A stretch of DNA of 45,440 nt from Burkholderiales bacterium (GCA_040373665.1 JBEICA010000002.1:1-45440); one strand, 5' to 3'. Shown: positions 1 through 45,440, counted from the first letter of the stretch. The notes: generated by a model from the letters alone, not told the origin. Translations and numbers: made by a program.

Positions 1-99
1 CACCATGGCCTCATGGCCGAGGTGCACGCCGTCGAAATTGCCGATGGTGAGGGCGACGGGCGTGTCCGCACGCCCGGGAATGCCCCGGAAGAGCCGCAT
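1..99 (-). CDS. ribF: bifunctional riboflavin kinase/FAD synthetase, first 33 codons only (gene runs off the left edge)
   Basis: Reverse-strand translation from the ATG at 99 gives MRLFRGIPGRADTPVALTIGNFDGVHLGHEAMV. This is the typical RibF N-terminus with the TIGNFDGVHxGH nucleotidyltransferase motif. It lies downstream of murJ, as in many proteobacteria. Confidence 0.75.
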   Translation of the reverse strand, partial: MRLFRGIPGRADTPVALTIGNFDGVHLGHEAMV

Positions 100-185
100 C
101 TGGAAAGCTGCCGTGCCACGGGGGAAAACGCGATTTTAGCCCGGATATTCCCGCGGCAACCCGCAGCGGAGACGAACAATGCCGC

Positions 186-1721
186 TCAGGCCGCGCGCTT
201 GTGGAAGTCGCGCGGCCTGATGCCCAGCACAAACAGGGTGGCGAAGTAGGTCGCCGCGCCGGCGGAGACCACCCCGGTCAGGCGGGTCACGCGCGCCAGG
301 GTGGATGCCTCGAGCCACAATGACGCCGGACCTGCGGTCAGCCACAGCACCGCCCCCATGGCCAGGGTTGCGGTCACCAGCCGCAGAAAGAACACACCCC
401 ACCCCGGCTGCGGGCGGTAGATGGCGTGGCGGCGCAGATTCACGTAGAGCAGGCCCGCGTTCATGCAGGCGCCCAGTCCGATGGCCAGCGCGAGCCCGGC
501 GTGGCCCAGGGGCCAGACGAAGGCGAGATTCATCAGCTGGGTGGCGGCGAGGGTGAGGATGCCGATCTTCACCGGGGTACGGATGTTCTGGCGGGCGTAG
601 AAGCCCGGGGCGAGCACCTTCACCAGGATCATGCCGACCAGCCCGACGCTGTACGCGACCAGCGCGCGGCGGGTCATCTCGACGTCCTCGACACCGAAGG
701 CGCCGTGCTTGAACAGGGTCGCGATCAACGGCACCGCCAGCATGGCGAGCGCCAGCGCCGCCGGCGCCGCCAGCAGCAGGGTGAGTCGGAGGCCCCAGTC
801 GAGCAGGCGCGAGTACTCCTCCGGAGCCCCCGAGGCGTGGCTGCGCGACAGGCTGGGGAGCAGGATGGTGCCGAGCGCAGCCCCCAGAACGCCGGCCGGA
901 AATTCCATGAGGCGGTCTGCGTAATACAGCCAGGAGACGGAACCGGTGCGAAGAAACGAGGCGAACACCCCATTGATGAGCAGGGAGATCTGGCTGATCG
1001 AAACCCCGAAGATGGCCGGACCCATGAGGCGCAGGATGCGACGCACTCCCTCGTCCCGCCAGCTCGGGCGCCACCTGGGCAGCATGCCGATGCGCGCCAG
1101 GAAGGGAAGCTGGAAGGCCAACTGGAGGACGCCGCCCACGAACACGGCCCAGGCCAGCGCCAGGACCGGCGGGTCGAAGTAGGGCGCGAGAAACAGCGAG
1201 AACACGATGAAGGAGACGTTGAGCAGCGTCGGCGTGAAAGCCGGCACCGAAAACCGGCTCCAGGTGTTGAGCACCGCTCCCGCCAGCGAGGAAAGCGAAA
1301 TGAACAGGATGTAGGGAAAGGTCACCCGCAGCAGGCTCACGGTGACGCCGAGCTTGTCCGGCTGGGCGGAAAAGCCGGGGGCGGTGACGTAGACGACCAC
1401 CGGCGCAGCCATGATCCCCGCGATGGTCACGAGCAGCAGGGCCAGCGCCAGACAGGTGGCAACGTGATCGACCAGGTCGCGGGTGGCCGCCTCGCCGCGC
1501 TGGCTGCGGTACTCGGCCAGCACGGGTACGAAGGCCTGGGAAAATGCCCCCTCCGCAAAGATGCGTCGCAGCAGGTTGGGCAGCTTGAAGGCGACGAAGA
1601 AGGCGTCGGTCGCGAGGCCGGCACCGAACGCCCGGGCAATGACGGCATCGCGGACAAAGCCGAGAATCCGCGACAGCAGGGTCATGCTGCTGACCGTGGC
1701 CAGCGCCTTGAGAAGATTCAC
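186..1721 (-). CDS. murJ: lipid II flippase MurJ (MviN)
   Basis: ORF 186..1799 contains [35 protein letters not shown]...[30 protein letters not shown], which is collinear with the MurJ N-terminus. The protein is multi-TM throughout. GTG at 1721 aligns with the usual MNLLK start, so the 26 upstream Arg/Pro-rich codons are probably not translated. Confidence 0.9.
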
Positions 1722-1850
1722 GTGAGGATGTGCGGGGGACGTGACCGCCGCAACTGCCCGCCACCGGCGGACCGGGGCTTGCCTTGCGCGAGGCGGCAAA
1801 GGCCGCTAGTATCGCGCACTTTTCCTGAATTTCCCAAGGACAGCACTCCC

Positions 1851-2114
1851 ATGGCCAATTCGGCACAAGCCCGCAAACGCGCCCGTCAGTCCGAGAAGCG
1901 GCGTCAGCACAACGCCAGCCTCCGCTCGGAGATGCGCACCGCCATCAAGAGCGTCCGCAAGGCGATCCTCGCCGGTGACAAGGCTGCGGCCCAGGCGGTT
2001 TTCCAGGCCGCACAGGGCACGATCGAGTCCATCACCCGCAAGGGTCTGTTCCATGCCAACGCGGCGTCCCGCTACAAGAGCAGGCTGTCGAGCGCAGTCA
2101 AGGCGATGGCCTGA
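1851..2114 (+). CDS. rpsT: 30S ribosomal protein S20
   Basis: [35 protein letters not shown]... (87 aa) is a typical S20. It is divergent from murJ and followed by an intrinsic terminator. The 426..2114 ORF in the track is an artefactual upstream extension. Confidence 0.95.
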
Positions 2115-2135
2115 GGCGACGCCCGACCCGCAGCA

Positions 2136-2173
2136 CGCCGCCGAGGAGGTGATCCCGGCGGCGTTTTGTTTTT
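2136..2173 (+). terminator. rho-independent terminator of rpsT
   Basis: Perfect 8-bp GC stem CGCCGCCG (2136-2143) / CGGCGGCG (2156-2163) with a 12-nt loop. It is followed immediately by TTTTGTTTTT (2164-2173), 22 nt after the rpsT stop. Confidence 0.75.
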
Positions 2174-2445
2174 GCCGGCGGAGCGGGCATCTCGCGGCGA
2201 CTGACGGCCGGCACCGCCGGCCACGGGTCGTGGCAGCCGGATGGTCGCGCCGGCCCACCACGACCGTGGCCTCGATCGGTTGTCTGCTTGCCGTGCAGGC
2301 GGACAGCCGCTCCCGACACACGAACGCCACGGGCACTGGCGCGTCCGGGGCGGCCAGGCTGTCAGGCCAGGCGGCCCACCGCGATCCACAACCCGTCCCG
2401 GTCGCGAGCTGATCGCGCGGGCGCAGCGTGCAGGCATCCGGAATC

Positions 2446-3363
2446 ATGGAAACCCCAAAGCACTATCTGCAGTTCAAGGATCTGGACCGCGACACCATTC
2501 TTCACCTGTTCGACAGGACGCGGTGGATCAAGGAGCGCTTCGAGCGCTACGAGCGCTACTGGCCGCTGCAGGATCGCACCCTGGTGATGATCTTCGAGAA
2601 GGCATCGACCCGCACCCGGCTGTCGTTCGAGGCCGGCATGCACCAGCTGGGCGGTACCGCCATCTACCTGAACACCCGCGACACCCAGCTCGGCAGGGGC
2701 GAACCGGTCGAGGATGCGGCGCAGGTGATCTCGCGCATGTGCGATGCAGTGATGATCCGCACCTTCGAGCAGGAGATCATCGAGCGCTTCGCGCGCAACT
2801 CCCGCGTGCCCGTGATCAACGGGCTGACCAACGAATACCACCCCTGCCAGATCCTGGCCGACATCTTCACCTACGTCGAGCGCCGTGGATCCATCGAGGG
2901 CGCCACGGTCGCCTGGATCGGCGATTCCAACAATGTCTGCAATACGTGGCTGCAGGCGGCCGAGATCCTCGGCTTCAACGTTCACGTCTCGACCCCGCCG
3001 GGCTACGAGGTCGAGCCCGAGCGCGCGGGTCTGTATGGCACGGACCACTACGAACAGTTTGCCGACCCGATGGAAGCCGCCCGGGGCGCCGATCTGGTCA
3101 CCACCGATGTCTGGACCAGCATGGGCTTCGAGGCCGAGAACGAGGCCCGACGCCGGGCCTTCCAGGACTGGCAGGTGGACCCCGAGATGATGCGGGTGGC
3201 GGCGCCTGGCGCGCTGTTCATGCACTGCCTGCCGGCGCACCGCGGCGAGGAGGTCAGCGCCGAGGTGATCGACGGTCCGCAGAGCGTGGTCTGGGAGGAG
3301 GCGGCGAACCGCATGCACACCCAGAAGGCATTGCTGGAATATCTGCTCGTCGGACGTGTCTGA
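2446..3363 (+). CDS. argF: ornithine carbamoyltransferase
   Basis: Carries the STRTR carbamoyl-phosphate motif (FEKASTRTRLSFE), HPCQILAD and the HCLPAHRGEE motif. ATG at 2446 (METPKHYLQFKDL) is preferred. GTG at 2428 is an alternative start. Confidence 0.92.
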   Translation: METPKHYLQFKDLDRDTILHLFDRTRWIKERFERYERYWPLQDRTLVMIFEKASTRTRLSFEAGMHQLGGTAIYLNTRDTQLGRGEPVEDAAQVISRMCDAVMIRTFEQEIIERFARNSRVPVINGLTNEYHPCQILADIFTYVERRGSIEGATVAWIGDSNNVCNTWLQAAEILGFNVHVSTPPGYEVEPERAGLYGTDHYEQFADPMEAARGADLVTTDVWTSMGFEAENEARRRAFQDWQVDPEMMRVAAPGALFMHCLPAHRGEEVSAEVIDGPQSVVWEEAANRMHTQKALLEYLLVGRV

Positions 3364-3433
3364 TGTCAGGGTCTGCGGGCCGGGCGCCTGCCCTGCCGCT
3401 GCCGGCCTGTCCCGAAACCAAGGAGATGCACCC

Positions 3434-3940
3434 ATGAAAGCTTTCCGCCTGATGCACCTGTTCGCCGCCGCCTTGCTGCTGATTTCCACCGCTGTCACCG
3501 CCGACGACGAACGCGTGCGCTACATCGTCGACCAGAACGGTTGCCGCATCGTGAACCCCTCCCCGAGGCCCGAGGAGACCGTCACCTGGAGCGGTGGCTG
3601 CAGGGAGGGCGTGGCTGAAGGCAAGGGGGTGCTCCAGTTCTTCCAGTCCGGCATCGCAGACGAGAAGTACGAAGGCGAGATGCGCGCCGGCTACGCCGAG
3701 GGAGACGGCGTCCAGACCATGGTGGATGGAGGCCGCTACGAAGGCCAGTTCTCCAAGAGCCGCCAGCACGGCGAAGGCACCTTCTACGCCCCGGATGGCA
3801 GCATCTTCAAGGGCGAGTGGAAGAACGGCAAACCGCACGGCAACGGTACCTTCCGCACACCGGAAGGCCGCGTGACCCGGGGCACCTGGGTCGACGGCGT
3901 GTTCCAGCCTGAAGAACCGGCCGACCCCAACCGCACCTGA
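3434..3940 (+). CDS. exported MORN-repeat protein
   Basis: AAGGAG lies 7 nt upstream of the ATG. The N-terminal signal peptide is [23 protein letters not shown]. Tandem YEGxxxxGxxxGxG repeats follow ([42 protein letters not shown]). Confidence 0.8.
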
Positions 3941-3971
3941 CCCGCATCAACAACATCACGACCAAGCGAAC

Positions 3972-5213
<1,242 letters not shown>

Positions 5214-5223
5214 GGACCACGCC

Positions 5224-5535
5224 ATGGACAGATTCGACAACGTCTCGGTCATCAAGAAGGCCAATGTCTACTTCGACGGCAAGTGCATCAGTCACACCGT
5301 GGTGCTGGCCGACGGCACACGCAAGTCTGTCGGGGTGATCCTCCCGAGCCGGCTGACCTTCAACACCGGCGCGCCCGAGGTGATGGAACTCAATGCCGGA
5401 CGCTGCCGGGTGAAGCTGCCCGGCGCCGCCGACTGGGTCACCTACGAGGGCGGTCAGAGCTTCAATGTGCCCGGCAACGCCTCGTTCGAGATCGAAACCC
5501 TCGAAACCCTGGACTATGTCTGTCACTTCGGCTGA
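5224..5535 (+). CDS. ppnP: pyrimidine/purine nucleoside phosphorylase PpnP (DUF1255, YaiE family)
   Basis: 103 aa. [26 protein letters not shown]...[12 protein letters not shown]......G is typical of the cupin-fold PpnP family. Confidence 0.82.
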
Positions 5536-5568
5536 GCGGACACCCGCAGCCCCGTGGGCACCGCGGCC

Positions 5569-6150
5569 ATGACGACAGTGGCCGTGGTGCGCAAGAATGG
5601 CGTGGCGGCGATCGCCGCCGACACCCTCACCAAGTGGGGGCCGGTCAAGGAATCGGCCACCTACGTGGTGAACCACGAGAAGATCCTGCATGTCGCCGGC
5701 AGCTACCTCGCGATCACCGGCAACGCCACGTTCAAGCACATCCTCGCCGACTACTTCGACAGCCTCGAAGACCCCCCCGAGCTCGGTTCGGTGAGCGCGA
5801 TCTTCCGTACCTGGAACCGAATGCACGCCGACCTCAAGGAGCGCTACTTCCTGCAGGCCGAAGAGGACAAGGAAGAGGCGGTGGAATCCACCCGCATCGA
5901 CGCCCTGATCGCCAACGCGCATGGCATCTTCGGCGTCTCCGGGCAGCGGACGGTGCAGGAGTTCTCGCGCTTCTACGCTTACGGCAGCGGCAGCGACTAT
6001 GCCCTGGGCGCCCTGTACTCGGTCTACGACCGACCGGAACTGGAGGCCGATTCCATCGCCCGCCACGCGGTACGCGCAGCGGCGGAGTTCGACGACGGCA
6101 CCGGCGAGCCGATCCAGTGTTTCACCATCCCTCTGGTGGCGCGCGCCTGA
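5569..6150 (+). CDS. stand-alone proteasome-beta/HslV-like Ntn hydrolase (BPH-like)
   Basis: From the ATG at 5569 the protein begins MTTVAVVRKNGVAAIAADT, compared with E. coli HslV MTTIVSVRRNGHVVIAGDG. Thr2 would be the N-terminal nucleophile. A later YGSGSDYALGA matches the HslV/beta-subunit GSG segment. The track start at 5554 is a GTG five codons upstream. Confidence 0.6.
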   Translation: MTTVAVVRKNGVAAIAADTLTKWGPVKESATYVVNHEKILHVAGSYLAITGNATFKHILADYFDSLEDPPELGSVSAIFRTWNRMHADLKERYFLQAEEDKEEAVESTRIDALIANAHGIFGVSGQRTVQEFSRFYAYGSGSDYALGALYSVYDRPELEADSIARHAVRAAAEFDDGTGEPIQCFTIPLVARA

Positions 6151-6198
6151 TCCGATCGGCCGCCCCGTCCTTCAACCTCCCGACCGAGGAGACGCGAC

Positions 6199-6684
6199 AT
6201 GCCTTCCTTCGACATCGTTTCGGAAGTGGACCAGGTCGAGGTCCGGAATGCGGTGGACCAGGCCAACAAGGAAATCGGCAACCGCTTCGATTTCAAGGGC
6301 TCGGACGCCCGCGTCGAGCAGTCCGACACCGCCCTCACCGCCTTCGCCGATGACGACTTCAAGCTCGAGCAGGTCAGGGACGTGCTCACCACCCGTCTGG
6401 CCAAGCGCGGCGTGGATATCCGCTGCCTCGATCTCGGCGCGGTCGAGAAGATCAGCGGCAACAAGGTGAAGCAGCTCATCACCGTCAAGACCGGTGTCGA
6501 GACCGAACTGGCGAAGAAGATCGTCCGACTGGTCAAGGACAGCAAGCTCAAGGTGACCGCCGCCATTCAGGGCGACAGCGTGCGGATCACCGGGGCCAAG
6601 CGCGACACCCTGCAGGAGACCATCACCCTGGTGAAGAAGTCCATCACGGACTTCCCGCTGCAGTTCGAGAACTTCCGCGATTGA
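6199..6684 (+). CDS. yajQ: YajQ-family nucleotide (cyclic-di-GMP)-binding protein, UPF0234
   Basis: [35 protein letters not shown]... over 161 aa is the signature YajQ N-terminus. Confidence 0.9.
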
Positions 6685-6745
6685 GCTCGACGGGCGGGCC
6701 CGTGCGGCCCGTCGCCGCAGCCGCCGAAGCGAACTCGGGGTCGGG

Positions 6746-7219
6746 TCAATACACCGGCGGAAACAGCCGCCAGGTCTCGCGCCGGTAGTCGGCGTAATCG
6801 GCGAAACGGCGCACCAGCAGGCGTTCCTCGAGCGTCAGCTTGGCCACCAGGACGGCGGCGAGCGCCGCCAGCAGGATGAGCTGTGAAACATCGGCCCGCT
6901 CCAGCAGGGGCGGCGCCACCAGCAGCAGGATCGCCGCATACATCGGGTGACGGATCCAGCGGTAGGGGCCGTCCCGCACCAGCTGCCGATGTCCGGTGGG
7001 ATCGGGGGAGATGCGGAACAGGCGCTTCTGGGCGCTGGTCATGACCAGCATCGCCCAGACGGCAAGCAACAGCGCTGCGAGTTGCAGCAGTCGCATCGCC
7101 TGCCCGACGGCCAGAGCCGCCCCCGACAGCAGCCACACACCGAGCAGTGCGAATTGCGCCGCCACCAGCAGGCGTGCCATGGCGCTCTCACGCCCGGACA
7201 GCGCGGTCACGTCGGTCAT
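6746..7219 (-). CDS. isoprenylcysteine carboxyl / phospholipid methyltransferase-family membrane protein
   Basis: Hydrophobic multi-TM protein with GPYRWIRHPMYAAILL (the ICMT/PEMT RHPxY motif). ATG at 7219 overlaps the TGA of the upstream amidotransferase (ATGA). ATG at 7180 is an alternative start. Confidence 0.72.
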   Translation of the reverse strand: MTDVTALSGRESAMARLLVAAQFALLGVWLLSGAALAVGQAMRLLQLAALLLAVWAMLVMTSAQKRLFRISPDPTGHRQLVRDGPYRWIRHPMYAAILLLVAPPLLERADVSQLILLAALAAVLVAKLTLEERLLVRRFADYADYRRETWRLFPPVY

Positions 7220-7932
7220 CGTGCCATCCCCGCAGCGCCCTCGAGCCATCTGTCGTAGAGCCGCTCGGCCACCGCGTTCAGGGCTGCCAGCCTCAGCTCC
7301 AGATGCTCGTGCATCTGCGCCGGGCTCTGCACCGCCGGTCCGGGGCTCGCGTCGATCTCCTCCTGACCGTTGCGGCACCAGGCATCGACCATCTCGCGCG
7401 TCATCTCCACGTGGCATTGCATGCCCAGATGCTTGCCGAGGGCGAAACCCTGATTGGCGCAGTGGGCACTGCGCATGACGCGGACGGCTCCGTCAGGCAG
7501 GGAGAATGTCTCGCCGTGCCAGTGGAAGGACAGAAAGGACGCCGTTTCAGGCCCGAACCAGGCCCGTGCCACCGGATTTTCCTCAACCTCCACCCTTCCC
7601 CAGCCGATCTCCTTGACCGGATTGGCCGTGACCATGCCCCCCAGGGCCTTGGACATCAGCTGCCCGCCCAGACAGTGGCCCAGCACCGGGACGTCCGCCG
7701 CCACCGCCTGACGGATGAGTTGCAGCACTGGCGGGATCCACGGCAGGTCGTCGTTGACACTCATCGGCCCGCCCATGAACACGAGGCCGGCAAACCCGTC
7801 GGGTGCGCCGGGCACCACCGCACCGGCATCCAGGGGGATGAGTTCCCAGGAGAGGTGCCGCCGGTCCAGGACCGCCGCGAGGTGACCGGGACCTTCCGTA
7901 GGGGAGTGACGAAAGATGGCGATGGGCTTCAT
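7216..7932 (-). CDS. class I glutamine amidotransferase-like protein
   Basis: From MKPIAIFRHSPTEGPGHL. The nucleophile-elbow motif is VLGHCLGGQL, with the HVE triad remnant in QCHVEMT. The longer track ORF (to 8223) is an unsupported upstream extension. Confidence 0.8.
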   Translation of the reverse strand: MKPIAIFRHSPTEGPGHLAAVLDRRHLSWELIPLDAGAVVPGAPDGFAGLVFMGGPMSVNDDLPWIPPVLQLIRQAVAADVPVLGHCLGGQLMSKALGGMVTANPVKEIGWGRVEVEENPVARAWFGPETASFLSFHWHGETFSLPDGAVRVMRSAHCANQGFALGKHLGMQCHVEMTREMVDAWCRNGQEEIDASPGPAVQSPAQMHEHLELRLAALNAVAERLYDRWLEGAAGMAR

Positions 7933-8611
7933 GGAGACGTACCGGGGACGCCGGAGCGCCCGGCATGCCGGCGCAGTATGGCTGCTCCTGGCGTTCCTGT
8001 TAAGCGCGGCACCTGGTGGAGCCCGGGCAACCGAGGTGCAGGTCGTGGGACTTTTCAGTGACAAGGCGCTGGTGCGCATCGACGGCGGCCGTCCCACCCT
8101 CATTTCGGTCGGCCAGAGCATCGGCGCGGTCAGACTGATATCGGCCACCTCCGAGTCCGCAGTCCTGGAGGTCGACGGCAGGCGCCGCAGCCTGGGCGTT
8201 GGCTCGCAGGTGATCACGGGCAACTACGCCGCCAGCGGCAAACCGACGGTCGTCCTGAACGCCGACCTGGGCGGACACTACTACGCCGAGGGCAGCATCA
8301 ACGGCGGGCCGATCCGCTTCATGGTGGACACGGGGGCCAGCATGATCTCCATCGGCCAGTCCGACGCCAGGCGCCTCGGCATACAGTACCTGTCGGGAGA
8401 GCGCGGCATGAGCAACACTGCCAACGGCCTCGCACCGGTCTACCACGTCAAGCTGGGAGAGGTCCGCCTCGGCGCCATCACGCTCCGGAATGTCGATGGT
8501 CTGGTGCATGAAAACAACGACATGCCGTTCGCCCTTCTGGGGATGAGTTTTCTCAACCGGGTGGACATGAAGCACAGTGGCCAGCAACTGACCCTGACCC
8601 GCCGCTTCTGA
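7916..8611 (+). CDS. retropepsin-like (clan AA) aspartic protease, membrane-anchored or exported
   Basis: N-terminal hydrophobic segment AVWLLLAFLLSAAPGGARA. The catalytic motif is FMVDTGASMISI, with the family-typical C-terminal LLGMSFL. The start is uncertain (ATGs at 7916, 7922 and 7931) because the 5' end overlaps the divergent gene start at 7932. Confidence 0.78.
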   Translation: MAMGFMETYRGRRSARHAGAVWLLLAFLLSAAPGGARATEVQVVGLFSDKALVRIDGGRPTLISVGQSIGAVRLISATSESAVLEVDGRRRSLGVGSQVITGNYAASGKPTVVLNADLGGHYYAEGSINGGPIRFMVDTGASMISIGQSDARRLGIQYLSGERGMSNTANGLAPVYHVKLGEVRLGAITLRNVDGLVHENNDMPFALLGMSFLNRVDMKHSGQQLTLTRRF

Positions 8612-8645
8612 AACACCGGTGACGACGCGCCGTGCCCGGCGGGGT

Positions 8646-9458
8646 TCACCCGTCAGCGCGATCGCGCTTGTCGTGTTCGATGAGTGCGTAGGCCGAGTGG
8701 TTGTGGATGGCCTCGAAGTTCTCTGCCTCGACCACGTAGGCTTCGATGCGCGGATCCGCATTGAGCACCGTCGCCACGTCGCGTACGAGGTCCTCGACAA
8801 ACTTGGGGTTGTCGTAGGCGCGCTCGGTCACGTACTTCTCGTCCGGCCGCTTGAGCAGGCCGTACAGCTCGCTCGAGGCCTGCTCCTCGGCAACCCTGAT
8901 GAGTTCCTCGATCCAGACCAGTTCACGCGTGACGGTGCTGATGGTCACGTGGGAGCGCTGGTTGTGGGCACCGTAGTCGGAGATCTTCTTGGAGCATGGG
9001 CACAGACTGGTGACCGGAACCACGACCGACATCCGGAACTGGTAGCGCCCGCGGTCGATCTCGCCCACGAAGGTGACCTGGTAGTCCATGAGGCTGCGTA
9101 CCCCGGACACCGGCGCCGCCTTGTCGACGAAGAAGGGGAAGCTCATCTCCACGTAGCCCGACTCGGCCTCGAGACGGGTGACCATGTGCCGCAGCATCGG
9201 CTCGAAGGAATCGACCGCGATCTCGGATTCGTGCGCGTTGAGGATCTCGACGAAGCGCGACATGTGCGTACCCTTGAAGTGATGCGGCAGGTGCACGTAC
9301 ATGTTGAAGCTGGCCACGGTGTGCTGGACCCCGCCGCTGCGGTCACGCACCCGCACGGGATGGCGCAGGGACTTGATGCCCACCTTGTCGATGGCCAGGC
9401 GGCGGGTGTCCTGCAGGCCTTGAACGTCTGGAATGGGCACGGGTTCTCTGGAATTCAT
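8646..9458 (-). CDS. folE2: GTP cyclohydrolase I type 2 (FolE2 / GCYH-IB)
   Basis: [27 protein letters not shown]..., [14 protein letters not shown] and [25 protein letters not shown] are the conserved FolE2 blocks. Confidence 0.92.
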
Positions 9459-9637
9459 GTCGTGATTATAGGTGGGCGGGACCCGGTTTCATCCGGCTGC
9501 ACGCCGTTCCGGGGGAACAGACACTCCTGTGGGACTGCGCTCGGCCGCGACTGGTTCACCGACGGCAGGCCGGGCGTTCCGCATCGCGTCCACCGCGTCC
9601 GAGAGGAAACCGCACACATCCATCGGACCGGCACCGG

Positions 9638-11491
9638 CTATCGGTGCATCCAGGCGTGCACCGAGCGCGTGATGCCGTCGGCGTCGAGGCCGCACTGACG
9701 CAGCAGCAGGCCGGGATCGCCGTGCTCGACGAATTCGTCGGGAAGTCCGAGGCGAAGCACGCGACGCTCGAGCCGCAGACGCGCCAGAGCCTCCAGCACC
9801 GCGCTGCCGGCGCCGCCGTCCAGCACGTTCTCCTCCACCGTCACGAGCAGGTCGTGCGAGGCCGCGAGTTCGGCGACCAGGGCCTCGTCGAGCGGCTTCA
9901 CGAAGCGCATGTTCGCCACGGTGGCATCGAGTCCGTCGGCAGCGGCGAGAGCGGGGGGCACCATCGAGCCGAAGGCGAGGATTGCGATGCGCTGCCCGCG
10001 GCGGCGGATCTCGCCGCGACCGATTGGCAGCGCGGTCATTTCGGCGCTTATCGGCACGCCGGGCCCGCTGCCGCGGGGATAGCGGACCGCCGTGGGGGTG
10101 TCCAGCGAGAAGGCCGTGAACAGCATCTGCCGGCACTCATCCTCGTCCGCCGGCGCCATCACCACCATGTTCGGCAGACAGCGCAGGAAGGACAGGTCGA
10201 AGGCCCCGTGGTGGGTCGGTCCGTCAGCCCCCACCAGACCGCCGCGGTCGAGCGCGAACACCACTGGCAGGTTCTGGATGCAGACGTCGTGGATGAGCTG
10301 GTCATAGCCGCGCTGCAGGAAGGTCGAGTAGATCGCGACCACGGGCTTCATGCCGTCGCATGCCAGACAGGCTGCGAAAGTGACGGCGTGCTGCTCGGCG
10401 ATGCCGACGTCGAAATAGCGGTCCCTGTGCTCCTGTGAGAAGCGGACCAGACCCGAACCCTCGCGCATGGCGGGCGTGATCGCCACCAGGCGACGATCGG
10501 CCCGCGCCATGTCGCACAGCCAGTCGCCGAATATCTGGGTGTAGGTCGGGCGCCCGCCCGACTTGCCGACGATGCCCACGGAGGGGTCGAACTTCGCCAC
10601 GCCGTGGTAGAGGATGGGATCCTCCTCGGCCTGCGGCATGCCCTTGCCCTTGCGAGTGATCACGTGGAGGAACTGCGGCCCGTCCAGCTTGCTCACGTTG
10701 CGCAGGGTGGACACCAGCACGTCGAGATCGTGGCCGTCGATGGGTCCGATGTAGTTGAACCCGAACTCCTCGAACAGCGTGCCAGGCGTGACCATGCCCT
10801 TGACGTGTTCCTCGGCGCGCCTGGCCAGCTCCCAGGCGGGAGGCACGGCCCGCAAGACACGCTCGCTGGCCTTGCGGGCCGTGTTGTAGACGCGGCCGGA
10901 AAGCAGGCGCGCCAGATAGTTGTTGAGCGCCCCGACATTCTCGGAAATCGACATGTCGTTGTCGTTCAGCACCACCAGCACGTCCTCGTCGGTGGCACCG
11001 GCGTTGTTGAGGGCCTCGAAGGCCATGCCCGCGGTCATGGCGCCGTCGCCGATCACCGCCACGGCACGTCGCCGCCGTCCGCTCAGCCGCGCCGCGACCG
11101 CCATCCCCAGGGCGGCACTGATCGAGGTGCTCGAATGGGCCGTGCCAAAGGTGTCGTAAGGGCTTTCCTCGCGCCTGGGGAAGCCGGCCAGACCGTGCAA
11201 CTGTCGCAGCGTGGACATGCGCTCGCGCCTGCCCGTCAGCACCTTGTGCGCATAAGTCTGGTGGCCCACATCCCATACGATGCGGTCGTCCGGCGTGTCG
11301 AACACGTAGTGCAGGGCAATGGTGAGTTCGACCGTGCCCAGGTTGGAGGACAGGTGCCCTCCCGTCCCCGCTACCGACTGGATGATGAACTCGCGCAGTT
11401 CGCGCGCCAGTTGCGGCAGCTGCCGCCGGTCGAGCTGGCGCAGGTCTGCAGGACTGCCAATGGTCTCGAGCAGCCGACCCGACTCGCTCAT
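9638..11491 (-). CDS. dxs: 1-deoxy-D-xylulose-5-phosphate synthase
   Basis: 617 aa. [21 protein letters not shown], the ThDP motif [16 protein letters not shown] and the transketolase-like C-terminus are present. Confidence 0.97.
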
Positions 11492-12354
11492 GATTTGCGG
11501 CTCACGATGAAACGCCCCAGTTGCGCCAGCCGCAGGCCTCGCTCCCCGAGAACCTCCAGCCCACCAAGGGCATCGGCGAGAAGTTCGTCGGCGAACGCCC
11601 GGGCTCCCGACGTGCCGAGGACGGAGACATAGGTCGGCTTGTCGTTCGCGGCGTCCTTGCCGGCAGTCTTGCCCAGGGTCCCCGTGGAGGCAGTGGCGTC
11701 GAGCACGTCGTCCACCACCTGGAAGGCCAGCCCGATGAACCGGGCGAAGTGCGCCATGCCGTCCACCTGCGCCTGGCCAAGCCTGCCGCAGGCCCCTCCG
11801 AGGCTGACGGCCGCGCCGATCAGGGCACCGGTCTTGTGGATGTGCATGAACTCCAGCTCGGCGAGGGACAGGGAACGCCCCTGGCTGTTCAGGTCGACCG
11901 CCTGGCCGCCCGCCATGCCACGGGAGCCGGAGGCGCGCGCCAGAGAGAGGAGCATGCCGAGCTGGGAAGCCGGATCGTCCGCCAGTGGCCTCTGCGCCAG
12001 CACCTGGAAAGCGAGACTCTGCAGGCTGTCCCCCACGAGCAGCGCGGTGGGCTCGTCGAAGGCGACGTGGACGGTCGCCCGACCACGCCTCAGGACATCG
12101 TCGTCCATGCAGGGCAGGTCATCGTGGACCAGCGAGTAGACGTGGATCAGTTCGAGGGCTGCTGCAACCTGGTCCACCCGGTCGGGATCCGCCCCCGCGG
12201 CCTCGCCGGCGGCGTAGGCCAGCAGCGGCCGCACCCGCTTGCCACCGCCCAGAACCGCATAGCGCATGGCCTCGTGCAGGCGCTCCGGGGCCACAGCCAA
12301 CGGCGGCAGGACGGCCTCGAGGACGGACTCCACCCGATCCTGGTGGGCGCGCAT
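11488..12354 (-). CDS. ispA: (2E,6E)-farnesyl diphosphate synthase
   Basis: First DDxxD motif [17 protein letters not shown] and second motif FQVVDDVLD. The stop overlaps the dxs ATG (ATGA). ATG at 12354 is preferred. GTG at 12387 is an alternative that would overlap xseB. Confidence 0.92.
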
Positions 12355-12367
12355 CCAGGCCTGAAGA

Positions 12368-12628
12368 TCAGTCGTCGGAATCTGCACCAGGAAAATCGCG
12401 CAAGGATTCGCCCTCCAGCACCTTGATCTGCTGCTGGGCGTCGTCCAGGAAGGAGCGGCAGAAGCGCAGCAGCTCGGCGCCGCGGCGATAGGCCGAGAGA
12501 GAGGACTCGAGGCTGAGCTGCCCGGACTCCATGGCCGCCACGACCTCCTCCAGCTCAGAGACGGCAGCCTCGAAGGAAGCGGGAGGAACGGGCGTTGCCT
12601 GGGTGTCGTTCGTGGGCTTGGTGGCCAT
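12368..12628 (-). CDS. xseB: exodeoxyribonuclease VII small subunit
   Basis: 86 aa. SFEAAVSELEEVVAAMESGQLSLESSLSAYRRGAELLRFC is typical XseB. This is the classic xseB-ispA-dxs operon order. Confidence 0.9.
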   Translation of the reverse strand: MATKPTNDTQATPVPPASFEAAVSELEEVVAAMESGQLSLESSLSAYRRGAELLRFCRSFLDDAQQQIKVLEGESLRDFPGADSDD

Positions 12629-13013
12629 ACCGGCACCTGGAAAACGCTTGAATGTACCGGAATGCGGTCGACCCGATCAAGCCGGATCCAGCCTTGCGGA
12701 CACGGCACGACCCATGGCCGACCTGCGCCCGCGACGGGACGGCTCCTGCGCGGTCATCAGACCGGGCAGACGCGGGCCCCCTCCCGGACCGGTGCGGTGC
12801 GGCTTGCCCGCGCCGGGGATTGGGGCGACAATCCCGCCCTTCGCCGTTATTTGTGTCGGCCCATCAGGGACTTCCGACCGACCCGGCGAATCGTGCAGGC
12901 CGTTGGGCGCCATCCGGGCGAGGCGGCCTTTTCCATTTTTTATGACGCATCGTCGTCGGCTCTCCGGTGCCTGCCCTGGCGCGGGGGCCGGCTTGGGAGG
13001 TGGCACGCGCATC

Positions 13014-14132
13014 ATGACCGATCTGGCCAATGTCTCGGCTCTCACGCAGACGCCCACGCAGCTTCCGGTGGACTGGTATTTCGACCGCCGCATCCACGAG
13101 TTGGAGTTGAAGCTGCTCTTCGAGCATGGGCCAGGGTACATCGGTCATGAGCTGATGGTGCCCGAAAACGGCGACTACCACTCCCTCGAGTGGATGGGAC
13201 ATGGCAAGACCCTGTTCCGCAACGCCAATGGCGTGGAGTTGCTGAGCAACGTCTGCCGCCATCGGCAGGCGGTCATGCTCAAGGGGCGGGGCAACACCGG
13301 CAACATCGTCTGCCCCCTGCATCGCTGGACCTACGACATCCAGGGCAAGCTGCTGGGCGCCCCCCACTTTCCCGGCAACCCCTGCCTGGACCTGGGCCGC
13401 ACGCCATTGCAGAACTGGAACGGCCTGCTGTTCGCCGGCGGTCGCGACATCGCCCGTGACCTGGCGAGCGCGACCCTGCGACGTGACTTCGATTTCTCCG
13501 GCTACCACTACCACAGCACGGTGATCGACGAGTACGCCATCAACTGGAAGACCTTCATCGAGGTGTACCTGGAGGACTACCACGTGGCGCCCTTCCACCC
13601 CGGGCTCGGGCAGTTCGTCGACTGCGACGCCCTGAACTGGGAGTTCGGCGACTGGTACAGCGTGCAGACCGTCGGGGTCAACGCCAGGCTGTTGCGGCCG
13701 GGCACACCCGTCTACAAGCGATGGCACGAAGCAGTGGCCCGCTACTCCGGCTCGGAGGCACCGCCTCATGGCGCGATCTGGCTGACGTACTACCCGAACG
13801 TGATGGTCGAGTGGTATCCCCACGTACTGGTCATCTCCACCATCCTGCCCAAGGGCCCGGAGGCCTGCTCGAACGTGGTGGAGTTCTACTACCCCGAGGA
13901 CATCGCGCTGTTCGAGCCCGAGTTCGTCGAGGCCGAGTAGGCGGCCTACGCGGAGACCGCGGTGGAAGACCGCGAGATCTGCGAGCGCATGCACGAAGGC
14001 CGCCGGGCTCTGTGGCTGCGCGGCGACAACGAGGTCGGCCCCTATCAGTCGCCCATGGAGGACGGGATGGTCCACTTCCACGAGTTCCTGCGCCGCCATC
14101 TGGAGCCCGCCCTCGGCACCTCGAAGGGCTGA
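13014..14132 (+). pseudogene. Rieske [2Fe-2S] non-haem-iron oxygenase alpha-type subunit, interrupted by an in-frame TAG at 13938-13940
   Basis: The 5' ORF 13014..13940 carries the Rieske motif CRHRQAV...CPLHRW and the catalytic-domain motif EVYLEDYHVAPFHP. Reading on in the same frame past the TAG gives 63 more codons, AAYAETAVEDREICERMHEGRR...GPYQSPMEDGMVHFHEFLRRHL, ending at TGA 14130-14132. These resemble the normal C-terminus of this family. The total would be about 372 aa. Confidence 0.6.
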
Positions 14133-14295
14133 CGCGGCCCCGGTCGCCCCGTCGCGCCTCGACGCGGCGGGGCGTGGCCTCGCATGCGCCACCATGAGGC
14201 GCGCGCTTGCCTGCCCCGAACCGCCCGGTGCGCCGGAAGATCAGCCTGGTTCCGCTCGCTCCCACCCGCCCGTGACACTCCCCTCCCCCTGATCC

Positions 14296-15219
14296 ATGGG
14301 TTCGCTCTGGATGCTGCTCGCCTCCCTGGCATTCGCCGCCATGGGGGTATTCGCCAAGCTCGGCGCGGGCCATTTCTCCAGCCTGGAGCTGGTGTTCTAC
14401 CGGTCGCTGTTCGGGGTGATCTCGCTCGGCGGGCTCGCCAGGCTGCGCGGCTGGACGCTGGGCAGCCCGCACTGGCGCCTGCACCTCACCCGCGGCGGCT
14501 TCGGCGTCGTATCGCTCGGCCTGTATTTCCATTGCATCGGCCGCATCCCTCTGGCCACGGCGGTCACGCTCAACTACACCTCGCCGCTGTTCCTGGCCCT
14601 CATCACCACGGTGTTCATGGCCGAACCACTGCACTGGCCGCTGGCCGCCGCAGCCGCCGTGTCCTTCCTCGGCGTACTGCTGCTGCTCGAGCCCACGCTG
14701 GACCGCGACCAGTGGATCGACGGCACGCTGGGTCTCGCCTCCGGACTGCTCGCCGCCATCGCCTACGCCAGCGTGAAGCGCCTTGGGGCCAGTGGCGAGC
14801 CGAGCTGGCGCGTGGTGTTCCATTTCACGCTTCTGTCCACCGTCGTCGCGGGTGTCGGCATGGCGCTCACCGAGGTCCACGCGGTCGACGCCGGCAACAT
14901 CTGGATCATCCTCGGCATCGGCCTCACAGCGACCCTCGGGCAGTTCGCCATGACCCGCGCGTACCACACCGGGGATACGCTGGTGGTGGGCGCGCTGTCG
15001 TTCGCGACCGTGCTGTTCTCGGCGCTGCTCGGGCTCGGCCTCTGGGGGGAGACCCTGCGACCGGGGGCATGGGTGGGCATGGCACTCATCGTGGCTGGCG
15101 GTCTGCTCAGCCTGCGTGCAATGCCCTCTGCCGGCGCGTCCGCCCGCCGCGCGCCACCGGGCAACGCCGGCGAGGTATCCTCGAACACTCGGGCAACCCG
15201 CGACAGGGCAGGACCATGA
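14296..15219 (+). CDS. DMT-superfamily (EamA-type) transporter
   Basis: About 10 TM segments in two EamA-like halves (LASLAFAAMGVFAKL..., YTSPLFLALIT...). The Arg/Ala-rich C-terminal tail overlaps the next gene start (ATGA). Confidence 0.82.
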   Translation: MGSLWMLLASLAFAAMGVFAKLGAGHFSSLELVFYRSLFGVISLGGLARLRGWTLGSPHWRLHLTRGGFGVVSLGLYFHCIGRIPLATAVTLNYTSPLFLALITTVFMAEPLHWPLAAAAAVSFLGVLLLLEPTLDRDQWIDGTLGLASGLLAAIAYASVKRLGASGEPSWRVVFHFTLLSTVVAGVGMALTEVHAVDAGNIWIILGIGLTATLGQFAMTRAYHTGDTLVVGALSFATVLFSALLGLGLWGETLRPGAWVGMALIVAGGLLSLRAMPSAGASARRAPPGNAGEVSSNTRATRDRAGP

Positions 15220-16439
15220 TCACCATCCAGCACGAAGGCTCCCTCATCACCGCAGGCGTGTTCGGCGAATTCACGGTCGCCGACTACCAGGAGTTCGAGC
15301 GGGAGGTCCTGGCCAGCCTGCGCCTGACCGGCAGGGTCGACCTGCTGGTCGACCTGCGCGACATGCTGCGCTACACCCTGGACGTGGCTTGGGAGGATGT
15401 GCGCTTCGTGCGCGCCCATGCCCACGATTTCCGGCGTGTCGCCGTCATCGCCCGCGATGAGCTCACCGTCTGGCTGGGCTGGATCACACGCCTGCTCACC
15501 AGTGCCGAGGTGCGGGTGTTCGACACCGAGCCCGGCGCGCGCGAGTGGCTGGCCGAGGGTGCGGCACCGGCGGCCCAGGCCGCGTCCGCCCTACCGCCGC
15601 GGGGTCCGCTCGTCTCCGTGGCCGAACTGGCCGCGCGACTCGACGATCCGGGGCTCGTCATCTTCGACTGCCGGCACGACCTGATGGTCAAGACGGTCGG
15701 TACGGACGCCTACGCCCAGGGGCATCTGCCCGGGGCGCACTTCGCCCACGTGGACCATGATCTGGCGGGCCCGCCGACCGGTCGCAACGGCCGCCGCCCC
15801 CTGCCCGACCGCGGTGCCTTCGTGGCCTGGCTCGGGCGCATGGGCGTGTCGCGCCAGACCGAAGTGGTGGCCTATGACGCCAGCGGCGGCACCTATGCGG
15901 CGCGCCTGTGGTGGATGCTGCGCCACTGGCTCGGGCACGAGCGCGTCGCGGTGCTGGACGGTGGCTGGGATGCCTGGGTCAAGACCGGTCATCCGGTCAG
16001 CACCGAAGTGCCCGTGCCGCAGCCCGTCCACTACGATGGCGGCCTGACCCCCGCGGTGACCGTGGACGCCGGGCACCTGCTCGCCCGCCTCGGCTCGCCG
16101 GGACTGGTGATCATCGATGCCCGGGCCGCCGACCGCTTCCGCGGCCAGAACGAAACCATCGATCCGGTCGCCGGCCACATCCCCGGGGCAGTGAACCGTT
16201 TCTTCCGCGACAACCTGGACGCGATGGGTTTCTTCAAGTCTGCCGCCGACCTGCGCACCGCCTTCACGCCCTTGATCGGAACTCACGACCCGGCCCAGGT
16301 GGTGCACTCGTGCGGTTCGGGCGTCTCGGCCTGCCACAACCTGCTGGCGATGGAGATCGCCGGCCTGGGCGGCACACGCCTGTATCCCGGCTCGTGGAGC
16401 GAGTGGTGCTCCGACCCGTCGAGGCCGGTGGAGACCTGA
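15216..16439 (+). CDS. fusion protein: SpoIIAA-like STAS domain + tandem-rhodanese 3-mercaptopyruvate/thiosulfate sulfurtransferase
   Basis: Residues 1 to about 120 (MITIQHEGSLITAGVFGEFTVADYQEFE...DFRRVAVIARDEL...) look like a stand-alone SpoIIAA-like STAS protein. After an Ala/Pro linker come two rhodanese domains with the active-site loop HSCGSGVSAC (SseA/MST-type CGSGV[ST]A). There is no internal start or stop between the modules. Confidence 0.82.
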   Translation: MITIQHEGSLITAGVFGEFTVADYQEFEREVLASLRLTGRVDLLVDLRDMLRYTLDVAWEDVRFVRAHAHDFRRVAVIARDELTVWLGWITRLLTSAEVRVFDTEPGAREWLAEGAAPAAQAASALPPRGPLVSVAELAARLDDPGLVIFDCRHDLMVKTVGTDAYAQGHLPGAHFAHVDHDLAGPPTGRNGRRPLPDRGAFVAWLGRMGVSRQTEVVAYDASGGTYAARLWWMLRHWLGHERVAVLDGGWDAWVKTGHPVSTEVPVPQPVHYDGGLTPAVTVDAGHLLARLGSPGLVIIDARAADRFRGQNETIDPVAGHIPGAVNRFFRDNLDAMGFFKSAADLRTAFTPLIGTHDPAQVVHSCGSGVSACHNLLAMEIAGLGGTRLYPGSWSEWCSDPSRPVET

Positions 16440-16461
16440 GACAGCCGGAGCCCCGGCGGAC

Positions 16462-16848
16462 ATGGCCTGGGCAGCCGACCTGCTGCTGGTGGTGCACACC
16501 CTGTTCGTGGTGTTCGTCACCGGCGGATTCGCCTTCATCTGGATCGGGCACTGGCGTGGCTGGGGATGGATCCGCAACCCGCGCTTCCGCGCGCTGCACC
16601 TGATCGCCATCACCGCTGTGGCGCTGGAGGCCCTCGCCGGACTGAGCTGCCCGCTCACGCTCTGGGAAGACGCGCTGCGCGGGCATCAGGGCTCTCGCTC
16701 CTTCGTGGCCCGCTGGCTTCATGCGGTGATCTTCCACGACTTCCCGGAGTGGGTCTTCACCGTCGCCTACGTGGCCTTCGCCGTTGCGACGGCGGTGACG
16801 ATACGGCTGGTGCCCACCGGATCCGCACCGACGCCGTCGCGGCGGTGA
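16462..16848 (+). CDS. DUF2784-like small membrane protein
   Basis: 128 aa with hydrophobic helices. LSCPLTLWE ... FHDFPEW matches my recollection of DUF2784. Confidence 0.65.
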   Translation: MAWAADLLLVVHTLFVVFVTGGFAFIWIGHWRGWGWIRNPRFRALHLIAITAVALEALAGLSCPLTLWEDALRGHQGSRSFVARWLHAVIFHDFPEWVFTVAYVAFAVATAVTIRLVPTGSAPTPSRR

Positions 16849-16913
16849 CGCCCACTGCGCAGATCGTCCGGCCGGCGCCCTGCGGTCACCCCCCCGCCTG
16901 ACGACGCTGCCGG

Positions 16914-18185
16914 CTATCGCCCGGCCGCCATGCGGTTGACGGTGTCCCGGTCGAATCCCGCGGTCTGTTTGTAGCGGTTGGCGATCTCCTCGCGCTCCCA
17001 TCGGGGGATGACTTCCTCGATGTCCCGGAAACCCTGGGGCGCGCGCTCCTCGGCGAGTTGCAGGACACGGTCCGGTCCGCCCTGACGGTTCGCCAGCACC
17101 ACCGCGGCGGTGGCGGGTCGCCGCACTGCCTCGTAGGCCGCGAGGGCGGCATCGACATCGGCGTCGCGCTGCCACTGCCCTTCGAGCTCGAGGGCATCGA
17201 GGATGGCCTGGGAGGCCCCGTTGGATCCAACCGGCACCATCGGGTGGGCGGCGTCCCCCAGCAGGGTCACCCGGCCGTGGGTCCAGCGCGGCAGGGGATC
17301 CCGGTCCACCATCGGGAACTCGTACACCGCCTCGGCCTCCGCGATGAGTTTCGGCACGTTCAGCCAGCCGAAGTCCCATGCCTGGAATGGCGCCTCGAAC
17401 ACGGCCTTGTCGACCCGGCGGTTCCAGTCGGTGCGGGGTGGCACGGTGTCGAGCGGGACCTGCAACTCGGCGATCCAGTTCAGCACGGCCCGGCCCTCGC
17501 GCCGATGCCGTTCGGAAATCGGGTAACAGACGAACTTCTGGCGGTCGTGGCCCGCCCACACCATCGAGCGGCCGGTCAGGAAAGGCGGCGCCTCGGTGGT
17601 GGCGCGCCACAACATGCGGCCGGCAAAACGTGGCGGTCCCTCGTCCGGGTAGTACAGACGTCGCACTGCGGAGTGGATGCCGTCGGCCCCCACGAGCGCA
17701 TCGCCCCGTGTCGCAATCAGGCCACCGGACGCGCGATCGCGGAACCACGCCTGCACCCCGTCATTCGTACATTCGAGGCGCTCGAACACGTGGCCGGTAT
17801 GCACCGAGCCTCGCGGCAACGTTGCCAACGCGGCGTGATGCAGGATCACCTGCAACTCGCCCCGGTGCACGGAATACTGCGGCACGGCATATCCGGCATC
17901 GCGACCGCGCGGCTCCTGCCAGATGCGCTGACCGAACTTGTTCACGTACACCAGCTCGGCGGTCTCGATGGCGCTGGATGCCAGGGCCGGTGCGAGGCCG
18001 AGCTCATGCAGCACGCGCACCGCGCTCGGCTGGAGATTGATGCCGACGCCCAGGGGCCTGACTTCCGCCGCCGACTCGTACACCTCCACCCCCACGCCGG
18101 CGCGATGCAGGCACAGCGCTGCCGTGAGTCCGCCGATGCCACCGCCGACGACGATGACCCGACCGCGTTGCTGCCCCTTGTCCAT
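16914..18185 (-). CDS. FAD-dependent aromatic-ring monooxygenase (salicylate/3-hydroxybenzoate hydroxylase-like)
   Basis: AGGGAGG lies upstream of the ATG at 18185. The protein has the GxGxxG motif VIVVGGGIGGLTAALCL, DALVGADGIHSAVR and the FAD motif LLGDAAHPMVPVGSNGASQAILDA. Confidence 0.88.
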   Translation of the reverse strand: MDKGQQRGRVIVVGGGIGGLTAALCLHRAGVGVEVYESAAEVRPLGVGINLQPSAVRVLHELGLAPALASSAIETAELVYVNKFGQRIWQEPRGRDAGYAVPQYSVHRGELQVILHHAALATLPRGSVHTGHVFERLECTNDGVQAWFRDRASGGLIATRGDALVGADGIHSAVRRLYYPDEGPPRFAGRMLWRATTEAPPFLTGRSMVWAGHDRQKFVCYPISERHRREGRAVLNWIAELQVPLDTVPPRTDWNRRVDKAVFEAPFQAWDFGWLNVPKLIAEAEAVYEFPMVDRDPLPRWTHGRVTLLGDAAHPMVPVGSNGASQAILDALELEGQWQRDADVDAALAAYEAVRRPATAAVVLANRQGGPDRVLQLAEERAPQGFRDIEEVIPRWEREEIANRYKQTAGFDRDTVNRMAAGR

Positions 18186-18392
18186 TGCATTGGCCTCCCT
18201 GTGGGTGACGTGCGCCGCGCCCCGTGGCTGGCGGGCTCGGGCCCAGGTTCCGCGTCGGAGCGCGGCGACTGCTCGCCGGGACTGGCAGGCGTGCCGACTC
18301 ACCTCTTCGCGGATGTCGATCCGCCAGGCAATCCTCGGATCGCAGCGGGCCGATGGATTGTAGGGCACGACATGGCCCTTACCGAGGCCGGC

Positions 18393-20330
18393 TCAGGGCG
18401 CCGGAAGCCAGCGCGTGAGCACACTCTCGAGACTGGCCCGCGATACCGGCTTCGGCAGGTAGTCATCCATTCCGGCCTCCAGACAGCGGGCGCGATCCTC
18501 GGGCATGGCATTCGCGGTGACGGCAACGACGGGGGTGCGCCGCGTCTCCACGGCACGCAGTTTCGCCGTCGCCTCGTAACCGTCCATGCCCGGCATCTGG
18601 CAATCCATGAGGATGAGGTCGAATCCGTGCTCGGTCTGCTGGCGAACGGCCTCAGCCCCATCGCACGCCATCCGGACCTCCAGACCGAAGCTGGCGAGCA
18701 GACCCGCGGCCACGCGGCGGTTGATTGCGTTGTCGTCGGCGACGAGGACGTGTCCATGGAACCGCCGTGCCGTACCCTCCGCAGCACCCTGCGTGATGGG
18801 AGCGGCGAGGTCACCGGAAGCGGCTGCCAGGGGCAGGCAAAGGGTGCACGTGAAGACACTGCCGCATTCTTCTCGCGGCTGGTATGCGAGATCCCCACCC
18901 ATGAGCTGCGCCAGTTCACGCGAGATGGCGAGACCGAGCCCGGCGCCTCCGAACCGGCGCGATGCCGAATCCTCCGCCTGGGAAAAGCGTTCGAACAGGG
19001 TGGGGCGCGCCGCCTCCGGGACACCGGTCCCGGTATCGATCACCGTCAGGGACACGGCATCGGCACATGCGTCGCCGACATCCGCCGAGAGCACGACCCG
19101 CACTTCGCCCTGCGGCGTGAACTTGATCGCGTTGCCCACGAGGTTCAGCAGGATCTGCCGCACCCTTCCACCGTCCCCGACCCGCCACCCTCCCGGCCAC
19201 GTCCGCGCATCCAGCACCAGCCCGATCCCCTTGTCGGCCGCCAGCGGCGTCAGCGCGCTCACCACGGCCCGGGTGACCTCGATCAGATCCATGGGAGCGT
19301 TCTGCAGTCGGACCCGACCTGCCTCCAGCCGCGAGAAGTCGAGAACGTCGGCGATGATGGCGAGCAGGGCCTCGGCGGACGTGCGGATATCGTCGAGGTG
19401 GGTGCGCTGCCTCGTGTCCAGCGGGGTGGTCAACAGCAGGTCACACAGCCCGAGAACGCCGTTCATCGGCGTGCGCAGTTCATGGCTCATGTTGGCCAGG
19501 AAGCGCGATTTCGCCTCCGAGGAGGCCTCGGCCCGCCGCAAGGCCGCTTCGAGCGCTTCGGTGCGTTCCTGTACCCTCTGCTCGAGGGCACGGTTGGCTT
19601 CCACGAGGGCCTGACGGGATTCGGCCAACGCATCACGGGATCGCGCAAGGGCCTGCTCGCGCTCGAATTCCCTTTCGAGCATGCGGTTGTAGGCCCGCAT
19701 CACTTCCGACAATTCGTCGTCGCCGCGCACCGTCACCGGTTGCCGCTCCCCGGTATCGCCGACGCTTTGGATCGCACGCCTGAGACGGTCCAGCGGGCGC
19801 CCGACGATGAGCCTGAAGCCGATGGCTGCGCTCAGGGCGGCGCCCGCGAACGAGAGCGCAACCGCCAGAGCCGTGAGGTCCCTGAGGAGACGCTCGCTGC
19901 GTACGAGTTCCCCTTCGTTGAAAAGCACCAGGAGTTCGGCCTCGGGGGGTTCGCCAACCTCGAGGACGATGCGGTCGGCCCCCGGCTGACCGGTGCAACC
20001 CAGACCGGGTGGCAGCGCTGCAACGCGCTTGCGCGAATCCGCGAGCGTGACTTCGGCGCAGTCGACCGCGGGATCGGTTGCCAGCGGCGCCAGGAAAACC
20101 TGCACCAGACCGTGGTCCCCGCGCGGGTCGTGCCGGGTCGCGGCCGATGCCACCCGCGCGGCCGCGTTGCCGACGCGCGCGGCCAGCTCCAGTGACTTGG
20201 CCTCGTCTTCTGCTCGGCCGACGATCCAGGCGCCGACGCCGCAGAAGGTCAGGAACGCAGCCGACAGGATCAGAAGGAACTTGCCAAACAGCCCCTTGCC
20301 GGGCAGGCGGCGGAAGGGGTGCAGACGCAC
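18393..20330 (-). CDS. hybrid sensor histidine kinase/response regulator
   Basis: Two TM segments flank a periplasmic loop of about 130 aa. These are followed by a HAMP domain, a coiled coil, the H-box FLANMSHELRTPMNGVLG, the HATPase N/G boxes (LLNLVGNAIKFT, DTGTGV, GGAGLGLAIS) and a C-terminal receiver domain (VLVADDN...LILMDCQMPGMDG). Confidence 0.92.
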   Translation of the reverse strand: MRLHPFRRLPGKGLFGKFLLILSAAFLTFCGVGAWIVGRAEDEAKSLELAARVGNAAARVASAATRHDPRGDHGLVQVFLAPLATDPAVDCAEVTLADSRKRVAALPPGLGCTGQPGADRIVLEVGEPPEAELLVLFNEGELVRSERLLRDLTALAVALSFAGAALSAAIGFRLIVGRPLDRLRRAIQSVGDTGERQPVTVRGDDELSEVMRAYNRMLEREFEREQALARSRDALAESRQALVEANRALEQRVQERTEALEAALRRAEASSEAKSRFLANMSHELRTPMNGVLGLCDLLLTTPLDTRQRTHLDDIRTSAEALLAIIADVLDFSRLEAGRVRLQNAPMDLIEVTRAVVSALTPLAADKGIGLVLDARTWPGGWRVGDGGRVRQILLNLVGNAIKFTPQGEVRVVLSADVGDACADAVSLTVIDTGTGVPEAARPTLFERFSQAEDSASRRFGGAGLGLAISRELAQLMGGDLAYQPREECGSVFTCTLCLPLAAASGDLAAPITQGAAEGTARRFHGHVLVADDNAINRRVAAGLLASFGLEVRMACDGAEAVRQQTEHGFDLILMDCQMPGMDGYEATAKLRAVETRRTPVVAVTANAMPEDRARCLEAGMDDYLPKPVSRASLESVLTRWLPAP

Positions 20331-20335
20331 CGCTG

Positions 20336-20746
20336 TCAGTCGGCTTTCTGCACCTTGCCGGCCTTCATCAGCGCCTCGAGCCTGCCACGCTCCGCGACGG
20401 ACGCATGGAACACCGAAAAGGATCGACCGCGACGGGCCATGTAGAAATCGACATTCACGGGGTTACCGCGTGCATCGCGGAAATCGGTGCAGAGCACGAA
20501 GTAAGACCCCATCCGAAGGATCATCGGATGGGCGGCGGCGGGATGCAGGCTCGCGACCTCGCCACTGTCGAGATCCAGATGCAGGTAGGCACCTTCCACG
20601 AGGTTGCGGTCGATGTGCTGCTGCATGCCGGCCTGCAGGGAGGCGCGATCGCCCGGACTGAGAGGACCGGCGACACCGGGTGCTCCGGACACGAGCAGCA
20701 TGACAAGAGCCAGGCACTGGAAAAAGCGCAGAAATGATGGAAACAT
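20336..20746 (-). CDS. small exported protein of unknown function, first gene of the kinase operon
   Basis: GAGG lies 7 nt upstream of the ATG. The signal peptide is MFPSFLRFFQCLALVMLLVSGAPGVAG. The gene stops 5 nt before the kinase start. I recognise no domain. Confidence 0.65.
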   Translation of the reverse strand: MFPSFLRFFQCLALVMLLVSGAPGVAGPLSPGDRASLQAGMQQHIDRNLVEGAYLHLDLDSGEVASLHPAAAHPMILRMGSYFVLCTDFRDARGNPVNVDFYMARRGRSFSVFHASVAERGRLEALMKAGKVQKAD

Positions 20747-20826
20747 GAGAAAACCTCTACGTGGCGGTCATGCTCCCCGCGCAAGTAACGTGCCGCCAGT
20801 CGCCGGTCGTGCGGCGGGGGCGAGCG

Positions 20827-21333
20827 ATGCCGCAACTCTTCGATCGATGTCGTCGAACCGTGAAAACCACCCTGTCCGTCAGACACCCACCCCAGAGGGG
20901 TTGCAGCGCCCGTTACGCGACGTTGGCTGGCATCCGCCTGACCCTGGCCCTCGCATTGGCCGGCTGCACGCCTGCGGGGCCGCCTGACGTGGCTCGACCC
21001 GCCTTGATGGTGACCGAAGGCGCTGACGGCAGTACGCAGGTGTTGCGCCCTGGCCAGCCGCTGGAAGTACGGCTGCCGGGAAACCCTTCGACTGGATTCC
21101 GCTGGGAGGCGGCCCTCGGCGAGCGGGCCGCACTGCGTCAGGAGGGCGAGCCTCGATTCGAGCGGGGGGACGCACCCGCGGGTGTGGTGGGCGCGGGTGG
21201 AACGGAGGTGTTCCGGTTCGTGGCAGTCGCCCCCGGCCGCCAGGAGCTGTCCTTCGTCTATCGCCGCGTCTGGGAAACGGATGTACCCCCGGCCCGAACG
21301 GTCTCCTTCCGGGTGAGCGTTGAGGGTCGCTGA
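20827..21333 (+). CDS. chagasin-type (I42) peptidase-inhibitor lipoprotein
   Basis: Lipobox LALAGC (Cys codon at 20965). The family-typical motifs are LPGNPSTGFRW (compare NPTTGYxW) and FRFVAVAPG...LSFVYRRVWE. The start codon is uncertain (20761, 20827 or a non-ATG closer to the lipobox). Confidence 0.68.
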   Translation: MPQLFDRCRRTVKTTLSVRHPPQRGCSARYATLAGIRLTLALALAGCTPAGPPDVARPALMVTEGADGSTQVLRPGQPLEVRLPGNPSTGFRWEAALGERAALRQEGEPRFERGDAPAGVVGAGGTEVFRFVAVAPGRQELSFVYRRVWETDVPPARTVSFRVSVEGR

Positions 21334-21462
21334 CGGCCCCTCCGCTACATCGGGCGTACGCCCCCCGGAAACCCGCACGATGGTGGCCGTCGAGGGTCGT
21401 GCTGGACGTCCGTCGGGACGACCGCGACCGTGGGCAGCGTCGTGGGTGCCCGCTTGCCCGTT

Positions 21463-22749
21463 TCAGTTCAACTGCACGCGCTCGCCGAATGGCACCCCGG
21501 CCCGCCCCTTGACCAGCCAGAGCACCGGATAGGGCGGTGCCAGCGCCGGAAATTCGCCCTGGGCATCCGTGAAATAGATGAGCAGGTCGGGAGCAAGACC
21601 GGCGGATTCGATCCACTCGAACGCCGGCGTGAAGCGCGTGCCGCCCCCGCCCTCCAGGGAAGCAGGCAGGCGCACCGGTTCCCAGGGATCGAAGCGCCAC
21701 GGCCCCTCAGGAGTCAGGCGCTCGTCGCAGGCATGCACGGTGAGTTCGGCCTGCACCTGGGCCTTGAGGGCATCGAGCTCTCCGGTGAACTCGTTCAGTT
21801 CGTCGGCCGTGATGGAGCCGCTCGTGTCCACCACCGCCACGATGCGCAGCGAGCCGCGCGCCAGGCGCGGCAGCACCGCCGTGCCCTCGCGACGCGGTGG
21901 TCGCTGAAAGGTGTAGTCCTCGCGCGCCGCCGACACCACGAACCGGGCCAGCAGCGCCCGCCACGGCAGGGTCGGCTCCAGCAGCGTCTCCAGCACCCGC
22001 TGCCACGACTGTCCGAGGCGCCCGGCCTCGCGCGCCGACTGGGCCGCGGTAGCAAGCCGGGAACGCCAGGCCTGCTCCATGTCCGCCATCGTTGCCGGCA
22101 GGACAACGTCCACAGAGCTGGCACCTGCGGGTCGCTGGCGGCGTGCCTCGTGGCCGGCATCATCCCAGGCATCCTCGTGCGCCGCAGTGCCGTCCGCTCC
22201 GGGGCTGCCTGTTGCACCGGCCTCGCTACCAATGGTCGCCGGCGCCCCGAGGCGCATTGCCCCCAGATGGCCGGAGAGGCCACCATCGCCAGGCCGGTCG
22301 AACACGTGGCTGTCGATGTCGCGCGGCGCATCAGCGTCCGGCACCAGGGGATAGATCTCCTCCGCGGACAGTCCGTGAAAGGCTGGGTCGCAGCACACCC
22401 CCGCGGGCATTTCCAGACCGTCCTCGCGCAGCAGGTGGTTCACGGCGTGATCGCAGGCCACATCCCAGCGCGCCCTCAGCCGGTGACCGCGGCGCGCCAC
22501 GTGCCCGAGAGCACAGTGCAGCGCCTCGTGGGCGACCCAGAACCTGAGGTCTGCAGGTGTGGCGGAGTCGACAAAACCGGGATTGAACAACAGGTGCACA
22601 CCATCGGTCCCGATGGCCGGGCAGTGGCGCGGGTCGGCGGCCACCGGCCGCAGGTGCAACGTGAGCGTCCCGATGAACGGGTGGTCCAGGATGAGACGGG
22701 TGCGGGCGGCGGCGATCTTCGCGCCGAGCCGGTCCCGCGTCCCGGTCAC
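21463..22749 (-). CDS. zincin(HExxH)-vWA fusion protein (DUF2201_N/DUF2201-like), partner of the upstream AAA+ ATPase
   Basis: The N-terminal domain has the HExxH motif WVAHEALHCALGH plus downstream DHAVNH. A low-complexity Gly/Ala/Asp linker of about 130 aa follows. The C-terminal vWA fold has the MIDAS motif IVAVVDTSGSI. The GTG start overlaps the ATPase TGA (GTGA). Confidence 0.85.
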   Translation of the reverse strand: MTGTRDRLGAKIAAARTRLILDHPFIGTLTLHLRPVAADPRHCPAIGTDGVHLLFNPGFVDSATPADLRFWVAHEALHCALGHVARRGHRLRARWDVACDHAVNHLLREDGLEMPAGVCCDPAFHGLSAEEIYPLVPDADAPRDIDSHVFDRPGDGGLSGHLGAMRLGAPATIGSEAGATGSPGADGTAAHEDAWDDAGHEARRQRPAGASSVDVVLPATMADMEQAWRSRLATAAQSAREAGRLGQSWQRVLETLLEPTLPWRALLARFVVSAAREDYTFQRPPRREGTAVLPRLARGSLRIVAVVDTSGSITADELNEFTGELDALKAQVQAELTVHACDERLTPEGPWRFDPWEPVRLPASLEGGGGTRFTPAFEWIESAGLAPDLLIYFTDAQGEFPALAPPYPVLWLVKGRAGVPFGERVQLN

Positions 22750-23834
22750 GCTGCCCGGTCCGTTTCGCGCCCGCCAAGGACGAGCTCGTCCAGGCTGGCA
22801 GCCCAGTCGGAAAAACCCGGCACCCCGATGAGCGGCCGGGCGATGGAACGCTGCAGATCACTGACCAGCATCACCCCCATCTCGCGCTGGGGAAAGGCGC
22901 GGGCGTAACGCAGGATGGCCGCGAGGACCTCGTCACCGGGCGCCGCCTCAGCGGCCCGCGCCGCACGCCGCACCAGCGCCGCCGCCACGCCGTATTGCAG
23001 ATCCACCGACTCGGGCACCGGTTGGTCCTCCCCCCGGGTAATGGCATCGATGTCGGGAAGGCGGGTCATGTGATCGATGAAGGCCTTGAGCTCGGCACCG
23101 ACGGCCCGGCCGACGCAAGCCTCCAGGGCACCGGCCAGCAACCCCGCGTGATCGCCGTATTTCTCCAGGGCGCGGTGCGCGTACTCCCAGGTGCGCGGCG
23201 ACGGAAAGGCGATCGGGTGGCGCGCCGGATCGAAGTCGAACAGCAGTTCGGGGCGGAATCTCAGGAAGGCGATGACACGGCTGTCGATGCCCCTGGCGTG
23301 CGCCCAGGCCACCCAGTCGTCGAGGTGAGGCTCGAGCTCGTAGTGGGTGAAGCGGTTCGCCAGCGGCGCCGGCATGGCGTAGGTGACCCCGCGGTCGCCC
23401 TGCCGGTTGCCGGCGGCGAAAATGGCCCAGCCTGCAGGCACCGCATAGTCGCCGAGGCGACGATCGAGGATCAGCTGGTAGGCGGCGGCGGTCACCGTGG
23501 GCGCCGCCGCGTTGATCTCGTCCAGGAACAGGATGCCACGCGGGCCGTGGCGCAAGGCGTCGGGCAGGGTCGAGGGCACGGACCACTCGACCCTCCCGCC
23601 GTCGCGGAACGGGATGCCGCGCAGGTCCGTGGGCTCGAGCTGTGACAGGCGCAGGTCGATCAGACCCACCTCCACCCGGCGGGCCACGCCGCGCACCAGA
23701 TCGCTCTTGCCGACCCCCGGTGGCCCCCAGAGCATGACCGGCGTGTGCAGCCCGTCGTCGGCGGCGGCGAACTCTCTTTCCAGGATGGTGGCGAGGTGGG
23801 CAGGTCTCATGGATCGGCGCGGAGGGTTCGCCAT
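22746..23834 (-). CDS. MoxR-type AAA+ ATPase (AAA_5 family)
   Basis: Walker A MLWGPPGVGKSDL, Walker B GILFLDEINAA and sensor-1 IFAAGNRQGD. The helical lid and C-terminal domain are typical of MoxR/CbbQ/NorQ-like ATPases. Candidate starts are 23834 (MANPP), 23810 (MRPAHL) and 23879. The rest of the 905-aa track ORF is antisense artefact. Confidence 0.88.
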   Translation of the reverse strand: MANPPRRSMRPAHLATILEREFAAADDGLHTPVMLWGPPGVGKSDLVRGVARRVEVGLIDLRLSQLEPTDLRGIPFRDGGRVEWSVPSTLPDALRHGPRGILFLDEINAAAPTVTAAAYQLILDRRLGDYAVPAGWAIFAAGNRQGDRGVTYAMPAPLANRFTHYELEPHLDDWVAWAHARGIDSRVIAFLRFRPELLFDFDPARHPIAFPSPRTWEYAHRALEKYGDHAGLLAGALEACVGRAVGAELKAFIDHMTRLPDIDAITRGEDQPVPESVDLQYGVAAALVRRAARAAEAAPGDEVLAAILRYARAFPQREMGVMLVSDLQRSIARPLIGVPGFSDWAASLDELVLGGRETDRAA

Positions 23835-23867
23835 GACGCGGGTTGCAGTCACGGCGGCGTGCGAGGC

Positions 23868-23879
23868 ATGCCCGGGCAT
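23868..23879. repeat. perfect 12-bp palindrome ATGCCCGGGCAT in the divergent AAA+/NUDIX promoter region
   Basis: Read directly from the sequence. It lies 34-45 bp upstream of the ATPase start at 23834 and about 150 bp upstream of the NUDIX start. Confidence 0.5.
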
Positions 23880-24026
23880 TCTAGGGGAAGGTCTGATCAA
23901 ATCGCGCGGTCGCGACGGAGCGATCGGCACCTCCGCGGGGCGCGCCGCGCTGCGGCGATGACAGCGGGTCGTCCGCGCCAGACGCCTTTGGACGATAATC
24001 GCGGACACCATCTTCCAGGTCTCTCC

Positions 24027-24596
24027 ATGCGATTCTGCAGCGACTGCGGTGCCCGCGTCTCCAGCAAGATTCCGCCGGGCGACAATCTTCCGCGCTGGGT
24101 GTGCGACGACTGCGGCACCATCCACTACCAGAACCCCAAGCTGGTGGTCGGATGCATCCCCGAATGGGAGGATCGCGTCCTGCTGTGCCGGCGCGCCATC
24201 GAGCCCCGCCACGGCTTCTGGACCGTGCCTGCCGGCTTCATGGAAAACGGCGAGACCACCGCCGACGGGGCTGCACGCGAGACCCTGGAGGAGGCCAACG
24301 CCAGGGTGGAGATCCTGTCGCTGTATGCGATCTACAACATTCCGCACATCAGCCAGGTGTACATGCTGTTCCGCGGCCGGCTGCTGGACCTCGACTTCCA
24401 TCCCGGCGAGGAATCGCTCGAGACGCGGCTGTTCTCCGAGGCCGAGATCCCCTGGGACACCCTGGCCTTCGCCACGGTGCGCAATACGCTGAGGCACTAC
24501 TACGCCGACCGCCTGCGTGGCGAGTACCGCTTCCACATGGGCACCATCGAACCCCGTCCCGGCCCGGCCATTTCGCCGGATCGGCCCCGGGAATGA
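24027..24596 (+). CDS. NUDIX hydrolase with N-terminal zinc ribbon
   Basis: MRFCSDCGARV...WVCDDCGTIHY provides the CxxC...CxxC ribbon. The Nudix box is GFMENGETTADGAARETLEEANA. Confidence 0.88.
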   Translation: MRFCSDCGARVSSKIPPGDNLPRWVCDDCGTIHYQNPKLVVGCIPEWEDRVLLCRRAIEPRHGFWTVPAGFMENGETTADGAARETLEEANARVEILSLYAIYNIPHISQVYMLFRGRLLDLDFHPGEESLETRLFSEAEIPWDTLAFATVRNTLRHYYADRLRGEYRFHMGTIEPRPGPAISPDRPRE

Positions 24597-24764
24597 TCTC
24601 TGCACCGATGACCCGCAGGTCTGCAACGATCGGCCAGACCTTTCCTCCCGCCATTGGGTTGGCGCGGGATGCACGGCCTGCCTCGCAATGCACCCGACCA
24701 TCGTCCCATGGCCTGATGAAACATCCGGGCCACGCCGCCGCCACCTGAGCCGGAGCATCCCGCC

Positions 24765-26336
24765 ATGATCCATCGCAGCCCCCGTCCGGACGTCGTCATC
24801 CCGCAGGGCCCCTTGCATGCGGTGGTGATGGCGAGATTCGAGGAGTTCGGCGACCGTCCCGCCATCATCGAGGGCGCAACCGGCCGGCAACTCAGCTACC
24901 GCCAGCTCGGTGGCGACATCGAACACGTCGCAGCCAATCTGGCCGCCCGCGGTTTCGGCCGCGGCGACGTGCTGGCTCTCTGCCTGCCGAACGTGCCTGA
25001 ATACGCCGCCGCCTTCCTCGGGGCGAGCCGCGCAGGCGGTACCGTCACGACCATGAACCCGCTCTACACGGAGCGCGAGATCGGGCACCAGCTCAAGGAG
25101 ACGGGAGCACGCTTCCTGGTGACGGTCACACCCCTGGCGCAGCGCTGCCTCGAGGCGGCCCGCGCCTCCGGCGTGGAATGTGTGTTCTGCCTTGGCGAGG
25201 CGCCGGGTACCGTGGCCTTCGAGGTTCTGTTGCAGGAGGCCCCGCCCCTTGCCGCGGTGGCGATCGATCCGGCAGAGGATCTGGCCGCACTGCCCTACTC
25301 CAGCGGCACCAGCGGTGTGCCCAAGGGTGTGATGCTCACCCACCGCAACCTCGCCGCCCAGCTCGAACAGGCGGCCGGCCTGCTGGACGAGGCGCAACCG
25401 GACGTCTCCATCGCCGTGCTGCCGTTCTATCACATCTACGGGATGGTGCTGATCCTGCTCCACGGCCTGCGCGGCGGCGGTACCCTGGTGTCACTGCCGC
25501 GCTTCGACTTCGTGCAGTTCCTGGAGTGTGTGCAGAAGTACCGGGTCACCTATGCGCCGCTGGTGCCGCCCATCGTCCTGGCCCTGGCCAAACATCCGGC
25601 TGTGGATCAATACGACCTGTCGAGCCTGCGGCGCATCGGCTCGGGTGCCGCACCGCTGGGGGCGGAGGTCGAGCGCGGCTGTGCCGAGCGCCTGGGCTGC
25701 GCGGTGATGCAGGGCTATGGCATGACCGAATTCTCCGGCGCGTCGATCAGCAAGCATGGCGGTCCCGGACCGGGCAAGACCGGCTCGGTGGGCTGGTGCT
25801 GGCCCAACATGGAAGCGCGCATCGTCGACCCCGCGACCGGCGTCGACGTCCCGCCCGGCGAGCGTGGCGAGTTGTGGATGCGCGGCCCCAACGTCATGCG
25901 CGGCTACTTCCGCCGGCCCGACGCCACCGCCGAAATGCTCCTTCCTGACGGCTGGCTGCGCACCGGCGACATCGCCTGTGTGGACGCCGATGGCGAGTTC
26001 CACATCGTCGACCGGGTCAAGGAACTGATCAAGCACAACGGCTACCAGGTCGCGCCGGCCGAGCTCGAGGCAGTGCTGCTGCGCCACCCCGCCATCGTCG
26101 ACGCCGCCGTGATCCCCAGCCCGGACGAGGAAACCGGAGAGGTGCCCAAGGCCTTTGTGGTGCTGCGCACGCCGCTGGAGCCTCAGGCGATTCTCGATTT
26201 CGTCGCGGAACAGGTGGCGCCCTACAAGAAGGTGCGCCGGCTCGCCATCGTCGACGCCATCCCCAAATCCCCGTCCGGGAAGATCCTGCGGCGCGTGCTC
26301 ATCGACCAGGAGCGCGCCGCCCAGGGCGGCGCCTGA
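24765..26336 (+). CDS. AMP-dependent acyl-CoA synthetase/ligase (4-coumarate-CoA-ligase-like)
   Basis: AMP-binding motif LPYSSGTSGVPKGVMLTHRN, QGYGMTE, the GDI....DGE..IVDR hinge and the C-terminal PKSPSGKILRR. Confidence 0.92.
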   Translation: MIHRSPRPDVVIPQGPLHAVVMARFEEFGDRPAIIEGATGRQLSYRQLGGDIEHVAANLAARGFGRGDVLALCLPNVPEYAAAFLGASRAGGTVTTMNPLYTEREIGHQLKETGARFLVTVTPLAQRCLEAARASGVECVFCLGEAPGTVAFEVLLQEAPPLAAVAIDPAEDLAALPYSSGTSGVPKGVMLTHRNLAAQLEQAAGLLDEAQPDVSIAVLPFYHIYGMVLILLHGLRGGGTLVSLPRFDFVQFLECVQKYRVTYAPLVPPIVLALAKHPAVDQYDLSSLRRIGSGAAPLGAEVERGCAERLGCAVMQGYGMTEFSGASISKHGGPGPGKTGSVGWCWPNMEARIVDPATGVDVPPGERGELWMRGPNVMRGYFRRPDATAEMLLPDGWLRTGDIACVDADGEFHIVDRVKELIKHNGYQVAPAELEAVLLRHPAIVDAAVIPSPDEETGEVPKAFVVLRTPLEPQAILDFVAEQVAPYKKVRRLAIVDAIPKSPSGKILRRVLIDQERAAQGGA

Positions 26337-26361
26337 GCCCGGCGCGCGGCGACCACCGCCG

Positions 26362-27411
26362 TCAGCGCATCGGAGGCGGCGCTTCCACGGCCCGCGGCGC
26401 AACGCGGAACAGCGCCGGGTCGCGCGGATCGATGGTCACTTCGACCCAGTTCACGAACGGGCTGCCGAAGCTCTCCACCCGGGTGAAGTTCGCAAGCTCG
26501 CGTCCCTCCGCGGTGCGCCACGGGTGGTCGTGGCGAAACCAGTGGGTGTCGCCGTGCAGCAGAAGCACCGGCCTGCCGAAGGCCAGGGCGTGACGGCGCA
26601 GGCGCCCGAGGAAACCATCGTAGGGTCCGGGTGCGCCGGGGCTCGGTGCGCGCTCAAGTCCCGGGTTGCCGTGAATGGCGACCACCACCCCGAGGCTGCC
26701 CGCCATGCGCGCCGCGTCGAAGACGGCATCCAGCCAGGCCAGGGCCGCGGCCTCGCGTTGCGCAACCTCGGCCAGCCGATCGGCCCGCGGCCGGGACGCC
26801 GAGTCGTCCGGATCGAGCTCGCGCCAGGGGGCGAGACCATTCTGGCTGCCCACCACGTGCACCGTGGCAAAGGTCACCTCCGCCGCCTGCCAGAGGGCGT
26901 TTTCCACGTACGCCTCGAACCCGGGCGTCGCCGACTGCGGCCGCAGGTTCATGGGCCGCCCACCACTGGATCGCACCGGATCGGGATGGAAGATCTGGCG
27001 GTAGCGTGCCAGCCGCTCGGTAGGCAGGAAACGGCCGTTGCTCACCCGGTGGCAGTCGGTCCAGTCGTTGTCCCCGGGCGTGATCACGAAGGGCCTGGCG
27101 AGTTCCTGGAACAGGCGGAAGCGACGCCGCAGCACGGCATCGTCGCAGGACTCGCCACCGCCCTTCAGGTCTCCGATATGGATGACGAAGCCCACCGCGG
27201 GCGAGGCGTTGATCGCAGCGATCACCTCTCGCGCGCGGCGCTCCTCGCTCTCGCCATAGGGCATGTCACCGATCAGGGCGAAGGACAGGCTGCCCGCCTT
27301 TGGCAACGGCTCGGCGCGGGAGGCGCAGACCAGCGCGAGAGGGCATGCAAGCAAGAGCGCGCGGGCTGCGCGCAGCAAGGGACCAAGCCGATGGGAGGAC
27401 GACTGACTCAT
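26362..27411 (-). CDS. exported calcineurin-like metallophosphoesterase
   Basis: Signal peptide LLLACPLALVCASRA. The metallophosphoesterase motifs are IGDMPYG, HIGDLKGG, TPGDNDW and LLLHGDTHW. Confidence 0.85.
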   Translation of the reverse strand: MSQSSSHRLGPLLRAARALLLACPLALVCASRAEPLPKAGSLSFALIGDMPYGESEERRAREVIAAINASPAVGFVIHIGDLKGGGESCDDAVLRRRFRLFQELARPFVITPGDNDWTDCHRVSNGRFLPTERLARYRQIFHPDPVRSSGGRPMNLRPQSATPGFEAYVENALWQAAEVTFATVHVVGSQNGLAPWRELDPDDSASRPRADRLAEVAQREAAALAWLDAVFDAARMAGSLGVVVAIHGNPGLERAPSPGAPGPYDGFLGRLRRHALAFGRPVLLLHGDTHWFRHDHPWRTAEGRELANFTRVESFGSPFVNWVEVTIDPRDPALFRVAPRAVEAPPPMR

Positions 27412-27475
27412 GCTTCGCGGATGGTCTCACGGAACTCCGCTGTGTTGTTTCCCGGGGGCATGCCACTACCCTGCT

Positions 27476-28429
27476 TCAGGCGAACAATCCGCTCCCGCGT
27501 GCGGGCTGATTGAGCGCCTGCACCAGGGCGGCGAGGGACAACAGATCCTCACGGTTGTGGTCGAGGATGCGGGGCACGGCAGAGGCATCGCCCCGGGTGA
27601 GCCAGCGCTGCCAGGCGGCCGGCACCTCGGCACCGGGAAGATCGTCGACGCGGTCGAAGCCCAGGGCGTGGACCTCGGTGGTGCGCAGGCGGCAGTCGGG
27701 CCAGCCCTCGCGCAGCAACCGCCGTGTGGCATGCAGCAGATCACCGTGGGCCTTGCCCTCGAAGGGATGGGGACGGCGCGCCAGCGCGTAGCGCGCCTTC
27801 AGCACCGGGACGTCGAAGGATTTGCCGTTGAAGGTGACCAGACAGTCGGCAGCTGCCACCGCTGCGGCCAGGGCATCCAGCAATCCGGCCTCGCCGGCAA
27901 AACCGGTGGCGAGGTACTGCGCCACACACAGGTGGCCGGCGCTCACCCGGGCCAGGCCGAGCAGGAACACGAACGTGCCGGTGCCACCAGCGAGCCCGGA
28001 GGTCTCGGTATCGAGAAAGAGCAGGCGCTCCGCCGGCAGCACCAGGGTGTCACCCCGGCGCAGCGGCACGCTCAGGCGGCCACGCAGGGGCTCGTCCAGC
28101 CAGGTGCGGCCGTGCTGCAGCGGCAGCGCACGGCGCCATTCCACCAGCAGCACACCCTCAGCGACCGTGCGGGCGCCGGTGGCAAGCATCAGCTCGTCCT
28201 GCCCGCGGACGCGCGCCGCCGCCCGTGCCTGGGCAAGGCGGGCGAGGCGCAGCGCCAGGGGTTCCCCGGTGTCGGTACCTCGCAGTCCAGGCGGGGGCGA
28301 TGATCCAGACGCAGCCGGGGCGGTGCCAGCGTCGCCGCCAGCCCCGACGGCCGGCAGCACGACGCATCCGGGCGTCTGATCGGCGACTCCGCTCTGCCGG
28401 CGCAGGGCAGCGATGCGCTCGCGCAGCAT
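27476..28429 (-). CDS. RNase-H-fold 3'-5' exonuclease-like protein (YprB/MrfB-like)
   Basis: LLFLDTETSGLAG (DxE exonuclease motif I), LVTFNGKSFDVPVL and ILDHNREDLLSLAAL (motif III, H-x4-D). It starts 7 nt after the helicase stop. Confidence 0.78.
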   Translation of the reverse strand: MLRERIAALRRQSGVADQTPGCVVLPAVGAGGDAGTAPAASGSSPPPGLRGTDTGEPLALRLARLAQARAAARVRGQDELMLATGARTVAEGVLLVEWRRALPLQHGRTWLDEPLRGRLSVPLRRGDTLVLPAERLLFLDTETSGLAGGTGTFVFLLGLARVSAGHLCVAQYLATGFAGEAGLLDALAAAVAAADCLVTFNGKSFDVPVLKARYALARRPHPFEGKAHGDLLHATRRLLREGWPDCRLRTTEVHALGFDRVDDLPGAEVPAAWQRWLTRGDASAVPRILDHNREDLLSLAALVQALNQPARGSGLFA

Positions 28430-28436
28430 CCGGACC

Positions 28437-30899
28437 CTACTGGGTGAGGCCCGTCACCGGCATCGCGCCGTCGCATTGCAGCAACTGCAGCACCTCCAGG
28501 GCCGCCGCCTTGGGCGAGTGCCGTACCCGCTCCTGGGGCGGCAGCACCGGACCGATGCAGGCCGGGCAGCCATGGGCGCAGGGACAATCGTGCACCAGTT
28601 CGTGGGCGCGCCGCACCACCTCGGCCTGCACACCGAACAGGGGTGCACTGATGCCGATGCCCCCGGGGTAGGCGTCGTAGAGGTGGACCGCCGGCCGGAA
28701 CGGCACATGGCTGGCGCGGAGGTCGACGGCCTGACCATCGAGGGTGCGTACGCCCGTCCGGCCCGAGGCGTCAACGGTGGCGGACCAGCCGGCCTGGCCG
28801 TCGCCCACCGACCGACCGATGTCACGCACTTCGGCCAGGCTCATCAGGGCCGCCATGTGATGCAGCGCGTGGGCGGCGCCGAGGAAGCCATCGAGCGCTT
28901 CGAAGCGGCTGGAAAAGGCACGCGCCAGGACCTCCGGCCGCAGTTCCCACCACACGGCCGTGGTGTGCATCTCCTGGTCGGGCAGGGTGACGTTGCCGTA
29001 GCCGATGTTCTCGTGCGTGTAGTAGCGGATTTTCTTGTACCCCGCCACGCGGCGCAGCACGTGCACCTCGCCGTGGCTGCAGTTGCCGGCGGCGTGCTCG
29101 TGGCGCTCGAATTCGTCGAGCACCTTGAGCTTCGTGTAGTCGATGGCGTCGGTGTAGTAGTCGACCGCCACCCGCCGGGCGTAGGCCTTGCGCCCGACCC
29201 AGTCGAGCCGCTCGATCTGCCACGGCGCCGCCTGGATGAGATGGATCGCACCCTCATACAGAGTGACGGCGGCGGCGGAGTAATCGACCTCGGCGATGAT
29301 GCGCTTTGCCCCGTCGGTGGTGTCGACCACCACGAAGTTGCCCTCCGCGATGGCGCGCAGGCTGACCGCGTTGGCCGGGTAGCCATCGGCGATCCAGTGC
29401 CAGCGCGGGCCCTCGCGGTGCAGCACACCCTGCTCGCGGAGATAGTCCAGGGCCTCGGCGACAGCGATGCCGCCGAAACGCTCGCCCTCGTCGAAGGGCA
29501 GCTCGAAGGCGGCACAGCGGATGTGATCCATGAGGATCAGCAGCTGGTCCGGATCGATGCGCGCATGTTCCGGGCTGCCCTCGAGGAAGAACGCGGGGTT
29601 GCGCGCCAGATACTGGTCGAGCAGATCGCTGGTGCACACCAGCACGCCGAGGGCCGTACGGTTGCGCCGGCCGGCACGGCCGAGACGCTGCAGCGCCGCC
29701 GCCACCGAACCCGGATAGCCATTGAGCACGCAGACGTCCAGCGCACCGATGTCGACCCCGAGCTCCAGCGCGGACGTCGAGACCACGCAGTCGATCCCGC
29801 CGGCGCGCAACCGCCGCTCCTTGTCGCGGCGCTCCGTGGGAAGGTAGCCGCCGCGATAGGAGGCGACCCGTGGCGGACGCCTGGGATCGCTGTCGAAGGC
29901 GTCCTTGAGGTATTTGGTGATGACCTCCACCTCGAGCCTCGCGTTGGCGAACACGATGGTCTTGAGCCCCATCTTCACGGCCGCGCGGGCGATGCGCGTC
30001 GACTGCGAACGCGCCGAGGCGCGCAGCCCGAGGTCGGGGTTGATGACGGGTGGGTTCCATACCAGCAGGTGGCGGCGGCCGCAGGGCGCGCCCGACTCCG
30101 TGACCGCCGCCACCGGGCTGCCCAGCAGGCGCTCCGCGAGCTCCTGGGGATTGGCAATGGTGGCCGAACAGAGGATGAAGCGCGGCGACGCGCCGTAGAA
30201 AGCGGCGATACGGCGCAGCCGGCGCAGCACGTTGGCCATGTGCGCGCCGAAAACCCCGCGGTAGGTGTGCAGTTCGTCGATGACGACATAGCGCAGGTTC
30301 TCGAAGAACTGCGCCCATTTGGTGTGGTGCGGCAGGATGGCCTGGTGCAGCATGTCCGGGTTCGACACCACGATGTCGCCGTGGGCGCGGACGGCCCGGC
30401 GTGCATCCCCCGGCGTGTCGCCGTCGAAGGTCATGGCGCGCACGCCAAGGTTGCCGGCGGCGTTGAGCTCGAGGATCTCGGCCACCTGGTCCTGGGACAG
30501 GGCCTTGGTGGGAAACAGGTAGAGCGCCTTGGACTGACCGGACAGGGCCGCCTGCAGCACCGGCACGTTGTAGCAGAGGGTCTTGCCCGAGGCGGTGGGC
30601 GTGACCACCACCACGTCGCGCCCCGCGGCCACGTGGTCCCAGCACTCGCGCTGGTGGGAATAGGGCTGCAGGATGCCGCGCTCGCGCAGCGCTCCCACCA
30701 GACAGGGGTCCAGCCCGGGCGGGAACCCGGCATGGCGGGCCGCACGCGCGGGCACCACCAGCTCGGCCACGATGCGATCGGCGTGGCGCCGCTTCAGCGC
30801 GGCGGCCAGGCTGCCGGCATCGCGTCGCGACGGATGGAAATCGTGATCCCCGGCGAGATCGGAGAACAGCTCGTTGCCGGACGTGCCTGCATGTTCCAT
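28437..30899 (-). CDS. DEAD/DEAH-box helicase with C-terminal DUF1998 zinc-binding domain (YprA/MrfA-like)
   Basis: Motif I TPTASGKTLCYNVP, motif II VVIDELHTYRG, motif III CSATI and motif VI LQRLGRAGRR. The C-terminus carries the four-Cys cluster CPCAHGCPACIGP. Confidence 0.92.
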   Translation of the reverse strand: MEHAGTSGNELFSDLAGDHDFHPSRRDAGSLAAALKRRHADRIVAELVVPARAARHAGFPPGLDPCLVGALRERGILQPYSHQRECWDHVAAGRDVVVVTPTASGKTLCYNVPVLQAALSGQSKALYLFPTKALSQDQVAEILELNAAGNLGVRAMTFDGDTPGDARRAVRAHGDIVVSNPDMLHQAILPHHTKWAQFFENLRYVVIDELHTYRGVFGAHMANVLRRLRRIAAFYGASPRFILCSATIANPQELAERLLGSPVAAVTESGAPCGRRHLLVWNPPVINPDLGLRASARSQSTRIARAAVKMGLKTIVFANARLEVEVITKYLKDAFDSDPRRPPRVASYRGGYLPTERRDKERRLRAGGIDCVVSTSALELGVDIGALDVCVLNGYPGSVAAALQRLGRAGRRNRTALGVLVCTSDLLDQYLARNPAFFLEGSPEHARIDPDQLLILMDHIRCAAFELPFDEGERFGGIAVAEALDYLREQGVLHREGPRWHWIADGYPANAVSLRAIAEGNFVVVDTTDGAKRIIAEVDYSAAAVTLYEGAIHLIQAAPWQIERLDWVGRKAYARRVAVDYYTDAIDYTKLKVLDEFERHEHAAGNCSHGEVHVLRRVAGYKKIRYYTHENIGYGNVTLPDQEMHTTAVWWELRPEVLARAFSSRFEALDGFLGAAHALHHMAALMSLAEVRDIGRSVGDGQAGWSATVDASGRTGVRTLDGQAVDLRASHVPFRPAVHLYDAYPGGIGISAPLFGVQAEVVRRAHELVHDCPCAHGCPACIGPVLPPQERVRHSPKAAALEVLQLLQCDGAMPVTGLTQ

Positions 30900-30907
30900 G
30901 ACACCCT

Positions 30908-30991
30908 CCCCTGCGATCGATTGTGCAGGGGGGGGTGGCTCACCGCGTGAGCCACCCCCGGGCGACGCTCCGGTTTTCTGGAGTGTCGCCC
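30908..30991. repeat. three consecutive GC-rich hairpins in the HAD/helicase spacer
   Basis: Hairpin 1: CCCCTGC (30908-14) / GCAGGGG (30925-31). Hairpin 2: GGGGTGGCTCAC (30932-43) / GTGAGCCACCCC (30947-58), a 12-bp perfect stem with a 3-nt loop. Hairpin 3: GGGCGACGCTCC (30960-71) / GGAGTGTCGCCC (30980-91), 11 Watson-Crick pairs plus one G.T. No U-tract follows on the minus (coding) strand. Confidence 0.6.
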
Positions 30992-31012
30992 TCAGGGCTG
31001 ACGGGCGACCGC

Positions 31013-31849
31013 TCAGGGCACCATGCGCGTCGCGAACTCCTGGAAGGAGCGCGCGGCGATGTCCACCTGCACCGTTGGCACAGCCTCGCCGGTGCCAGGC
31101 CCGAACTCATCGGGCTGGGCCACGAAACCGGTGCGCAGGCCGACCTTGCCCGCCGCCTCGAGGTCGTTGCTGTGGGCGGCGACCATCATGCACTCGTGCG
31201 GCTCGATTCCCAGGGCCTCGGCCGCCGCGAGATAGACACGGGGCTTCGGCTTGTAGTCGCCCGCGATCTCGGCCCCGAGGATGGCATCCCAGGGAAACTC
31301 GTTGCGCCGCGCCAGATCGACCATGAGCGAGATGTTGCCGTTGGAGCAGGGTCCGAGCATGAACTTGCGACGCAGGCGGTGCAGGCCGGCGGTGACGCCC
31401 GGCCAGGCGTCCAGTCGGTGCCAGACCAGATTGAGGTTGCGCAGGGTCGGTTCGTCGAGGGACTGGAGTCCGAAACGCGGGCGGATGCGGTCGAGCATGC
31501 CGCGGTGCACCACGTCCAGACGCGAGAACGGCTTGCGGCCGGCACGGATCTCTTCCATCCCCGGCTGGTATTCGGCCCGCCAGGCATCCGCGAACGCGAC
31601 CCAGTCGAGCTTGTAGCCCATCGGCTCGAGAATCATGCGCGACTCGCGCGCCACGCAGGTGCGCCAGTCCACCAGGGTGCCGAACACGTCGAACACCATT
31701 GCCTTCACACCGTCCATGGATTTCCCCGTTTCGTGTTGCGACCACGCCGGGCGCGCGCCCGCCAGTCCGAGTCCGCCGAGTACTCCCGCGGTACCGAGCC
31801 AGCCGGCACGACGCAGGAAGTCGCGGCGAGATAAGGAATTCATCGTCAT
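31013..31849 (-). CDS. HAD-superfamily hydrolase (type II haloacid dehalogenase-like) with a twin-arginine signal
   Basis: Tat motif SRRDFLRRAGWLGTAGVLGG...AWSQ. It is followed by the HAD motif I VFDVFGTLVDW and the motifs SNGN and AHSNDLEAA. Confidence 0.82.
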   Translation of the reverse strand: MTMNSLSRRDFLRRAGWLGTAGVLGGLGLAGARPAWSQHETGKSMDGVKAMVFDVFGTLVDWRTCVARESRMILEPMGYKLDWVAFADAWRAEYQPGMEEIRAGRKPFSRLDVVHRGMLDRIRPRFGLQSLDEPTLRNLNLVWHRLDAWPGVTAGLHRLRRKFMLGPCSNGNISLMVDLARRNEFPWDAILGAEIAGDYKPKPRVYLAAAEALGIEPHECMMVAAHSNDLEAAGKVGLRTGFVAQPDEFGPGTGEAVPTVQVDIAARSFQEFATRMVP

Positions 31850-31882
31850 TCTCCCTTGTAGGTTCTGATGTCGGGACTGCGG

Positions 31883-32962
31883 TCAGCGATGCGACGCCGA
31901 GCCCACAGCCGCGCACACCGCGGCCGTCACATCCGCCGTCGTGGCCGTACCACCCAGATCCCGGGTGTGCAGCGCGGGTCTGGCCATCACCTGCTCGATG
32001 GCGGCCATCACCCGTCGCGCCGCGGCCTGTTCCCCGAAGTGTTCGAGCATCATGACCACGGACCAGAAGGTGCCGATCGGATTTGCGAGTCCCCTTCCCA
32101 TGATATCGAAAGCCGAGCCGTGGATCGGCTCGAACATCGAGGGGAAGCGCCGCTCGGGGTCGATGTTGCCGGTCGGTGCGATGCCCAGGCTGCCCGCCAG
32201 GGCAGCCGCGAGATCGCTCAGGATGTCGGCGTGGAGGTTGGTGGCGACGATGGTGTCCAGCGAGGCGGGGCGATTGACCATGCGCGCCGTGGCGGCATCG
32301 ACCAGTTCCTTGTCCCAGCGCACGTCCGGGAATTCGCGTGCCACCGACATCGCGACCTCGTCCCACATCACCATGGCGTGACGCTGGGCGTTGGACTTGG
32401 TGACCACGGTGAGCTGCCGGCGCGGCCGCGACTGCGCCAGCCGGAAGGCGTAGCGGATGATGCGCTCGACCCCGGCCCGGGTCATGAGGGTGACGTCGGT
32501 GGCGGCCTCGATCGGGAGCCCCTGGTGGACACGCCCGCCTGCGCCGGAATACTCGCCCTCGGAGTTCTCGCGCACGATGACCCAGTCGAGATCCCCTGGA
32601 GCACAACGCTTGAGCGGCCCGTCGATGCCGGGCAGCAGGCGTGTGGGCCGCACGTTCGCGTACTGGTCGAGGCCCTGACAGATCCGCAGGCGCAGGCCCC
32701 AGAGGGTGACGTGGTCGGGGATGTCCGGGCCGCCCGCCGAGCCGAACAGAATGGCGTCCTTGCCACGGAGCCGATCCAGACCGTCCTCGGGCATCATCCG
32801 CCCATGTCTGCGATAGTAGTCACCGCCCCAGTCGAAGTCCTCGAACTCGAAGGCGAGCGAGGCGTCGGCGTCGGCCAGCGCCTCCAGCAGCTGGCGGCCG
32901 GCAGGTACCACTTCCTTGCCGATGCCGTCCCCGGGAATGGTGGCGATGCGATACATGGTCAT
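31883..32962 (-). CDS. tartrate dehydrogenase/decarboxylase (D-malate dehydrogenase) of the isocitrate/isopropylmalate dehydrogenase family
   Basis: YRIATIPGDGIGKEV, VRENSEGEYSG and NLHADILSDLAAALAGSLGIAPTGNI. Length and motifs match TtuC/DmlA-type enzymes. Confidence 0.88.
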   Translation of the reverse strand: MTMYRIATIPGDGIGKEVVPAGRQLLEALADADASLAFEFEDFDWGGDYYRRHGRMMPEDGLDRLRGKDAILFGSAGGPDIPDHVTLWGLRLRICQGLDQYANVRPTRLLPGIDGPLKRCAPGDLDWVIVRENSEGEYSGAGGRVHQGLPIEAATDVTLMTRAGVERIIRYAFRLAQSRPRRQLTVVTKSNAQRHAMVMWDEVAMSVAREFPDVRWDKELVDAATARMVNRPASLDTIVATNLHADILSDLAAALAGSLGIAPTGNIDPERRFPSMFEPIHGSAFDIMGRGLANPIGTFWSVVMMLEHFGEQAAARRVMAAIEQVMARPALHTRDLGGTATTADVTAAVCAAVGSASHR

Positions 32963-33073
32963 GCACGGGCTCCGGAACCAGATGGGAATGCACGACTGTA
33001 AGATGCCCGAACCGAGCGGACGCGCACATGCAGTGAATCCAGGTTTAACTCTCAGTCAACAATCCGACAAGCC

Positions 33074-33994
33074 ATGGAATCCGCGATCCCGCCAGCCGAC
33101 CTGGGATTTTTCTGCACGCTGGCCGCTTGCGGCAGCCTGAGCGCTGCCGCGCGGGAACTCGGCGTCACCACGCCAGCCGTGAGCAAGCGGCTTGCACAGA
33201 TGGAAGCCCGGCTCGGCGTCACGCTGGTGACGCGCTCGACGCGCCGGATGAGTCTCACGCCGGAAGGCGAACTCTATCTGGACTGTGCGCGGCGGGTTCT
33301 CGGCGAACTGGATGCGCTCTCGCACGAACTCGGGCAGGCTCGCGAGGTTCCGCGTGGGCCGCTTCGCGTGAACGCGACGCTGGGTTTCGGGCGACGCCAC
33401 GTCGCACCCATCATCTCCCGGTTCGTCAGGCGTTATCCCGAAGTCCAGGTCCAGCTGCAACTATCCGTGGACCCACCCCCGCTGACGGATGACGCGTTCG
33501 ATGTGTGCGTACGCTTCGGATCCCCGCCCGATGGCCGGGTCGTCTCGCGGCTGCTCGCCCCGAACCGGCGTCTGCTGTGCGCCGCGCCTTCCTACCTCGC
33601 GCGGCGCGGCCCGCCCCGCACGCCCGCAGACCTGGCGCGCCACGACTGCATCTGCATCCGTCAGGGGGACGAGGCCTATGGAACGTGGACGCTCCATTCG
33701 GGCCATCCGCGGCGCCACCCCGAGACGGTCAAGGTGCAGGGCACACTCACGACCAACGACGGCGAGGTCGCCGTCGCCTGGGCGCTGGAGGGCCAGGGCA
33801 TCGTCATGCGCGCGGAGTGGGACATCGCCCACCATCTTCGCGCAGGACGGCTTGTGCAGGTGCTCCCGGCGCATCACACACCGGAAGCCGACATCCACGT
33901 CGTGTATCCGCACCGGCGGCAACTGGCGAATCGGGTGCGCGTCTTCGTGGATTTTCTTGCAGCAGCGATGGAGAAGACGCTGACTGACGCATAG
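33074..33994 (+). CDS. LysR-family transcriptional regulator, divergent from the tartrate dehydrogenase operon
   Basis: N-terminal wHTH FFCTLAACGSLSAAARELGVTTPAVSKRLAQMEARLGVTLVTRSTR plus a LysR substrate-binding domain. Confidence 0.9.
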   Translation: MESAIPPADLGFFCTLAACGSLSAAARELGVTTPAVSKRLAQMEARLGVTLVTRSTRRMSLTPEGELYLDCARRVLGELDALSHELGQAREVPRGPLRVNATLGFGRRHVAPIISRFVRRYPEVQVQLQLSVDPPPLTDDAFDVCVRFGSPPDGRVVSRLLAPNRRLLCAAPSYLARRGPPRTPADLARHDCICIRQGDEAYGTWTLHSGHPRRHPETVKVQGTLTTNDGEVAVAWALEGQGIVMRAEWDIAHHLRAGRLVQVLPAHHTPEADIHVVYPHRRQLANRVRVFVDFLAAAMEKTLTDA

Positions 33995-34207
33995 TCCCGG
34001 AACTGCGCCACGTCAGCGCCCGACCTGCGCATTGCCGCCCTCCATGCGGGCATTGAAGCGATCAGTCCGCCGGATCCGCCGGGCGCCTTGGCCGGACCCG
34101 CGCTGGCTCCGCAGGCTCTTGAGCCGACTGGCATTCCGAATCGGCCTCGCCCACAGCCGGCGGCTGTGCTGTGAACCCTCTGGCGCACACCATGTCACGC
34201 TCTATTT

Positions 34208-34220
34208 GCAACCACGTTGC
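34208..34220. promoter_or_regulatory. candidate operator, site A: GCAAC-CAC-GTTGC
   Basis: Perfect 5-3-5 inverted repeat 65 nt upstream of the proposed GTG start of the NiCoT-like gene. It is one of five related sites in the metal island. Confidence 0.35.
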
Positions 34221-34284
34221 GCGTTTAGTAAAGTCCTTGTCACGGTCACGGAAGGCAAGGCCGCCATGCGACGGGGGGGACATT

Positions 34285-35067
34285 GTGGAGGCGGCATCGG
34301 ATCTCGCGACGAGCGGCGCATGGCTGATGTTCCTGCTCGGACTGCGCCACGGCTTCGACCCCGATCACATCGCCATTGTCGATGCGCTGGCGGTGAGGGC
34401 CCACCACGACAGGCCGGCGCTGGCTCCCTGGGTCGGATCGCTTTTCGCCCTCGGGCACGGGGGCGTTGTCTGTGCGGTCGCGGTTGCCGTGTGTCTCCTC
34501 AGCCGCTCGGTGTCGCTCCCCGCGCCACTCGCTCGGATCGTGGACTGGATCCCCGTCATCATGCTTGTGGCGGTGGGAACAGCAAGTGCCGTCTCGCTGT
34601 GGGTGACGCGGGGAGCCTCGCCCTCCTTGTGGGGCCGCCTGGCACGGGCTGGCGCCGGCCGCCCGGTCCATCCCGCCTCCGTGATCGCGGTGGGAGCTCT
34701 GTTCGCCCTCGTCTTCGACACGACCTCCCAGGCGGCCGCCTGGGGCTACGCGGCCTCCCGAAGCGATGGCGTGCAAGCGGCCATCGTCATCGGCGCCTTG
34801 TTCACCCTTGGCATGATGATCACTGACACCCTGGACAGCCGTCTGCTGAGCGGTTTGATGCGGCGGGCGAGCCGCCGGGACGCACGCGCATTTCGCATCT
34901 ATCTGAGCTTGCTCGTGGTTGCCCTGTCATACGGCATCGCAGCCATCGGAGTCGCTGAAAGACTCGGTGTCGTTACCCCCCGGTCGGACACTGGCTTCAC
35001 CGCGATGGGCGTCGCGTGCGTGGTGTTGGTTGCTGCGGGCTATGCATGGCTGGCGGCACGCCGGTAA
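34285..35067 (+). CDS. short NiCoT/NicO-family nickel-cobalt-type transporter
   Basis: LLGLRHGFDPDHIAIVDA matches the NiCoT signature RHAxDADHI. FALVFDTTSQ matches the second signature LGFDTATE. About 6 TM segments. GTG at 34285 is preceded by GGGGGGA. The track start (GTG 34171) and ATG 34192 are alternatives. Confidence 0.68.
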   Translation: MEAASDLATSGAWLMFLLGLRHGFDPDHIAIVDALAVRAHHDRPALAPWVGSLFALGHGGVVCAVAVAVCLLSRSVSLPAPLARIVDWIPVIMLVAVGTASAVSLWVTRGASPSLWGRLARAGAGRPVHPASVIAVGALFALVFDTTSQAAAWGYAASRSDGVQAAIVIGALFTLGMMITDTLDSRLLSGLMRRASRRDARAFRIYLSLLVVALSYGIAAIGVAERLGVVTPRSDTGFTAMGVACVVLVAAGYAWLAARR

Positions 35068-35164
35068 AAGGATGCCACGCCTCGCCAGGGAGACAGGCAG
35101 GGCTCGCGCTTCCCGCAATCGGGAAAGCAACGGCGCTGACTGCCACCCTGAACCAAAACGCGCG

Positions 35165-36547
35165 TCAGACCGCGCCGGTCATCGCCACTGAGGCCGCCTT
35201 CGGACTCACCGCACAGGACAGGAAGTCCCTGCGCAACGACTCCCGGTCGAGGTTCCTGCCGATGAACACCAGCCGGTTCGTCCGCGGCCGGTCGCCCCAT
35301 GGGCCACCGCGCTGCCCGTCGAACAGCATGTGCACGCCCTGGAACACGTACCGCTCATCCTCTCCGGCGACATTCAACAGCCCCTTCATGCGGAAGATGT
35401 CGGCCCCCTGCGTTTGAAGCAGTCGGCTGAGCCAGGCGTTGACCCGTTCTCCGTCCACAGCGCCGTCGAACTCGACGCCGACAGAGGTGACCGTGTCGTC
35501 ATGCTCGTGCGCGGCGGCAAAACGCACTTCGGCGACGGCTGTCAGGGCAGTCCCAGCCGCATCGGTCACCTGCAGCGCGAACTCCTCCGGAAGGTGCTCG
35601 GTGAACACTGCGACGCGCCCCGGTCGCCCGGTCGCGATTGGAAACAGCTTGGTTCCGCCGGACTCGAGCCGCATGGTGCGCGCGAGGCCGTCCGCTTGCA
35701 CCGTCATTCCCGGGACGAGCTCTCCGGCGGGGCTGGAGAAGGCCCGGAACACACGCTCCGCGAGCTCGCCGAGGGAGTCGCTCTCGCCCGACGGCCAGGG
35801 GATCGCAAGGCACGCCATCGTTGGATCGGGACCCTCTTTGAGCCGAAGCTGAGCGCCGGCCGCATCGATCTCGAAGGCTCCTGCCCACTCGAACGGATAT
35901 TCGGGCTCGAGGAACGTCGGCTTGAGGGCCAGGGCTCGCTCGAGGTCGAACCCCCCCAGGTCGAGGACGTCAGCCATCGGAGCTCTCGACATGACGACCC
36001 GGCGGACACGCGCCAGGCCATTCATGGCGTGAATGCGGGACTCGACGACATCAGCTTCCGCAGCGGTGACGAGGTCGGTCTTGTTGAGCAGGATGACATC
36101 CGCGAACGCGATCTGCGCCTTGACTTCGTCGCTGGTGTCCAGATGGTGCAGCACGTGCTTGGCGTCCACCACCGTGACGATGCCATCCAGGCTCAGATCG
36201 TCCCTGATATCGTCATCGACGAAGAAGGTCTGCGCCACCGGACCGGGATCGGCCATCCCCGTTGTCTCGATGAGTATCCGGTCGAATTTGTCTCGGCGCT
36301 TCATCAGATTGCCGAGAATCCTGATCAGATCCCCGCGAACGGTGCAGCAGATGCATCCGTTGTTCATCTCGAAGATTTCCTCGTCGGCGCGGATCACCAG
36401 GTCCTGGTCGACACCGATTTCGCCGAACTCGTTCTCGATGACCGCGATCCTCTGCCCGTGGTTCTCGGTCAGTATCCGGTTCAGGAGCGTCGTCTTGCCG
36501 GCACCGAGGAAGCCGGTCAGTACGGTCACCGGGATCTTTCTTTTCAT
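35165..36547 (-). CDS. COG0523/CobW-family G3E GTPase metallochaperone (long form with internal insert)
   Basis: GGAGGG lies 5 nt upstream of the ATG at 36547. The protein has Walker [15 protein letters not shown], the metal motif [16 protein letters not shown] and G4 LLNKTDL. The CobW_C end is FRMKGLLNV...VFQGVH. An extra segment of about 130 aa sits between the G domain and CobW_C. Confidence 0.9.
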
Positions 36548-36601
36548 GTTTCCCTCCGACATGTGGCGCGCGCACGCGCTTTACGCCTCTAGTATGTACG
36601 C

Positions 36602-36614
36602 GCAACTGGGTGGC
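36602..36614. promoter_or_regulatory. candidate operator, site C: GCAAC-TGG-GTGGC
   Basis: 5-3-5 inverted repeat (one mismatch) in the divergent cobW-like/WD40 promoter region. Confidence 0.3.
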
Positions 36615-36654
36615 GTCTAGAATCAGGGATCGTGAACTCGAGGAAGCCTTCGTC

Positions 36655-37680
36655 ATGCCCGGTTCGTCTTCGCCCGTCGCGCCCCTGGCCTCGTGGCAAC
36701 TGGATGCCTTCATCGTCGGCGCGGTATGGAATCACCAGGGCCGCCATGTGGCTTACGCCACTTCCGCGGGCGACATTCTCCTTTCGGATACACAGCGCCC
36801 TCCCGCTGTAAGGCGCCTGCGGGTCGAATGCGATCAGTTGTTGGCCGTGACAGCACTCGGCCCCGAGGACTTTCTCGTGAGCACCGACTCGGGGCGGCTG
36901 CTTCGCGTCTCGCCCACAGGCAAGTTCGCAGTCTTCTCTCATCATCCTGGCGCCTGGGTCGACGCGTTCGTGTCCAGCAGGCAGGGCTACGTCGCCGTCG
37001 GTGTCGGGCGCCGCATCGTGCTTCTGGCCGGCGACGGGACGCACATCGGCACCACCGCCGAACACGAGAGCACCATCGCGCAGTTGGCGCTGTCCCGGGA
37101 CGAGTCACGCGTTTTCGCCGCACATTACGGCGGTGTCACGGTCTGGAAGAAGGACGACCTGCGCGCGGCCAGCCGGCGCCTCCGCTATGCGGGGTCCCAC
37201 CTTGCAGTGTGCGTCTCCCAGGACAACAGGTTCGCGGCGACCTGCACACAGGAGAAGGAGATCCATGCCTGGCGCCTGAAGGAGGACCGCGACATGCGGA
37301 TGAGCGGCTACTACGCAAAGCCGATGGCAATGTCCTGGAGCGCCGACGGACAGTGGCTACTCACCAGCGGAGGCGATGCCGCCACCGCATGGTCCTTCTC
37401 CGGCAAGGGACCCGAGGGCAAGGGGCCCCGGTTGCTCGGCCCGATGAGCGAGTCCCTGGTGACCCGAGTATCGTGCCACCCGTCGGAGGCCATCGTGGCC
37501 ATCGGTTACGACGAGGGCACCGTGGTGCTCGCGGGCCTCGGTGCTCAGCCTCTGGAGGTTCCCGTGGTGAACGGCGGCGGGGCGGCAATATCGGCCCAGG
37601 CGTGGTCGCCGGATGGACGCCTCCTCGCCGCCGCCACGGAGGATGGGCGGGCCAGCCTCGTCTACGTGGGGGTCGACTGA
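36655..37680 (+). CDS. WD40/beta-propeller repeat protein
   Basis: Repeating units of about 40 aa end in W/F-containing strands (VTVWKK, IHAWRL, ATAWSF, AQAWSPDGRLLAAATEDGRASL). There is no signal peptide. ATG at 36655 is preferred over GTG at 36610. Confidence 0.72.
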   Translation: MPGSSSPVAPLASWQLDAFIVGAVWNHQGRHVAYATSAGDILLSDTQRPPAVRRLRVECDQLLAVTALGPEDFLVSTDSGRLLRVSPTGKFAVFSHHPGAWVDAFVSSRQGYVAVGVGRRIVLLAGDGTHIGTTAEHESTIAQLALSRDESRVFAAHYGGVTVWKKDDLRAASRRLRYAGSHLAVCVSQDNRFAATCTQEKEIHAWRLKEDRDMRMSGYYAKPMAMSWSADGQWLLTSGGDAATAWSFSGKGPEGKGPRLLGPMSESLVTRVSCHPSEAIVAIGYDEGTVVLAGLGAQPLEVPVVNGGGAAISAQAWSPDGRLLAAATEDGRASLVYVGVD

Positions 37681-37729
37681 CGCGCCGGGTGTCCCCCGGT
37701 CCGGCACGCCAGACCAGGGGACATGCACA

Positions 37730-38872
37730 TCACGCCACTGCGATGGGGTTGCCCGGGGAACCGGTACCGCCCTTGATCGGCAACGGGCTGAAGATGAACG
37801 CGAACTTGTACACCTTGTCCGCCGCCAGATGATCCAGCCGGATGTTCTCGAGGATGTGAATGCCGTTGCGCGTCAGGAAGATCTGATGCACCGGGAAGGC
37901 CAGATTGGGATCCGGGTTCGGCACCACCTCGATGGCCCAAACGTCCGCCGCGCCGACCGAGATTCCCTTGGACACAAGCCAGTTGGCAGCCTCGACGCCG
38001 ATTCCGGGCTCCCCGGAATTGAAGCGCGCGTTGTCCTTCATCCAGAGGTTCTCGCCCCAGCCGGTTCGCCAGCAGGCCATGGCGCCCTCGGTGATGTCCG
38101 CCTCTGTCATGCCCTGCCGCTTCAGGCAGGCCTTCAGGTCAGCCACGGTGATTTCCTCGCCCTTGTCCAGCATGCGCCCCTTGAGGCCTGCCACATCGAA
38201 CAGGATGCCCCGACAGAAGAAGGGCTTGACGTTCTCCACACCCAGCTTGACCAGACCGTACGCTCCCGACGTCGCCCCAGGGCCCGATCCCGCATTGTGC
38301 AGGTCCGCGCCGGTGATCCCGTTGTAGTAGATCTCCTTGGTCTTGTCGCTGATGCCGCCCTCGATGCGGCAACCGATGTGGCCCAGGCCGTCGAACTGTG
38401 TACCCACCTGTCCGATTTCTGTGGTCAGGATCTCGTCGTGCCAGATCGTCTGGTTCTTGCCGTAGGCACCGCCGGTCGGGTTGCCAGGGATGCGCAGCAC
38501 CCAGGCACGCTGTCCGAAGAGCGGCATGCCGAACTCGTACACCCTTCCGAGGCTGTAGACCTTTCCGGTCTTGATCTGGGAGACCGCGTCCATGGTGGTC
38601 TTCGGCCCCATCCAGTTCGTTGCCCCGACCTCGTCGTCCTTGCCCCAGCGTGACGGCCACCAGGGCTTCGCCATCGGCGTTCCCTCAATGGTGCCCTCAG
38701 CCGCCTCGGCCGGCTTCACCAGATCGAGTTCGTGCATTGCGACCGTCACGGCACCGACGGCGGCTGTGGCCACGGCCGCTCCGCGGATGAACTCCCTGCG
38801 GCTGACGCCTTCGGCGCCCTCTGCCTGACCCTTCGGCTGTCCCTCCGGAACATCTGCGTTGTGTGTATCCAT
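37730..38872 (-). CDS. Tat-exported cyclase-family (kynurenine-formamidase-fold) protein
   Basis: AGGAGA lies upstream of the ATG at 38872. The twin-arginine signal is SRREFIRGAAVATAAVGA. The core resembles the putative-cyclase fold, with VGTQFDGLGH at the metal-site position. Confidence 0.72.
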   Translation of the reverse strand: MDTHNADVPEGQPKGQAEGAEGVSRREFIRGAAVATAAVGAVTVAMHELDLVKPAEAAEGTIEGTPMAKPWWPSRWGKDDEVGATNWMGPKTTMDAVSQIKTGKVYSLGRVYEFGMPLFGQRAWVLRIPGNPTGGAYGKNQTIWHDEILTTEIGQVGTQFDGLGHIGCRIEGGISDKTKEIYYNGITGADLHNAGSGPGATSGAYGLVKLGVENVKPFFCRGILFDVAGLKGRMLDKGEEITVADLKACLKRQGMTEADITEGAMACWRTGWGENLWMKDNARFNSGEPGIGVEAANWLVSKGISVGAADVWAIEVVPNPDPNLAFPVHQIFLTRNGIHILENIRLDHLAADKVYKFAFIFSPLPIKGGTGSPGNPIAVA

Positions 38873-38950
38873 GCTTCTCCTGCCCCCTGAATGTCGGGTG
38901 ATGAATGCGCACGACCGTATTCGCCCGGCGCGCGCCCGTTGGCTTTCTTT

Positions 38951-38963
38951 GCAACCTGTTTGC
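38951..38963. promoter_or_regulatory. candidate operator, site B: GCAAC-CTG-TTTGC
   Basis: It lies within the 15-bp near-palindrome TGCAACCTGTTTGCA (38950-38964), between the cyclase-family gene and the Fur-family gene. Confidence 0.3.
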
Positions 38964-38994
38964 ACCAGGGCGTACACTACCCGTGGTCGCTGAA

Positions 38995-39007
38995 GCAATA
39001 CCATTGC
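38995..39007. promoter_or_regulatory. candidate operator, site D: GCAAT-ACC-ATTGC
   Basis: Perfect 5-3-5 inverted repeat 72 nt upstream of the Fur-family start, in the same divergent region as site B. Confidence 0.35.
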
Positions 39008-39078
39008 ATCTTGCGACGGTGTCGAGGGTGGTTTGGGACCGGCGCAAGCCGGCCTGCATGGGCCTCCGGAGGAAAACG

Positions 39079-39594
39079 ATGACGACAGAGTGCGATGGCA
39101 CGGCGGACGAACCGCGCTCGCCAGAGGAACTCCTCGCTCAGGCCGAAGCCCTGTGCAGTTCGCGCGGTCAGCGCTTCACGCCCCTGCGGCGGCAGATTTT
39201 CAGCGTCATCGCACGATCCAGCGGACCGATGACGGCCTACCGGATCCTCGATGAAGTCCAGGACACCGGCCGGGAGTCGGGCCCTCCGACCATATACCGA
39301 GCGCTCGACTTCCTGCAGACGCAGCACCTGATACACCGCGTGGAGTCGCTCAACGCGTTCGTGGCGTGCCAGCACCCGGAGCGGCACCACACGTGCCAGT
39401 TGCTGATCTGCACCGGCTGCGGCACGACATCGGAACTGGAGGCGGGGGGGATGATGTCGACGATCGCGAGGACGGCTGCCCGCGTAGGGTTCACCATCAG
39501 CGAGACAGTGCTGGAATTCAAGGGATTGTGTGTGCGCTGTCGCCTCGCTCTGGCCAGTCTCGCAGGGGGCAACAAAGCTGCCACTCGCGGCTGA
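39079..39594 (+). CDS. Fur-family metalloregulator (Zur-like)
   Basis: GGAGG lies 6 nt upstream of the ATG at 39079. The protein has a wHTH region (RILDEVQD....PPTIYRALDFLQTQHLIHRVE) and two Cys pairs (CQHPERHHTCQ..ICTGCG and CVRCR), as in Zur/Fur structural and regulatory sites. Confidence 0.85.
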   Translation: MTTECDGTADEPRSPEELLAQAEALCSSRGQRFTPLRRQIFSVIARSSGPMTAYRILDEVQDTGRESGPPTIYRALDFLQTQHLIHRVESLNAFVACQHPERHHTCQLLICTGCGTTSELEAGGMMSTIARTAARVGFTISETVLEFKGLCVRCRLALASLAGGNKAATRG

Positions 39595-39629
39595 TCGCCC
39601 CGCCGCGGGTTCGGGATCAGACCGCGAAC

Positions 39630-40703
39630 TCAGGCGGGCAGGGATGGATCCAGACGCGCCCGCTGCCTTCTGAACTCCCTCTGCGCCGCAGACGCTGCGA
39701 ACACGGGAAGATCTCGCGCCAGACTGGAGCGGACGACATCGGCGGGCAACTCGCTCGTGATGAAGTGCAGCTTCGAGCACCGATCCATCGAACCCCAACT
39801 CTGCAGCCGCGATGGCGGTTCCATGACGTGCTGGACACCCTGCAGGACGACCGGTCTCGTCTCACCTTCGATGCAGAGCACAGCGCGCAGACGATAGATC
39901 ACGTCGCCATGCAACTGAAGCCCCGCATTCATCCAGCCGTGGAAGGCCTCCCACGATGTATCTCCCGCGAGTCTCGCCTGGAACCGGAACAGGTTGCACC
40001 CGACTGCCGAAACATCCCCCTCACCCGAGCACAGCCAGGCGTCCAGGCTCCCTGTGCGGGAGAACTCTTCGTGCGCCCCTGCGCCCGTGAGCGTCGGCAG
40101 GGTGGCCTCATGGCCCCAAAGAATCCGCGCCGACGGATTGAGGCCCGAAAGCAAGTCCATCAATCCGGGTCTCAGGGACGAGGTTTCGCCCGGCACCAGC
40201 ACGATCCGATCGGCAACAGCAAGCTGCTTCGCGCCCAGGCCGGTCAGCGCCACTGCAGACGGTTCATCCGTCGCGCGCAATACCTGGATCACAGTGCCGA
40301 GGCGGAAGTAGTGCGTGACCAGAGCATTGTTCAGCAGCGTCTGCAGCACCGGCGCAGGATCAACCGCTTCGGCTGTTTCGATGATGAGCAGATCGAGGGG
40401 CGCGTTCGCCGCCGACCGGCGGGCATGAAGCCGGCGCATCGCATCCACCAAACCCGAGCGGGCAACACAGCACAGGCACCCTACTGCGTGCGGGACGAAC
40501 GCCCCTTCCACCTTCTCGCCGTCCACTGCCGACCCTGGAACGCCTGTCACCTCATTCGTGATGACCCCCACCGACAGGTCAGGCGAAGTCTCGAGCAGGC
40601 TGGCGATCCAATCGGACTTCCCGCTGTCACGGCGTCCCTGAATCACCAGCACCGGGGTGCGTGATTCAGGAAGCTCCTGGTCAAAAGGCAACATGGCTTT
40701 CAT
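39630..40703 (-). CDS. divergent COG0523/CobW-family paralogue (degenerate G motifs)
   Basis: Walker A is retained as GRRDSGKS and the CxCC metal motif as GCLCCVA. The ETTG motif is replaced by ETAEAVDP and NKxD by LVPGE. The CobW_C-like end is LRAVLCIEGETRPVVLQGVQHV. The start is 40703 or 40694. Confidence 0.75.
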   Translation of the reverse strand: MKAMLPFDQELPESRTPVLVIQGRRDSGKSDWIASLLETSPDLSVGVITNEVTGVPGSAVDGEKVEGAFVPHAVGCLCCVARSGLVDAMRRLHARRSAANAPLDLLIIETAEAVDPAPVLQTLLNNALVTHYFRLGTVIQVLRATDEPSAVALTGLGAKQLAVADRIVLVPGETSSLRPGLMDLLSGLNPSARILWGHEATLPTLTGAGAHEEFSRTGSLDAWLCSGEGDVSAVGCNLFRFQARLAGDTSWEAFHGWMNAGLQLHGDVIYRLRAVLCIEGETRPVVLQGVQHVMEPPSRLQSWGSMDRCSKLHFITSELPADVVRSSLARDLPVFAASAAQREFRRQRARLDPSLPA

Positions 40704-40736
40704 TCCTCCTGCCGCAGCCTGCCACCGGAGAGGGAC

Positions 40737-40749
40737 GAAACACTATTGC
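40737..40749. promoter_or_regulatory. candidate operator, site E (weak): GAAAC-ACT-ATTGC
   Basis: Matches 9 of 10 positions of GCAAY-N3-RTTGC. It lies 34-46 nt upstream of the second COG0523 gene. Confidence 0.2.
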
Positions 40750-40814
40750 GTCAGCAGGTCGCCAGTTGTGCCATCGGTGGGTCCGCGAAACGTGCCTGTT
40801 GGCGAGAAGATCGT

Positions 40815-40828
40815 CGTGAGCGCTCACG
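40815..40828. repeat. perfect 14-bp palindrome CGTGAGCGCTCACG
   Basis: Read directly from the sequence. It lies in the 181-bp spacer between ctaA (stop at 40885) and the second COG0523 gene (start at 40703). Confidence 0.5.
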
Positions 40829-40884
40829 CGGGCGAAGTGGGATGCCCCGCCGCTGCCGCAGCCACGCGGCGACTGCTTCGACCA

Positions 40885-41958
40885 TCAGGTCCGCCGCAGG
40901 GCGTGGGCCGTCCAGAGGGACAATGCGAACAGCACCAGCGCGCCGCCCTGATGAGCCGCACCGAGGGCCACCGGCACCTGCAACACGAGGGTGGTTATGC
41001 CCAGGGTCAGCTGCACGCCGAGCATCGCCAGCATGAGGTCGAGCGGCAGGCGCGCGGCCGGCGGGATGTCGGTGCGGCGTGCCTTCCACCAGAACAGCGG
41101 GATGGCGACGAACAGCGCCCAGGCGATGGCCCGGTGGTTGAACTGCACGGTGGTGAGGTTGTGGAAGACATTGTCCCACCACGGGTCCTGCACCCAGAGG
41201 CCGGGAGGCACCACGTGGCCGTCCATGAGCGGGAAGGTGTTGTAGGCATAACCGGCGCGGGTTCCTGCAACCAGCGCCCCTGACAGCACCATGACGAACA
41301 CTGCCGCACTCAGCCCGGCCGCGAGGCGTGCGAGACGGCGCTGACGCGGCGACGCCGCCACGCCGAGCGGTGCCAGCAAACCCAGAGCAGTCCACCACAT
41401 GGCGCCAAAGATCAGGAAGGCGGTGCCCAGATGCACCGCCAGACGCACGTGGCTCACCCGGGGCGTGTCCACGAGACCGCTGCTGACCATCCACCAGCCG
41501 ATCGCCCCCTGCAGGCCACCGAGGCAGAAAATGCCGACCAGACGGGGAGCGAGCGCACGTTCGATGCGACCGCGCAACGCAAACCACGCCAGCGGCAGGA
41601 GGAAAGCCAGCCCGATGGCCCGGCCGAGCAGACGGTGGATGTATTCCCACCAGAAGATGCCCTTGAACTCATCGAGCGTCATGCCGCGGTTGACCTTCAG
41701 GTACTCGGGGGTTTCGCGGTACTTCGCGAACATCACGTCCCAGTCCGCCGGGTTCAACGGCGGCAGGGTGCCGGCGATGGGTTGCCACTCGACGATGGAC
41801 AGCCCCGACCGGGTGAGCCGGGTGACACCGCCGACGACCACCATGATGAAGACGAGGGCGCAGCAGACGAACAGCCACAGCGCGATCTGGCGCCGGGCGA
41901 CCGCGGAGGCGGCGACGCGCCCAGGCGCGCGCGCGATGTAGGGCAGCGAGGTTTCCAT
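40885..41958 (-). CDS. ctaA: heme A synthase (COX15/CtaA)
   Basis: 357 aa with 8 TM segments. VTRLTRSGLSIVEWQP...PPLN..W...F..Y...PEY and EYIHRLLGR are conserved COX15 blocks with the His ligands. Confidence 0.92.
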   Translation of the reverse strand: METSLPYIARAPGRVAASAVARRQIALWLFVCCALVFIMVVVGGVTRLTRSGLSIVEWQPIAGTLPPLNPADWDVMFAKYRETPEYLKVNRGMTLDEFKGIFWWEYIHRLLGRAIGLAFLLPLAWFALRGRIERALAPRLVGIFCLGGLQGAIGWWMVSSGLVDTPRVSHVRLAVHLGTAFLIFGAMWWTALGLLAPLGVAASPRQRRLARLAAGLSAAVFVMVLSGALVAGTRAGYAYNTFPLMDGHVVPPGLWVQDPWWDNVFHNLTTVQFNHRAIAWALFVAIPLFWWKARRTDIPPAARLPLDLMLAMLGVQLTLGITTLVLQVPVALGAAHQGGALVLFALSLWTAHALRRT

Positions 41959-42103
41959 GCCCGGATTCTACCAACCCGCCCTGTCCGTCCCACCCTCGAC
42001 AAAAACCGGCGTCCAGTACCACAGCCACGTGCGGCCTGGCTCCTGACCGCCGCCGCGTTCGCTGCTAACCTTGCGAGTTCCGATACTCTAGGAAGCCGAC
42101 GCC

Positions 42104-42529
42104 ATGGCCGAACGACCCGAAGAGATGGACGCCCAGATGAACGCGTCCGACCTGTACCGCGAGGAGATGATCACCGACCGCCGGGTCGGCACCATCCGTG
42201 TGCTCCAGCCCATCACGGTGGAGGGCCTGCCCGATCCGGCACGCCGCGCGCAGTACATCGGCGAGGCCCAGATCATGACCAACATGGGCGCCCTGCCCCT
42301 GAGCTTCGAACTTCCGGACGATTCGCTCGCCGCCGCCGTGGCCGGCTACGCGGACGCCGCCGCCGCGGCGATGGAGCGCGCCATGCAAGAAATCCAGGAG
42401 ATGCGCCGGCAGGCGGCCTCCTCCATCGTCATCCCGCAGGGCGGTGGCGGCATGGGTGGCGGGGGCTTCGGTGGTGGCGGAGGCTTCGGCGGACCAGGAC
42501 GCGGTGGCGGTAAGCTCCAGATGCCCTGA
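42104..42529 (+). CDS. conserved hypothetical cytoplasmic protein with a Gly-rich tail
   Basis: 141 aa. NASDLYREEMITDRRVGTIRVLQPI resembles a widespread proteobacterial hypothetical family. The C-terminus is GGGGMGGGGFGGGGGFGGPGRGGG. Confidence 0.6.
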   Translation: MAERPEEMDAQMNASDLYREEMITDRRVGTIRVLQPITVEGLPDPARRAQYIGEAQIMTNMGALPLSFELPDDSLAAAVAGYADAAAAAMERAMQEIQEMRRQAASSIVIPQGGGGMGGGGFGGGGGFGGPGRGGGKLQMP

Positions 42530-42561
42530 CCACGCGGCCCGCCGCTGCGGCGGGCCGTGCC

Positions 42562-42771
42562 TCAGAGTTCGAGCAGCCAGGTGAGGACGGCCTTGGCGAT
42601 GAAGCCGATCATGCCGAAGGCGAGGACGAAAAACAGCACGAACGTGCCGAGTCGGCCGGCCTTGGACTCGCGCGCCAGGTTCCAGATGATGAACAGCATG
42701 AAGCCGATGAACGCCGTCAGGCCGACGCTCATGCCCAGCTCCGCGACGCGTTCCTCGGTCAGCCCGAACAT
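42562..42771 (-). CDS. DUF2788-like small membrane protein
   Basis: 69 aa with two or three TM helices. MFGLTEERVAELGMSVGLTAFIGFMLFIIWNLARESKAGRLG matches my recollection of DUF2788. Confidence 0.65.
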   Translation of the reverse strand: MFGLTEERVAELGMSVGLTAFIGFMLFIIWNLARESKAGRLGTFVLFFVLAFGMIGFIAKAVLTWLLEL

Positions 42772-42891
42772 GGGTTCCGCCCGGACGCCTCACCCGGCCG
42801 CAGCATGATCCCCGGACGCGCGGCCCGGCAGGCCGGGTCCTGCATTCCGGGTCGACCTGCCCTGGCCACGCGCTGACACGGCGTCGGACGG

Positions 42892-43677
42892 TCAGCGGCG
42901 GCGCGGGAGCGATTCGACATCGAGAACCTCCCGGTAGGCGTGCCAGGTCGCGTGTCCGATGACCGGGATGGCGACCACGAAACCGAGCAGCGCGCTCGCC
43001 AGACACAGCGCGGTGGCGAGCATGATCAGCGTCGCCCAGAAACCCATGGCCACCGGGCTGTCGCCCACCGCCCGCACGCTCGCCAGCAATGCCGTGCGCA
43101 GGCCGACGTCGCGGTCCAGGAGTAACGGGACCGACACCGCCGTCAGGGCGAACACCAGCGCGGCGCCCAGCCCGCCCAGCAGCAGCCAGAGCATGAACAG
43201 CCACTGCCCCTGCGACACCAGCACATAACGCAGGAAAGCCGCCGGACTGTCGACGGCATCGCGCACGAATACCGCGAACAACAGCCCCGTCAGCAACACC
43301 CAGGCGGTGGCGGCCGCGAGCAGCAGCAGGCCCAGGCCCACCAGCGGTCGCGTGCCGCGGCGCCAGGCGGCCAGGGCGTGTCCCAGAGACGGCCGCCCGC
43401 CCTCCTGGAGTACCCGACTCAGCTCGTACAGCCCGGTGGCCAGGACCGGTCCCACCAGCACAAACCCGGACACCGCGCCGGGCAACAGCGGCAGATACAC
43501 CAGCGTGGCGGCGACGATGGCGAGCCCGCCCGCCGCCACGATCAGGCCATGGAGAGCGCTCGGCCAGCCGATGACACGCAGGTCCCGCCAGCCGCAGGCA
43601 AGCCAGTGCAGGGGACGATCGACCCCGACCGAACGCACACGGGGCGTGACCTCATCCTCATGGGCCTGCGTCGTCAT
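42892..43677 (-). CDS. DUF2189-like integral membrane protein
   Basis: 261 aa. PLHWLACGWRDLR ... GFVLVGPVLATGLYELSR is typical of the DUF2189 family. The ATG overlaps the stop of the upstream helicase-nuclease (ATGA). Confidence 0.7.
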   Translation of the reverse strand: MTTQAHEDEVTPRVRSVGVDRPLHWLACGWRDLRVIGWPSALHGLIVAAGGLAIVAATLVYLPLLPGAVSGFVLVGPVLATGLYELSRVLQEGGRPSLGHALAAWRRGTRPLVGLGLLLLAAATAWVLLTGLLFAVFVRDAVDSPAAFLRYVLVSQGQWLFMLWLLLGGLGAALVFALTAVSVPLLLDRDVGLRTALLASVRAVGDSPVAMGFWATLIMLATALCLASALLGFVVAIPVIGHATWHAYREVLDVESLPRRR

Positions 43678-45440
43678 GCTGTCGCTCCCGGACCGATCTC
43701 GTGCAGACGGCCCTCAAGATCGATGAGCGCGGTGCGGACCACGTGCCCGGGCCACAGCTGTTCGGCGGCGGCGCGGTACTCACGCATCTGTGCCATGTAG
43801 GGCGCGTCGTCGGCAAGTCCGGCCAACGCGGTCACGCCGGTCTTGTAATCGAGCACCCAGAGCCCGTCGTCGCGCAGCACGACGCGATCCATGCGCCGAA
43901 TTTCTCCGCTGGATCCGACGTAGGCGACCTCGTTGCGCGCCCAACGATACCGACCGGGATCGAAGAAGCCCTGCAGGGCCGGTGTCGCCAGCACCGAGCG
44001 GGCCTGGGCGAAGTCGGCCGCAAAAACCGGCGCAGGCACGTCAAGCTGGTCCTGCAGCCAGCCCTCGTCCCCGACCGGGTCGGGCGCCGACAGTTGCTCG
44101 AGCAACCAGTGGATGCGCTCACCGCGCTCGGTGGCGGGGGTTGCGTCCTCGTTGCCGCGCGTGCCCACCGGCGCGATCGGCCCGAGGCCCGCGGCCGGAG
44201 ACGCGACATCGTCCGAGGATGGACCGACCGGGCCGCCGACCGGGCCGGGCCCGGCGTCCAGGTCCTGACCGTGGAACGACCGCCCGCCCAGCGCCGTCTC
44301 GACGCGCCGGTACCAGGTATCCGGCGGATCCCCCCTGCCGGGCACCGTACCGCTGACGACGAGACCCTGGCGTGCACGGGTCAGCGCCACGTAAAGCGCG
44401 TTGAGCTCTTCCCGGCGCGCAGCATCGCGCTCCCGCGCGAGCAGGTCCGCCTGGGACGGCACGTCCTCCTCGGCCTTGGTGCGGGCGCAGACCCGCACGG
44501 GACGGTCTTCGCCGGAGGGCCACTCGACCAGCACCTCATAGCTGTCCGCGCGATCCAGCCGGTGCGTGTCCACCAGAAAGACGATCGGCGCCTCGAGGCC
44601 TTTGGCACCGTGGATGGTGAGCAGGCGCACGGCGTCGTCGCCGGTCTCGACCACGCCCTCGTCCGGGGCCTCCTCGTCCGCGCCATCGCGCATCTGCTCC
44701 AGCGCGTGCACGAACCCCGGCAGGCTCGGATAGCGGCCGGCATCGATGGACAGCGCCAGCTCCATGAAGGCGAGCAGGTTGGCGCAGGCGGTCTCGGCCA
44801 GCGCTGCCGGCACGGCGGCACGATAACGCCGCAGGAGATCGCCCTCGAAGTAGATGCGGTCCAGCAGGTCGTGCACCGGGAGGCGGTCGGCCAGCGGCAG
44901 CCAGCGCGACAGCAGCCGATGTGCACGTTCGAGGCGCTCGCCAGATTCGCCGGCGGTCGCCCGGGCCTGAAGCCTGTGCCACCAGGCGGCACCCGGCTGC
45001 CCGGCCAGGGCGATCAGGTCCTCGTCGGTGCAGGAGAACAGCGGCGAGCGCAACGCCCGCGCCAGATCGAGGTCTGCGAAGGGTGTCACCAGAAAGCGCA
45101 GCAGGCTCTGCAGATCGATGCTCTCCAGCCTGTCGAGCAGCCCGCCGTGCCGTGACGTGAGGAAAGGAATTCCCCGCTCCCGCAGCTCCGCCTCGAAATC
45201 CGGCAGGTGACGCCGGGTGCGCACGAGAATCATGACGTCGGACCAGCGCGCCGTTCGGGTGCCGCCCTCGTGCGCGACCTGCCAGACGCCGACGATGCCA
45301 CGAATGCGCTCCGCCACCGCACCCGCCTCGGTGGTGCGCGCGCCTCGGGCCGCGCCGGCCCGCGCCCGCGTGAGCGGGTCGCGCAGCGCGTCATCCGCGG
45401 CCGCCGTGTCGGCGTCGTCGGTCAGCGCGGGCGCGAGGGG
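43674..45440 (-). CDS. UvrD-type helicase / PD-(D/E)XK nuclease fusion (AddA-like), C-terminal about 588 codons; the N-terminus lies beyond the right edge
   Basis: The frame stays open to position 45440. UvrD C-terminal helicase motifs are present (ILVRTRR, LLTIHGAKGLEAPIVFL, LNALYVALTRARQGLVV), as is the terminal nuclease motif RMDRVVLRDDGLWVLDYKTG. Confidence 0.85.
   Translation of the reverse strand, partial: PLAPALTDDADTAAADDALRDPLTRARAGAARGARTTEAGAVAERIRGIVGVWQVAHEGGTRTARWSDVMILVRTRRHLPDFEAELRERGIPFLTSRHGGLLDRLESIDLQSLLRFLVTPFADLDLARALRSPLFSCTDEDLIALAGQPGAAWWHRLQARATAGESGERLERAHRLLSRWLPLADRLPVHDLLDRIYFEGDLLRRYRAAVPAALAETACANLLAFMELALSIDAGRYPSLPGFVHALEQMRDGADEEAPDEGVVETGDDAVRLLTIHGAKGLEAPIVFLVDTHRLDRADSYEVLVEWPSGEDRPVRVCARTKAEEDVPSQADLLARERDAARREELNALYVALTRARQGLVVSGTVPGRGDPPDTWYRRVETALGGRSFHGQDLDAGPGPVGGPVGPSSDDVASPAAGLGPIAPVGTRGNEDATPATERGERIHWLLEQLSAPDPVGDEGWLQDQLDVPAPVFAADFAQARSVLATPALQGFFDPGRYRWARNEVAYVGSSGEIRRMDRVVLRDDGLWVLDYKTGVTALAGLADDAPYMAQMREYRAAAEQLWPGHVVRTALIDLEGRLHEIGPGATA

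Follow-up and report, generated by a model that had tools for sequence, protein, structure and literature searches.

The window analysed here is the whole 45,440-nucleotide stretch of a Burkholderiales genome (GCA_040373665.1 JBEICA010000002.1:1-45440), the genes of which were predicted with a dynamic-programming gene caller. It carries two minus-strand open reading frames in tandem, one encoding a AAA+ ATPase (22746..23834) and the other its zincin-like/vWA partner (21463..22749). The coordinates proposed in a first-pass annotation of this DNA, together with the Walker A/B, sensor 1, HEALHCALGH and DTSGS motifs and the GTGA overlap that it pointed out, were all confirmed in the sequence; at that overlap (22746-22749), the TGA of the ATPase gene overlaps the GTG of the vWA frame. 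The features of the locus are as follows.

22746..23834, minus strand: MoxR-clade AAA+ ATPase, N4 gp24-like, 362 aa
23703..23726, minus strand: Walker A, GPPGVGKS, residues 37-44
23511..23534, minus strand: Walker B, ILFLDEIN, residues 101-108
23406..23417, minus strand: sensor 1, AAGN, residues 140-143
23352..23354, minus strand: arginine finger R161, in 'ANRFTH', from sequence motif
23193..23195, minus strand: sensor-2 R214, in 'SPR', from sequence motif
21463..22749, minus strand: zincin-like/vWA adaptor protein, N4 gp25-like, 428 aa, its GTG start overlapping the ATPase stop
22330..22749, minus strand: minimal zincin-like N-terminal domain, residues 1-140, AF2 pLDDT ~85-95 over residues 1-135
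22516..22530, minus strand: HEALH of HEALHCALGH (residues 74-83)
22096..22329, minus strand: disordered Gly/Ala/Asp-rich acidic linker, residues ~141-218, pLDDT <50 in both models
21856..22095, minus strand: conserved helical region, residues 219-298, ending in RPxRR directly before the vWA domain
21463..21855, minus strand: C-terminal vWA domain, residues 299-428, also with invariant GGGGT and FTD motifs
21814..21828, minus strand: MIDAS motif DTSGS, residues 308-312
24027..24596, plus strand: Zn-ribbon NUDIX hydrolase, divergent from the pair (Zn_ribbon_Nudix 2e-16, NUDIX 1.4e-13; PDB 3CNG 8.7e-80)

The ATPase displays the features of the MoxR clade, namely a single AAA+ module with Walker A and B, sensor 1, an arginine finger and the sensor-2 'SPR', along with a match to Pfam AAA_5 (5.3e-09, 36.6 bits against a cut-off of 22). 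All the AAA+ catalytic motifs, R161 and R214 included, are invariant in an alignment running from the window to gp24 of phages N4 and RaK2, and a conserved 'RLSQxEPxDLRGxP' segment lies between Walker A and Walker B, at the position expected for a helix-2 insert. Another ATG start, at 23810, would give an ATPase of 354 aa; orthologues measure 347-354 aa. The best PDB matches, and the nearest solved relatives, are the AAA modules of midasin (8.9e-14) and NorQ (1.2e-05). Scores for MoxR proper (MRP, Pfam AAA_3; 20.0 bits against a cut-off of 27) and for bpMoxR (18.1 bits against a cut-off of 27) both fall under threshold, and judged by these profiles the ATPase is a distinct subfamily. It may belong to the PA2707 subfamily of MoxR (Snider & Houry 2006), which is marked by orthology to P. 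aeruginosa PA2707 and by a vWA neighbour of COG3864 type.

The partner protein consists of an N-terminal DUF2201_N (5.2e-39, 134.9 bits against a gathering cut-off of 23.2, residues 11-288) followed by a C-terminal DUF2201 (1e-22, 81.0 bits against 26.4, residues 303-427), a combination described as 'predicted metal-dependent peptidase' plus VWA-like domain. The family assignments of the first-pass annotation, AAA_5/MoxR clade and DUF2201_N/DUF2201, are thus borne out by Pfam searches above the gathering cut-offs. A Foldseek search of the PDB with the whole protein returned only vWA domains (ArnB VWA2 5a8j, CLCA1 6pyo and integrin I domains, with probability ~1.0), NorD appearing among the fold matches at rank 35, and the MIDAS residues D308, S310 and S312 are kept in all 118 close orthologue clusters. 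The AF2 model is moderate overall (pLDDT 72, pTM 0.51) and leaves the placement of the domains relative to one another unfixed. A linker of about 130 aa had been proposed between the two domains; this estimate has to be shortened, as the disordered stretch covers about 80 aa (residues ~140-218, pLDDT <50) and residues 219-298 are conserved helices, predicted at H221-241, H247-256 and H263-277 and counted by Pfam within DUF2201_N. Within this helical region, W228, R231, P259, W263, R264, R286 and R287 are invariant, and the two arginines of RPxRR (R286 and R287) are conserved in N4 gp25 too. The linker itself varies in length and sequence among orthologues and is much shorter in many relatives at 30-35% identity, which align as two separate matched stretches.

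For Foldseek, the N-terminal domain was modelled separately, the whole-protein search having matched only the vWA domain. Its best PDB match, to selecase/projannalysin, is weak (E 0.31, probability 0.97, TM on target 0.45), as is the profile HMM match to the zincin fold (E 0.28), and SPRTN is a more distant structural match. These minigluzincins are the top structure and profile matches for residues ~35-110, at a weak E of ~0.3. The predicted secondary structure, with three strands, a helix carrying HExxH (65-85) and a second helix carrying D96/D100 (89-109), fits the zincin fold, and searching BFVD with the same domain retrieved 'metallopeptidase/VWA-like' proteins of phages, with E values reaching 5.4e-10. 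The case for a zincin fold is consistent but weak. Like the minigluzincins (selecase MJ1213, projannalysin), SprT/SPRTN and IrrE/PprI, the domain as modelled combines a small beta-sheet with an HExxH helix. It differs from these minimal zincins in its motif, HExxHxxxGH with WDxxCDxxxN on the helix that follows, in its fusion to a vWA domain and its tie to an ATPase, and in a Glu that is dispensable in many orthologues.

H74, H78, H83, D100 and N104 are invariant in 118/118 close orthologue clusters, while the catalytic Glu75 of HExxH is kept in 97, the other 21 having V, A, Q or T in its place through approximately 11 separate changes; Glu75 is the only motif residue that varies in the close clusters. 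The 'HVALH' clusters P0010-P0022 are among the sequences nearest the window protein. Glu is likewise absent from ~16% of more diverse representatives, and among the genome-derived copies (80 loci plus the window, n=81) it is changed to V in two and to D in three. Hence the conservation of HExxH among orthologues, on which the first-pass annotation had made its proposal depend, holds for both histidines but not for the Glu, and the family-wide conservation of this residue expected of zincin metallopeptidases was not observed. Because Glu has been replaced many times while the metal ligands are invariant, peptidase catalysis cannot be what holds the family together, and its loss in so many close orthologues that keep every ligand points to a conserved function in metal-dependent binding or remodelling rather than in proteolysis.

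The earlier proposal of an 'ATPase-gated metalloprotease' is accordingly unsupported as it was put forward. In its fullest form, it would have the MIDAS capture a substrate, the ATPase unfold or feed it and HExxH cleave it, proteolysis being the purpose of the system. HExxH is intact in the window, in 82% of close and 84% of diverse clusters, and in gp25 of both N4 and RaK2; the nearest solved folds are true peptidases; and peptidolytic processing was proposed by Iyer et al. for the jumbo-phage version (PMC7824862). Since its HExxH is intact, the window copy may well be a protease, and the loss of Glu elsewhere could mark lineages in which the system has decayed or changed its role. Against this, the Glu-less lineages conserve the remainder of the protein, so their genes are not decaying, and Glu varies even among the nearest relatives under invariant metal ligands and MIDAS. 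No protease substrate or inhibitor is linked to the pair either. The chagasin family peptidase inhibitor in the window (Inhibitor_I42) adjoins it in 0/80 orthologous loci, and I42 inhibitors act on papain-family cysteine peptidases. Proteolysis as the purpose of the system appears, on balance, doubtful.

Invariant ligands combined with a dispensable general base are the pattern of a binding site rather than of a catalytic one, and a second reading follows from this: the His3/Asp site would hold a metal ion for delivery to a client, or removal from it, by the ATPase-vWA machine. DUF2201_N would then perhaps be no peptidase, its site being used by the AAA+/vWA machine to load, extract or sense client metal. 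Related pairs do handle metals, such as NorQ/NorD (Fe), CoxD/CoxE (Cu), BchI/BchD (Mg) and CobS/CobT (Co), and cofactor insertion is a recurrent task of MoxR/vWA pairs; FeB insertion by NorQ/NorD is cited in PMC11432383, and CoxD/CoxE has been named the ancestral type (PMC7159879). The ATPase moreover matches the NorQ structure and, weakly, phrog_249, annotated 'porphyrin biosynthesis' (2.1e-09). However, no metalloenzyme client adjoins the pair in ~230 loci, and the two CobW-type GTPase genes of the window lie 12-17 kb away, unlinked. A need for this activity, in the form of a core pair, is also difficult to imagine in N4-like and jumbo phages (PMC4193335). The proposal derives purely from the conservation pattern and is unlikely. 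If it were true, this very large family, N4 gp24/gp25 included, would constitute ATP-driven metallochaperones or remodellers of a new, client-independent class.

The tight junction of the two genes is conserved. The AAA gene adjoins the vWA gene in the same orientation in 79/80 orthologous loci; the ATPase stop and the vWA start are mostly -4 to +8 nt apart (~80 loci), and the pairing is kept across Alpha-, Beta- and Gammaproteobacteria, Desulfobacterota, Acidobacteriota, Bacteroidota and Bacillota. The family amounts to 23,792 matching clusters at 50% identity, and 4001 of 8000 scored candidate proteins match the vWA partner at E <= 1e-3. The window pair is an ordinary copy of a very widespread two-gene module, not a rarity, and the window adds nothing unusual beyond family membership and a conserved NUDIX neighbour.

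N4-like phages have the same pair among their core genes (PMC4193335), a link missing from the first-pass annotation, and the zincin-vWA/ATPase architecture has been described before in jumbo phages (PMC7824862). In all, 508 phage records match the pair, including N4 gp24/gp25. The ATPase matches phrog_1297 'ATPase' (7.8e-87; residues 30-352 aligned to positions 25-353 of the 356 in the profile) and the partner matches phrog_1314 (1.7e-73; residues 8-427 aligned to positions 11-390 of the 394), a profile that carries the wrong label 'HNH endonuclease'. These matches are full-length for both proteins, and the gene order, ATPase first, was confirmed in the annotated N4 and RaK2 loci. N4 gp24 has the same Walker A/B, sensor 1, R161 and R214 as the window ATPase, and N4 gp25 shares with the window adaptor the HExxHxxxxH, D100, N104, RPxRR, DxSGS, GGGGT and FTD motifs. 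The N4 and RaK2 copies are only ~26-35% identical to the window pair, and their linker is short where that of the window is acidic and ~80 aa long. They lie among middle genes and nucleotide-metabolism genes (PMC4193335), presumably serving the phage, whereas the window copy has a chromosomal, housekeeping context.

Characterised pairs of this kind have a known and usually adjacent client, be it NOR, Rubisco, CODH, chelatase H or Frd/Nuo. The first-pass annotation noted that no canonical client adjoins the window pair, and this holds beyond the window: no client operon (Rubisco, NOR, CODH, chelatase or any other recurrent enzyme) was found next to the pair there or in ~230 related loci, the locus scan for distant relatives having been run with a 9-sequence alignment. 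A consistently adjacent client operon, which would have made the pair a conventional maturation chaperone, is thus not seen. Flanks differ by lineage and include Hsp33, FemAB-like, esterase, PurT, M48, SoxYZ and AMP-ligase genes. Pfam confirmed the neighbours previously named in the window, i.e., Zn_ribbon_Nudix plus NUDIX, Inhibitor_I42 and a HAMP-HisKA-HATPase-REC kinase. Tabulation of their co-occurrence sustained only the first: NUDIX recurs in betaproteobacterial loci, but the kinase operon is incidental and the inhibitor does not recur. As candidate partners, the I42 inhibitor, the kinase, a small 136-aa protein, the AMP-ligase and the other window neighbours were rejected, being found in 0 to 5 of the 80 orthologous loci.

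The NUDIX gene lies divergently upstream of the AAA gene in 58/70 evaluable betaproteobacterial loci. The outer flanks of these loci represent at least five different contexts, and the median identity of NUDIX, 70%, equals that of the AAA protein. It has been considered that the pair and the Zn-ribbon NUDIX form one unit in which, for example, a nucleotide made or removed by NUDIX, or a nucleotide-modified substrate, would control the machine or be handled by it. The proximity of the phage pair to nucleotide-metabolism genes, namely dCTP deaminase in N4, thymidylate synthase in RaK2 and dUTPase in RG-2014, speaks for such a unit. The reciprocal test fails: among 80 loci with a close NUDIX orthologue, only ~15 have the pair as well, and NUDIX stands without it in Nitrosospira, Nitrosomonas, Thauera, Azoarcus, Caballeronia and Gallionella, which rules NUDIX out as an obligatory partner. 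Other genes are inserted between NUDIX and the pair in 11 loci, one MAG has them on separate scaffolds (L031 vs L099), and the linkage is absent from loci of Gammaproteobacteria, Desulfobacterota, Acidobacteriota and Alphaproteobacteria. Nor was a shared operator seen in the intergenic regions between pair and NUDIX; a TAGAAT box upstream of the AAA gene is present in 9/47 loci, namely the nine closest only, and scans for sigma-70 promoters and against Rfam gave no match. NUDIX is best described as a neighbour conserved within a single betaproteobacterial subclade rather than as a demonstrated part of the system, and one functional unit of pair and NUDIX is quite improbable; under the metal-site reading, the pair of this one clade might nevertheless be functionally tied to the Zn-ribbon NUDIX.

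A further proposal is that of an anti-phage or conflict system of vWA-MoxR type, or of a mobile-element remnant. MoxR and vWA cores like that of the window do build conflict systems (Kaur, Burroughs, Iyer, Aravind 2020; PMC7159879), phages frequently carry homologues, some distant clades have the module beside an SSB-like gene and uncharacterised genes, and the ATPase gives weak PADLOC matches (TRIP13 7e-06, IetA 5.5e-04). The ternary conflict systems, however, comprise a third component (VMAP, iSTAND, FtsH or beta-propeller) and effector domains, and the window has neither; they occur in other taxa and contexts, bpMoxR is under its cut-off here, and the vWA protein has no PADLOC match. The DNA is 68% GC and uniform in GC content, the flanking genes are of housekeeping type, synteny is stable and looks vertical across Thiobacillus, Burkholderiales and Sulfuriferula, and neither an integrase nor a tRNA site or repeats were noted in the vicinity. 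An origin or role of this kind is thus very improbable.

With modest confidence, the pair is best read as a vertically inherited chromosomal AAA_5 + DUF2201_N/DUF2201 module, the cellular counterpart of N4 gp24/gp25, that would work, by analogy, as a MoxR-vWA remodelling pair in which proteolysis is optional and the client is not encoded alongside. As in NorQ/NorD, CbbQ/CbbO, RavA/ViaA and midasin, the ATPase would form a ring, on which the partner, made in step by means of the overlapping stop and start codons, would dock. The MIDAS site of the partner would grip an acidic residue of the client protein, and ATP hydrolysis would pull on or remodel this client by way of the flexible acidic linker. 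A minimal zincin-like metal site, formed by His74, His78 and His83 with Asp100 and Asn104, would be provided by the N-terminal domain, and copies that retain the HExxH Glu, that of the window included, may cut the adaptor or the client held by it. An overview of how MoxR-vWA pairs work in general is given in the section 'The MoxR and vWA components' of PMC7159879. As for the first-pass annotation, no experimental function came to light: the literature searchable here yielded no functional study of DUF2201/COG3864, PA2707 or N4 gp24/gp25, and the whole mechanism therefore rests on analogy.

This remodelling model draws on the likeness to NorQ/NorD, CbbQ/CbbO, CoxD/CoxE, RavA/ViaA and BchI/BchD, which all pair a MoxR/midasin-clade AAA+ ATPase with an adjacent vWA/MIDAS partner, and a flexible charged linker is common to the characterised MoxR-vWA pairs and the window adaptor (PMC7159879). 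In contrast, vWA partners of the NorD, CbbO, CoxE, ViaA and BchD type lack the HExxH domain that the window adaptor possesses. Because Glu is repeatedly dispensable and the metal ligands and MIDAS are not, E-to-A mutants alone would be a poor test of function. The module occurs across tens of thousands of bacterial lineages, as well as in the form of a core pair in N4-like and some jumbo phages, and any functional insight would transfer widely.

Outside the window, two additional genes accompany the module in some of its relatives: c13, ~290 aa, precedes the AAA gene in 15 loci, and d2, ~287 aa, separates the AAA gene from the vWA gene in 22 distant loci. Neither has a Pfam or PHROG match, and the possibility that they represent one shared third component was rejected, as the two are unrelated (hhalign probability 0.1%). 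The third genes recruited, all without assigned function, differ from clade to clade.

The ATPase and its partner, a zincin-like/vWA protein hereafter called the adaptor, are encoded by two genes that overlap in the GTGA at 22746-22749, which holds the TGA of the first and the GTG of the second:

22746..23834, minus strand, ATPase, 362 aa
21463..22749, minus strand, adaptor, 428 aa

The ATPase carries the Walker A (GPPGVGKS), Walker B (ILFLDEIN) and sensor 1 (AAGN) motifs, together with an arginine finger (ANRF, R161) and a sensor-2 SPR motif (R214). In the adaptor, residues 74-83 read HEALHCALGH and residues 308-312 form the MIDAS motif DTSGS. ORFs, overlap and motifs agree with the first-pass annotation, but the linker, estimated there at about 130 aa, is shorter: the disordered low-complexity region covers some 80 aa (residues 140-218, pLDDT < 50 in the AF2 model) and is followed by conserved helices at residues 219-298, which the Pfam N-terminal model includes. 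Translation from a second ATG, at 23810, would yield a 354-aa ATPase, nearer to the lengths of the orthologues. Some 30-35 nt upstream of the ATPase start is a TAGAAT (or TACAAT) box (23878..23883, minus strand in the window), a position that suits a start at 23834 better than one at 23810. The box recurs at the fetched loci nearest to the window (L001, L002, L003/L004, L006, L010, L013 and L020): 9 of 47 intergenic regions contain it, where shuffled sequences predict 2.5. It is a candidate -10 element for the operon.

The ATPase matches Pfam AAA_5 at 36.6 bits (cut-off 22), and its nearest solved structures are the AAA modules of midasin (8.9e-14) and NorQ (1.2e-05), and these matches assign it to the MoxR/midasin clade. 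Its AAA_3 score is below the cut-off of that model, which puts it outside MoxR proper. The pair may belong to the PA2707 MoxR subfamily. The adaptor matches DUF2201_N at 5.2e-39 and DUF2201 at 1e-22, bearing out the first-pass assignment. Its family is large: of 8000 candidates scored in the 90%-identity collection, 4001 reach E <= 1e-3, and at 50% identity there are 23,792 clusters at E <= 1e-3 and 6,291 at E <= 1e-30.

Relatives of both proteins are also found in phages. The ATPase matches phrog_1297 'ATPase' (7.8e-87) and the adaptor phrog_1314 (1.7e-73), each over its full length, and tblastn detects the adaptor in 508 phage records. The counterparts in phage N4 are gp24 and gp25, and the same pair is present in RaK2; both phage pairs share the architecture and the invariant motifs of the window pair. 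Alignments from the window copy through the phage proteins show all ATPase motifs to be invariant, as are HExxHxxxxH, D100, N104, RPxRR, DxSGS, GGGGT and FTD in the adaptor. In N4-like phages, gp24 (unknown) and gp25 (vWFA domain) are middle genes and count among the 14 core genes (PMC4193335). In group 2.2 jumbo phages, Iyer and colleagues described this same arrangement, a MoxR ATPase with a vWA protein bearing an N-terminal metallopeptidase domain, and proposed, without experiments, that the pair takes part in virion assembly, with peptidolytic processing (PMC7824862). The literature searched holds no experimental function for the pair or its family. The window pair is an ordinary representative of a family that is known but uncharacterised; it was correctly classified at first pass and is not a peculiarity of the window. 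Phage homologues of the adaptor are widely labelled 'HNH endonuclease' (N4 gp25, NC_008720.1; RaK2 gp481, NC_019526.1; phrog_1314; many others). This looks like a propagated mis-annotation, since the proteins have the DUF2201_N/DUF2201 architecture; the label probably arose from reading their HExxH as an HNH signature.

Overall pLDDT of the adaptor's AF2 model is 72, and both globular parts are modelled with high confidence. The C-terminal part resembles vWA domains (ArnB VWA2, CLCA1, integrin I domains and NorD). When the N-terminal 300 residues are modelled alone, the best solved structures are the minimal zincins selecase and projannalysin (E 0.31, probability 0.97), with SPRTN and PprI far behind; the sequence profile also selects selecase (MJ1213, E 0.28). 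Searched against predicted viral structures, this model retrieves phage 'metallopeptidase/VWA-like' proteins, the best at E 5.4e-10. These data are consistent with a zincin-like fold of the N-terminus, to which the solved structures lend weak support.

Residue counts in the 118 full-length clusters nearest to the window's adaptor bear on whether this fold acts as a protease:

H74, H78, H83, D100 and N104: 118/118 clusters
MIDAS D308, S310 and S312: 118/118 clusters
Glu75 of HExxH: 97/118 clusters

In the other 21 clusters position 75 holds V (12), A (4), Q (4) or T (1), which corresponds to about 11 separate changes by parsimony on a UPGMA tree, and the sequences without it include 'HVALH' clusters that are among the nearest to the window's adaptor. 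In a more diverse set of 145 representatives, the Glu is retained in 122. HExxH is thus conserved in its histidines and the other metal-site residues but not in its glutamate. Judged from sequence, Glu75, needed for peptide hydrolysis, appears to be the one residue let go by selection while the rest of the protein is conserved, which argues that proteolysis is not the activity holding the family together. Metalloprotease activity, as first put forward, is weakened as a family-wide function with 21 of 118 close clusters lacking the residue, and loss of HExxH among orthologues, named at first pass as grounds for refuting that reading, is in part what is observed. The obligate protease model, for which the intact HExxH of the window's copy speaks, seems unlikely to us, and proteolysis may occur in Glu-bearing copies such as the window's. 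The interest of the locus lies in this pattern of Glu loss and in the functional question posed by the whole family.

The best-supported reading is that of a MoxR-vWA remodelling pair. In studied pairs of this kind, as summarised in PMC7159879, the MIDAS site captures the client and an acidic linker transmits force. By analogy, we infer that the ATPase would form a ring acting with a stoichiometrically co-made adaptor, whose MIDAS site would grip an acidic residue of the client and whose acidic linker would pass on the force. The conserved role of the zincin-like site would be metal-dependent binding, with cleavage perhaps added in Glu-bearing copies.

The survey of genomic context took in 80 orthologous loci, 80 that surround NUDIX orthologues and 72 new ones from distant relatives, with genes called by our own gene caller. 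The ATPase gene adjoins the adaptor gene in 79 of the 80 orthologous loci, mostly with a junction of -4 to +8 nt. A known client operon recurs nowhere among the loci surveyed, in keeping with the view that the pair has no canonical client beside it. Two neighbours that had been put forward fare poorly: the I42 inhibitor, like a small 136-aa protein, is found in none of the 80 orthologous loci, and kinase and AMP-ligase matches in only 4-5. The divergently transcribed NUDIX gene gives a mixed picture:

24027..24596, plus strand, Zn-ribbon NUDIX hydrolase, matching structural-genomics entry 3CNG at 8.7e-80

It lies upstream of the pair in 58 of 70 evaluable orthologous loci, with at least five different outer flanks, but the reverse scan finds the pair in only about 15 of 80 NUDIX loci. 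The gene occurs without the pair in Nitrosospira, Nitrosomonas, Thauera, Azoarcus, Caballeronia and Gallionella, and one MAG has the two on separate scaffolds (L031, L099). The linkage is read as synteny kept within a clade; a functional link is possible but unsupported, and a single functional unit of pair and NUDIX is very improbable. That the pair, despite its phage relatives, is a defence system or a mobile-element remnant deserves hardly any credence: the region has uniform GC and housekeeping flanks, and PADLOC gives no match for the adaptor. Rfam gives no match in the window region.

A metal-handling chaperone would suit the conserved metal site. Metallochaperone-family genes, with others near them, are present elsewhere in the window:

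35165..36562, minus strand, CobW/COG0523-type GTPase (metallochaperone family)
39630..40703, minus strand, CobW/COG0523-type GTPase (metallochaperone family)
36610..37680, WD40 beta-propeller gene, near the CobW-type genes
37730..38872, TAT-signal putative cyclase gene, near the CobW-type genes

The GTPase genes lie 12-17 kb from the pair, and in the other genomes examined none of these genes is linked to it; we consider the chaperone role improbable.

Several clades carry extra genes at the pair, none of which is present in the window. Three have no Pfam or PHROG match:

About 290 aa, directly upstream of the ATPase gene and co-oriented, 15 loci of Sulfuriferula/Hydrogenophilus type, among them L008, L009, L018, L019 (6025-6903), L022, L029, L034, L035, L042, L045, L058, L059, L065, L075
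About 287 aa, between the ATPase and adaptor genes, 22 loci, among them L164, L166-L173 (example L166), L176-L181, L183, L185, L191, L195, L197, L211
About 155 aa, always after the adaptor gene, 15 loci of Desulfovibrionales and Desulfobacterales: L182, L186-L189, L192, L194, L196, L198, L199, L201, L204, L206, L216, L220

The first may be a lineage-specific third component. The second occurs in Alphaproteobacteria, Acidobacteriota, Cupriavidus, some Desulfobacterota and one Bacteroidota genome; in Paraflavitalea it follows the pair instead of separating it. A single shared gene was considered for these two and rejected, as they are unrelated to each other. In several loci of the second an SSB-like gene comes next, which hints at a mobile-element setting. 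Elsewhere, a gene for an intramembrane protease of the rhomboid family (about 360 aa) separates ATPase and adaptor genes at two loci (L010 and L015, from Pelomicrobium sp. and a Betaproteobacteria MAG), Hsp33 lies downstream of the pair in 34 Thiobacillus loci, and an M48 BepA-like gene and SoxYZ lie downstream in Chromatiales.

The window also holds two genes arranged as in the MrfA/MrfB DNA-repair pair, both within 27476..30899:

27476..28429, minus strand, RNase_H_2-superfamily exonuclease-like gene, with an MrfA-like DEAD-box helicase gene directly upstream

The helicase has DEAD, Helicase_C, WHD_HRQ1 winged-helix and MrfA Zn-binding domains, and both genes also lie near the pair in L006.
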